Origin: Mustelus asterias
Lineage: Eukaryota
DNA: 64,000 bases
NCBI RefSeq assembly: GCF_964213995.1
Contig: NC_135813.1
Coordinates: forward strand, 14,074,001-14,138,000
Reading direction: 5' to 3'
Position numbers and translations under genes: made by a program. The number at the start of each line of letters is the position of its first letter. Within the stretch, counting starts at the first letter, position 1. This document shows positions 1-64,000 of this stretch, piece by piece. Under the pieces are notes generated by a model. That model was not told the origin of the DNA, did not search any database, and saw nothing but the letters and a program-made list of their open reading frames with translations.

Positions 1-491
1 GCACCACGTGCGGCCTTTCAACCCTCCAAGTCACCCTTCCACCGCTATTTGAACACCTCACCCCCGAGTGTAAGCCCATTGCCACTAAGAGCAGACGGTA
101 CAGTGCGGGGGACAGGACCTTCATTAGGTCCGAGGTCCAGCGGCTCCTGAAGGAAGGGATCATTGAGGCTAGCACCAGCCCCTGGAGAGCGCACGTGGTA
201 GTGGTCAAAACTGGGGAGAAACACCAGATGGTCATCGATTACAGTCAGACCATCAACCGGTACACGCAACTGGATGCGTATCCCCTTCCGGGCATATCCG
301 ACATGGTCAATCGGATTGCGCAATACTGGGTGTTCTCCATGATTGACCTCAAATCGGCCTACCACCAGCTCCCTATCCGCCCGGAGGACCGCAAATATAC
401 GGCTTTCGAGGCAGATGGCCGCCTCTACCACTTTCTTAGGGTTCCCTTCGGAGTCACCAATGAGGTCTCGGTCTTCCAGCGCGAAATGGAC
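1..491 (+). mobile_element. Gypsy/Ty3 LTR retrotransposon pol fragment (RT N-terminal half), truncated
   Basis: Translation includes LLKEGIIEASTSPWRAHVVVVK, MVIDYSQTINRYTQLDAYPLP, IDLKSAYHQ, YTAFEADG and VPFGVTN. It breaks before the YxDD motif at about 491. Confidence 0.9.
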
Positions 492-1011
492 CCCACCGGC
501 AGCCTCAGCTTTTCACAGACTGAGGCACCAAATATACAAGACACTCCCATCACTCAGCCACCATCATCACAGAAATCCCCTCCCCCCCCCACCACAGACA
601 GGGACCACACCTCAACCCCCACCACGGACACGCAACCCCTAGAACCTCCCTCTCGGACCTCTCCAGCAGTGCCCCCATACTACCCCTGGCACTGTTCCTC
701 TGACCCTCTCCCGCTGTGTGGTTTTTTGCCAGTTCCTCATTTTTAAAAACCTGTTGTAAACTGCACCAACGTAATATCATATTGACGAGGGGGGACCTTT
801 CCACATGGGGATGCCCACTAATTATATTTAAACATATTATAATGGGGTTCCCGTCAGTGTATGGCAGGAACCCCATTACGTCACTGGTGGGCGGTGGGGA
901 CAATGGTGCAGGGAAATCCCAACGACGTAAGCCATTTTGGGCCACCTGCTCAATTCTCTGCCACCTTTGTCATTCCTGCCCGCCAAAAGCAGGGTATGGA
1001 AAATCCCCTCC
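492..1011. mobile_element. Right part of a non-autonomous Harbinger-type element
   Basis: C-rich interior ending in GGAAAATCCCCTCC, the terminal motif type shared by other MITEs in the window. Confidence 0.45.
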
Positions 1012-1439
1012 AGTGTCAAACAAATTCATCCAAAGGCTGAAATTTTCCACACCCGATCGGGACAGGCGTGTTTGGTAGCAAGACCGGAAGATCTCACAAG
1101 TAGACTCTAGATGCGTTTCCCAGCAACATAAATCCAGAAGCAATTGTCCCCTCACCCATCAATGGTGGGTCGTGGTTCCACCAAAGAACGCCAGGGACTT
1201 AATTCAAATACATTTGCATCTCATTAGAGTGGTCATGTGCCGGGATCACTGCGTCTCCACATCAAATTTAAATCCTACGTTGGTGCGGCTTTAGAATGGC
1301 AATTTACAACTGCCTTTAGAAGGCGTGCACCCAGTGACCTGACTTCAAGGTAACTCATAGGTGAGTGCACACAACATAATGCAGCATTCGTGAGGATCCC
1401 AATGCAAGAAATCTATTCAAGAGGACACGGGCACCATTT

Positions 1440-2160
1440 TTTCCAAAGCACACAAGTCACAAGTTTGTCAGCTTCAAGAGAGATAAGGTGAGCCATGGAG
1501 GAAGAGCATTGGGATTTGCTGAGATTTCCAGATTACCACAGGTACTGGGTGCCAATAACTGCATTCACATGGCTCTTAAATCTCCTTGGCAATAAGCAGT
1601 CTATTATGTGAACTCTCTCAATGTTCAGCTGGTCTGCAACTGTAACAAACGGACCTGCATTTGGAAGCATCCACAACGGTACATCCTCAGCAGGTTTCAG
1701 ATCCCTAACATCTTCCAGGGACAACACAGGCTGCAGGGTTGGCTCCTTGGGGAGACAGGCTACCCACAAAGAATGTGGCTGGTTATGCCTATGCGGTGGT
1801 CTCAGATCCCTGCTGAAAGAAGGTACAAGAAGGTTCATACCACAACCCAGAGTTTGGTGGAGCACACCATAGGGATCTGAAAATGAGGTGCCTGTCGCTA
1901 GACAGATCGGGCATAGCATTCTAATACACTTCACAGAGGGTGTCACACATCATCGTGGCTTGATGCATGCTACACAACCTGCCGATGCAAAGAGATAGGA
2001 GGACGTAGATGATGAGGAGATGGAGCTGTATGTCTCTTCTGATGAGTGGGAAGTCAAAGGGTATGAGGGTGATGGCGTCCTGGAAGGTGAGGATGCAGGC
2101 AATGAGGCCATTGCACTGGCCAGACGAGGCAGCCATACTTGTGAAGTCCTCAATTCCACA
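1440..2160 (+). pseudogene. Harbinger DDE transposase (HARBI1-like) remnant
   Basis: Frame-broken motifs SLNVQLVCN, LQGWLLGETGYP, AERRYK, SLVEHTIGILKMR and LDRSG, followed by an acidic tail. Confidence 0.85.
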
Positions 2161-3357
2161 TGATTCCAGGAGAATGATGATGAGATGCAGTGAGGGCACT
2201 GCTGAGATCTTCACACTGCATCTGGGAATGCCTGCCATCTGTGAAGAAGGTCATATCATGGAGACGCTGCAGAAACGCAGCTGGCACATGGGCTTTAACA
2301 GCACTTGATCTTTTGGCAAGCTTCATCACCTGTTCCTTTCAGCACCACATCTTTACCTGTCAGGAAAGCTGACAGGATGGGAGGGCAGCCCAGCCTCTAA
2401 GGTGCTGAGAGCACACAGAGAACATCACAGAACCCTGTGACGCTTGGATATGAGATTCTTGCAATAAACAAAAGCTACTTTGAAGTGTAGGTATCACTAA
2501 TCTGCAGAGTGAACTTGAAGCCAGGCAATTATTGAGCTTCGAAGGTTACACACTGCATAGGGGACAGGCCCTGGACCTTGGAACTTATCTTCATTTTGTG
2601 CAGGAACCAAGGTTCCACATCTGATTGACATGAACACTGCTCATCATAACAAAGAACTAGAGGCAAGGAGATATTCTTAGGAGTGTACTACAATGGGTCA
2701 GTATTATGTACAAGTGATTAACACCCATGCTCACATTGTGCAACTGGATCTTCTTGACCTTTCTAACCTTGCCGCTTCATCTTGGTGCATTACATACTTC
2801 CACAAAAAAGGTGAAGGTGGCACACCTTGTTGTTGGTGATGACCTTGGTGGGCATGCTCTTGAGTGTCAAGACCTGGAGGGCGCCAGCCTGCTTTCAGAG
2901 TCCTGCTGTATAGCAGTGCCACCCTCCTGCAGAGCTGGAGCTGCTGGGGTCACAGCAAGAGGAGATTTGGATGGACTGGACACCCACAGAGTCACCTGGG
3001 TGGGTGGCCCCCAGGGTGTGCACCTGCTGATCCTCCTCCCTATGGGTACCCAAAGACCCCTGCCTGACTCCTTGAGAGGAAGAGTCAGTTGGAGTGAGCT
3101 TGAGATGCCCAACACCCCACTTCGTATTGACACTGATGGATGCCACTGTGCCTCAGTGATTGACTTTTGATCCTGCACTGCTGCAGGAGCTATGTGCCAG
3201 CCGCCAGTGTTGACCTTGGTGAGTTGGTAAGCCGGCATTATCAGCTTGGCTTGAAGGTGGACGAATTCCTCCTTCATGCCTTTAAATCTGAAGAGTGCAG
3301 CAGAAATTCCTGAGCTTGTCTTTGCAGATCCAGCAACTGAGTTATAACCGATCCTTT

Positions 3358-3484
3358 GGCCGGAATTTTACCATCCCACCCACAATGGGAATCGGAGTGG
3401 GCGAGGGGCGGACCATGGAACGATCCATTGACTTCGGGCAGGACTTTATGGTTTTGGGACGAGTGAGGCCATAAAATCCCACCC
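3358..3484. mobile_element. Harbinger/Tourist-like MITE
   Basis: GGCCGGAATTTTAC at the left and ATAAAATCCCACCC at the right, imperfect TIRs of the same type as the 36782 MITE. Confidence 0.7.
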
Positions 3485-3958
3485 TTCTTATCTGACTCAA
3501 ACTCAGCTGATTCATGGCCTCCAGCAATTCTTCAAGTGGCAGCACCCTGGGTATCCGGCCTCCACCTGCAATTTGTTCACCAGATTCTGACTCTGAGGCT
3601 ACTCTAGAATTAGGTCCTAACAAGGTGCCTCTCTGTATTAGTAGAGGGCATGGCTAAGCGCTGTGATGTCTTCAGGGTCGGTCTCTGTCAATTCCTCTTC
3701 CATGGTGTCCTCTGGCTGGAGCTGAGGACCTGGCTCATGAACCCCCTCAACTGCTTCCCAGATGTGCCCGCAAGAGAAAGAGCAGATAAATAGTGCATGG
3801 CAGGGGCCTGTGAAACAGGAGAATCACTCACAGTATGGCTGTTTGATGAGATGTTGCAGTGCTGGATCCTCACTTGGTTGAGTGCCATCGACCACACTGT
3901 CAGCACACGAATGGCCCACATTGTCCGGCCAGCTGAACTGCTCTATTTTCAATATCTG

Positions 3959-4498
3959 TCAGGACCTTGAAGTTGGCCATTTCTCCACTGCCTGGGACGA
4001 TTCCCTTTTGTTGTGTGCTAGCTTATCCTGCAAGATGGCAAGAGTGTAAATAGGATGCCTGCCAGGCCAGGTGGGAAAGATGCCTGGCATGTGTGGTGGT
4101 GAGTGGTGCCATGGACAGAATCTGTAGGGCAGATGAAGGTGTGTGAGAAAGTGAGTGGTGTTGTTCCTTGAGCTAGCAGTGAGAGAGATCCCCGTGGATA
4201 TATGATGGATTTGTGAGTGTGTGAGTTGTGTGAGTTCAGTGTGATGAGAAGAGCAACTTACCTTGGCGGAAGAGAGGAAATCATTCATCCTCTTTCAGCA
4301 TTAGATGTCTGCCCTCTTTTGGAGTGCACTGGAGCTGACCACCACTGCAACCACTCCCATGCTGGATTGGTGGCCTTGCTTGCTGGTCTTAGCCCAGAGT
4401 GGGGATAGAGAAAATTGCAGTGGGCCTCCACTGCGTCTCTGCATGAGGAAGGTGTCGCTAAATCTAAGGACAGCATGTTTCCTAGCTTTAGCAGCCAT
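3959..4498 (-). pseudogene. Harbinger Myb/SANT-like DNA-binding protein remnant (two exons)
   Basis: MAAKARKHAVLRFSD, DAVEAH..LYP, TNPAWE and RMNDFLSSAK, then a GTAAG donor. GT-AG intron at 4028-4261; the next exon starts DKLAHNKRE. Confidence 0.8.
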
Positions 4499-4524
4499 CA
4501 GTTCCTACCAGCTTCCTATCTCTT

Positions 4525-6153
4525 AGAACATAGAACATAGAACAGTACAGCACAGAACAGGCCATTCGGCCCACGATGTTGTGCCGAGCTTTATCTGAAA
4601 CCAAGATCAAGCTATCCCACTCCCTATCATCCTGGTGTGCTCCATGTGCCTATCCAATAACCGCTTAAATGTTCCTAAAGTGTCTGACTCCACTATCACT
4701 GCAGGCAGTCCATTCCACACCCCAACCACTCTCTGCGTAAAGAACCTACCTCTGATATCCTTCCTATATCTCCCACCACGAACCCTATAGTTATGCCCCC
4801 TTATAATAGCTCCATCCACCCAAGGAAATAGTCTTTGAACGTTCACTCTATCTATCCCCTTCATCATTTTATACACCTCTATTAAGTCTCCCCTCAGCCT
4901 CCTCCGCTCCAGAGAGAACAGCCCTAGCTCCCTCAACCTTTCCTCATAAGACCTGCCCTCCAAACCAGGCAGCATCCTGGTAAATCTCCTCTGCACTCTT
5001 TCCAGCGCTTCCATATCCTTCTTATAGTGAGGTGACCAGAACTGCACGCAATATTCCAAATGTGGTCTCACCAAGGTCCTGTACAGTTGCAGCATAACCC
5101 CACGGCTCTTAAACTCCAACCCCCTGTTAATAAAAGCTAACACACTATAGGCCTTCTTCACAGCTCTATCCACTTGAGTGGCAACCTTTAGAGATCTGTG
5201 GATATGGACCCCAAGATCTCTCTGTTCCTCCACAGTCTTCAGAACCCTACCTTTGACCCTGTAATCCACATTTAAATTAGTCCTACCAAAATGAATCACC
5301 TCACATTTATCAGGGTTAAACTCCATTTGCCATTTTTCAGCCCAGCTTTGCATCCTATCTATGTCTCTTTGCAGCCTACAACAGCCCTCCACCTCATCCA
5401 CTACTCCACCAATCTTGATGTCATCAGCAAATTTACTGATCCACCCTTCAGCCCCCTCCTCTAAGTCATTAATAAAAATCACAAAGAGCAGAGGACCAAG
5501 CGCTGATCCCTGTGGCACTCCGCTAGCAACCTGCCTCCAATCCGAAAATTTTCCATCCACCACCACCCTCTGTCTTCGATCAGACAGCCAGTTACCTATC
5601 CAATCGGCCAACTTTCCCTCTATCCCACACCTCCTCACTTTCATCATAAGCCGACCATGGGGGACCTTATCAAACGCCTTACTAAAATCCATGTATATGA
5701 CATCAACTGCCCTACCTTCATCAACACACTTAGTTACCTCTCAAAAAATTCAATCAAATTTGTGAGGCACGACTTGCCCTTCACGAATCCGTGCTGACTA
5801 TCCCGGATTAATCTGCATCTTTCTAAATGGTCGTAAATCCCATCCCTAAGGACCTTTTCCATCAATTTACCAACCACCGAAGTAAGACTAACCGGTCTAT
5901 AATTACCAGGGTCATTTCTATTCCCTTTCTTAAACAGAGGAACAACATTTGCCATTCTCCAGTCCTCTGGCACTATCCCCGTGGACAGTGAGGACCCAAA
6001 GATCAAAGCCAAAGGCTCTGCAATCTCATCCCTTGCCTCCCAAAGAATCCTAGGATATATTTAATCAGGCCTAGGGGACTTATCGACCTTCAGTTTATTC
6101 AAAACTGCCAGGACATCCTCCCTCCGAACATCTATTTCCTCCAGCCTATCAGC
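4525..6153 (-). mobile_element. Young 5'-truncated CR1 LINE (ORF2 RT and C-terminus plus 3' tail)
   Basis: 361-aa open frame 4607-5692 (DFSKAFDKVPH, GVPQGS, KFADD) and an upstream 92-aa frame separated by one frameshift near 5740. Has a (CTATGTT)n tail. Candidate TSD CTCTT at 4520-4524 and 6154-6158. Confidence 0.95.
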
Positions 6154-6969
6154 CTCTTGATGAGGGCTATCTCTGTGCAGGCCAGTCTTTAAATATGATG
6201 CCCAGATTACTGAACCCCTGAGGTCACAGCAGAGTGGACTAAAATGAGGCCATCCCACCAATGATCCAACGTAAAACCCACACCTTTTATTTTTTAAACA
6301 ATGCTCTACATGATACAGGGTAAATTCTGCCATTGTTGTCAGCGGGTCAAATGCCAATTTCCCCACCTGATAAGAGACTTAACAATTTCAGGGAAAATTT
6401 CGCCCAATGTTTAAGTGAGCATGTAATTAAAACACAAAGATTTCTACAGCAAGAGTTTCAAAGGCCCAAATAAACCAATTGTCCAGCAGATCGGGTGATG
6501 CTGTGGGTATTAACACTGGCCTGGTTTTAAATCCAGCTCCAGACAGATGGGATGAAAGTCTCTGACAGCTGTTAAGGGTCCTACATGAAATCAGTTTGGT
6601 TACTGTCAAGCCAATTCCCAACAGTCACTAGTTCCACAAAATTGGCTTCAAATTCAGTACAACTGGCAGTAAATGGTCGATCATAATAAGACAAGCCATA
6701 AGGATAGTTAAGGTGGGAGATGGCAATGTTTCACTGATTTAATAAGGAATTCTTTGAAGCTAACATCCAAAGCAGTGTATTAAAATCTCTCATTTGCACT
6801 ACATCTGAGCTTGACACTCTTGTTGAATACAAAGAAAACAAACATTCAAATCTCCAGCACCTTAAGGAATACACAACCCCCTCACCGCGAAAAAAGGCTT
6901 TTTCGCCAACAGTCAAAAACGGAGATTGATTTGAATTAATTCTCAATTTCTACCACTGACTAGTTTTTT

Positions 6970-7150
6970 AAAAATATATTCGTTCATGGGGTGTATGCGT
7001 GATGGCAAAGCCAACATTAATTGCCCATCCCTAACTGCCCTTGAGAAGGTGGGCTGCCTTTTTGGACTATTACAGTGCATGTGGTGCAGATACACCCACA
7101 GTGCTGCAAGGGAGGGAGTTGCAGGATTGTGGTCCAGTGACAGTGAAGGA
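6970..7150 (-). mobile_element. 3' end of second CR1-clade LINE family (family B)
   Basis: Reverse complement matches the 3' end of the 43692-44838 element (AAGGGCAxTTAGGGATGGGCAAT). Confidence 0.7.
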
Positions 7151-8294
7151 ACATTTCCCATCTCAGCACCCAAAGAATCAGCAGAGAATACATCCTCCAG
7201 ATTGCAGCAGCCCCACAGTCATTTAAAGATCCAAGGAGAGTTAATTAGCTGGGTCTTAATTCGAATGGAGGTCCCGCTACAGAGAACTGATAGCCAATCT
7301 GATTGTTTGGCAGATCTGTAGACACTGCAGCACCAGTGACAGCACTGGTCAGGACTGGGACTGCAAACAGTCCCCAGATTTTAATTCCAGGAGCGCAGAA
7401 TGCAGAAGCAGGAAAGTGAGGTGTGTCTTAAGCCGGTTGTTGAGGGGAGACCTTACAGGGTGGGAAAAGGGGCCTGGAATCATGAAAAGAGGGGAGAGAG
7501 CACCCATGGGGGTGGAAGGCCTTAGAGGGGCACCTGATATGGAAAGGGAACTCTTGAGGGAGACACCCCACCAATAATCGTCCACTTAAGTGTTTTAATT
7601 GGAGTGAGGTCTACCCTAGGCCTTGACTGAATCAGGAAAAATTACAGACAGGTTGGGGGGCAAGTGGGAGGGTAGCTGTACAATCACCCGGGAAGTTTTA
7701 CAGGCACCCCTGCCTGAAAATCACCAGCATGGGACCGTAAATTCTGCCCACAGTTCCAAATCAGGATGATGTACAGCTTGGGGGAATCTCATAAGGCTTG
7801 TGTAGAATAACAGAACAATTGGAAATGCACATATTCATTGAACACGTTGCCTATAGCAAAACCAAACATGATTTACCAGGAGGTACTGCAGATATGTACT
7901 TAATGTAGATTGAGGTAGTACCACCAATGGTTAATTTCCCACTGGTATAGTACCTACAACAAAAGAACTTTCTAATCCTGAATTGGGCATTTTTATATGA
8001 GTGAATGCATATAAATTTAGTGCATTATTCTTTGGATACTGCAAATCTTCTCGCCCAAAAGAAATTTACATATTTTCATGCTTAAAATTCAACTGTGTTT
8101 CTACCCCCACATTACGGACTCGAAACGAATAAGCTATCTTATTCAATTCTCTTTTATCTACTTCTTTTGTAACTATGTTCCTTAATGTTGATGTACACAT
8201 GGACAAAACAATATCTTTCATTTTTAAGTCAATAGTCTCTTTAGGCGGACCAAAGTAACTGCTACTGTCTGTGGAAAGGCACGTTTACAATTGT

Positions 8295-8437
8295 TACAAG
8301 CAAATTAGTGCGGATGCCAAAAGAGAAAATGCTGGAAAATCTCAGCAGGTCTGGCAGCATCTGTAAGGAGAGAAAAGAGAGAAAAGAGCTGACGTTTCGA
8401 GTCCAGAAGTTCCTTTGTCAAAGTTAAGCAATACAGT
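8295..8437 (-). mobile_element. Short hammerhead-containing repeat (probable PLE terminal fragment, family 2)
   Basis: Homologous to 61172-61305. Flanked by a 12-bp direct repeat GTTTACAATTGT (8283-8294 and 8438-8449). Confidence 0.8.
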
Positions 8438-9179
8438 GTTTACAATTGTATTGCTTAACTCGAAAAACAGTTCAGCTGTAAGGAATTATTTTGCCAGAAA
8501 TAGATATTGTTTTCAAGTTTCCTTCCTACCAAAGTCAAAGAAAATATTTACCTTTAAATTGGAGGCTGGGAACTGCAGTTCCCAGTGGGTCTCAGTGGTC
8601 ACTGTGCATGCCTAAAGATGTAAACATGCACGGCTGTTGGCGCATGTTTACAACTTCAGGCGTGGCCCCGTGCACATGCGCAGCTTATTTTATTTCTTCA
8701 GATTGGGAGACAGTCCAGCACATATGCAGAAGAAAAGAAGAAAGTGAAAAGGTCAAGTGACCTGGAAGAGGAGTGCCATTCCACAGAAGGTGCCCCAGTG
8801 AACAGGAGAATGGAAGGGGACAGGGAGAAGGACTCAAACAAAGAAGGTCCTAAACCAGGAAGTGGGACAGGAAGAGGTCCCAAAAGACAATCTAGTTAGG
8901 GGGCAAGGACAGGAATCTTTAACAGATTCTGTTTTGTGTGAAATTAAAAGTAAGGAACAGAGGAACAGACTCCAAATTAGAGAGCTTGGGCCACAGGGAG
9001 CAGACTTGAAACAAAGTGGACTTGGGAGAAGCCAGAAGATTCGGGGAGGCAGCATACAGTCGGTAACCTCATACTGCAGGCCTTTGCAGCAATGGAGTTA
9101 TGCATTGTACGGCCAAATATCTGAGGGTATGTATGGAAAGTGTAGCTTGAAAGAACATAGTGATCAATGGAAAAGAAAC

Positions 9180-9627
9180 ATCAGAAAGAGAGATTGAAAC
9201 TCTGGAGGTGGATCCTTGTTGAAGATGTTAAAGCGAAAGCTTCAAATTTTAGGGCGTGTCCTTCGAGCATAAAGAAAGACAGTTTCAGTGAGACTGATTG
9301 GCACACAGTGTGACAAGCCTCGGGGGGTTGATGAGAAATCCATAGAAGATGCTATGGTGGCATCCATCACTTGGTTTTGTTACCGACCACCGTTTGCTAT
9401 TAGTTTACGTATACCATATACTTCCTGTGAATATTAGAGTATAAGATAGATATTGTAAATTCTGTTATTTTTATGAATTTGAGTATATCTGTAAAGGTAT
9501 AGAGGGGTGAAGGAATAGTGTAACTCGATTCATTTATTGGCATTTTTATTGAAATCTTTCTAACCTTTTTGTCTAGTATAATATTGTATCCCAGTACATG
9601 TGACAATAAAATCAAATCAAATCAAAT
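9180..9627 (+). mobile_element. Old LINE 3' fragments (RTE-like piece, then a tail ending in (AAATC)n)
   Basis: LLKMLKRKLQILGRVLR-like RTE C-terminal remnant, and a GTGACAATAAAATCAAATCAAATCAAAT microsatellite tail. Confidence 0.4.
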
Positions 9628-10058
9628 CCTCTGCCCTCCCCATGAGCCTCATCTCCCCTTTTCATGCTGAGACCCCCACATTTAACTGGTCCTGGATTCC
9701 CAGGACGCTGTGGACTACTTGCAGTCTCACTCCTGTTAACTGCAGCTTCTGCCACTGCTGGGATTAGAGAGTTGCCAGCCAAGGTCGGACTTCATTCCAA
9801 GTTAGGAGTGGGAGTTCCATCTGCAGTCAATTAACACATGATGGAGCATTAAATGTTGTGGGGCAGCCAGTATCAGCAGGGATGCATTCCCTACCAACTC
9901 TTCAGATGGCAGGGAGGGAAAACCTATCACCATAAAAATCCTGGCCTTGGATTTTAACCATTCTTTCTAGGGTACAGTGATCTGAAAGCGTTGCTCTATT
10001 ACTGAGATCAATTTCTAAATCTTCCTTTTAGTTAATATTGTTAATCAAGATAACTTAC

Positions 10059-10140
10059 CAACATGTTCTGGTGCAATTCCTATTTCCTGTAATGCAATAG
10101 CCTGTTCTCGTGTTTTGGGGTAACCCACTAAGATCCAGCC
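10059..10140 (-). CDS. AK8: Adenylate kinase 8 coding exon (equivalent to exon 6)
   Basis: 82-nt exon between gcttgtttctcAG and GTaagt. Translates [27 protein letters not shown], similar to human [27 protein letters not shown]. Confidence 0.95.
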
Positions 10141-10534
10141 CTGAGAAACAAGCAACAGCAATACATTTGATTATTAATAGAGAGATGCAAGGGAAGTTTG
10201 CATTGTTAGATTTACGACATAAGAAGATACTGATACTAAATATACCATATAGCTTTGTTAAGAGCACAAGATTAGCTTCATTACTGAGAATTTGGTCATT
10301 TTACCACTTTTATAGTTAGCATCCACATCAAATACTCCAGATTGGTACGGTTGGATTTTAACTCTGTGTGAGTGAATGGGTTTTGAGTGAGTTAAAACCT
10401 GACCCTTAATGGAAGTATATCTTAATTTCAACTTCAGATTCTAGGTAACCAAGTGCAATAGCCAGAAAAAAAATAAGTTCTGAAATCTTTCCCACCCCAC
10501 AGATAGTCAAGCAAACCCCAGAGTATTTATACCA

Positions 10535-13400
10535 CAGAACCATAGAAAAGTTTTGGTAGATTAAGAGGCCATTCAGTCCATCGTGTCTGTGCCAGCCAAA
10601 AAAAGAGAAAAAGAAAACTAGCTGCTCAATTTAATCCCATTTTCCAGCACTTGGTCCGTAGCCTTGCAGGTTACAGCACTTCAGATTCAGGTCCAGGTAC
10701 CTTTTAAATCAGGTAAGCATTTTAGCTTCAACCCCAAGTTAGGCAGTGAATTCCAGATGCCCACCACTTTCTGGGTGAAAAAGGTTTTCCTCATCTCCCA
10801 TCTAAACCTTCCAACATTCCCTTAAATCTATATCCCCTGGTAACAGACCCCTAGCTAGAGGAAATAAGTTTTCTGACCTAACCCTCACATTCTTTTTAAA
10901 TAATGGTACAATGTTTGTAGACCTCCAATCCTCTGGTGCCTCACCTGTATCTAGTGAAGACTGGATCCTCAAAGCATCCGTTATTTCCTCCCTGGTTTCC
11001 TTCAACAGCCTGGGGTACAATCCAGCTGGGCCCAGTGATTTATCCATCTTCAAAGATGCCAGTCCTTCCAGTACTTTCTCTCTCACTATGCTTATTGTAT
11101 CTATTATTTCACACTCTTCCCCTTTAACTAGAATGTCTGAATCACCTTGCTCTTTCATGAATGCAGAGACAAAGTACTCATTAAGAACCGTGCCCACATC
11201 TTCTGAATCAACCCACAAGTTACCATGTATATCTCTGATAGGCCCTACCTTTCCCTTTGTTATTCTCTTGCTCTTCATGTATTGGTAAAACATTTTAGGA
11301 TTTTTTTTCGATTTTACCTGCCAATATTTTTCATATTCACTCTTTGCTTTTCTAATTTCCATTTTTACTTCATGCTGTGCTTTCTATACTCCTCTAGGTT
11401 TACTACAGCATTAAGACTTTAGTGACTTTCACAAGCTTTCCATTTCTGATTTGTCTTGGCCTATATGCTTCTGGAAAACAGGAGGCTCTAGATTTGGCAG
11501 TACCACCCTTTTTCTTTGTGGGGACATGTCTACATTGTACCCATAGGATTTCACCTTTGAATGCCTCCTGGTGCTTTCACACAGTTTGTCCTTCTAATAG
11601 TTGTATCCAGTCCATTTTTGCCAGCTCATCTCTCAGCTTCGTAAAATTTGTCTTCCCAAATGTAGAAACTGTTCGATAGAACTCTTGTTCTATTTTTTAT
11701 CCTTTTCCATAATGATGCTAAATCTATTGTAGTCACTAGGCGGGATTCTCCGGTCATGTGCGCCCCAAGACCGGAAATTCCCCAACGATTCCCATGGCGG
11801 GCGAGAATGATCCCCACTGCTACTTCATCCACTTGACCAGCTTCATTTCCTAAGACTAAATCTACTATTGAACCCCCTCTCATTGAGCTTGTTATATGTT
11901 GGCTAATAACATTCTCTTGAATGCAGTTCAAGAATTTTGTGACCTCTATACCCATAACACTGTTCATATCCTGACTGATATTAGGGTAGTTGAAGACCCC
12001 ATCGATTACTGCCCTGTGTATTTCTTTTAACTCCCTTCCACTATTTAGGGATCTCTCCTAGCAATATGGCTGCCCTTTTTTTATTTCTGAGCTCAACCCA
12101 TATGGCCTCATTTGATGCTTCACTTAATATATCATCCCTCCTCGCAGCTGTAATTGTTTCTTTAACCAATAATGCTACACCTTCACCTTTTTTATCCCAC
12201 TCCCTATCCTGCCTGAAAACTCTATATCCAGGAATGTTGAGCTGCCATTTTTGCCTCTCCTTAAGCCAAGTTTCCGTTATAGAGATGATATCATGCTGCC
12301 ATGTGTCTATCTGTGCCCTCAGCTCATCAGCTTTATTTACTATGCTCCTTGTATTTACATATATGCATTTTCACACTTCCAAATTCCTGTGGTGTACACT
12401 TTTTAACCCATGCTGCTTCTGTTTATCAGGGTCACTCACTAATTCTCCATCTCCTGTTCCATGCTCTGAATTTGTCCTCAGGTTCTCATCCCCTTGCCAA
12501 TCTAGTTTAAACCACTCCTAACTGCACTGGCAAATCTCCCTGTGAGGGTATTCATCCCCGTCCTTGTACAGGTCCCACCTTCCCCAGAACCAGTCCCAAT
12601 GCCACAGAAATCTGATGCCCTCCCTCCTACACCAGCTTTCCAGCCACATGTTTAATCGCTCAGTTTTTCTGTTTATATACTCACCTGTATGTGGGAATGG
12701 GAGTAATTCTGAGATTACTGCTTTAGAGGTCCTGTTTTTCAATCTCTTTCCTAGCTCTCTAGAGTCTGCTTTCAGGACCTCATTCCCTTTCCTACCTAAG
12801 TCACTGGTACCAATGTGGATCACGACCTTTATCTGTTCACCCTCCCCCAGAAAACTGTCCTGTAGCTACTCTGAAATATCCTTGACCCTGGCACTAGAGA
12901 GGCTACATACTATCCTGGAGTCATGTCTATGGCCACCGAAAGGCCTGTCTGTTTCCCTAACTAACAAATCCCCTATTACAACTGCTCTTCCTCTTTTCTT
13001 CCTCCCTTCCTGCACAGCCTGTGGTGCCACAAACTTCGCTCTGACTGCACTCCTCCTTCAAATTCTGTATCCAAAACAGAAAATTGATTGCTGAGCAGGA
13101 CCCCAGGGGACTCCTGCACTACCTGCCTGGTTTCTTGGACTGCCTACGGTCATCCATTCCCTTTAGGCTTCCAGGTTCCTCAGTTGCAGTGTGATCACCT
13201 CTCTGAATGTGCTGTCCACGTGGTTGTCAGCCTTGCAGATGCGCCACAGTGATTGCAACCGCCGCTCGAGCTCCGAAGCACGGAATTCGAGATTCTGCAG
13301 CTGGTGACATTTCCTGCACGTGTGGTCGTCTAGGACACCAGGAGCATCTACGACTCCCCGCGTGCTACAAAAGACACATTCCACACAACATCTCTACTAA
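10535..13400 (-). mobile_element. Old CR1 LINE covering ORF1 to 3' tail, with internal deletions
   Basis: ORF1 Cys-rich region (CVFC, CRKC) at 13163-13384; ORF1 SGNH esterase (IHIGTSD, WLESWCRREG) at 12518-12823; endonuclease (VDLVLGNE) near 11800-12300; linker PEDWRSTNIVPLFKK near 10900. The RT core is deleted. Confidence 0.9.
11738..11815. mobile_element. Small Harbinger-type MITE nested in CR1
   Basis: AGGCGGGATTCTC at the left and GAGAATGATCCCC at the right, flanked by 3-bp ACT on both sides. Confidence 0.6.
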
Positions 13401-13989
13401 CTACAACTTAAATTCTACTTATACTCTACAAATGACTCAACTCTCCCAGAATCGCATAAAATGCCTTGTTTCAGAAAATTTTCAAGCATCTCTATGAAAA
13501 TTCTATGAAGTTCAATCTGTGCCTGTCCTAATTATAAATTATGTTTATTCCATGTTTTCTGAAGGAGCTAAAGTAGAATAATATTCAAAATTTTCATTAA
13601 GTGTCTATTTCACATATTCATTACTTCTTTAAACTGTCTTCAAATCTTCAGCCTCACCTGATGGTGGGTAAAAATCAATAGGTGTCCCTTCTAAACCCAT
13701 AGTATAAATTTATATCTTAAAACGTTACCCTCCATTTATCTATTCTCCTCTACTACCGTGCCACCTCTGATCGCTCTGTAAAGTTCTTGAATGTGTCATT
13801 GTCTCCCAATTCAATGGACAATTCTCCTTTGGAATCCTTTTTTTTTCTATTTTGCTCTTCTCGGAGCACTGAGATTGCTCTGATCAAAGTTACAAACAGT
13901 GCCGGGTAGAGCGTTTCCTACCTTGCACAGAATGCAACGTTTGATGCAGATCGTGCAATCCTTCTCCATCCCCTCTCCCTTGCATGATT

Positions 13990-14270
13990 CAACTTCTACC
14001 TATCTAAATGCAGCTACCACATCTCCAATAATGGCTTTTCATCCCACCACTGCATGGTACCTCGAAAGTCCTTGGCCCCTCCCTTTCCTCATCTGCGTCG
14101 GGTTATCTCTAAAACATATGTCAATGACAGCTAGCCTTATCTCTCCACTATCTCCCTTGATTGCTCCATGTTGTAGGATTGGCTGTCCAATATCAAATCA
14201 TGTAAACCTTGTTCAAATGAATATCTTGAAAGCTAATGCCATTGATTTCAATCCCTCATCATAAATTCTA
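13990..14270 (+). mobile_element. L2-like LINE RT fragment
   Basis: Pyrimidine-rich, decayed PQGSVLGPLLFLI-like region. Confidence 0.4.
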
Positions 14271-14684
14271 CTCTGTTACTGCAGGTTCTCACCCACATCT
14301 GCAACAACCTCCCATCCCCGAGCCTTAATTCATCAATGCCTTTTTCTCTTTATATTAAATGATATTACTTACTGCATTATATGGATATTAAAACATGAAA
14401 AGATTCATCAGAATTATTCTATTGATGTCACTGGATCGTGTGGTCTTATCCTGAACATATTCCTGCATATCTTTCTTTAAAACTTGTACATTAAAATTAT
14501 CTTACACATTTAACTGCCCAATTAGAGAAATAGAATTCTAGCTCTGACTGAATTTAGAACTTCTGTTAATTATGTTGTACAATGTTCAAACATGGCTGTT
14601 CTGTTTTGATTCTTGTTTTAGTATTAGTATTTAGTGTTATCTGTGAGGATATATCATGATTGTCATTTTGTTTTTGTGCTCATA

Positions 14685-14888
14685 GGGTGGGATTTTCCAC
14701 GCCCCCTGCAGCGTGTTTCACGGCGGCGGAGGTAGCCCGCCACTAGCCAGTGGCGGATCTTCTGATCCCACCGCTGTCAGCTAGGTTTCCCATTCTATGC
14801 AGCCCCCACTACTGGGAACCCGTGGCGAGGTTAGCCATCGGCAAGACTGGAAGATCCAGCTAGTGAGAACAGTGAAAAGATTCTGGCC
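14685..14888. mobile_element. Harbinger/Tourist-like MITE
   Basis: GGGTGGGATTTTCC at the left and AAAAGATTCTGGCC at the right, with 3-bp TSD ATA (14682-14684, 14889-14891). Confidence 0.75.
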
Positions 14889-16026
14889 ATAGTGTTATTG
14901 TACCTGTGATTTAATAAACATTGATAATAAGTTAGGAAAAGTAAGAACAAAGAAACCTTCAGAGCAATTTGTAGGGTCAATCAAATAACAATGTATTATT
15001 CGCAGATGGAATTAAGCAAACATTTTTCAAGTTTCATAACTAAACATTATTTTGTAAGATATAAATATCGCTTTTGCATTAGTCTTTTGCTTGCAGACTT
15101 AGCTGCTGAAGATTCAGATTGCAGAATGAAAAATAAATTTGCTATATTGAATCAGTCTAATGTGTAATAAATCTATATAACAAAATGCAAAAGGATAAAA
15201 ATCCAACAAAAATGTGAATAGAATAAAGCAAAGAAATAAGAGTTAATGCAACAGCAAAAATGAGCAGAAAGTGCAGGCTCGTTAGTTACAAATGAGAGCA
15301 TCTAGCTATGGAACACTCACTCTTAGGACCACATGGAGTAACAGAGCTGAAAATAGTCATTTCCCACATGCCCTTGTTAAAGTAAATGTAAATGTATTAC
15401 CAGACTGTACTCTTTGAAAATCCGCATTTATAGATATAAATATTATCTCAAGAGCACTCTTTATTAAAATTTCAATGTGTTTTGAATGCCAGAGTAGTGA
15501 CAGACACTTCACTTTTTTTTTACAATATTGAAAACATTTGCTGCAAAGGTAATGGTGGAATAAGGATGTAAAGAAACCTGGTAATATGAATTCCACTTAA
15601 CACATAGTGCTCCACAAAAACAAGCAGTGTGTCAAATGTATGCTTTTCATACAAAATATGAGTATTTACTCAAGGTATACCTCATCCTGTAACACTCAAG
15701 ATTCCTTTTTTGGAATACTGTAAACGAAATCCAAATACAAATATTGCTTATTTTTAAGTGTAGCTTCCAAAATTACATTCTAAACATGATTATAAACATA
15801 CTTTGACTTTAAAATACTTAAACTTTCCAGAGGGGTTTTAAATTCTTTTGAAAAATGTTGCCATCATAATACAGTAGAAGCAGGTGTTTAACAGTCTTTC
15901 ATGAAAGAAAAAATAGTTCAAAAAATGTGGAAATAATTATAATCTTATATACTGGATAAGTTTTCAAATGTTCAGAGGGTCTCATGAAGAGGTTCTGTGT
16001 CTTGCATGGTTGAACATTTAACAGTT

Positions 16027-18084
16027 TGTTGATAACACATAACTATGTACATTTATACAGAGTGTAGCCGAAACTATGAACTAAATCCATGCTTGTTTCT
16101 ACTCAGGTCTCTGTCCAGTCCACAACTCTCTCTAGTCTCAGGTCATGTGTCTCTTTACATTACACTGTGGGTGGTACAGTTTCCCAGTCTCACATAAACT
16201 CTTGCTATGCCAGATGCCCTTATGTTATACCTCCCCTGAAGTCTCTATCTAACATATTGACTCCTTCCATTTTGCGCAAGTATATAGTAGGAGGTCTGCC
16301 TTGAAGAATGAAGAAGAGGTTCCTCCTGATAGTATCTTCCAATGTATGGATAAGGAGAGTCACCTACAATGTACGTATGACTAGGAGCATGATGCTATCT
16401 GCTCCATAGAATCATAATATCCCTACAGTGGAAAAGGAGGCCATTCAGCCCATCAAGCCTGCATCAACAACAGTCTCACCCAGACCCTATCCCTGTTACC
16501 CCACATGTTTACCCTGCTAATCCTCCTGACACTAAGGGGCAATTTAGCTTGGCTAATCAACCTAACCCGCACATCTTTGGGGATGATACTTTGATGATAC
16601 CTTTGGAGATGTACACCATACTGGTGTGTTATGGGTGGCATCAGGAGTTGTGTCACCAAGCATGGTTCCTCATCTGAGAGGGCCATAATGTCCAGTTTGA
16701 AGTTGGTAAGGGGACCATTTACTGAGATGTCCACATTCCAAAAAGAGAACCCAGTATCCCTGACCTCAACCAAGATGCACGGTTGGGTCTCTGCTTGTGT
16801 GATAGTCGATCTCATGGATTGTCTTGGGATGCTCCATCCATCCAGGTCTCTTAGCTTTGCATAGCTTTCCAAAGTGATGCAGGTGGCTGCAATTGAAACA
16901 CTGCATGGAGATTGCTGCACAATACTCTTGATTGTGAAATCTTTTGACTACAGCACAGACATGGTCACCCACTCATGGTTGATATGGGCATTGCCTCCCT
17001 TGGCCTAGCTGGACAGTTGGTCTGGACTATGGCTTGATTTTACCATGTAAAATGGATTGGTGCTCCTGGTGGATTTCAGATTGTCTGACTAGTTGGATGG
17101 CCTTTTCGAGAGTTGGATCTTACTTGGCCTGTAGTATGTCTAAAAGGGCATTGTCAGCCACTCCAGCAACAACTCTTTCCACTATGAGTTCTGATTTAAG
17201 GTCACTGTAGCTACAGCCTTTAGCCAATCTGTATAATTCATTCATAAAAGTCAAATGATTCACCAGACTGTTGGGACACAATTCTTTTGAATTTTGCTCT
17301 CTCCAAAATGTTGTTTCTTTAAATTAAAATATGCTGCAAATGATTTTAGAACTTCATCAAATTTATCCAAGGATTTGTTTTGCCTCACAATAATATTACC
17401 GATAATTGGATACACTGAATAAAGTGGTGTATTTACATGTTCATCTTCTGTCTTTTTGTCTAATCTTGAAGCTATTATGTATCTTAAAAATCTTTTCTAC
17501 CAAGTCCACAATTTTCTGTTTGATCTGGGCCTTTGATCAGTCCAATTGATCTGGCAATGTTGATTTGTTGTCCATGGTTTCTTTAAAGTTCAAGGGAGTA
17601 CAGCTTTAAATGTTGTGCAAGTTTTAAAGATGGTGCCACAGTGACTGCAGTGACCATTCTTCAAACAATCATCTCGTACTTGTACCATTTGGTGGGCTCC
17701 TGAGATGATATTGGTCCCAATCTCTTTGTCTTTAGTTTTTTGCAGTGTTTTACTCAATCAACAATTCTGGGCCTACCCTGCAGTATCTGAGGATTTTCAG
17801 GTATTTTACAATCAATTCCCAGCTTGGCTAAGGTTTTCATACATTCTGCTTCTATTGATTACACGTGGTATGGCACTGACTCTGAACCCGGCTGACCGTG
17901 ATGATCGATAACACATAGCTTGAGCTATACCCCGTATGTACGTACATAGTTATGAGCTAACTCCATGCTTGCTTCTACCCAGGTCTCTGTCCATCTGCAA
18001 CTCACTCTCGTCTCAGATCACTGTGGGTGGTACTGTTTCCCAGTCCCACATTAACTCTTGCTATGCCAGATACCCTATACTACA
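16027..18084 (-). mobile_element. Internally deleted Gypsy LTR retrotransposon with both LTRs
   Basis: Diverged direct repeats at about 16027-16229 and 17903-18084 share ACTGTGGGTGGTAC and AACTCTTGCTATGCCAGAT. PPT AGGGGAGG at 16230-16237. Protease-like remnant VNGPLTNFKLD near 16700. Confidence 0.75.
16407..16582 (-). mobile_element. HE1-type V-SINE 3' part
   Basis: CAAAGATGTGCGGGTTAGGTTGATT..GCTAAATTGCCCCTTAGTG core with a CR1-like tail; homologous to 33935-34227. Confidence 0.8.
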
Positions 18085-18092
18085 CATGAAAG

Positions 18093-18843
18093 TGTTAGGG
18101 ACCAGATCAGAAACCCCAAGGTACATGATGAAGTTAGACTAGACCCCAACTATTTGTTTTATTTAGCATTAGTATGAGGATAAGATGTTTCACTCCAGGT
18201 GTGATTCTATTGATGCACTAGGAAGCTATTATCAAAACAAACTTTATTTAACAATTCAGTTAAACTTTTACTAATTGAAATATTTAAACATGACAAAGTA
18301 CAATTCCTAACTGCTAACCTATCTCCAATTTAAGTAATGTTCTCCATAGACTTAAATTCCTCTTCAAAACCATTTACCAAACAACACAGGTTAATGAGTT
18401 TTTTTTAACTTATTAATAGTCCGAGAGCCTTTGAACACCCTTGAAGAGAGAGCGACAGACCTATGTCTCTTCACAGGTCCCAAACAACAGCCTACAGAGA
18501 GGGAGAAAGACCACTGGCTTCTTTCAGGATCAAGCAAAAACTAAACTGTTTTTCCCTGTAGGCTTAGCTCCGCCCATTCACCTGACCCTATCTCTTGTCA
18601 ATCAACCTAATTAAACCCTACCCTGAACTCCCAGGGAAAAAACCCCAAAAATAAACAAAATGCATTTGCTCACATTAAAACAAACACCCCATTATCTAGG
18701 ATCAATTATTCTCCTGCATTCTCAGCATAAACCTCCTTGGTTTTCCGACAGATCAGCACCAGGTAACCAGAGCTGAATTTTAAACATACTCCTCATAAGA
18801 AACATGATATAAATACATTCCTTAAAGGCACAGTATTGTTACA
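18093..18843 (-). mobile_element. Solo LTR (about 750 bp)
   Basis: TG...CA termini (TGTAACAATACTGTGCCTTTAAG to GGTCCCTAACA on minus) with an AATAAAGTTTGTTTTGAT poly(A) region. Similar to 30230-30960. TSD not confirmed. Confidence 0.65.
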
Positions 18844-20300
18844 TGAGTACCCTTTTAAATATTACTTCTGTGGATCTAAGAAACCAAGCCCACTAGTCTT
18901 CATTGCTGGGTTGGGTGCTGGGCAAGGCTCCTGTGATTTTGTGTTAAAATGGTATTGAGGTCCTACTTGTATCATAGGACCTGACTTGCAATTATTAATG
19001 AGCTCCTGGTAGGCACCTTGACCACCTGCAAAAAACTGCAGTTAAAATGGCAGCTGGCAAATGGCTCTCTCTGACAATTTTAACGATCCCTTCCACCCTT
19101 GCAAGGGAGCCTGGGGTAAAATCACACCAAAATGACAAAATAAATGCCTCTGTTGTGAGTCATTTTATAGTCAGTTTATCAAAGCCAGTAAAGTAAATAT
19201 ATATATTTTTATTGTCATCGCATATCGCTAACATACGTTATAGATAAAGGAAGGGAAAAAATCTTTATGCAAAAATGTGAGGTTGTGCAATGGTTGTCAA
19301 CTGTATTTGATAATAAACTGCACAATGTACCACAGAGGATCTCCAGCTTGTTTAGCCAAGGTTAATTGACATTCAGATCATCCTCTCCTTACCTCCAGCG
19401 AGTTGGTTCTTTTTATCAGACATCAAAAGCCTGTGTACTCTGAGCTCCTTAAGCACGGCACTGATCTACGGACATAACATCTGCATGTGCAAAGAAACTG
19501 AGGAGGGACAGACAACTGAGCAGATGTCACAGGGAAAAGAGCTATCCTGGGAGTCAAATGGACGAGCATAAAACACAGGGACTTGACCTAGCTCAACATT
19601 AGGCAACAATGTACAAAAAATCATTCTAACTAGATTTCACACCTGACTGCACAAACATAAATTTAGTTATCAGGGGTTAATTGCATACTAAGGCACAAAA
19701 AGCCAACCAGACAGACTCCATTAAAAAGGAATTATAATTACAAGCCATTTACACATGGTCAGTGCCTGTAGCCAGCTCTATAATACCGGTGGCAAAACAT
19801 ACGCTCTTATTTGGAATATGTTCAAAAGCAAAAACAAAGCCAAAAATCAAGTTGGTCACAAATATGCGTACACCATAGACTGATATGTAATGTTAGAAGA
19901 ACATAGTCAAGAACATAAAATTGAAACAACTAGGAAAAATATATCAACTCACATTAGCAATAATTTAATTCGTTTGGGACAGAGTTACAATCCATTAGAG
20001 CCCTAATCCTCATGTCACAGAGTGAGATGATTATTGCTCCAATCCCCTCTCTGTTCAGTTTCCAACCTGAATTGCACCAGCCGGGACAAATCAAAGTGGA
20101 GCCTGTTAATTTTTCAGCCAGAGAAAGAAAGATCAGAACAGAATTAAAGTCAGTTACATTGGGACACCTGTGGTTGTCTGGGAGTAGGTTATTTGTCCAT
20201 GCTGTCAGCAGTGTAGGCATGAAGGCCAGACAGAGTAAGAAACAGAAACACTCCCGCTCCTCCCCCCCCAACCGCATGTTTTCCAATAGTCGTCTTCAGT

Positions 20301-20372
20301 GGGGCTGGAAAATCCCACTGGTGGGAGGGGCTGGAAAATCCCACTGGTGGGAAGGGCTGGAAAATCCTGCCC
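20301..20372. repeat. 26-bp tandem repeat (about 2.8 copies) built from a MITE terminus
   Basis: GGGGCTGGAAAATCCCACTGGTGGGA twice, then AGGGCTGGAAAATCCTGCCC. Confidence 0.85.
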
Positions 20373-20639
20373 CACATATCTATATGCCACTGAAGGTTCA
20401 TTTTTAAAATCACTTCTTGCTCTTAATAGCAAGTACTAAGTGCACTTTTTAATTTTAACTTTATGCCATATTTGTATTTTTTGATATACAATGCTCATAT
20501 GCAGAAATTTATTCTAACAAAAAACCTGGTAACGTACAGAAAAATGAACATTTCTTCATGCTTATTGTTCTTTGAATAAAACTTGGCAACAGAAGATCTG
20601 GTACATAGCCAATACAGATGATGATGGTTTTGCCAACAA

Positions 20640-21235
20640 AACAAACTGCATTTATATAAGAACTTCTAATGTAGTAAAACCTCCAAAGGTGCTTAACAGA
20701 AATGTTATCAGGTAAAATTTGATACCAAGCCAAAAGGTAAATTATTAGGACAAATGACCAAATACTTAGTCAAATAGAGAGATTTTAAACAGCTTCTTAA
20801 AGGGGAAAGGAGAGGTTTAGGGAGAGAATTCCAGTGCTTGGGCCATAAGTAGTTGAAGGCACAGCCGCTGGTGATGGAGTGGAGGAAATTGGCAATGCAC
20901 AATAGGCCAGAAATGAAGAAAGACAGAGTGGTTCCTAGGGCTGGAACTTGTTATAGAGATAGGAAGAGATAAGGCAACGGAGGGATTTGAACACAAAATG
21001 ATAGAATTTTAAATGCTGTTCGACTGGGAGGCAATGTAAGTCAAAGGTGATGGGAGAACCGGACTTGATCCAGGTTAGGATACAGGCAGTTGGGTTTTGG
21101 ACGAATCCAAGTTCATAGAGGATGGAAGGTAGGAGGCCACCTGGGACAGCATTGGGATTGTAGAGTTTGGAGGTAATGAAAGGATGGATGAGGATTTTAG
21201 CAGCAGATGGGCTGAGGCAGAGACGGGCGATATGA
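20640..21235 (-). mobile_element. L2-like LINE 3' portion
   Basis: On the + strand begins AACTGCATTTATATA, the reverse complement of an L2-type 3' end, followed by a purine-rich decayed ORF2 end (GGAGAGAATTCCAG). Confidence 0.65.
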
Positions 21236-22073
21236 AGAAATGGCTTCCTTAATGATTGAACACAATCTGTTTAATATCTTGAAGCTGAAGTTGGAAAAAT
21301 TCTCATGCTCTGCAGCACTACAAAGCAGGCGGAAAGAAAGCTTGATAAGATTTCAAAACCTTACGGGACAAAATAAATAGCTTATAAAGGCAACAAAATG
21401 TTGACATAGCTTAATAACACGTCTGCTGCAGGTGTACCTGGGGAAAAGCAAAACCACATAATTCCATTGAAATCAGAAATTCATTTAAATAAGCTTCTGT
21501 TTTGCTTCCAAAACACAGAAATGTGCAGTTATTTAACACCATTCTCAAATGAAGTTCTGGAAGGCAATCTCCTACAGATTCTTGTTTGACAATTGTTTTA
21601 CATCGTTTGCAATGCTGTTGGGGGTGATTTCATTCGATAAATATTGAAAACTCAACAATAATTGAGATCTTTCTGTAAGTAGCCGAATTAAATTTTTACT
21701 TATTGCAACTAGGTTATCTGCTCGGTTTTTCTGGTTCCACAGTGGCCTAGCCAGCGCGACTTAAAGGGAATGCTGGAGGCTGCAAAAGACCAGTTTAAAC
21801 TTACCTTACTGTGGATTCAGAAAAGGCAGAACACTGCACCCGGCTTCACAGCAACATTGCAGGTTTCTACTGGCCTGAGTCTGTCTCCCTTTCCCCACAG
21901 ACATATCTGCAGGTCACCTCTGCACAGGACCAGGCAGATCTTCCAGGGTGCCACAACTAGCAAGCTCTCCTGTTTTCCATCCTGTCACAGACCTTCCCTT
22001 ATGTTCTTTCCTCCCCTGGCCCTTTGCCTGTCTCTGTACTTCTAAAGGCCTCTGACATCATTATTTTTTTCCC

Positions 22074-22330
22074 AGTACTGATGAAAGATCATTGACCTGA
22101 AACATTAACTTTAGGCAGGATTTTCCATCCCAGCCCACTGCTGGGGTCATCCGGTCTCACCGAATGTCAATGAGCTTTTGGCTGGGCCTCTAAATCCCCT
22201 GCAGCCAGTTCCACCACAACGGGGCCACAAAATCCCAACTTTTGTTTCTCTGTCCATAGGACGGCCTGACTAACTGAGTGTTTGCAGCATTTTTTATTTT
22301 TATTAAAATTTTCCAACATCTGCATCATTT
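22074..22330 (+). mobile_element. Family-2 hammerhead repeat split by a Harbinger MITE (about 22113-22238)
   Basis: CTGATGAAAGATCATTGACCTGAAACATTAACT, then a MITE (GGCAGGATTTTCC to AAAATCCCAAC), then the rest of the repeat body. Confidence 0.65.
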
Positions 22331-23039
22331 TGTTTTCACTGAGTTGTGTTGGGATTCCAATTGGCATCTGGAAATGAGGACCAAAATCCAATTTCCAGTA
22401 AACCTTGAGCCTTCATCTTTGTGTTTGCATTACAGGAGTGCTGCCCCTTCATGGCAGTTTTCAGCAATATATCAGTTCTCCAGCAATTGATTACCATACA
22501 ATAGTATATTTTATCCATTTTCAACTGATCATACTTCATATTTTCTCCGTTGCTACTGGTTCAGCAGTATCTCAATTTTTTCCACCATCTCATCTAATTG
22601 CCCATACATGTAAAACTTTAATTAAAATATTAATGTATTCTTTGGTACTGCTGGTGACTGCCAGATTGGTGATTGATAAAATGGGATTGTGAATACTGAA
22701 TGCAGAAAAAAAATGTGCTTGTTGGTCTAAAGGTCACCTCTGCACTGAATCTATTATCTGTAAACAGTTTGTCCTGAATTGGACTATGACTGCAGAAGAA
22801 TAATGGTGCCAAGCCAATTTCATAATCTACAAGTTATGAACAATGTATAAAAGAATTGAGTCTGATTATGTATAGGAAAATGTCATCAAATGGTTGTGGT
22901 AACTTTCCAAAATAAAACTCTCCCTTAAGCATTACAGAAAATATTACTATTATATTTGAGCCATTGTTCCATATTATTTTTATTTAAAATAAACAAAACT
23001 CACTGCACATAATAAAAAATAACTAAAGCTACGGGAACA

Positions 23040-23770
23040 AGTTGGGAAAATAGAATTGAGGTACAAAATTAGCCATAATCTTACAGAATGGCACAGCAGG
23101 CTCATGGGGTCATATTGCATATTCCTGCTATTTTTTTAAATTCTTATGTTCTTAAGCTCTGTCTCTCTGTTGGGGGTAGTGGGGGGAAATAAAAATTTCA
23201 GAAGCTCTCCATCTTCAAAATAATAAAATCAGAACTCATTAAAAACCTTTAAGAAATAGAAGTACAAGTCGGCTGTACAGCCCAATGAGCCTACTCTGCC
23301 ACACAATACAGTCATTGATGATGTTCTACCCTAACAATACCTTTTTAAAATTCTTTCATGGGATACGGGCACCATTGGGTAAGGCCAGAATTTGTTAACT
23401 TGCCTAACTGCCCTTGAGAAAGTGGTGGTGAGCTGTCTTCTTGAACCACTGCAATCCATGTGGTGTAGTTACATCCACAGTGCTCTTAGGAAGTTCCAGG
23501 TTTGTGACTCAGGATTGTCCCCAATTGTCTTAATTCCCTCAATATCCAAAAATCTATCAATCCATCTTGGATATACTCAACAATTGAACATCTGTAGTTC
23601 TTTGGGGTACAGGACTCCATTAATTCACAACATCCTGAGTGAAGAAATTTCTCCTCAGACTGTTTTGAACTCCCCAGTCAGGGGAAAAAATCTTCCCACC
23701 ATCTGGCTTATCAATCCCCTTAAGAATTTTTAAAGTTTCAATGAGATCACCTCTCAGTATTCTAAACTCA
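23040..23770. mobile_element. Cluster of decayed CR1 3' fragments on both strands, including a family-B tail
   Basis: RGDLIETLKILKGIDK and RRNFFTQ on minus, plus CR1 tail motifs. Confidence 0.65.
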
Positions 23771-24196
23771 TAAAAAAATAGTTGGTTTGCATTACAAATG
23801 GGAGAGGTTTGAGCAACATTCAGATGTTTACTACAATACATGACATTTTATCAGGTTGGAATTGAAACAAATAGTTAAGTTAATATGAAATCTGAAGAGT
23901 CTCAGAGCACTTTGTACACATTATTATAGCTAATGCAACAACATGAGAATATTTAAGTATCAAAACTGTACTCTAGATATTTAAACCACTTAGGACAAAG
24001 GAAGAGAAACAACATAATTAAAACTGCAAAATCTAAAAAAGATTTGTGTTTACTGCATATGGTCCCTTTTAGCCTGAGGATATTCTAAATAGCGTTACAG
24101 AATGAATTACGATTGAAAGCGCTGTTATGTAAGTAGATTGCAAGGGCCAACAAGAAGCAACTGAGATAAGCGACCAATTGCTCTGTTTTGGTTCAA

Positions 24197-25237
24197 TAGA
24201 AGTCTCACAACACCAGGTTAAAGTCCAACAGATTTATTTGGTAGCAAAAGCCACGAGCTTTCGGAGCACAGCTCCTTCGTCAGGTGAGTGGGATTTCAGT
24301 TCACAAACAGGGCATATAAAGACACAAACTCAATTTACAAAATAATGGTTGGAATGCGAGTCTTTACAGGTAATCAAGTCTTAAAGGTACAGACAATGTG
24401 AGTGGAGAGAGGGTTAAAGAGATGTGTATTGTCTTTAGCCAGGGCAGTTAGTGAGATTTTGCAAGCCCAGGCAAGTCGTGGGGGTTACAGACAGTGTGAC
24501 ATGAACCCAAGGTCCCGGTTGAGGCCGTCCTCATGTGTGCGGAACTTGGCTATCAGTCTCTGCTCAGCGACTCTGCACTGTCGTGTGTCGTGAAGGCCGC
24601 CTTGGAGAACACTTACCCGAAGATCAGAGGCCGAATGCCCATGACCGCTGAAGTGTTCCCAACAGGAAAAGAACACTCTTGCCTGGTGATTGTCGAGCGA
24701 TGTTCATTCATCCGTTGTCATAGCGTCTGCATGGTCTCCCCAACGTACCATGCCTTGGGACATCCTTTCCTGCAGCGTATCAGGTAGACAACGTTGGGGG
24801 TATACCTGGTGGATGGTGTTCTCACGTGAGATGATGGCATCCATGTCAATGATCTGGCACGTCTTGCAGAGGTTGCTGTGGCAGGGTTGTGTGGTGTCAT
24901 GGTCACTGTTCTCCTGAAGGCTGGGTAGTTTGCTGTGGACAATGGTCTGTTTGAGGTTGCGCGGTTGTTTGAAGGCAAGAGGTGGGGGTGTGGAGATAGC
25001 CTTGGCGAGATGTTCATCTTCGTCAATGACATGTTGAAGGCTCTGGAGAAGATGTCGTAGCTTCTCCGCTCCGCCGTGTCCCGTGTTTGTCTTCTGAGGA
25101 GGTCGGTGCAGTTTTTCGCTGTGGCGCGTCGGAACTGTCGATTGATGAGTCGAGCGCCATATCCTGTTCTTATGAGGGCATCTTTCAGCGTCTGGAGGTG
25201 TCTGTTGCAATCCTCCTCATCTGAGCAGATCCTGTGT
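24197..25237 (-). mobile_element. Penelope-like retroelement 3' part (RT C-terminus, GIY-YIG endonuclease, pLTR)
   Basis: RICSDEEDCNRHL, CKTC, NVVYLIRCRKGCPKAWYVGETMQTL, EHFSGHGH and LIAKFRTHEDGLNRD. Confidence 0.92.
24252..24286 (-). ncRNA. Minimal type I hammerhead ribozyme motif (PLE-associated)
   Basis: CAC CUGACGA A GGAGC UGU GCUCC GAAA GCUC GUG: intact core, stem I CAC/GUG, 5-bp stem II and palindromic AGCU stem III. Confidence 0.85.
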
Positions 25238-25704
25238 ATACAGGAGATTGTGTGCAAGCAGCCTAACGTGCTTGAGTCAGCAGGTTGGACCCAACTTCCT
25301 GATGCAGTCACATTTTCTTTGCTTTTAACCCTCCACCTGCACCTAAATCAATTGCTCCTCCAAGTTAAAATTCCCCCTGTTGTCTCAAAGTCATTGATGG
25401 CACAAATCCAAACTATTTTATGCAGATTTAAAATAGCTCCATTAATTACAATATTTATTGTTATACATCAATCTCAATTAAAAGATTTTTTTACAAAAAT
25501 CTTCTGCGATCCATTTACATTCATAAGTTTCAAATTATTTTAATCTTTCATAAAAAATCGAAATTACAGTAAAATGTTTTAAATTCTATGTAAAAAACTG
25601 AAAATGATATATTTGAATTTTGAAATTTCTATCGACAGATGTAATTTTTTGATCCCCCTTACTAAGTGATGCAAATAGAGAAATAACTAATAAAACCTCA
25701 TTTT

Positions 25705-25990
25705 TGAACCACCTTCCAAACCAGAAACATCTGCCACCTAGAAGGACAAGGCAGCAGACACATGGAACACCTGCAAGGTCCCCTCCAAGCCATACACCAT
25801 TCTGACTTGTAACTATATCACCGTCCTTCCCTGTTACTGGGTCAAAATCCTAGGACTTCCTCCCTGCAGAACATGCACTGCAATGGTTCAAGAAGGCAGC
25901 TCACCAACACCTCCTCAAGGGCAGTTGTGGACGGGCAATAAAAATTGTGGCCAGTGACGCCCACATCCCGTGAAATAATAATTTAAAAAA
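25705..25990 (+). mobile_element. CR1-clade family B 3' end
   Basis: Homologous to 44525-44838. Confidence 0.75.
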
Positions 25991-26039
25991 ACATTATCAC
26001 CGACAACACTTGCATGCCTTAATTAATAAAGGATTCTAG

Positions 26040-26793
26040 CATTTTATTTTCGGAGAACGATGTTGTTCACGCTTCAGTTTTTTATTAGATTACAGTGCTG
26101 GTAGATAGACTAGAAACAGCAGGCATGAACTTCGGAATGAAAAGTGAACATTAACAAAACCAAAGTGATGCATATCTCAAAATCACTGAGAAATATTCAT
26201 ATATTCATAGAAGGAATAGAGCTAGAACGGGTGCAGAATTCATGAATTTAGGAAGATGGTAGGCGCACTGAGGAAATAAGAACAATAATAGCAATGGGAA
26301 AGGTCTTGGTGAGAAGAGACGATTGCGATTGGAAAGCTGAATAACTCAAGAAGCAACTTGTAAAGAGTTGATTTGGAGTGTTGTTTGGATGTGAAACTTA
26401 GCCCTATAGAAAGAGATCAGACCAATTTGCTAAATAGCTTTGAAATGTGGGTTTGGAGGAAAATAAAAAGGATTAGTTGGATAAAAAAAGTAACAAATGA
26501 CGAAGTGCTGCGGAGGGTGAATGAAGAAATTTGATGAATACAATTAGGAACAGAGAGAGTATGAGTAGGGCACATCTTAAGAGGAAACAGACTTGAAAGA
26601 AACGTTATGGAGCAAAGGTTTCAAGGAAAAAGAGGAAGAGGAAGAAAGAAAATATCAATGCTGGATGACTTGAAAATTGAAAGAAGTTATTGACAAATGA
26701 AAAGACTGGCACAGGATAGAGGGATATGGAAAGACTACTATGAGTCAAGAACCTGCCTTCAGGCAAAGCACACATGATGACTATGATCATGAT
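26040..26793 (+). mobile_element. RTE-clade LINE 3' fragment
   Basis: LNSFEMWVWRKIKRISW, VTNDEVLRRV, GHILRG and GKRGRGR, ending in a (TGA)n-like tail. Confidence 0.8.
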
Positions 26794-28261
26794 AGATTAT
26801 TTACTTGACAAGATCCCAAATATAACATGAGTAATGTTCTATTAGTAGGCACAGACACGGTTCAAACAACAATGTTAGAATATTTGCAATGAAAGGTCAT
26901 TGACCCAAAATGTTAACTCAGTTTCCCTCTCATCACGTACTGCCTGGTCTGCTGAGTATTTCCTGCAATTCTTTTGGTTTTATTGCAAGAATAGTTTTGC
27001 TCTTGATCAACAGGTTATTTTAGGCTAGATTTTCCATTTGGATCTTGACCCTACACCATGTTGGGAATAGTCTCCCGACATGATTTTTAAAGAAATTGGT
27101 AATTAATGGTTACAGGGTGCACTTGCTGTCTGGTGGGCTCGTGACACTGGAAGGTCAATAGGAGGCCATCTAGCAATGATAGAGCTGCAGCCTGCTGCCA
27201 CAGATAAGAGAAAGAGGGATGTGCTCTTTTAGCACTGTTAACATTGATATCAGTAAAAATGCTTCAGCTGTCTGACCAACTTTATGGAGGGAGAGCCTTT
27301 CCACAAGCCTTGTGGTCATTCATCATCATTGGCAATAAGGGAGATTGTAAAACGAATCCAGAGCACTGGGCCCCTCAGTTTACCTCTGGGAGGACACCTT
27401 TCTCTAGGCATCAGCCATCGGAAGGGGACTGCCTGCTGTAATAATTTTGTTCACCAGTTAAGGGAAAAACAACAACATGTTTATTTACAGGTAAAAGTGA
27501 TACAGAGGCTTGCAGCCTCAAGGTTGCATACAGCTCCCAAGAAGGATCTAAAGAAACCCAAGCTCACCAGGGTGATACCCACCCTGCTCCCAAATAAGCT
27601 TCTGAGTCATGTGATCCTTACTCTGCAGATGGATCCTTAAAGGGACAATCATCACATCCCTCCCCTTCTAAGTCCTTTTATACAAATGTCAGTATTAAAT
27701 GTATACATTCCCAGATAATTAAGCATTTAATACATTAATTTAGTTAATTATAAACTAAGTATTTCAGGGGTTTTCTGAATCCTTGCAGAGCGGCACAGCC
27801 CTTCTGTCTGGGGTGCTTCCACAGGATAGCTGTCAGCCAAAACCACAATGATAAATGCTTCGTCAGGTACAGGCAATTCAGTTCCATCAATTTCCATAGA
27901 GACATTGGTTGTGCCTGCCACAGGACAACCAGTTACTTCAGTGCTTGGATAGTCGATAACATTCCCAGATAGCGATATAGCTCCTGATGGCAGTACTGGC
28001 TGCTGGGCCAACTCTCGCTCTCTCGAATGATCTACGCGTTACCGGATGATCCTTTCTTCTGCATCCACTTGATAAGGTAGGGATCCAGTTTAGGATATAA
28101 TGACTCCAGGGACATAATTCCTCACATACACAGCTTCATCCACTGAAAATGACCGTGTTGACCTGCATGAATTATGATTTTCTCTTTTGACTGCTGGCCT
28201 CTACCCTCCCCGGCAAATTTGGAAACACAATGCTCTTTCTCGTTCTGAGACAATGGTTCAT

Positions 28262-28374
28262 TAACAATGTGGTTGACTCTCAACTGCCCTCCAATGGCAA
28301 CTTGGGATGGGCAATAAATGCTGGCCAGCCAATGAAGCCCATGTTCCACAAATGAATAAAAAAAAAAAAAAAAA
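28262..28374 (+). mobile_element. 3' part of SINE with CR1 family-B tail
   Basis: CAATGTGGTTGACTCT..GGGATGGGCAATAAATGCTGGCC..GAATA(n); homologous to 48588-48833. Confidence 0.7.
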
Positions 28375-29733
28375 TAACAACCCTGTTGGCAGGACTCTTG
28401 TTGCTGTCAGTGGTGTAGTCCTAAAGCCCAGAAGGAATCATAAGATTCTGGTCTCCAGGGTCTCAAAGATTGCCTCTTTAAGTCAGGCTTAAAGGTTTGG
28501 ATGGTTTGTTCAGCTACGCTGTTGGATGCTGGGTGGGAAAGCGCAGTCCTAATATGCTTGATACCATTGAGGGCAGTGAAGTTCTGAAACTTGGCACTTG
28601 TGAAGGCTGTTCCATTATCAGACACTGTGCAGTCTGCAACCTGCGATCGACCGGAATAGGGGTGGAAGGGGGCATGATTGGCAGGTCCGTGCATTGGGGG
28701 GAGTGGGGGGGAAATCAGCCACGGAGGCCAGCGATAGCTGGAGGAAGACAGTGACAGATCTGCGATTGCGCCCTCTGCTGTGAGCTGCTGGCTTCCCGCA
28801 AGCTTAGGCCCCACCCCGTCTCCCTGCTGGTGGGAAACAGATATTGCTTCATTTTTTGCTCAGAGTGTGACAAGATTGGATTTTTAACTCGCCCAAAAAT
28901 TTATTGACACCAAAAACGATTGATAATCCTTCTTCCTCAATTTATGAGTAGCTTTTTTTGGCTTCTGAGAGGGTTCTTGAGACATACCCTATTGGCCTTT
29001 CAGATCCATCGCCTATCTTATGGCACAACATTGCATCAATGCTTATGAAGAGTCATCATAGGTTAACACCAATTTCTCAGATGAAATGTACTAACAAGTT
29101 CAAAGAATGCAACAATTGTTTTACTCTGGAAAGCTTCTTTCTGGGGAGTCTTCCCAAACCTATGCTGGTATATCTTTAGCAGTGTATACAAGGGGGTCAA
29201 TAACGTTGACAAAAATTGGTTTAAAAAAACACCCAAAGTAATTGACCATTCTTAAAAATGACGAGCTCAGATGTGTCTTTGGGGCTGGTGCCTCCTGTAT
29301 GGCCCTGACCTTGTCTTCCATGGGTGTAATCCCTCTGCATCTACACGGTCTCTCACGTAGGCTACCTCGGTGGCTTCGAAAGTACATTTCCCTTTCTCGA
29401 GGTGAACTCCAGCCTCTTAAAATCTCTTTAGCACCTCCTCGAAGTTAGTTTGATGCTCAACTTCTGTCAATCCAGTTATAAGAACATCATCAAGATATAC
29501 TATAACTTGTGGTAGTCCTTGTAATACTTTCCATTGTCCTCTGGAAAATGACATATGCTGAAAATGGCAGGCACATATATTGGATTAAATCTTTGTTGTG
29601 TTTATCATGGCATCAACCTCAGAAAGCATAGTCTAATTCAAGTTGTGATGTGGAGATGCCGGCATTGGACTGGGGTAGGCACAGTAAGTAGCCTCACAAC
29701 ACCAGGTTAAAGTCCAACAGGTTTATTTGGTAG

Positions 29734-29768
29734 CACGAGCTTTCGGAGTGCTGCTCCTTCATCAGGTG
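29734..29768 (-). ncRNA. Minimal hammerhead ribozyme motif
   Basis: CAC CUGAUGA A GGAG CAGCA CUCC GAAA GCUC GUG. Confidence 0.8.
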
Positions 29769-29771
29769 AGT

Positions 29772-29806
29772 CACCTGATGAAGGAGCAGTGTTCCGAAAG
29801 CTCGTG
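29772..29806 (+). ncRNA. Minimal hammerhead ribozyme motif
   Basis: CAC CUGAUGA A GGAGC AGU GUUCC GAAA GCUC GUG. Confidence 0.8.
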
Positions 29807-30229
29807 CTACCAAATAAACCTGTTGGACTTTAACCTGGTGTTGTGAGACTTCTTACTAATTCATGTTGCTGATATGCGTGATTCATATCCCGTTTTGTAC
29901 AAGATTGACTTCTGGCCAATTTTGCATACAGGTCTTCAATTTTCAGGATTGGATATTTATCCAACTTGGCAGCCTGATTAACTGTGAACTTATTGTCCCC
30001 ACAAATGCTGGCTTCAACACAGTGTCTATGGGTGCTACCCATTTCACAACTGAACTGGCTGGATAATGTCCAGTTCTTCCAATCTGTTTAATTCAGTATC
30101 CACTTTTTCTTCAACTGCAGGTCTTTTTCTTGTCTAACCTGTCGCTGAAGAGGCTCTCATATTTCTTCATCAGTTCGAGCAGTCCTTCCCGGACATGGAA
30201 AATCTCGGTCCAAATGATACATTATATAT

Positions 30230-30960
30230 ATATATATTGCATGTTTTTTATGTTTCAAGGTAATGTTTTTAAAGCTCAGCATTTTTCTATAGGTGGTGAA
30301 TATGTCTGGTAGGACTATAGTTCAGATGCTGGGGGTGCTGGAAAATTACTCATTTCAACCTTGCAAAGTGGTTAAGTAGAGTTAATGGACTTTTATTTAC
30401 TTAAATTCCCCTGAGATTTTAAATTAGAAAGATTAACATGGTCATGCAAAGTTGGGGTTTATGTGCAGTCCTGAATCTGTAGCAAAGAAAGAAACAGGTT
30501 ATTGCAGAAAAAGAGTTGGAGTTTGGCCCTTCTGGTTGAGGTTAGGAGAGATTTGTAGGCTTCTGAAAGCTCTATGTCACTCTGAAAACTCAAAGGCTGT
30601 CTACACCCATTATAGCAAGTATATTTGTGATTGCTAACCATATTTAAAATAGGTTTTAAGTCTGTAAGAAGAATGTTGCTTATTTGGAATGGAAATAGAG
30701 ATAAGTCAAAAATTAAGAGTTGTTTCTTTTCATGTTTAAAGATTGTTAAAATGTTAAGAGTTAAGCTGCTTCATTTTGTCAGAGTTATATTTAAACTATA
30801 CTTTGAATAAAGCTTGTTTTGATTAAATATCCCTAAATTGTTGGTGGAATTACTCCTAGGGCGAAGCATCTTTTTTTCACATTTATGCAAAAATAGAAAA
30901 ATTGTTGGGCTCTAGTCTGGTTTCACAATACATCTTGGGGTTCTGGTCCAGCACTCTAAA
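30230..30960 (+). mobile_element. Probable solo LTR nested in the Gypsy element
   Basis: AATAAAGCTTGTTTTGAT and a CTTGGGGTTCTGGTCC end, resembling the 18093-18843 LTR. It interrupts pol between PR and RT. Confidence 0.5.
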
Positions 30961-32349
30961 ACTATTATTACTGGGAACTGGGCAGACTGTTGCACATAGC
31001 TTACAGGTACTGTGTTGTGCCCATTATTTTTATGGCATCTCCTGTGTCGGTTGTTAACTTTGCTGTGGTAAATTCAATGGCTGGGCTCCTTCTCTCAAGC
31101 ACCGAAATGTATGTTGACCTATTGCAGTAGCAGATGCCCCGGTGTCTACTTCCATCCTAAGAGGTTTTCCATTTACCAGGTGCATTACAGTAATGGGGCG
31201 ATCTTGCCTGCTTTCTCATTAAACAGGGAGTGAACATTTAAATCATTGGTGCTAGCTTCTTCCACATTATACACTTATGACATTCTACTTAATTGGCTAC
31301 TGGGTAGACTAGACTTGCTTTTGCACATGATGACTTAAATGGCCTGTCCTATGACAGAAACAAAAATCAGCCTCTTTAAACCCATAGGATTCAGGAATAT
31401 TCTGCTTTAATCTTTGCCAATTGATTTCCTCTTTTAAATCTTTTTGTTTTATTTGTGGCTGAATTTGCTTCCCGCTTCACCACTACATCTTTGTTTTTAG
31501 AGCCACTGCTGACTGCAGGTTCCCACTCTAACTGGTGAACAATCCATTTTACACGCTTTGTAACTCTTGTGCATCCTTTTCAGTGCTCTCCATTGCCAGT
31601 GCTATCTCCAATGCGTGCTTAAAATTTATATCTGCCACTGCTAGTAACTTCCATTGAATAGATTCATTATTCACCCCACAGACTAATCTGTCCCACAGCA
31701 TTTCAAAGTGGCTCCAAAGGCGTAGTGCTCCCAGACTTGCTTCAACTTGGTGATATAAATCGCAATAGGTTCCCCTAGGTCTCCCCCCTTTGAATTAAAC
31801 TTAAACCTCTGCAATACGACCAATGGTTTTGAATGGTAATGTGACTTTACCAATTCGACAATCTCACTGAATGACTTGGAGTTGGGTGCGCTTGAGGGTA
31901 CAAGGCTGCAAATCAAATTGTAAGCCTGGGTCCCACATGCACATAGGAATATTGACTTTTTCTTCCCCTCCTCCCCCATTCTGTTTGCCTGAAAGTAATA
32001 ACCCAAATGCCCAACGTATTGTGTCCAATCCTCCATGGAGACATTAAACTCATCTATCCAAATCGGGGCATTTTCTAATTACTCTTTTTTGCCTCAACTT
32101 TGACGGAAACTGTATTCTCACAGTTAGAGGCTCGCTCTTAACCTCGTCTACACCATCTAGTCTGACACATCAGAAGAATGCTGAAGCATTATTGCAGTGG
32201 TGTCCTTTCGGATAAGATCCCTAAAATTCTGGCCTTGTGTACCTCCAATTTTCTTTTCCTATCATGTCTTCAGCCTCCTTGGCCCTAAATTCTGCCTAAT
32301 CCTCTGTAAATCTGTATTCTTTGTATCCTTGTCCCTTGCCCACATCCAA

Positions 32350-33934
32350 TATTTATGGAATTACACCATGGCCACCCTGCGATTTCAAAAATGAAAATGC
32401 TAGCCAGGAGCTATGTAAGGTGGCCTGGTCTTGATGCAGACATTACTGACTTGATCAAACAGTGTGAGTCGTGCCAGGAGAACCAAAATCTGCCCTCCTC
32501 AGCCTCCCTACATCCAGGGAGTGGCCTGGTAGGCCCTGGGTGTGTGTGCATCTGGACTTCGCCAGGTTTTCTATGGGTTCCATGTTCTTAATTGCGGCTG
32601 ATGTGCACTCCAAATAGTTGGAAATACCTCGCATGAGCTCCACTTTCCGTGCTAACATTGAGAAACGATGACAAATTTTTTGTATGCACAGGATATCTGA
32701 AGTCTTGGTCTCTGACAATAGCACTGCCTTTACTAGCACCGAGTTTCAGACCTTTATGCTTTCCAATGGAAGCAAACACATTAGGACAACACCCTATCAC
32801 CCGTCATCAAATGGGTTGGCTGAACAGGCGGTGCAGACTTTTAAGTTTAGCATTAAATAGCAGCCCACGGCATCCAGAGACCAAACCCGCGTGGTTTTCA
32901 TTCAATTACAGGACAACCCTAATCAACAACAGGATCATTCCAGTGGAATTGTTAATAGGATGGAGGCTTCAGACAAAATTAAGCCGACTGTTCTCAAGCC
33001 TGGCGGGGAGGGTGGAGTCCCAACAAGAGAACCAGAAGAACATAAGAACATAAGAAATAGGAGCAGGAGTAGGCCATCTAGCCCTTCGAGCCTGCCCCGC
33101 CATTCAATAAGATCATGGCTGATCTGAAGCGAATCAGTTCCACTTAACCGCCTGCTCCCCATAACCCCATAAGAAGAATTATGATTCGGCAAAGAAGAAA
33201 GAACGTTCAAAACTGGCGAGCAGGTCTATGTGACGAAGTTTGGGGATGGTCTCAGTTGGGTCCCTGGGATTATAATGGAAAAAACAGGGCTCATGTCTTA
33301 TAACGTCCAGGTGCAGGGCAAAGTTCTGAGGAAGCACCTGAACCACCTCAGGAGTAGGGAGGCTACACCAGTGCAGGCCTCACTAACAGCCATGGAGACG
33401 ACCACTGCCAGCATTGAGCCACGACTAGAGGTCGACCCTACGCCAGGTGGATTCTGAAGTTGAAGCAGAAGAGACTAGCATTCCAACTGCAGCAAGTTCT
33501 CAGGAAGAACTGGCATCTGTGGCTTTACAGCGCTCCCCTTGGAAGCAAAGGTCTCCAACTTGCTTCACATCCAGATCCATTCCTGCCTCCAATTGGCCCC
33601 AGACCAATAACCAAGCAGCAGAAAAGGCCCTCCTGTGTAGATTGTGCTGTAGAAAAAACAGACTTGAGGGGGGAAGGATGTTATGATGGCCACAGGGGAA
33701 TGTCAATAGATCTCCCTGTGGGCCTCATCAAGTACGAGCTCCCCTATTAAGTGAGTGGAGGCTTACCCAATAGAGAAAGAGCAGCAGAGGGGTTTAAAAC
33801 CAGCTAGTTCCACTCAGGCCAGCAGTCGAAAGATTCCAGGGCTTCACCTGTACTTTGAAGCTGCAGAAGCAGTACTTCATGTATGTTGCAAATAAAGGGT
33901 GCCGGTGACGCAAGATTGGCCTCGGTGAATTACA
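32350..33934 (+). mobile_element. Gypsy integrase region, PPT and 3' LTR
   Basis: HHCC zinc finger ELHHGHP..CESC, then SDNSTAFTS and PYHPSSNGLAEQAVQTFK. PPT GAGGGGGGAAGGA at 33666-33678; LTR 33679-33934 (TG..CA, AATAAA). A CR1 tail is inserted at about 33035-33170. Confidence 0.88.
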
Positions 33935-34227
33935 TAGAATAGAATCCCTAAAGTGCAGAAGGAGGATGTTCGGCCTATTGTGCCTGCATGGATACAACAA
34001 ACCCACCCAGGCCCTATCCCCGTATCCCCACGTATTTACCCTGCTAATCCCGCTGAAATTTAGTGTGGCCAATCCACCTAACCCAGACATCTTTAGACTG
34101 TGGCAGGAAACCCACGCATACACGGGGAGGATCTGCAAACGCCACACGAACAGTCACCTGTTTGAGGCTGGAATTGAACCCGGGTCTCTGGCGCTGTGAG
34201 GCAGCAGTGCTAACCACTGTGCCACCC
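33935..34227 (-). mobile_element. HE1-type tRNA-derived V-SINE, near full length
   Basis: GGTGGCACAGTGGTTAGCACTGCTGCCTCACAGCGCC (A box), GGTTCAATTCC (B box), V-core, and a CR1-like (ATTCT)n tail. Confidence 0.88.
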
Positions 34228-34231
34228 TGGA

Positions 34232-34560
34232 GAATTGAAAAAAGTAAGGAGGTTATGCTTCAGTTATATGAAGCACTACTGAGACCACATCTGGAGTATT
34301 GTGTACAGAAGTGGTCACCTTATTTAAGTAAGGATGTAAATGTGTTGGAAGGTTTACCAGACTAATACCTGGAATGGGCGGGTTACCTTATGAGAAAAAG
34401 TTGAACAGGCTAAGGTTGTAGCTCCTGGAGTTTAGAAGAGTAACAGGCAACTAGATTGTCACCTTTAAGATCCTGAGGGGTCTTGACAAGATGGATGTGA
34501 TGAGGATGTTTCTCTTGTGAGAGAATCTGGTGCGAGGGGTTACTGTTTAAAAATAGGAGG
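34232..34560 (+). mobile_element. CR1 ORF2 C-terminal fragment (resumes briefly at about 37708)
   Basis: KSKEVMLQLYEALLRPHLEYCVQKWSPYL. Confidence 0.8.
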
Positions 34561-37500
34561 TTTCAGGGGTCACAAAAGCGGTTGTGTTTTCGCAAACTCT
34601 GGTGCTACTCATCTTTTAATCGGTTTTTATCCTGATTCACAACGCATAATTATCTGATCCTGATGTATAAAATCTGTGCTATGTTCCTGGAAGATCCTGG
34701 CTGAATTTTGGCAAAGGGGAGCAGAGTTAAGTCAAGAAAACCCTGGTTTGATTGAGGCAATCGCAGACAGCTGGGGTGTGGCCCAGTTCACAGTGGCAGT
34801 TTTGCTGATGAGCTTATGCTTTGGTGATGCTGTTGACTTCGAGATGATAGCCACCATTAAAGTGAAGTTGTGGATGATGGTCTCAGCTCCCCTACACAGA
34901 TTTATGGTGCTCATATTGATGAACTGGGTTTTATCCTAAAGAGAATGGATGAAGTGGAGAAGAGAATCCTATCAATGGAGGGAGAAGTTTCCTCAGTGGG
35001 GGCTCACCTTCAGTCCTTGGAAATCCTGCTGCATGGCGTGTCGTACATCCTGGCTCACTCAGGGAGATGGAGCTGGTCTCCCGGGGGGATGCATTCCTAG
35101 CTAAATTTGAGAACTGATTGCTATGCTTTCAGAATCTCGTTTTGAGGGCTAGGTGTCTCAAGTTCAATAAAGTACATTGTACCCGGTCTTCTAGGCATGG
35201 GGTTGGTCGAAGACTCCAAGCACTGTCTTACACTGTCTAGTCCTCTGCGTTTGTTGAGAAGGGTTGGAGGCGGCCAGACGTGTCAGCTCCTTGTCCCCCA
35301 CCGGGGCCTAGGCTTTTCTTTGCCGGGGCTTCGGGACGACGATATGATGGCGGTGCAGAGGCTTCGGTGAAACTCTGGATGGATCCCAGATGCTGCTCGG
35401 CGATCCTGTCATGGCTTTGGCCCTTTCAAGCTCCGTGGATGGATATGTTATCCTGCAGTTATCACCAACCCTGAACTTTGTTCCCTTGAGATTATAAATC
35501 TGATTTTGTGATGTTGTCTTTTATCCAGACAAGGGTGTATGATATATGAGCATAAATGCTCCTGTTATACTGTGAAAATCAGGATTGTCTATTTTTCCTT
35601 CTCGATGATATTCGCCCACTGATATCCTCAAGCAATGGAATGAGGGAGGCTATGGTTTGTGAGTCTCCTTCTTTCCATTGAGGAGTATGCTCAGTTGGTC
35701 GTATGACATGAGGGCTGTGCAATATTTACCTGGTTTGCTTTTTTTAAAAAAATGTGTTGTAATCCATGCTCTTACACTGAGGGAGTACAATTTTTAGTCC
35801 CCTTCACCTTATGTTTTAGATGAGTAACACCACAGGAAGGTCGTGGGTAGGTGGTTTGGTACAGAGATGACTGGTATGGCAGTCCTCATTGTGGGTGGGG
35901 AGAAACCCCCGTTAGAACTATTGGGGTCATACTTTACTTTTGTAATTTTGTTGCTCTGGGATTTAGAAATCCTGGCTTGTTTCTTGAGAAAGTACAGACA
36001 GATCATGTATCCTGGAAAAGACCAGGTTCTTTTTTTTTTGTCTTGGCGTCTCTGGTGTTGCTGAAGCGGGGGACCTATATTCTGGTGCACGCGTGGGCAT
36101 AGTTGACCAATCCTTGGATATCCAGCCTTGTAGGGTTGGTCTTTTATTTTGATTTGACTGCACAAGTAGTGGCAGTGGTTACTTGATTACTTGGCTCATG
36201 GAATGTATGGCGGACATATTATCCAGTTGTTAGGGTTTCTCTGATGTGGGGAAATGGGTTGAATTGCATTGATAGTGAGGCCCAAATGGTGTCTCTAGGG
36301 TACCGAGAGAAAGGGATAGTTTGCTTTGTTCAATGCATAAGAGTGATGTGAATATTCTTGACTTGCTGGCCCTTGGTATGCTGTTGAGCAGGTTACGGCA
36401 GTAGCGGGTGTGTTTGACCGGGGCATGTTAGATGGGGGAGTAAGCTGCCCTCCTCAAATACGTTCTCTTCTGGGGGTTTCTGGACTGTTCGCCTTTTTGA
36501 GACTTGGTTCTCCTGGAGATGTAGTGCCCTGTTAGCCACGGGACCAGAGTCCGAATCTGGGTGTTTCGGTTCAGCATTGTTGGAGTCTCTCTTCGGTTGG
36601 ATATTAGGCTGGTTGGAGGAGAATGTCACCTCCTCTAAATGGTCTTATATGGAGACTTCTAGTCTGTCCATCTTCTAGTTTGGGCCCCCCTGGGGAGGGC
36701 AGTATATTGTTCCTTGTGAGACTATTCTGCTCTCTTCCTGGTATCCTTCATGAAAAAGTGAATGCTTAAAGACTACATCTATGCCGGAATTTTACCGGCA
36801 CGCCCACCCCGAGCCTCGCAGAACGGCATTCTCCATTGGCCTCGGGCAGGATCTTACAAGCCTCGGGTGGGCGAGGCAGTAAAATTCCGGCACTAGCATT
36901 TATTGAATAATTCTGGTGCTCCTCTCTCTTTGGAGCTCCCATTTTTTAAATGGGGTGGGTGGGGTGTTGCTATGGGCTCTGATATGTTATAGTTAATCTA
37001 GAGGGTTTCCCTTATCTTGTTGGAGGAGGGTGGTGGTATCTCTTCACAAGGTACTCTGGTGCTGATGGGTGTCTTGACAATTCTTCTTCTCCTCATCAAT
37101 AGGGTTTCTTTAATGGAATATGATTTAAATTCTCTGGTGATGAGTGACCTGTTCAGTGCTTCTGTTTGGCTGGAGAGGAGGGAGGTTGTTGTGTTCCGAG
37201 CCTAGGTGAGGTGTATGAATTCTTGGCTTATTGGTTACTGCACATGAGAGCATATACTGACACATCACATCTTGTACCAATGGCAGTATCCTGATGTTCC
37301 CCTTTTTCTGGGTTATCCTTTTATTGCTTGGATGTCCTGGGATGCTGTTAGGCCCCAGTTGGTTGTATATTACCCCATAAGGGATCCCGTATATTGTGTA
37401 GCTCTGTCTCAGTTATCCTGTGGAGGAGGGTGTGCACCATGTTGCCCTGTGCTCATGGTTTTACCCTGTTATCCTGAGATCCCCCACCCTTTCTGATATC

Positions 37501-37707
37501 CTTTCTTTACCCGTACGAGAAGAGACACCAACTACGACAATTGCAATGATTGATAATTTGGTGGATCATTTGTATGCATATCGACTGGTCTTTTCTGCAT
37601 GTTTATGTGGAATGATGATTACTCTGTACAGTACTAGATTTTGGGAATTTGTTGCATCTTGTAAGAAATGTAAAATAGAAAACTTTAAATAAAACTATCT
37701 AAAAAAA
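34561..37707 (+). mobile_element. Heavily decayed L1/Tx1-like LINE inserted into the CR1 tail
   Basis: ORF1-like coiled coil RMDEVEKRILSMEGEVSS and an AATAAA..A7 end. The host CR1 stops at TTTAAAAATAGGAGG and resumes at GGTTGCCCATTTAG. Candidate TSD AGGTT. Confidence 0.55.
36782..36892. mobile_element. Harbinger/Tourist-like MITE (111 bp)
   Basis: Perfect 14-bp TIR TGCCGGAATTTTAC/GTAAAATTCCGGCA and 3-bp TSD CTA. Confidence 0.92.
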
Positions 37708-38488
37708 GGTTGCCCATTTAGAACTCAAATATAAATCAAAAACAAACCATGACTATTTGCATCAATGGGTGAGATTTTGCCTGCATTACACCAAGCGCAG
37801 TAATGGGCATGGAAATCGGTACTGTCCCCAACAGCCACAATGGTCAATTTTCATGCCATATTGTCCCCATCCCGCTTTATTAATTATACAACTCTGTGAA
37901 CCTTGCCGGATCGCTGGCAAGCAGGCCTCATTCGCCGGCCTCGACATGACTACAACACCACTTCCTCAATGCAGGCGCCATTTTTAAAAAGGGCACAGTG
38001 CGCACACTTCCCAATGCTTGCAGCACTGGAGTGCTCCACTGAAGAGGTGGCCTCAAAGCAAAGAAGAATGCTGCCCCAGATTTAGTGATACCTCACTTGA
38101 GCACCTGCTGGATGCCATGGAGGTTTGCCATGATGTCCTCTACCCCTGCTCTGACCGCAGGAAGGGCAACAAAGTGACAAATCCAGCTTGGGAGCTAGAG
38201 ACAGCCGTGGTGAGTGTGAACGCTGCCCAGAAGAGGTCTGTCACCCAATGCCGAAAGAGGATGAATGATCTCATCTTTTCCACCAGAGTAATTCAACCAT
38301 CTCATCATTCTCAACTCACACACTCACAAGCCCATCACGCACCCAAGGAATCTCATTCACTCCCAGCTTAATGGACATCACCACTCACTCTGTCAAACAC
38401 ACATCTAACAGAAAATGCTGAAGAAACTCAGCAGGTCTGACAGCATCTGTGGAGAAAGAATAGAGCCAACATTTCAAGTCTGGATAAC

Positions 38489-38669
38489 TAGATGGGTTTT
38501 TCTGACAATTGACAATGGTTTCATAGTCATCAGTAGATTCTTAATTCCAGATACTTGTTATTGAATTCAAATTCCACTATCTGCCGTAGCAGGATTCGAC
38601 CCGGGTCCCCAGAACATTAGCTGAGATTCTAGATTAATAGTCTAATATTAATACCACTAGGCCATCACC
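38489..38669 (-). mobile_element. tRNA-derived SINE 5' part (family with CR1-B tail)
   Basis: A box TGGCCTAGTGG and B box GGTCGAATCC. Body shared with the 48588 and 52690 copies. Preceded by a family-2 repeat fragment at 38405-38488. Confidence 0.75.
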
Positions 38670-39710
38670 TGGTTGGAGTCATGCCTGGCGCAAATGAAGA
38701 TGGTTATGGTGGTTGGAGGTCAATCATTTCAGTTCCAGAATATCACTACAGGAGCTGATCAGGGTAGTCCTAGATCCAACCACCTTCAGCTGTTTCATTA
38801 ATAACTTTCCTTCCATCATGAGGTCAGAAGTGGGGTTGTTCACTGATGACGGCACAATGTTGAACACCATTCGCGACTCCTCAGATACTGAAGCAGTCCA
38901 TGTCTAAATGCAACAAGACCTGGACAATATCTGGGCTTGGGCTGACAAGTGGCAAGTAACATTCATCCCACACAAGTGCCAGTCAATAACCATCTCCAAC
39001 AAAAGAGGATCTAATAATCACCCCTTGACATTCAATGGCATTACCATCACTGAATCCCCAATTATCAACGTTCTAGGGATTACTGTTGACCAGGAACTGA
39101 ACTGGACTAGCCATATAAATACTGTGGCAACAACAACAGGTCAGAGGCTAGGAATCTTGTGACGAGTAACTCGCCTCCCAACTCCCCAAAGCCTGTCCAC
39201 CAACTACAAGGCATCAGTCAGGAGTTGCCTGGATGAGTGCAGCTTCAACACTCAAGAAGCTCAACACCATCTAGGACAAAGCAGCCACTTGACTAGTACT
39301 CCTTCCACAAACATTCAATCTCTCCACCATCCACGAACAGTGACAACAGTATGGACCATCTACAAGACGTATTGCAGGAGCTCACCAAGGCTCCTCAGGC
39401 AGCACCTACCAAACGCACGACCACATCATCTAGAAAGACAAAGGCTGCTGATACCTGGTAACAGGACCACCTAGAGGTTCCCTCCAAGACACTCACCATC
39501 TTAACTTGGAACTATACCATTGTTCCTACACTGATGCTGGGTCAAAATTTTGGAATTCCTTCCCTCAGTACTGTGGGTGTACCTACACCTCAGGGACTGC
39601 AATGGTTCAAGAACCTTTGCACACCACAACCTTTTCAAGGGTAACTCGTGATGGGCAATAAATGCTAGTCCAGCCAGCAATGCCCACATCTCGTAAATGA
39701 ATAAAAAATA
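38670..39710 (+). mobile_element. CR1-clade family B LINE 3' part
   Basis: FSCFINNFP, LFTDDG and MQQDLDNIWAWADKWQV, with a GAATA(n) tail. Confidence 0.88.
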
Positions 39711-39938
39711 AGCCGTGCTGTATCTTCTCTCTGCAGGAGTCTGAGGTCGTCATGCAGGCATCATCAACTACGTAGTTTGCAGGTACGCTTTGTTTCTGAG
39801 GAACCAGCCCTGGATCCTATGTCATGCCTCGAAGATCTCCAGGATCCGCGATCTACTCAAAATATGCGAGTTGTGGACACTTCATAATTACCTGGCACAA
39901 ACTTGCAGTATTTGTTTGTAAGACTGCAGTGTAAGGAG

Positions 39939-40932
39939 AACACAGTAAGGAGTCTAACAACATCAGGTTAAAGTCCAACAGGTTTATTTGGTAGCAAACG
40001 TCATTAGCTTTCGGAGCGCTGCTCCTTCGTCAGGTGAGTGGGAGATCTGCTCATAAACAGCAAACAGGGCATATAAAGACACAAACTCAATTTACAGAAT
40101 AATGAATAATGATTGGAATGCGAGTCTTTACAGCTAATCAAGTCTTAAAGGTACAGACAATGTGAGTGGAGAGAGCAATAGCACAGGTTAAAGAGATGTG
40201 TATTGTCTCCAGACAGGACAGCCAGTGAGACTTTGCAAGTCCAGGCAAGCTGTGGGGGTTACAGATAGTGTGACATGAACCCAAGATCCCGGTTGAGGCC
40301 GTCCTCATGTGTGCGGAACCTGGCTATCAGTCTCTGCTCAGCGACTCTGCGCTGTCGTGTGTTGTGAAGGCTGCCTTGGAGAATGCTTACCCGAATATCA
40401 GAGGCCAAATGCCCGTGACCGCTGAAGGCATTCGGCCTTTGATATTCGGGTAAGCATTCTCCAAGGCGGCCTTCACAACACACGACAGCGCAGAGTCGCT
40501 GAGCAGAGACTGATAGCCAGGTTCCGCACACATGGGGATGGCCTCAACCGGGATCTTGGGTTCATGTCACACTATTTGTAACCCCCACAGCTTGCCTGGA
40601 CTTGCAAAGTCTCACTGGCTGTCCTGTCTGGAGACAATACACATCTCTTTAACCTGTGCTAATGCTCTCTCCACTCACATTGTCTGTACCTTTAAGACTT
40701 GATTAGCTGGAAAGACTCGCATCCCAATCATTATTCATTATTCTGTAAATTGAGTTTGTGTCTTTATATGCCCTGTTTGCTGTTTACGAGCAGATCTCCC
40801 ACTCACCTGACGAAGGAGCAGTGCTCTGAAAGCTAGTGGCATTTGCCACCAAATAAACCTGTTGGACTTTAACCTGGTGTTGTTAGACTCCTTACTGTGT
40901 TTACCCCAGTCCAACGCCGACATCTCCACATC
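39939..40932. mobile_element. Two PLE 3' fragments arranged as a long inverted repeat
   Basis: Arms 39939-40413 and 40427-40901 (about 475 bp), 13-nt spacer. Each arm has the GIY-YIG C-terminus and a hammerhead motif (40002-40036 on -, 40804-40838 on +). TSD-like GTGT(A/T)AGGAGAA. Confidence 0.93.
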
Positions 40933-43384
40933 GTGTTAGGAGAATACAGGAGCGTCAATTTTTAAACAAATTCTGCAAGATGTTGAGGGTGGCCTGAGGC
41001 TTGTCTTGTTGAAATTGTCCAGCGCCACTAATGCAACACACCTCAAAAGCTGATCTTGCTGTTCAATTACACTTAATTTCATCATTGTTGTGGGGAAAAA
41101 CCAGCTGTACAAGTGGAAGTTTTTCCTGTTTATGTTTTATAGTGCATGCTGCCAAGGAGCTTTGATAACCACAAGAGTGCAATCGATGGCACTGTCCATC
41201 ATGAAAACCTGGAAATCTCAGCAAAAGCCAGTGCTTTGGCATCCTGGTGTGCTTGATCTTTATCAAAGTTGATGTAATTGTGGGCCTTGGCAAAAAGGGT
41301 GTCGGTGATCTCATGTAGGCATTTGTGTGTGGATGCCTGAGAGATCCTTGGTTCCAGCAGAACCCTGGAAGGAACCAGTGCCATAGAAGGTGAATGTGTC
41401 TGTTATTTTCACAGCCACTGGAAAAGGATGTCCTCCATGTCCACATGGTGCCAATTCATGCAGAATGCGGCAAATGAGAATTATCAGATCCCTGGGACAT
41501 GTGACGGCATCAACGACACCTGTTCTTAGTCATCTGCAGATAAGACAGGTGACTTTGGTACACCCTTGGTGTAGTGAGATGCCTGTGCGTGATGTTTCTG
41601 TTCCCCTGAATGTTAACATCCAGAGGGGGCATTGCTGGGCCATGGACTTCAGGGTTTTGTTCCTGCTTTTGGTGAGCCAGCTTTCTCCTTTGCTAACGCC
41701 TCTTTCTTCTTCCATTTCTGTCTGCAGTTACGTAAGCAACAATTAATGCAGGTCTTATCTGCCTTGTGGCCTCCTCTCTGCAGTATAAATGAGAAACACA
41801 CAGGAGTCAGAACTCATCGACAATATTCACCTTGATGTCAATGATTTGTTTGCGACTGTGAGTTAAAGGACCTGGTTCCTGTGTCGCCAAATGTTCGCGA
41901 CATAAACGATTGACACTGTGGTGTGCGTACCTAGGTGATTCCCTTCTCGCAAATCATGAATAACTAAGATGAGACTGCTTTGGCCAGGTGTCTGGATGTG
42001 TTGCTTTCAGTTCAGGTGCTGGCATCCTCACACACAGCACAGTAAGACTGCAGTGTTAGGAGAATACAGGAGCGTCAATTTTTAAACAAACTCTGCAAGA
42101 TGTTGAGGGTGGCCTGAGGCTTGTCTTGTTGAAATTGTCCAGCGCCACTAATGCAACACACCTCAAAAGCTGCTCTGACTGTTCAATTCCACTCAATTTC
42201 ATAATTGTTGTGGGGAAAAACCATGCTGCGAGCAAGACAATAAACTCAGGATATCGATTAGTGTCAGTTTGCGTGTTCATTGCTTCAGTTTGATGATTTC
42301 CTGTACTGCCATTAAAAGTTCACTAGCATCTCTCAGCTCTGCTCATCTAGGAATGCACTGTTCTGTTGGGTGGCCCTTTATTCGCACTCTTCCCACCACC
42401 ACCAGCTCCCACTCCTCCCATTGCAGTCAGCTGGTGTCCATGGTGCCTGCAAAGACCCCAACAGCAAGGTTTGCTCTCATATTTTTTGTCTGCGCGATCA
42501 CAGCTGGTGCAAGATGTGGTGGCGGTGAGCTCTCACTGCCAGACCAGCTTGAACCCTCCATGTGAGGGTGGAAACCACCCTCCCTCTTCATCACTGAGAA
42601 AGTAAACATGAAGGTTACCCTCTGTCATAAGCCTCTCACTCCTCCATCTATATTCCTTGTATCCATTGCTCTTGTGTTACTTATCCAAGAGTTAGCCCAT
42701 AGATATTCTGAGGTGGAGGGACCTATGCCACTTGTCACAACCTGCGAACTTGCCTGAGACCACTTCCCCACTTTCGCCAAGCAAGCCCTCATCCTGCAGC
42801 CATTGATAAGATACCTCTGCCTTTCCACTGGTATAGTAAGTAGAGACTGGCCTGTGAGCCCCTCCGGAACAGCCAACCAGCTGCCTGCAAAATCTGAGAG
42901 TGAATTTTAGGAGCGCTGTCCAAAACAAGGTAGGCAAATGAACCTCAAAGTGAGGAACAAAGTGCAAGTTGCCAGGTGCACGTTGCTTTTGTACTGTTGT
43001 GAAACACGTCGGTGTGACTGTGCATTGAAGTGGCCTCATGATCCAGGTGGCGGGATGATTCCGGTGAGCAGGGCTTATAGTGAGATGCAAATCTATGGAA
43101 ATGATGTTCCCGACATGCAACAGTGAGAAATGCAATGCGTCATTGATAGGAGAAGAAGACATTCACAAAGAGACAAAATCGATTTTTGCAATCTCATGAG
43201 ATTTTCCACTTCCACCCGCCATGACTCCAGCCGCAAACGGGAGCGGAAAATCCCAGATAATGTGTTGGACTGAAATATTTTCTTCACACTTTCCTTTTTT
43301 TTAGGCAGAATGATTTCTAGAAAAGCTTGAGTTTTTCTTTGGCTGTCTACATTGGGCTTATCGTCTCCAGAATTTAGGCAACTA

Positions 43385-43650
43385 CAATGTGATCTTATTG
43401 AAACAAGATTCTGAAAGGCTACACACTGAGAAGTTGTTTCCCTTGGCTGGGAAATATAGAGCACAGGGGCTCTGTCTCAGGATAAGGGGTCAATCATTTA
43501 GGACTGAAATTATGAGAAAATTCTTCACTCAAAGGCTTGCAAGTCTTTGGAATTCTACTCCAGAGGGGTAGAGAGCTGAATACATTTAAGGCTGAGACAG
43601 ACAGGTTTTTGGCCATTCATGAAGTAGGGGTGTGGGTGGGAAATAGAATT
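43385..43650 (+). mobile_element. CR1 3' fragment
   Basis: LFPLAG, LRIRGQSFRTE and KFFTQRLASLWNS. Confidence 0.75.
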
Positions 43651-43691
43651 GAGGCAGAAGGTCTATTTTACAAAACTCCTGATCATCACAC

Positions 43692-44838
43692 TGAGGTGAG
43701 AGTGACAGCCCTTGACATCAAGGCTCCATTCAACCGAGTGTGGCATCAAGGAGCTCTAACAACATGGGAATCATTGGGTATCGGGGGCAAACACTCCGCT
43801 GGTTGGAGTCATACCTGGTACATAGGAAGAGGTTGTGGTTGTGGAGGGTCAGTCATGTCAGCTCCAGGGCATCTCTGCAGGAATCCCTCAGGGTAGTGTC
43901 CTAGGCCCAACAATCTTCAGCTGCTTCATCAATGACTTTCCCTCCGCCGATGATTGCACAACGTTCAGTACCTATCACAACTCCTCAGATACTGAAGCAG
44001 TCCATGTTCAAATGCAACAGGATCTGGACAATATCCAGGCTGGGCTGACGAGTGGCAAGTAGCATTTGCATCACACAAATGCCAGGCAATGACCATCATC
44101 AATAAGAGACACTCTAACCACCGTCCCTTAACATTCAATGGTGTAACCATCACTGAATCCCCCACTGTCAACATTCTTGGGGTTACCATTGACCAGAAAC
44201 TCAATTGGACTCACCACATCAACACAGTGGCGACAAGAGCAGGTCAGAGGCTAGGAATACTGCGGCGAGTAACTCACCTCCTGACTCTCCAAAGCCTATC
44301 CACCATCTATAAGGCACAAGTCAAGAGTGTGATGGAATACTCCTCACTTGCCTGGATGGGTGCAGCTCCAACAACACTCACGAATCTTGACACCATCCAG
44401 GACAAAGCAGCCCGCTTGATTGGCACCACATCAACCAACATTCAATCTCTCCACCACTGATACTCAGTAGCAGCAGTGTGTACTATCTACAAGATGCACT
44501 GCAGCAACTCACCAAATATCCTTAGACAGCACCTTCCAAACCCACGACTACTTCCATCTAGAAGGACAAGGGCAGCAGATACATGGGAACTCCATCACCT
44601 GCAAGTTCCCCTCCAAGCCACTCACCGTCCTGACTTCGAAATATATCGCCATTCCTTCGCAGTTGCTGGAACAAAATCCTGGAATTCCCTCTCTAACGGC
44701 ATTGTGGGTCAACCCACAGAATGTGGACTGCAGCGATTCAAGGAGGCAACTCACCACCACCTTCTGAAGGGCAACTAGAGATGGGCAATTAATGCTGGCC
44801 AGCCAGTGACGCCCATGTCCCACGAATGAATAAAAAAA
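43692..44838 (+). mobile_element. CR1-clade family B LINE (RT to tail)
   Basis: ALDIKAPFNRVWHQG, GIPQGSVLGP, ADDC and YKAQVKSVMEY, with a GAATGAATA(n) tail. Confidence 0.92.
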
Positions 44839-46147
44839 GCTTTCCCCTCTTTCTGCCCTGTGAAAAAAACCCCCCAACTAATTCAACCAGATTCTTTTCC
44901 AATTCCCAGCTCTCTTGGTTTCGGTCCAGTGTACTTATTGCTGTCAGTACCTCTATGAATCCATTCAATAATTACTTTCCATTTCCTTACCCTTTGATGA
45001 CCTGATCCTGATCAGATCCCATATGGTTATCCCACCCACCTCACCCCTAATTTTGAACCCAGCCCAATTCCCCCTTCCCTAATATTAAAGCCCCCCCCTA
45101 TGGTCTTAAATCTGTGGAGTGGAGACTGGACTGCATGACCTGTGTAACTAATCTGGCAGTCTATCTCAAGAGGTAACACTTTACTTCTAAAGGGCCAGAC
45201 CATCTTATTGCTTCAGGGAAATCCTTTGTGCTGGAGTACAGCTGGATGGGCTGTCTTTCCTGTTGACACACAGCACGTTCATAGGGAACCTGGTGCTAAA
45301 TTATAGCCAATCTCAAACTTCTTCATCATTAATAATCACTGCCTCTAATCTCCTTCCCCATTTCTTTCATCGTCACCTAGGTTTCTTTTTTGAATCAACA
45401 CGTTCCCTTTTGTTATCTCTGTCTAACTCCTCGTAACACTCCCTTCCACCTATAGGTGCCTTTATCAAGAGGGCATATTTCCAGCGCAGAATGGAAACAT
45501 ACCACCCACTACATTTTTTACTCAGGGCACAGTAACAACAAAATTTCATGGCCATTTAGTTGACTGGAATTTACTGATATTATAATCTTGATGTAGGAGG
45601 TATCTATTCATTTTGGCCAACTCAACTACTGATGTTTTTTAGACTTTCAGTAAATTTGCAAGGTGAAGTTAAGCAAATAGTTTCAAAATTGAACAACAGT
45701 TATGTCATTGTTTTCATAAGTTTTAGAATGTATGTTCTGTTGCATATTTTGTTGTTTTAATGTATACTCTAACAAATAATCATGCTAAATAAAAATTTTG
45801 CCTCAACCGGCTTACCCACCAAACAGAGCTTAGCTATACGGTTTCCATTTAACTATTTTGTCTGATTTCTGGGTGACATAGCCCATCCCAGCCCTGAATA
45901 CTGCTCCAGGCAATCAGTTGGATTCTGTGTTTAGTCTTTGATCAACGCTCAACTATCAGATTAGCATATGCACACACTCATCCTGCACTTTATCCTCTTA
46001 ATAAACTTTCAAACTCCCCCACTGCTGTTCGACAGAGCAATCAGCCACTGCCTGAACCAATCCCCCACTCATTCCACCGCTGAATGCCAAGTATGTGTGC
46101 ATGCTGTGTAATTGCTCTTTGACTATTCCTACAGGAGCGATTCCTAC

Positions 46148-46216
46148 CCGTTTGATGCAGTCCGTTTTTGACAGCCGTTCTAGGATCAGCTTTGCCCATA
46201 GTGTATTGGGAATTTC
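46148..46216 (-). CDS. AK8: Adenylate kinase 8 coding exon (equivalent to exon 5)
   Basis: 69-nt exon between ttttgctttgcAG and GTagga. Translates EIPNTLWAKLILERLSKTDCIKR, similar to human [23 protein letters not shown]. Confidence 0.93.
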
Positions 46217-48587
46217 CTGCAAAGCAAAAGAGAATTGCAAAGAGATGAGAGGGTGAATATTCAGAGCGAAGTTCAAAAGGAATTCCAAAGCCCCTACATG
46301 ATTAGGCTGAAGGAGAAAAGTGAAGAGAATCGGCAGGCACTTTTTTTTGACAGTTACTGGGTCCCATGGGGGAATTGGCTCGAGACCCATGGTCCAGCGC
46401 AGTGGGAGTGTGGAATCACTGCCTGCTTGTGGTGGATCATGCTGCTTGCTGCCGCAGCCAGTGTCTGCTTCATCCCTTTGAAGTGTCACACTGACAGAGG
46501 TTATGAAAGTTACAAACTCATTTTGTGTTGTCCTGCTATACCAAGCAATCTTTTAAAGTTGCTTTAGGGTTTTTAGAAAATCTGGAAGAAAAAAAAATTA
46601 GTAAGGATGTCGAAAGTGGTTAAGATTCATGTCTACCATCTGGAGCAAAGTATGGTAACTTTCAAAACACAGGATGCACAATGAATATCTGTAAGATATA
46701 ATTTATATACAGTGAATTCATAAAGTAAGCAGGGTGGTGGTCAACCCTGTAAGTGGGATATAAAATTATATTCTCAGGCCTTCACTGTGTATCCTATTTA
46801 TACAACACATTAGCTAAAAAGGTACAATTTGAATGATAAGCATTAGAATAGAAATAATTTTAATTGCAAACTATACTGATGCGCAGATTGGTTCCTGGAT
46901 CATTATCTTGAATAGCCCTCCCCCACATCCCCGGCAGTGTTATTTGTTCTCAATTATAATGATATTTCCATGAAATTTAAATATTTCATGGAAATGATTT
47001 GATCATATGAAAGATAAAAATTATACTGCTGCTTGGGTTAGAACTTTTGCCCAATTGTTTAAATCTTTTCTCAATTTAAAATGTGCAATAATTTTGTTTT
47101 CCAACTCTAAATTTGACTGCATTACTGGAACTGTACTGAGAACACAGTTCCTTCAGAACTAAAACAAAGAGAATTTGTTGATGTATTCAGTCATCAAAAA
47201 GTGAAGTTTTAACAAAAAATTTAAATAATTGAAATTACTGCTTTGGAAAGCTGACCTTACACCAGCCATGGAAAGAAGTTGGTTAACAATTTTAAGAATT
47301 TCAGGGAACCACTAAAATACAAATTTTATCTTTAGAATGTTAGTTTTCAACTGAGCAACAGGAATTAATGAAGTTTATTCCTCCCACTGAAAATGGATGA
47401 TTTGTCTTCTATACAGCGAGATTGATGGTACTTTTAATACTATCAATGACACTAACCACTGCATCCTTTCAGCTTTTGCAGATGTTAAAAAAAAAATCAA
47501 TATATAATCACAAAGAGGCTAAGCATGTCTGGGGAAAATGCAAAGCTTATTCCTTGTAGAACAATGTCATTGTCATTTAGACAAATATATGGAAAGATAA
47601 GCATACAAAGGACAACATTGAGGGCCACCTTCACAAAAGTACAATGCCATATAGTTAACGTTACATGCTTTTCATTTGAACAAATTAAACTGTACTATAT
47701 TAAAGTATCTTAAATCACGAAATGGTTAAGTTTAAATCTGAAGTATTATGTAGTTAGCTGCAAAGATGTCTATCAACCAATGCATGAATACATTCACAAA
47801 CAGTACAACTGTCCTGTAAATTAACATTTGTTTATGCCTTTGTGAAGTAAGGCCCTTGGGAGGTTTTTCTCTGCAATATAATGCAAGTTCTTGTTGAAGT
47901 AATCAACATTGAAGCAACATTTAAATTATTCTCTTCTTGTTTCAAATCATTATTTGTGAAAGGATTCTCGCCACCAGTTCTGATTTAATCCCTGTATTGG
48001 ACTTGACCTTCTCGCAATGGCCAAAATCAATGTCAGAAAAACATTGGCCAACCAAAACATTAAAGCCCAGAAAGGACATCATAACAATTACAATTTTCCA
48101 AGTAAAGAGCTAGTGTACTAAGAATATAATTAATGCCCATGCTGCTCTTTAAGAAGCTGCACTACAATAATTTTTCCAGAGCTGTTATCTCCCTTGAGCA
48201 GAGTTTTATTCCTTTAATTAGCACTGAGTAACTCCACTTATTTTCATCCATTTCCACACTACAGCATTGCTTAAAATTAATTTAAATGGGCAGTATTTAT
48301 TGAAAAAGTTAAATTAAATCCATACTCCCTCATCTGACCCAGGTTTCACCGGATACACTGTATGACAAAACAGCAAGATGTCAAAATCACAATATTCATA
48401 AACTGCAAGAAGAACGATTCAGTTTGGTTAAGAGAATTAACCAACTATGTGCTTCCAGGTCTATGTGAACGTCACCTGATGCCAAATGCAGGTTAATTCA
48501 TAACTCATGGCCAATTGTGGTTTAACTTGGTCAGTGGTTAGAGCATTAAAATTAGCATCAGCATTCCTGAAAAAAGCACCGGAAGTT

Positions 48588-48833
48588 CTTTATTCGTTCA
48601 GGGAATGTGGGCGTTGCTGGCTAGGCCAATATTTATTGCCCATCCCTAATTGCCCTTAAACTGACTGATTTGCCAGGCCATTTAATAGTCAACCACATTG
48701 CCGTGGATCTGAAGTCACATGTAGGCAGACCAGGTAAGGTTGGCAGATTTCCTTCCCTAAAGGATATTAATAAACCAGATGGGTTTTTACAATTGACAAT
48801 GGTTTCATGGTCAAATTAGACTTTTAATTCCAG
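48588..48833 (-). mobile_element. SINE with CR1-B tail (5' truncated)
   Basis: Body homologous to the 38489 and 52690 copies; 3' end matches family-B LINE tails. Confidence 0.75.
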
Positions 48834-49070
48834 AAGTTGAGGAATACCAGCCAGAATTTGCACTTATCTGCTAACTGGAACATGGACATATCCAGTAAGG
48901 ATACGATCATGTTCATGTGTGACAATCCCAAAGGCCAAATTTCTGACTGCAGATTAAGAGCCACCACAGATGTGATTTCAGGGGGTGTGAGTGCTAACAA
49001 AACCATATGCCCAAGTTACCACCTTTAGAAAATATTGAACAAAAACACTGAAGATAACATATTACTGTAC

Positions 49071-49181
49071 CTTATTGTTGATGTTTAATCTTTGAATTTT
49101 GTTAGAAATCACAGATTTATTTGCTAGCATATTGTCCAAAGTGAGAAAGTTCATACTGATCTTGTCACACAGCAACTTGGC
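49071..49181 (-). CDS. AK8: Adenylate kinase 8 coding exon (equivalent to exon 4)
   Basis: 111-nt phase 0/0 exon; acceptor tttttcactttacttttactAG, donor GTacag. Translates AKLLCDKISMNFLTLDNMLANKSVISNKIQRLNINNK, similar to human AMWLCKHLNSSLLTLENL. In frame with both flanking exons. Confidence 0.9.
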
Positions 49182-50400
49182 CTAGTAAAAGTAAAGTGAA
49201 AAATCTCACACATAGGAACAATGCCAGTTCGTAGTTTAAGGTTAAATCTTTAGGGCTTTAAGAATTAACAATGCTATACCATACACGGATATCTTAAAAG
49301 AACAGGGACAACACCAAAGCATTATTGATAAAAAATGTTCAAAGTATATCTCATGGTTTTTGGATTGATAAGAAACACAGATTTCTAAATCAATTCTTTT
49401 TCTTTTTAATCCCTTTAGTGAAGCAGAAAAAAAAACATATTCTCTATTTCTTAAAGATTATTTAGCACCATGAAAATATAGACATTTCAGTATAAATACA
49501 GAAACAGATTAAAATAAATTACAAATCAACAAGCAAATTATGTATGCAAAACGAATGTTTGTTATATTCAGAAGAAGAAGAAAATTTAGGCAATTGAGTT
49601 TCTGCAAAATGAGAATGTACATAGGATACCTTCTACCACAAGTATCAATATTTATACTTAATAGTGGAGGAAATATCAAGGAGTGAAAGATTACTTTTGT
49701 AGTACATGCATCTAAGAAAGGGAATAGGATCGGCCCTAGAAACTCTGGATCATTGAGTTACAAACTTTTTAACATGGAACTGAAAGCAACAAGAATATTA
49801 GATATTACAACACAGAACCAGACAAACTGCAGCCCATTAAACTAGCGTTAATAATTTTTCCCTTTCCTTTTCCTGTTATCTTTCAGGTAGTTATTCAATT
49901 AAATTTTACATAAGGTTATAAATTCTTGGATAGAAACTTGTCCTCGCTAAGCCTGTTTTCTGGGTGGAAAATAGGGGCAAAACTGAGCATTTTGGAGGGC
50001 TCTGATACGCAACACAAGGTAGACTGAAATACACCCAGAACCATAATTGACATCAGGTAATTCTTGAGTCTCCTGGATCGGCAGCTTGAACTCCTATTAA
50101 GATCCTTGTATATGCTATTGAGGGGTCTAACACCTGCTTGCAGATCCCCTCAACAAGGTTAATCTCGGTCCTAGAGAAACAATGTGCAGAGGTATGGGGA
50201 AAAGGCAAGAGAACAGCACTAAGTCATAATGCTCATTTGGAGACTTGGTATAGACATGATGGGCTGAATGACCTCCTTCTGTGTTGTAACAATTCTGTGG
50301 CCTGCTCAGTCAGGTTTTGAGACAAGCAGTGTGACCTAAGGAGTGCCACCACCAAAAATATTTGATTTTATTTTCTGACCTAGACCAAGAATGTCCTTCC

Positions 50401-50678
50401 AAAGTTCAAGTTTATTTATTAGTCACAAGTAAGGCTTACATTAACACTGCAATGACGTTTCTGTGAAATTCCCCTAGTCGCCACAGTCCGGCGCCTGTTC
50501 GGGTCAATGCACCTAATCAGCATGTCTTTCAGAATGTGGGAGGAAACCGGAGCACCCGGAGGAAACTCATGCAGACACAGGGAGAACGTGCAAATTCCAC
50601 ACAGACAGAGACCCAAGCGGGAATCAAACCCTGGCGCTATGAAGCAGCAGTGCTAACCACTGTGCTACCGTGCCGCCC
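50401..50678 (-). mobile_element. V-SINE with HE1-type head and core but a different 3' tail
   Basis: GGGCGGCACGGTAGCACAGTGGTTAGCACTG head and V-core; the tail ends GTAAGCCTTACTTGTGACTAATAAATAAACTT. Confidence 0.85.
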
Positions 50679-51121
50679 CACAGCATATCCAAGGGCCACA
50701 GTGCTTCCACCCGTCCCTTTCCAGGGCTTGCCTCAGGGTCACAAAAGCTAGTAGCCCCAAATTTCACCTCCTGCAGGCACAACACATACCAGCAACTTTC
50801 TGAAATTATGAAGCCCGAGGTCTAATTTCCAGTGAGTATCAATCCTTAATTTGGTCCAAAAATAAACCAAGATCAATTTTTACCCAATTGTCACAATATC
50901 TAAGGTAAACCATTCCCTATTCAAATGCATGAAATTGTTTTCTAATATCTTCCTTCATTTTTCAAATGGTGTATTTCAGGTTCTGCGCACTTTTAACCAA
51001 TGTGGCTGCTACTGGAAATAATATTTCACTGCTTATTTTGTCAAGACAGTCATATTTTTAAACATTCTATGATTCCCTTCAATATTCTACATTCTGGTAA
51101 AAAAAACCTCAATATTTTAAT

Positions 51122-51252
51122 AAATGCAAAAGACTGTAGATGCTGGAAGTCTGAAATAAAAACAAAATATTAGAAAAACCCAGCAGGTCTGACAGCATCT
51201 ATGGAGAGAGAGAGAGTTAACCTTTCGAGTCCATATGACTCTTCTTCAGACC
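51122..51252 (-). mobile_element. Family-2 hammerhead repeat
   Basis: CUGAAGA A GAGUC AUAUG GACUC GAAA GGUUA at 51215-51252, plus the repeat body. Confidence 0.75.
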
Positions 51253-52159
51253 TTATCATTCAAGCCTCTATACTATAATTCTCAAAACCATTTTGGTATC
51301 ATTCCAATGGCTCTAATAATGCTCTTTATATGGTGATGCCCAGAACTACTCCAGTGATAAACAAATGTCTTATACAAATTCAATATAATGTGTTGCTTTT
51401 ACAGCCAACATATGAACTCATTATTTGCCATTTCACAGCCCTTCCTATATGCATTCTTGCATTTAAAGAACCTTATAGCTACCTCCTGAAGTACCTTTGT
51501 TCCTCCAATCTGTTAATCATTGCCCCATGATAAGAAACACAGCCTTTCACTGTTCTTTTCCCAAAAAATGTATAACTTCACATTTTTCTGCATTGAATGG
51601 CATCTGCCTACTGATGAACTGCCAGACATGTCAGAATCCAGAATTGTTGAAATCATGACTTTACTGTGAGGAATAACATGTCTGCAATCTGCTAAGATCT
51701 AATGAAGGTGCAGACATTGCAGGTTGAGGTTAGGCAGTTATGGGGTAGATCAACAAAAGCATTAATTGGAGAGTCTAAAAAAAATGTTGACAATGTGCTG
51801 GTAAGGGAGGTTTGGCTTATTTTCTCTAAGACTAAAGGACCTTGTACTGTCATGGGAACGTGTATATATAGGGAGATAAGAAAGGATTCTGAGAATGCTC
51901 CTTCATAAATGAGGATCTCAAAAGCCTTGATATTCACCTAATCACAAAGTCGAAGGGCGATCACCTATGTGGGTAGAAAATCAATGTGAAGGCTGAGAGG
52001 GATGTGAGCTAGGCAAGAAATTCTTTGGTTATTTGGGTAAGATGACTTTAAAGGAAGATGAAATCAACAAGGATCTGGAGTTGTTCAGCTGAAAGATGAA
52101 ACTGATCGGATGAAATGCAAATTAAGTGAGAAAGGAACCTAGAACTTTGGCGGGCGGGG

Positions 52160-52390
52160 AACAGAATCGTTACGGCACAGAAGGAGGCCATTTGGCCATC
52201 GTGTCTACACCAGCTCTCCAAACAAGCATTGTGACTTAGTGCTATTCCCCTGCATTTTCCCTGCACCCCTGCACATTATATTCAAGCAATCATCTAAACC
52301 CCTCTTGAATGCCTCCATTGAACCTGCTTCCACCACACTTCCAGGCACTGCATTCCTGACGCGAACAACTGGTATGAAAGTGCTTTTCTC
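52160..52390 (-). mobile_element. CR1 3' tail (same subfamily as 50190-50298 on +)
   Basis: GCACTAAGTCACAATGCT..GATGGCCAAATGGCCTCCTTCTGTG tail. Confidence 0.7.
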
Positions 52391-52689
52391 ACTTCACATT
52401 TGTAAAAGCAGTGGAGGATTCTAAAGGGGAGTGATTGGTCATTACCAAATTGACCATTACCAAATGCATAACGTGGACCAGATGAATAGGGGATAAAGGC
52501 CAAAGTGGGATTTTGGGAATATTTCTATGTCACCACCACAGCAGACAGGGGACAGAAAAAGACACAGGAGAATGAAAACCCAGGGAGGCAGTCTCAGCAA
52601 GAGGGAAAAGATTGCCATAAAACCTCTACGGCTGATAACGTTAACACACGCCTTGGCCAAGAGAACAGAAGAGATGGAAGAAGGCTGCA

Positions 52690-52995
52690 AGTGTCATTGG
52701 CAAGGCCAGTATTTGTTGCCTATCCCTAATTGCCCTTTGAGGGCAGGTAAAAGTGAACCACATTGCAATGGGTATGCTATGGGTCTGTAGTCACATGTAG
52801 GCCAGACCAGGTAGGGATGGCAAATTCCTTCTCTGAAGGACATTAGTGAACTAGACAGGTTTTTACCACAATCAGTGATGGTCTCATGATCACTATTACT
52901 GAGATGAGCTTAAATTCCACCAGCTGCCATGGAGAGAACCCAAGTTCCAGAGCTTGTTAAACTAGTGACATTACTACTACCCCACTGTCTCCCCC
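52690..52995 (-). mobile_element. SINE with CR1-B tail, decayed, near full length
   Basis: Homologous to the 48588 and 38489 copies. Confidence 0.65.
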
Positions 52996-54266
52996 TGGCC
53001 AAGCTGTAAAAATGGGAGGCAATGATCTCAGGCAGGATGGATAAAGGCCTGGAACATCAGAGTGAATGAAATTTGGAGGAAGCAACTGCAAGCAGGGCCA
53101 AAGTGGAATTTGGTGGATTTGTCAGGGTGGGAGCGATGTAATAAGGAGAAGACAGCAGAAGATTCCAATCACCATAGAGGAGTGAAACAGGGATATGTGA
53201 AATTGTTTTTGGGTATCTTCCTTCATTTAAAGAAACTCTGATCCAGGGCAATAACCAATATGTGCTCACAAGATTCTTCTCCACAGAATGAATAATATCT
53301 AGTATAGTGGACACTGATCAACAGATCCTTTAGGGGTATCAAAATGCCATTAGGCCCAAAACGTCCAGCCCTTATTGAAGGGCAAAAGGTCCACATAGAC
53401 TCTCCAAAGGAAAATGGGCAGATAAAATTTGAGAGCGAATGGGTAGTGCAAAAAGAGAATAACAGTTTCAAATGAAAGGCAATAAAAAATTCCTACTGCT
53501 TTAAATATTTTAGTTTACTCCTTTGTGTGCCAGAAACAGTCTTCGCGACATTTAGTTTTCAGCTGGCAACAATCTACCTTCTAATTTATAAGACAATTAT
53601 TAAGCAATTTAAATTTCATCATCATACAGACATGTTATAGAATAATACAAACAGTTTTGCAGATAATAATGTACCGGAACCTGACAATATTTTTAAACAT
53701 TATATAATGTATTTTACCTCTGGTAAACAGTAAGGCTACACTGACAAAATGTCAAGTTAATAATTAGTGCAAACTTCAAATAAAGAAAAATAAAATTATT
53801 TGATTCCACTCTCAAACCTGAAAGTTACTGTGAACAGCTAAGATGTGAAGAAATTACAAAATCTCTAAAATAACGTAACAGCACTGAATTAGTAAAACCA
53901 GCACTCCTTTCAGTTGGAGAAAAAGATCAAATGATGTTGAAGAAAATATTCCATTGAGGAAGCTTGCATCCAATAATTAAAATTACTATTTAAATAAACC
54001 TGCAATTCTGACTCAGTGAAAAAGCCTATAGGTCAACAAATTTCATAAGAACATACATCAAATAACCACTTCCATTCCAAGAAATCGTTTTAGATTGAGA
54101 AATTAATTTTGACACAGCATTGGCTATAAAGAAATATCAGTAAATACAGACATATTAATAGATAACATTGCTCAGCTGGGAGATATTTTTTTCAAAAAAA
54201 CTTTATTCATCATTAATTACAGGATATTTCTCTTCAGTTAATAGTTTAAATCTAGAATGCACTTAC

Positions 54267-54316
54267 AATAGTACGTTTCCCTGAAGCAGGTGGTCCCAGC
54301 AGAAGTACTCGGGGAA
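54267..54316 (-). CDS. AK8: Adenylate kinase 8 coding exon (equivalent to human exon 3), P-loop of first AK domain
   Basis: 50-nt exon between tttcatAG and GTaagt. Translates (V)PRVLLLGPPASGKRTI, matching recalled human AK8 VPRIVILGPPASGKTTI. Confidence 0.95.
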
Positions 54317-54721
54317 CTATGAAACATTTGGAAGAAAATATTATGATCATTAAGGTCAATTTATACTTAAAATATGAACAAAGTTAGCAAATACACGATA
54401 AATTGTACAATTCCTTTACAAATCTTGCTTTTTGTAAAATCATGCCAAGCTAGAATAAATCCTGCAGCTTTTATAATGTAAATAAACTTATATGTTCCTT
54501 TTGTTTTTCTATATTTGCTCTCAAGTTATAAAATAATAGAATTTATTTTCTGCATTACAACTAGACTACTCTATGTCTGTGTTCACGGTACAGCTGCAGC
54601 ATTGTTGCAAAGAGGTTTTAATTTGGTCAATGTTGTGTTGTAACTCCTGGAAGAGACAGTCTAACTCCATTTCACTTCAGTCAGGTTGCAGCCAACACTG
54701 GATTAACGGTATAAATTCTTA

Positions 54722-55624
54722 GGGGATGATCTTACTGACTCGTCCTGCCAGTTGATCGGTGTGGCGAGCCAGTAAGATCGCAAGAGAGGCGAAAAACCAG
54801 GTTCATGTCCGGTTTCTCGTCTCTCGCAATCTTACTGGCCCTGGATTGCCGACGTTATCTGCCTCTCGCCAGGGAAGGCGCAAGGCTGATTTAAATATTA
54901 ATTTCAATATAATCAGTGAGTCCCGGACACAACAGTCCGGGCTTACTTGCCTTGGCAGCTTTGCTGATGGAAGTCCTCACCGGCAAGGATCACATATAGT
55001 CCTCAGTAACAAAAACCTGACTGGTGGGACCAGAGGCCACTGAGGCCCCATGAGTGGTCAGGGGCAGGAGGGGACAGTGCCCCTTGGTCGGGTTTGGGTT
55101 GGTGGTATTTGGGACGATCGGCCGTGGAGACCAACAATAGGTTGGGAGCGGGGGGGGGGGGGGGGGGGGGGGGGTATCCAGGGGTTGGAGGAGTGACAGA
55201 TATTCAGTGTTCTATGTACACTTTACACAAGAACGCTGAGAGATCTGTACGTGCAGATTAGATATAGGTCTTGGGGCTAAAGGGATCAAGGAATATGGGG
55301 TGACGTCAGGATCAGGATATTGGTTTTGACGATCAGCCATGATCAAAATGAATGACGGAGCAGGCTCAAAGGGCTGAATGGCCTACTCCTGCTTTTATTT
55401 TCTATTTTTCTATGCACAATAGCACCCCCTAGCTGTCAGCAGCTGGCTTTCCAGAGAGAATAGACTCCATCCACTCCCCTTACTGGCATGAATCACACTT
55501 TGCCTCTATTTTTGCACTAAGTGGCATAAGATCGTGCCTAAAAGCTTGCTAAAAAATGGCCGCAATTCTCTCCCATTTTCACACTCGTTTGATACTTAGA
55601 GTTTTTTTTGGTAAGATCGCCCTC
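54722..55624. mobile_element. Non-autonomous Harbinger-type element (903 bp)
   Basis: TIRs GGGGATGATCTTAC and GTAAGATCGCCCTC, TSD TTA. Contains a G24 run at 55151-55174 and a nested CR1 tail at about 55255-55412. Confidence 0.85.
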
Positions 55625-57339
55625 TTAGTGTAAGTGTAATGTGAGGCCAGATCGTCCCCTTAGTGTAAGTGTAAAGTGAGGCCAATTCTACAGCGTGAGT
55701 GCAGTTTGATATGGATTCTTAGCAGCTCCTAGATACAGCTTCACTTCAGAATTAGATTTAATGTGGAGATTGGGGGTTGAAGCTTCCTCTAGGCTCAGAA
55801 AAACCTGACCCGCACACTCTCGTGGCTCTCAAACTGACACATGTGTGACTTCACACACCATTTTTGTCTTTTCACAGTAGGATCGAGTTCACAACACAAT
55901 TTGCAAGCCTCAATAGAGTGCATGAGGAGTATGGGTGCAAAGGCAGACTGGTCAGAAAACATGTCTCAGTTCTCCACCACAATACCCCAATTGTCATCTG
56001 TATTTAATGGCATCCTAAACTCAGCCCACCTTCCTCAACCCCACCCAGTCCCCTGCCATGTCAGATCACGGAGGCCACCTCTATGCCCCCATATATCCTC
56101 TATAGCCACTCACCCTATGCACTATATGCAGTCCTCAGATTCCATGGAATATCAATAGAAAATATTTTAAAATCCTTAGGGAGTGGGTGGGAAACACACC
56201 TTTCACCACCTACTAAAGTCTTCATATCACTGAAACTTAGAAAAATTGCATTCTGCCATGTGAAAACAACACCTATTGCGCTGATACACATTAGCACTTG
56301 AAACTCAGCCATGCATTGACAAAGGCCACTGCTGTCCAAAGAATCAACTGCTCTCTGGGATGGAAAATACAGGAGGTGCTGATTTCAATTTCAAAGCAAA
56401 GTACATGTCAACCAATGTAATGGTTAGTTTTTTTCTTCAAGTGGAGAATGTCAAAACCAGAATGTAAGGGACAGGTGGTTAGATTTTTTCAAATGTCAAA
56501 CCCAATTTTTTTTAGATCAGCCAGAGCCTTTTAGATCACAGAATGATAGCACAGGCTGATGGGATATTTGTAAAATTTTTCACTATATTATGGTGCTTTC
56601 GAAATTGGAAAAGCATTTGAACAAATACTCAAGGCAAATCAGTATAAGAGTCAACCGCCTTTAAAGGATAAATCCTCATAATGAATCACTGCATTAAAAA
56701 CACATCTGCATCCTGATAAACACCTAATAGTGACATTTGAAAAAGATGTGAAAACACTTTATACTTACCTTTCATAATATGCCAGACCCCCCAAAAGGCT
56801 TTCCATCTACTTCACAAGCTCTCAAATCTGGCATGCTTTTAATGGGCTTCCAAAAGCTTTTCCACCACTCGACAGAAATGGTGTGTGGGAGGAAATACAA
56901 TTTCAGTGGAGGAGGATGCGTATTTTGTACAACATCCTCAACCCATAAAAAGACCAGAGGGAAATGACATGGACTCAGGAATGCAGCAGAAAATTGGATT
57001 TCTTCCAAAAAATCCCTAAGTATGGCCATTCACACACTGAAACATGCCTCCACATCTAGACAAAAGTTTAGCCATAGGTATTAAATGGTCACTTCAATAA
57101 GGCTTGCTCTTAAGTCAGGAACCAACAAGCACAAGAAACAAAAAAAGTATTTTGCTTGAGTAACAAGCCTAAAATTAAATCGAACAGCTCCACTCTCTGG
57201 GAGCTATTTTTGAAATTTAGTTAATTACCAGCAGAGCCAACAATACAAGTTTCTTTTTGATAATCACTGCTTCTGGTTGTTCTCACTTTCTGCTGGTATT
57301 CAGTTATGACTATCTTTGTGGCAGTTCTACTAAACTCAG

Positions 57340-58302
57340 TGATGCGCGATCGCACAGTTCCTCGGAGCCGCTGGGTAGAGTTGAGTCGGTGGCTGTACTT
57401 GCCACTATGTTCCCACGTGGTCGGTGGGGTAAGTTTCAAGACTTCTGGAGGCCGTTTCCATCGCATCAGCCAATTCTACCGTCTTAGCTAGGTCCAAGTT
57501 ACCTTGCTCTAGCAGCTGCAGGCGAATATAGGATGAGCCGATTCCCGCCACAAATGCATCTCGGATCAGATCGTTTGTGTATTGAGTAGCCGACACAGGC
57601 TTGCAATTGCAGGCTCTGGCTCGCTGCTGAAGTTCGCGCAGGTACTGTCCCGTCGTTTCGCCGGCCTGCCACCGTCGAGTGGCTAGTAGGTGACGAGCAT
57701 GAATCTCGTTTGGTGGTTTATGGTACAGCTTCTTGAGTAATTCGATGGCCTCTTTGTAGTCTTGGGAATCACGGATTGTTGCATACACAGTGTCGCTTAC
57801 CCTTGCGTGGAGGACCCGCAATCTGTTGGCGTCGTTTTGGACTGCTGTTGAGGCGTCGATATAATCCTGGAAACACTTCAACCAATGGTCGAAAGTGTTC
57901 GACGCTCCAGCGGCATGCGGATCTAAGGTTAGCCGATCGGGTTTCAGCATCTGCTCCATTTTTTTTTCCAGAACAAAATTTGTTGCGAATAAAATTGATG
58001 CGCGATTAATTCACTCGGGAGGCTAGATCGTACCCGGGAATAAAGTCTTTTATTCGCAACAAGAATAGAGCATACTGCTTAACAATACAATCCCAGACTA
58101 AAGGGTCACTAGGAAGTGCAGTGACCTTTATACTCCTATAGGGAGGCGGAGCCAACCGGAGTGCACCACAGAACAATGCTAACAGGTGGAACACCCCAAC
58201 CCTAACCCCAACAGTAACAAGAGTAACATATGTACAAGTACCCATAGTGATAACCATCTATGGTTCAGTACCCATAGTGGTAACCATCTATGGTTCACCA
58301 CA
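57340..58302 (-). mobile_element. Gypsy deletion derivative: 5' LTR, gag N-terminus and last 11 nt of the 3' LTR
   Basis: LTR 57996-58302 (TG..CA, TATAAA at 58127-58132, AATAAA at 58049-58054). TSD CTCAG at 57335-57339 and 58303-58307. Confidence 0.92.
57405..57959 (-). CDS. Gypsy Gag N-terminal/capsid-like region (truncated)
   Basis: 184-aa ORF starting about 36 nt after the LTR: MEQMLKPDRL, RHLLATRRWQAGET, LIRDAFVAG and IRLQLLE. Confidence 0.85.
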   Translation of the reverse strand: MEQMLKPDRLTLDPHAAGASNTFDHWLKCFQDYIDASTAVQNDANRLRVLHARVSDTVYATIRDSQDYKEAIELLKKLYHKPPNEIHARHLLATRRWQAGETTGQYLRELQQRARACNCKPVSATQYTNDLIRDAFVAGIGSSYIRLQLLEQGNLDLAKTVELADAMETASRSLETYPTDHVGT

Positions 58303-59149
58303 CTCAGTTTACTTGATGCCCTAAGGTCTATCAGAAGCATCCATCACACTCTTTCACAATGTAGTCAGAAGCTTGTTCCTAGCTCACTAATAGATGTTAA
58401 CATATTTTATTAAGCTTTTCCCTAAAGCATTGCATTAATCACCACCTGTCCTACTGTTTTCCAGATTTTAAATCTCATTTCTTCAGGTCGATTCTTTGAG
58501 ATCACCAGGCTTTCCAGATTCTCAAATCCTTTTTTTACCACACCAACATGTTTTTAAAAAATAGATAACAAAAACAAGAATTCCATGACAATCATGAACA
58601 AAACAAGAATTAGTCCTTGTACCAATTCATTTTAAAAACTAAAATAAGACTGAATCAAAAAAGTATTTGGGAGTGGAAGCATAGAACTTGTATTAGTACA
58701 GTAAAAACAGATTGAAAACTAGTTGATGATTTGTGCTGTGAGATTTTTAATTTGGGCTGATTAAAATTAAATTCCACACATTGGAAAAATGATTGAATGC
58801 TGCAACAAGTCTAAATGTCAGCTGCACCTAGCCCATTAATTTGCTAAATTCACCGATTTTAGATTTATTTGAATAGGGCTTCTGCCCAAATCTCATTGGC
58901 CTGGATTTTATGCCCCGTTTGCTATGGCTGTAAATGCTGACGTGCAAAATATTGTGTCAGCCGAGAAACAGGATTTGCACCGGTGAGATTTCCCAAGGCA
59001 ATAATCCCTGCAGCCCCTCCCCCTGCCTGGAACTGCATTAGCACACATTTGAATATCATTAGCGGACAACCCCGCTATGAGCTCTCCCCACTTTGAAAAG
59101 TCCACCTCTGGTGTTGTGACGTCACACCAGCACAGTTTACAACAGATTT

Positions 59150-61166
59150 TTTAATAGGAAGCAAAGAGTTGGCATAAATGAGTCTTTTTCTGATTGGCAG
59201 TCAGTAACTAGTAGGATTCCGCAGGGATCTGTGCTCGGACCCCATTTGTTCACATTATATATTAATGATTTGGAAGAGGAAACTGAATGTATTATCTCCA
59301 AATTTGCAGATGATACAAAGTTGGGTGGGAGGGTGATCTGTGAGGAGGATGCAGAGATGCTTCAGTGTGATTTGGACAGGCTGAGTGTATGGGCATATGC
59401 ACGGCAGATGCAGTATGTTATGGATAAATGTGAGGCTATCCACTTTGGTAGCAATAATAGAAAGACAAATTATTTAAATGGATGTAACTTGAGATAGGTG
59501 GATACTCAGCGAGACCTTGGAGTCCTTGTGCATCAGTCACTTAAAGCAAGCACGCAGGTACAGCAGGCAATAAAGAAGGGATGCTTTGCTGCAATTGTAT
59601 AGAGCATTGGTAAGGCCACACCTGAAGTATTGTGTACAGTTTTGGTGTCCTTATCTGTGGAAGGATGTCCTTGGTATAGAGGGAGCACAGCGAAGGTTTA
59701 CCAGGCTGAATCCTGGGATAGTAGGTCTGTCATATGAGGACAGACTATGTCGGTTAGGATTATATTCACTGCAGTTTAGAAGAGTAAGAGGGGATCTCAT
59801 AGAGACTTATAAAATTCTAACAGGATTAGATGGGGGTAGATTCAGAAATAATGGGGACGATTCTCCCATCGCGACCCGCAACTTTTCTGGCGGGTGGGGC
59901 TGAGTGATGCGCGTTGTCGGCCTTTTTCCAGGATTTGCGCAAGCGCTGGGAACGCATGCACATCTCCCAGAGCCAGAGAACAGTCGGAGTCCAAACTATG
60001 CTGGAAACCGGTGGGAAGATAGATAAGTGATTTAAATTTTTTAAAAATATGTTTTGCATGCAATTATTGGGAACTTGTCACAACTGATCGAATCACCAGG
60101 AATACTTCATTCCGGCGGGGTTTAGAGTAGCTCCCCATATTTGGGGAATGAGCGGGAAACTCCGCCGGAGTGAAGGGCGAGCAATCGGGGCCCCCCAGGG
60201 GGTTGGGCGGCAGGAGGGTGGTGCCCCCTGGGCATGGGCACCCGGGCAGTGCCCAAGGGTGCCCACCGGGCATCGGGCAGTGCCAAGGGAGCAGGGCTTA
60301 TTCTGGGCAGGACCTAGGGGCAATCGGTGGGGGTGGGGGGCCCGCTGCCACTCTGCATGGCGATCAGTCTGGAGCAGGCTTGGGGAGGTGATGGTGGTCT
60401 GCAGGGGGCAGGGGGCCTGTCTCCCGGGGAGGGGAACTGACCCCGGGGTGGGTGTCAGCGGGGAGGGGGGGGGTCTGTTGGGGTGAGGGGGATGGGGGGA
60501 TCGTCACTGCTGGGGGGTGTGGGCTGGACATCAGGGTGTTCTGGGGTGGGGGGGGTGCAGTCAGGGCTGGCCCGGGAATTGTCGTGGGGGCTGTGATCGG
60601 GCCGTGTGGGGGGCTGGAGGGGCAGCACTGTGGCGGTCCTGGGCTGGCCAGCAAATGGGGAGACTGACAGATCGGGACCTTGCGCATGCGCAGAGTCCCG
60701 GAGCTGTCAGACTCTGGCGTGCCCCCCCAGGTTTTTAATGAGATTCCCGATTGTGACCTCTGCATTGCACAGAGTGCGGAGATTCAGGTCTGAATATGCA
60801 CTGAAAAAACAGTCGTGATCCAGAACAGTTTTCCTAACAATTCAGCACTTTTGGGAGAATCGTTCCCAATGGTGGGGGAGTCCAGAACTAGGGGTCATAG
60901 TTTGAGGATTAGGGGTAAACCTTTTAGAACTGAGGTGAGGAGAAATTTCTTCACCCAAAGGGTGGTGAACGTGTGGAATTCACTACCACAGAATGTAGTT
61001 GAGGTCAAAATGTTGTCTGATTTCAGGAAGAAATTAGATATAGCTCTTGGGGCTAAAGGGATCAAGGGATATGGGGGGAAGGGGGGACCAGGATTTTGAA
61101 TTTGATGATCAGTCATGATCAAAATGAATGGCAGAGCGGCCTCAAAGGGCTAAATAGCCTACTTTT
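59150..61166 (+). mobile_element. CR1 LINE 3' part, interrupted by a MITE
   Basis: GIPQGSVLGP, KFADDTKLGG, LVRPHLKYCVQFW and RRNFFTQRVV, then the tail. Confidence 0.9.
59853..60867. mobile_element. Non-autonomous Harbinger-type element with GC/G-tract-rich core (1015 bp)
   Basis: TIR GGGGACGATTCTCCC/GGGAGAATCGTTCCC (14/15), with AAT on both flanks. Confidence 0.88.
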
Positions 61167-61171
61167 TACAA

Positions 61172-61305
61172 AGCTTTGACAGAGGGTCATCTGGACTCGA
61201 AACGTCAGCTCTTTTCTCTCCTTACAGATGCTGCTAGGCCTGCTGAGATTCCAGCATTTTCTCTTTTGGTTTCAGATTCCAGCATCTGCAGTAATTTGCT
61301 TTTAT
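61172..61305 (+). mobile_element. Family-2 hammerhead repeat
   Basis: AGCU UUGACAG A GGGUC AUCUG GACUC GAAA CGUC AGCU at 61172-61210, plus a body homologous to 8295-8437. Confidence 0.8.
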
Positions 61306-62431
61306 CCTGTGATTCCCATGGTTTGCCTTTAGTATTTGATGTGAGGGTGAGCACATGGGGAAAAGGCTACAAAGCTCAGCAGGGTGCACCTGCTCAAACA
61401 GGTGCAGTTGCAGTTGTGTTCTTACAGCCCTTTGTTGGGGTGGCACAATTTCATCAATTTCGACCGGGACCAGGCTAGCCATGACACACAAGCCATAGGA
61501 TTCGCCCAGATAGCTGGCTTCCCAAAAGTGCAGGGAGTCATTGGCTGCACCCACATGGCTCATCGATACCCATGGCATCAGGGAGTCCCCTACATCAACC
61601 GCGAGAGCTTCCACTCCCTTAACGTCCAACTCATCTGCGACCATGCAAAGCCTCCTCAGGTGCAGGTGTGTGCTAGGTTCCCAGGGAGTGTATACGACAG
61701 CTTCATCCTGGGCCGCTCACAGATCCCCGAGGTACTTGAAGGAACACAGTGGCTGCAGAGGTGGCCCCTCGGGACAAGGTGCATCCTAAGGATGTAGCTG
61801 ATTGCGCCTGTGCAGAGGCCACAGAGTGCAGCAGAGAACCAGTATAATTAGGCTCAAGCTGCTACTTGCACTTTGATGTAGCATATGATCGGGATGTTGA
61901 ATTTGCAGTTCTGGTGCCTGGACCGGTCAGGTGAAACCCTCCAATATAGTTCCCAGAGGGTGACTCGCATCATGGTTTTCTGCTGCGTCCTCCAAAACTT
62001 GGTGCTTCAACAGAAAGAGGAGCTGTGTGAGGAGGAGATGGTTGAGAGGCACATCTCGTGTGATGAAGAGAACATCAAGGTGAACAATGAGGAGGAAGCC
62101 CTGGAGATGCAGAGAAAAGCTATCAAGCGGTGGTCAGATGGCCAGAAGGATTAGGAGAGTTTGGGATGTCCTAATAGCCTTCCACTTCATGGATGATCAG
62201 GATTAGGCTCACCACTGAAGTCCCATCATGGACAGTGCACACCCTGCATGATATGGCTCCTGTCATGGGAAGGGAGTGCCATCAATGTTGGAGGATGATG
62301 GTGACTTGTAGATGTGTGATGAGTGTGTGAGTGGTAAGAGATTAGATGAGTGACTTGCCATGGTTGAAAGGAGATCATTCATCCTCTTCTGGCACTGGAT
62401 GCCCGTCCTCCTCTGAAGTGAGCTGATGGGT

Positions 62432-62911
62432 CATGATGTGGAGATGCCGGCGTTAGACTGGGGTGAACACAGTAAGAAGTCTCACAACACCAGGTTAAAG
62501 TCCAACAGGTTTATTTGGTAGCAAATACCATAAGCTTTCGGAGCACTGCTCCTTCGTCAGATGGAGTGGAAATGTGCTCTCAAACAGTGCAAACAGACAC
62601 AAAATCAAGTTGCAGAATACTGATTAGAATGCGAATCCTACAGCCAGCCAGGTCTTAAAGGTACAGACAATGTGGGTGGAGGGAACATTAAACACAGGTT
62701 AAAGAGATGTGTATTGTCTCCAGACAGAACAGCTAGTGAGATTCTGCAAGCCCAGGAGGCAAGCTGTGGGGGTTACTGTGACATAAATCCAACATCCCGG
62801 TTTAGGCCGTCCTCATGTGTGCGGAACTTGGCTATCAGTTTCTGCTCAGCGACTCTGCGCTGTCGTGTGTCGTGAAGGCCGCCTTGGAGGACGCTTACCT
62901 GAAGATCCAAG
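62432..62911 (-). mobile_element. PLE 3' fragment inserted in the Harbinger Myb exon
   Basis: GIY-YIG C-terminus and pLTR, with a 10-bp TSD GCTGATGGGT (62422-62431, 62912-62921). Confidence 0.92.
62528..62564 (-). ncRNA. Minimal hammerhead ribozyme motif
   Basis: CCAU CUGACGA A GGAGC AGU GCUCC GAAA GCUU AUGG; stem I covaries relative to the CAC/GUG copies. Confidence 0.8.
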
Positions 62912-64000
62912 GCTGATGGGTACCAGAGCTGCCTCTGCCTTCCATGCGGGGTTGCTGAACTTGGTGAAGGGTCTCCTCCCTGCCTGCAAGTACAGAATGT
63001 GGCGGCACTCCTCTACGGCATCTAGCATCCGGTTGAGGGCTTCCCTCCGAGAACCTTGGAGCTGCCTTCCTTGCAGAATTCTACTCAGTGGACTTGGAAT
63101 AAGTGTTGGGAAGTGCGGGAGAGCCGCTTAAATGGAGTGACTCACTAATTGAAACCTCAGCTAATGGCGGGATGGGCAAATCAGATTCTGCCTGCCACAG
63201 ACACAGCATGAAACCCGTGAATTTTTTTTTCTTCAAAGTGCCTAATAATACAGCTACACCCCTGTTTCCCATCAGATTGACACTTTGCCAAAATATCAGA
63301 AAATTCTGCTCATGATCTCTTTGTTGCTTGGACATATATGTAACTTTCTTTTAAAAAGACAATTACAATACTCTTAGCATTCACCCCATAGTAAATTACT
63401 CCACATGCAACACAGGCAACAGAGAATTTCGAAGGTTAGCAATGAATAGAAGTTTTAAAGGTTCCACAAAATCTTGAAATTTATTTTAGCACACATCCAG
63501 CATGGGTGATATAGGAATAATACAATATGTAAATATGTTCCTCTCTTGTTCAAAGTAAATAGAGAGAACAATGAATTATTTAAACTCAATACAATCAGCA
63601 CAAAACAAGCTCTAGCGCCATCATCAGTAAATTTCTTTCAAACTACTTCAAAGGAAATCTTTCTTTGGCAGACATGCCTCTTTTGAGGATTGTCTAATCT
63701 CATCTGTAAGAATAAATCCTCAGGTGATTCAAGCCTTTACACTCAAGATTCTCCAGTTATGGGATCAGTGAAAAACAGAATTATTCTATTATTAACACAA
63801 GGTCAAACTCTTGTTTGGGGGAAGAACTGCCTTGGGCTATTGTAATTGTTTATTCCGTACAAAAAAAAGCTATACTTGCCCTAGGTCATATTTTTCAATA
63901 AAAGGAAACGAAAACATTCTATAATTGGATTACTTCCCTTGTAGATTTCTAACTGACAAGACTGTAACCACACTTCTCAGACAGACATTAATTTTGTACA

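Follow-up and report, generated by a model that had tools for sequence, protein, structure and literature searches.

A primer-binding site complementary to the element's own LTR points to self-primed reverse transcription in a clade of animal Ty3/Gypsy elements

The primer-binding site (PBS) position of a Ty3/Gypsy element of Mustelus asterias is occupied by 15 nt that are exactly complementary to a segment inside the element's own LTR. This pairing is real, conserved and covarying throughout the clade to which the element belongs. It lies in a fixed register with respect to the end of the LTR, and integrated by-products are found that have their junctions at the PBS and at the predicted end of the primer. 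The best explanation of these observations is that reverse transcription is self-primed by the internal LTR segment, cut at AAAA^GCC (where the caret marks the predicted cleavage), and we would place the probability of this at roughly 0.78.

The element copy in the window

The window is the 64,000-nt stretch of contig NC_135813.1 that was analysed. On its minus strand nucleotides 57994-57980 are the exact reverse complement of 58062-58048, i.e. over 15 nt. From base composition, such a match would be expected by chance in a 307-nt LTR with a frequency of about 3.5e-7. The initial annotation had described a 15-nt exact complement separated from the LTR end by a single A, with AATAAA inside the partner, and this was borne out by direct comparison and by the paired LTRs of full-length copies. 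The features of the copy are as follows.

57996..58302, minus strand: 5′ LTR of a truncated Ty3/Gypsy copy, 307 bp, TG..CA; ends from paired LTRs and target-site duplications in 20 full-length copies
58237..58296, minus strand: 30-bp tandem duplication in U3 (family D4)
58127..58132, minus strand: TATA box TATAAA, from the sequence
58095..58101, minus strand: initiator-like motif YYAGTY, the predicted transcription start being the A at 58099
58048..58062, minus strand: predicted self-primer segment, 15 nt, complementary to the 15-mer at the PBS position and covarying with it; includes AATAAA at 58054-58049
58047..58048, minus strand: predicted cleavage junction AAAA^GCC, from the RCC(T) kept after the duplex and the junctions of class B fossils (see below)
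57996..58047, minus strand: 52-nt loop (the rest of R and U5), predicted template of minus strong-stop DNA; in the fold of the window leader there tends to be a stem that opens at the cut
57995, minus strand: single unpaired spacer base A between LTR end and PBS (offset +1 in 27/29 families)
57980..57994, minus strand: primer-binding site, 15 nt, no TGG, from the complementary 15-mer and from fossil products that end or restart there
57347..57959, minus strand: start of the single gag-pol frame, ATG at 57959, stop near 57405; 97% identical to full-length copies

The family reads AAAA^GCC at the junction, and the window copy carries a private change at 58046. This copy is a truncated relic, comprising the 5′ LTR and about 650 bp of gag, that ends near 57347 and has no 3′ LTR. 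The LTR end at 57996 is also marked by the loose ends of contigs from runs X1-X5, which revealed no transcription start, poly(A) site or GT..AG joint and count neither for nor against any of these. Elsewhere the window contains a fragment of a related element at 1-492, with 79% identity to the protease/RT region of the family, and decayed fragments of a LINE-type reverse transcriptase, which we take to be CR1/L2, as open frames at 59120-59903 and 43996-44778.

Full-length copies and identity of the element

Twenty full-length copies were taken from the 40 best-matching copies in the 3.68-Gb genome. They are 4.1-4.7 kb in length, with two 307-bp TG..CA LTRs, the 3′ one preceded by a purine tract. 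The 5′ and 3′ LTRs part directly after the CA that maps to 57996. The 5-bp target-site duplications are exact in 15 copies and match at 4/5 positions in three, with two copies unscorable owing to incomplete 3′ LTRs. The 15-mer at the PBS position, preceded by one A, is intact in 18 of the 20.

A natural open frame of 1,308 residues encodes protease, RT, RNase H and integrase in the Gypsy order, as assigned using Pfam. The best match of the clade protein to a solved structure is Ty3 Gag-Pol (E 6e-54); the similarity to Ty3, of 186 bits, is close to the 175 and 170 bits found for two non-chromovirus outgroups. A Pfam scan of the open frame and 20 relatives found no chromodomain at the integrase C-terminus in any of the 21 polyproteins. 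The host genome has 17 chromodomain matches, none with an integrase nearby, so that no chromovirus was found there. The nearest named protein relatives come from rays and catsharks (about 74-86% identity over RT-RNase H), and the named relatives as a whole, compared as proteins, belong to cartilaginous fishes, a sea anemone, a sea cucumber, nematodes and insects.

In a quick RT tree of 66 rows, from which L273 (no RT match) and L137 (too short) were left out, 53 rows including the named proteins form one clade with an SH-aLRT of 99, apart from 13 outgroup rows. Most of the latter have ordinary TGG-type sites. Placement by RT phylogeny, which the initial annotation had called for, sets the clade apart from outgroups that are neither chromoviruses nor Cigr-1. 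Literature searches using YLDN with retrotransposon, and using Cigr, gave no usable reference by which the clade might be named. Viral contigs that were scanned contained no relative. We note that contigs with full Gypsy elements occur in genomes labelled as bacteria (L131-L139, G001-G004), likely as contamination from animal hosts.

Covariation of the pairing within the genome

The genome has 4,746 matches to a pattern that leaves two bases free on either side of the pairing, against none for the reversed control. In the first 60 copies fetched in order, both free positions are complementary in 56, with eight dinucleotide types represented. When the free positions were permuted the mean was 10.3 complementary copies, and the maximum in 10,000 permutations was 22. 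Among the pattern matches listed, 93 of 100 rows were judged complementary by eye. Note that the copies share ancestry, so the value of 56/60 shows several compensatory changes rather than 56. The duplex is exactly 15 bp in 48 of the 60 copies (L310-L369), across families with different primer sequences, and this constant length may be the footprint of RT or RNase H. In six copies (L163, L168, L259, L318, L320 and L384) the LTR partner and the PBS are of different subfamily states; these are possibly recombinants between co-packaged RNAs.

Conservation of the pairing across families

Scans of metagenome and genome contigs provided 89 loci. In an inverted-repeat scan upstream of gag, with the LTR end not assumed, 47 out of 51 gag starts had an arm of 9 nt or more; these starts include copies of the same family, and two more had too little upstream DNA. 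A set of 33 representatives (five from the host genome and 28 from contigs) was picked by hand; they are related, and the counts that follow are not independent. The LTR end was located in 15 of them from a second LTR, and in the other 18 from the CA motif. In 29 of the 33 the sequence following the LTR is complementary to the LTR of its own family over at least 10 nt (median 14), and in 27 of these 29 the complementarity begins one base after the CA, i.e. at an offset of +1. Applying the same 10-nt threshold, complementarity was found in seven of 1,020 cross-family pairs and in seven of 3,300 shuffled LTRs, and in six outgroup elements with TGG-type sites the LTR complement is at most 5 nt. 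The four representatives below the threshold are L064 (5 nt), L089 (9 nt), L090 (3 nt) and L109 (5 nt), of which L090 and L109 each have one mismatch within an otherwise long arm. The TGG of a tRNA-type PBS follows the LTR in none of the 33. Covariation of the two 15-mers, proposed by the initial annotation as one check of its reading, is thus found both among copies of the genome and among families.

The primers vary between families, mostly ending AAA that is followed by RCC(T). That of L092 ends GAAGA, and its PBS compensates. A stem opening at the cut junction is stronger than in shuffled sequences in 24 of the 29 families. By contrast, a stem on the U5 side beside the PBS exceeds the shuffles in only nine of 29, and is not conserved. 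We also note that the 5′ LTRs of L085, L099, L101 and L104 have pyrimidine-rich tracts ending CAG upstream of the primer, with a GTAAG in L099, which suggests from motifs that there may be an intron inside the LTR in some families of invertebrate type.

Predicted promoter, primer position and fold of the leader

In the families of the host genome, 57 of 60 copies have a TATA-like box 78-88 nt ahead of the predicted cut, and 55 of 60 have an initiator-like YYAGTY, with its A 31-34 nt after the TATA. This spacing predicts that transcription starts 37-41 nt upstream of the primer. For the window copy the start is predicted at 58099, 37 nt before the partner, which would give a fragment of 52 nt to the junction. 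The motifs are clear only in the host-genome families, and no clear TATA/initiator promoter was found in the metagenome relatives. The initial annotation had placed the partner internally, probably not at the cap, and the conserved spacing of TATA and initiator supports that placement with respect to a predicted start.

The z-scores for folding of the whole leader are modest, at -1.3 and -1.7, and were given no weight in favour of the pairing. In the predicted fold the 5′ partner, 52 nt from the PBS, forms the duplex.

Misbuilt insertions as probable fossils of priming

Five families were searched for copies in which the PBS continues as the complement of the leader, and 45 were found. Eighteen of these (17 by script together with L400) fall into class A, comprising an LTR, an A and an inverted LTR, with a 5-bp target-site duplication at the two U3 ends that is exact in 17 and matches at 4/5 positions in one. 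The formation of class A must precede integration, and its simplest source is plus-strand strong-stop DNA in which the end copied from the PBS paired with the LTR partner. It marks the PBS as the place at which the minus strand is primed, but does not tell which RNA acts as primer.

Class B consists of six solo LTRs from two families, all with exact duplications, in which 7-29 bases of the start of the minus strand lie directly behind the last A of the primer. In five of the six the sequence then resumes at GCC, the predicted cut, and in the remaining one further down. This is as expected if strong-stop DNA ends at the AAAA^GCC cut and jumps onto an aborted self-primed product. It is likely that these rare misbuilt insertions record the mechanism of priming.

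The remaining 21 of the 45 are of various kinds. In three of them the start is 5-14 nt ahead of the junction, one (L408) has an arm that stops at the initiator motif, the only arm of the 45 to end at the predicted cap, and several have short extensions or larger inversions. Some individual copies may be described. In L373 and L380 (at about 1505-1545) the PBS continues as leader complement for exactly 38 nt and no further; in L373, which carries an exact target-site duplication, the U5 end is then rejoined. L372, L375 and L376 (at about 1440-1790) are inverted-LTR products whose other end starts about 5-14 nt upstream of the predicted cut, that of L372 having an exact target-site duplication. 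L371 and L384 (at 1505-1530) and L314 are otherwise ordinary copies in which the PBS complement extends 4-10 nt further into the leader, as if the primer had been overcopied.

A proposed mechanism for self-priming, and which copy of the partner would be used

In the mechanism that we propose, transcription would begin about 37 nt upstream of the partner, which would then pair with the PBS and so close off a loop of about 52 nt, at the base of which there would be a stem. By analogy with Tf1, the RNase H of the element might cut the RNA where the duplex ends on its 3′ side, at AAAA^GCC. The 3′-OH so freed, on a capped fragment of about 52 nt, would prime minus-strand DNA one base outside the LTR end, and synthesis would proceed to the cut and then transfer to the 3′ R. 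The initial annotation had raised self-priming as a candidate function, and this is now well supported by the covariation, by the register one base past the LTR, by the absence of TGG and by the fossil junctions at the cut.

The primer could instead be supplied by the copy of the partner in the 3′ R, or by a second packaged RNA, cut behind its poly(A) signal, with the 5′ copy remaining whole or being cut separately. If AATAAA serves as the poly(A) signal and transcription starts upstream of it, the partner lies in R and is thus present at both ends of the RNA. For this reason the restriction of the duplex to the 5′ LTR, as stated in the initial annotation, is correct locally, but pairing with the PBS could also involve a 3′ RNA copy or a second RNA. 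The class B fossils read as U3, leader, primer and minus-strand DNA, with no visible second junction, as such a source would give; however, ordinary transfer through the leader accounts for the U3 part, and five of the six junctions suggest that the 5′ template ended at GCC. L382, in which pol, PPT, U3 and primer are joined to a minus-sense copy extending beyond the cut by about 50 nt, to the vicinity of the predicted cap, also has the structure that a 3′ primer would generate, but the same structure is expected from an inversion between the PBS and the 3′ partner. Moreover, it is the 5′ partner that lies just 52 nt from the PBS, and the leader is predicted to fold with this partner in the duplex. 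We therefore regard a primer from the 3′ R or a second RNA as improbable, and self-priming by the 5′ copy as the more probable route.

The poly(A) signal within the predicted primer

In 19 of the 29 families the primer ends in AATAAA or ATTAAA (AATAAA in 12), and in the host-genome families the primer holds the only AATAAA near the end of the LTR. Folding predicts that this AATAAA is almost fully paired in 5′ contexts, with a probability of being unpaired of about 0.01, compared with 0.58-0.64 in the 3′ contexts of three copies from other families of the host genome. These data might be taken to mean that the duplex serves mainly to hide the poly(A) signal of the 5′ LTR from premature polyadenylation, while another RNA acts as primer. 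In the window's own family, however, the AATAAA of the 3′ LTR is also predicted to be mostly paired (0.12-0.16 unpaired), so that the contrast between the two ends is weak there. A canonical hexamer is absent from the primer in 10 of the 29 families, and an AATAAA separate from the primer lies downstream in L051 and L135. For masking alone there would be no need of a register held at +1 from the LTR end, and a PBS occupied by the duplex would be closed to any other primer. Furthermore, the fossils tie the site to DNA synthesis. Masking as the principal role is thus very unlikely. That the self-priming duplex also hides the 5′ poly(A) signal as a side effect, in the host-genome families, is a reasonable possibility that we put a little short of even.

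The poly(A) switch suggested in the initial annotation is not the core of the conserved arrangement, given the 10 primers that have no canonical hexamer, the primer ending GAAGA with its compensating PBS, and the restriction of the hairpin to subfamilies. The local GAATAAA hairpin exists in some subfamilies, but the AGAC loop that had been described is private to the window copy, the 20 full-length copies reading AGCC. As a conserved switch the local hairpin was rejected, since it is found only in subfamilies that read GCCTTTATT after the cut.

Replication accidents and host RNA primers as alternatives

It is conceivable that the pairing does prime, but that the class B junctions arose as replication accidents after insertion, the end of the primer or the cut being made in some other way, e.g. 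by a host nuclease. Inverted repeats promote template switches at replication forks. All the class B inserts end in A, matching the run of A before GCC, so a fork switch between the inverted repeats that returned by microhomology could give the same junction. Such a switch needs a 5′ LTR with the PBS still following, yet all six class B fossils are solo LTRs. In addition, class A, with its two U3 ends and target-site duplication, cannot be made by one simple rearrangement of an integrated copy. We attach still less weight to this explanation than to masking.

The least probable explanation is that a host tRNA, a tRNA fragment or a small RNA primes, and that the match to the LTR is coincidental or has arisen as a side product of copying. 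Priming by half-tRNAs is known in Copia lineages, according to the available part of the source (PMC6317226). The tRNAs of the host were sampled only: an Rfam search gave 63 scored matches, mostly of one Lys(TTT) cluster, and each of the 12 loci scanned was a Lys(TTT) gene, with a few Thr, Val and Tyr genes nearby. Nevertheless there is no TGG, and a host primer would need to end AAA. The genome has at least eight PBS variants, with some 25 more elsewhere, each of which matches its own LTR and not that of another. A host RNA primer cannot plausibly track these family-specific variants. The 15-mer has 242 genome matches in which the 3′ context is not that of the LTR; among the first 100 listed, 99 can be read as PBS sites, and all 30 that were fetched are PBS sites of element copies. 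No credible Rfam match was found; three matches in the LTR region are at chance level, the best with an E of 2.1.

A primer built by splicing was also considered, and is unnecessary because the partner is contiguous.

Implications of probable self-priming in this clade

To our knowledge, self-primed reverse transcription has been demonstrated only for Tf1 of fission yeast, and it is treated as the hallmark of one subgroup of chromoviruses. A separate and very abundant animal lineage, with thousands of copies in one vertebrate genome, now appears to self-prime with a different geometry. Two questions are touched by this, namely which of tRNA priming and self-priming is the older in LTR elements, and how often RNase H has learned to cut RNA duplexes. 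The misbuilt insertions lead to predictions, at the level of the base, of the end of the primer and of the cut, making the mechanism testable with a short RNA and an RT domain. On the practical side, tools for finding LTR elements that need a tRNA PBS will mis-score the whole clade.

More speculatively, an animal-wide clade of non-chromovirus Gypsy elements may have invented self-priming independently of Tf1, cutting the RNA behind its 5′ poly(A) signal and using a capped leader of about 52 nt as primer. A single duplex would then make the primer, destroy the 5′ polyadenylation site and set the overlap for strand transfer, and the genome would keep fossils of both the cut and the aborted priming. 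We consider this complete scheme to be possible, with the odds somewhat against it.

Comparison with known systems

The priming of this clade is not described in the available parts of PMC3601003, PMC13524379, PMC6238403, PMC6934838, PMC11042837 and PMC3670739. No earlier report of self-priming in a non-chromovirus animal Gypsy clade was found in a literature search that excluded subscription journals and notes in Repbase and GyDB.

The Mag-like, tRNA-primed Gypsy elements resemble the clade in their Gag (about 22-37% similar), single ORF and short LTRs, but they differ in having TGG-type sites and an LTR complement of at most 5 nt, and are far away in the RT tree. We presume the name Mag-like for these outgroup elements from their TGGCG-type PBS and weak Gag similarity. 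In HIV-1 the polyA hairpin is an RNA pairing that hides an AAUAAA near the 5′ end; it is local, and priming is by tRNA-Lys3. In the present clade, by contrast, the partner strand is the PBS itself. Cigr-1 of Ciona intestinalis has one ORF of about 1,200 aa and short LTRs. The clade resembles Cigr-1, as described, in these two respects. The Cigr-1 clade is present in molluscs, as stated in the part of PMC6238403 that is available. Skipper of Dictyostelium is described, in the accessible text, as having neither a tRNA site nor an LTR complement (PMC5006619).

The closest parallel in mechanism is with the Tf1/sushi group. From the portions available of the sources (PMC7175516, PMC10085805, PMC4600332), Tf1 and Tf2 of Schizosaccharomyces pombe, Tj1, Tosmo1-3 and Tcry1 have no tRNA site, and the PBS by the 5′ LTR is complementary to part of that LTR. 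For Tf1, the primer is freed through an RNase H cut at the duplex edge; the same step is predicted by analogy for the present clade. The Tf1 primer is the RNA's first 11 bases, with RNase H cutting between bases 11 and 12 (PMC7175516, in part), and a structure of three duplexes around the PBS is common to the Tf1/sushi chromoviruses (PMC10085805 and PMC4600332, each in part). Unlike these elements, the present clade has a one-base spacer after the LTR end, and its primer usually ends in a hexamer like a poly(A) signal that is followed by RCC. It keeps just one flanking stem and has no chromodomain (0/21). Thus of the three-duplex pretzel of Tf1 the central duplex and the stem on the cut side (24/29) are present, while the stem on the U5 side (9/29) is not enriched. 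Since neither a chromodomain nor the full pretzel was found, we have not filed the element in the Tf1/sushi group. The initial annotation had cited the self-priming of Tf1/sushi-group elements, a likeness that stands insofar as the PBS complements its own LTR; membership of that group is not supported, with a chromodomain lacking from 21/21 proteins.

Self-priming has also been predicted for plant chromoviruses of the Tcn1 clade and for the TAR (Houba/Osr) lineage of Copia elements, based on complementarity of at least 10 nt that starts 0-5 bp after the 5′ LTR (PMC6317226, available in part). These are other lineages in other hosts, where self-priming is a prediction only, and the same available portion (PMC6317226) describes no link to a poly(A) signal. 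The case of TAR suggests that the trait of self-priming can arise more than once.
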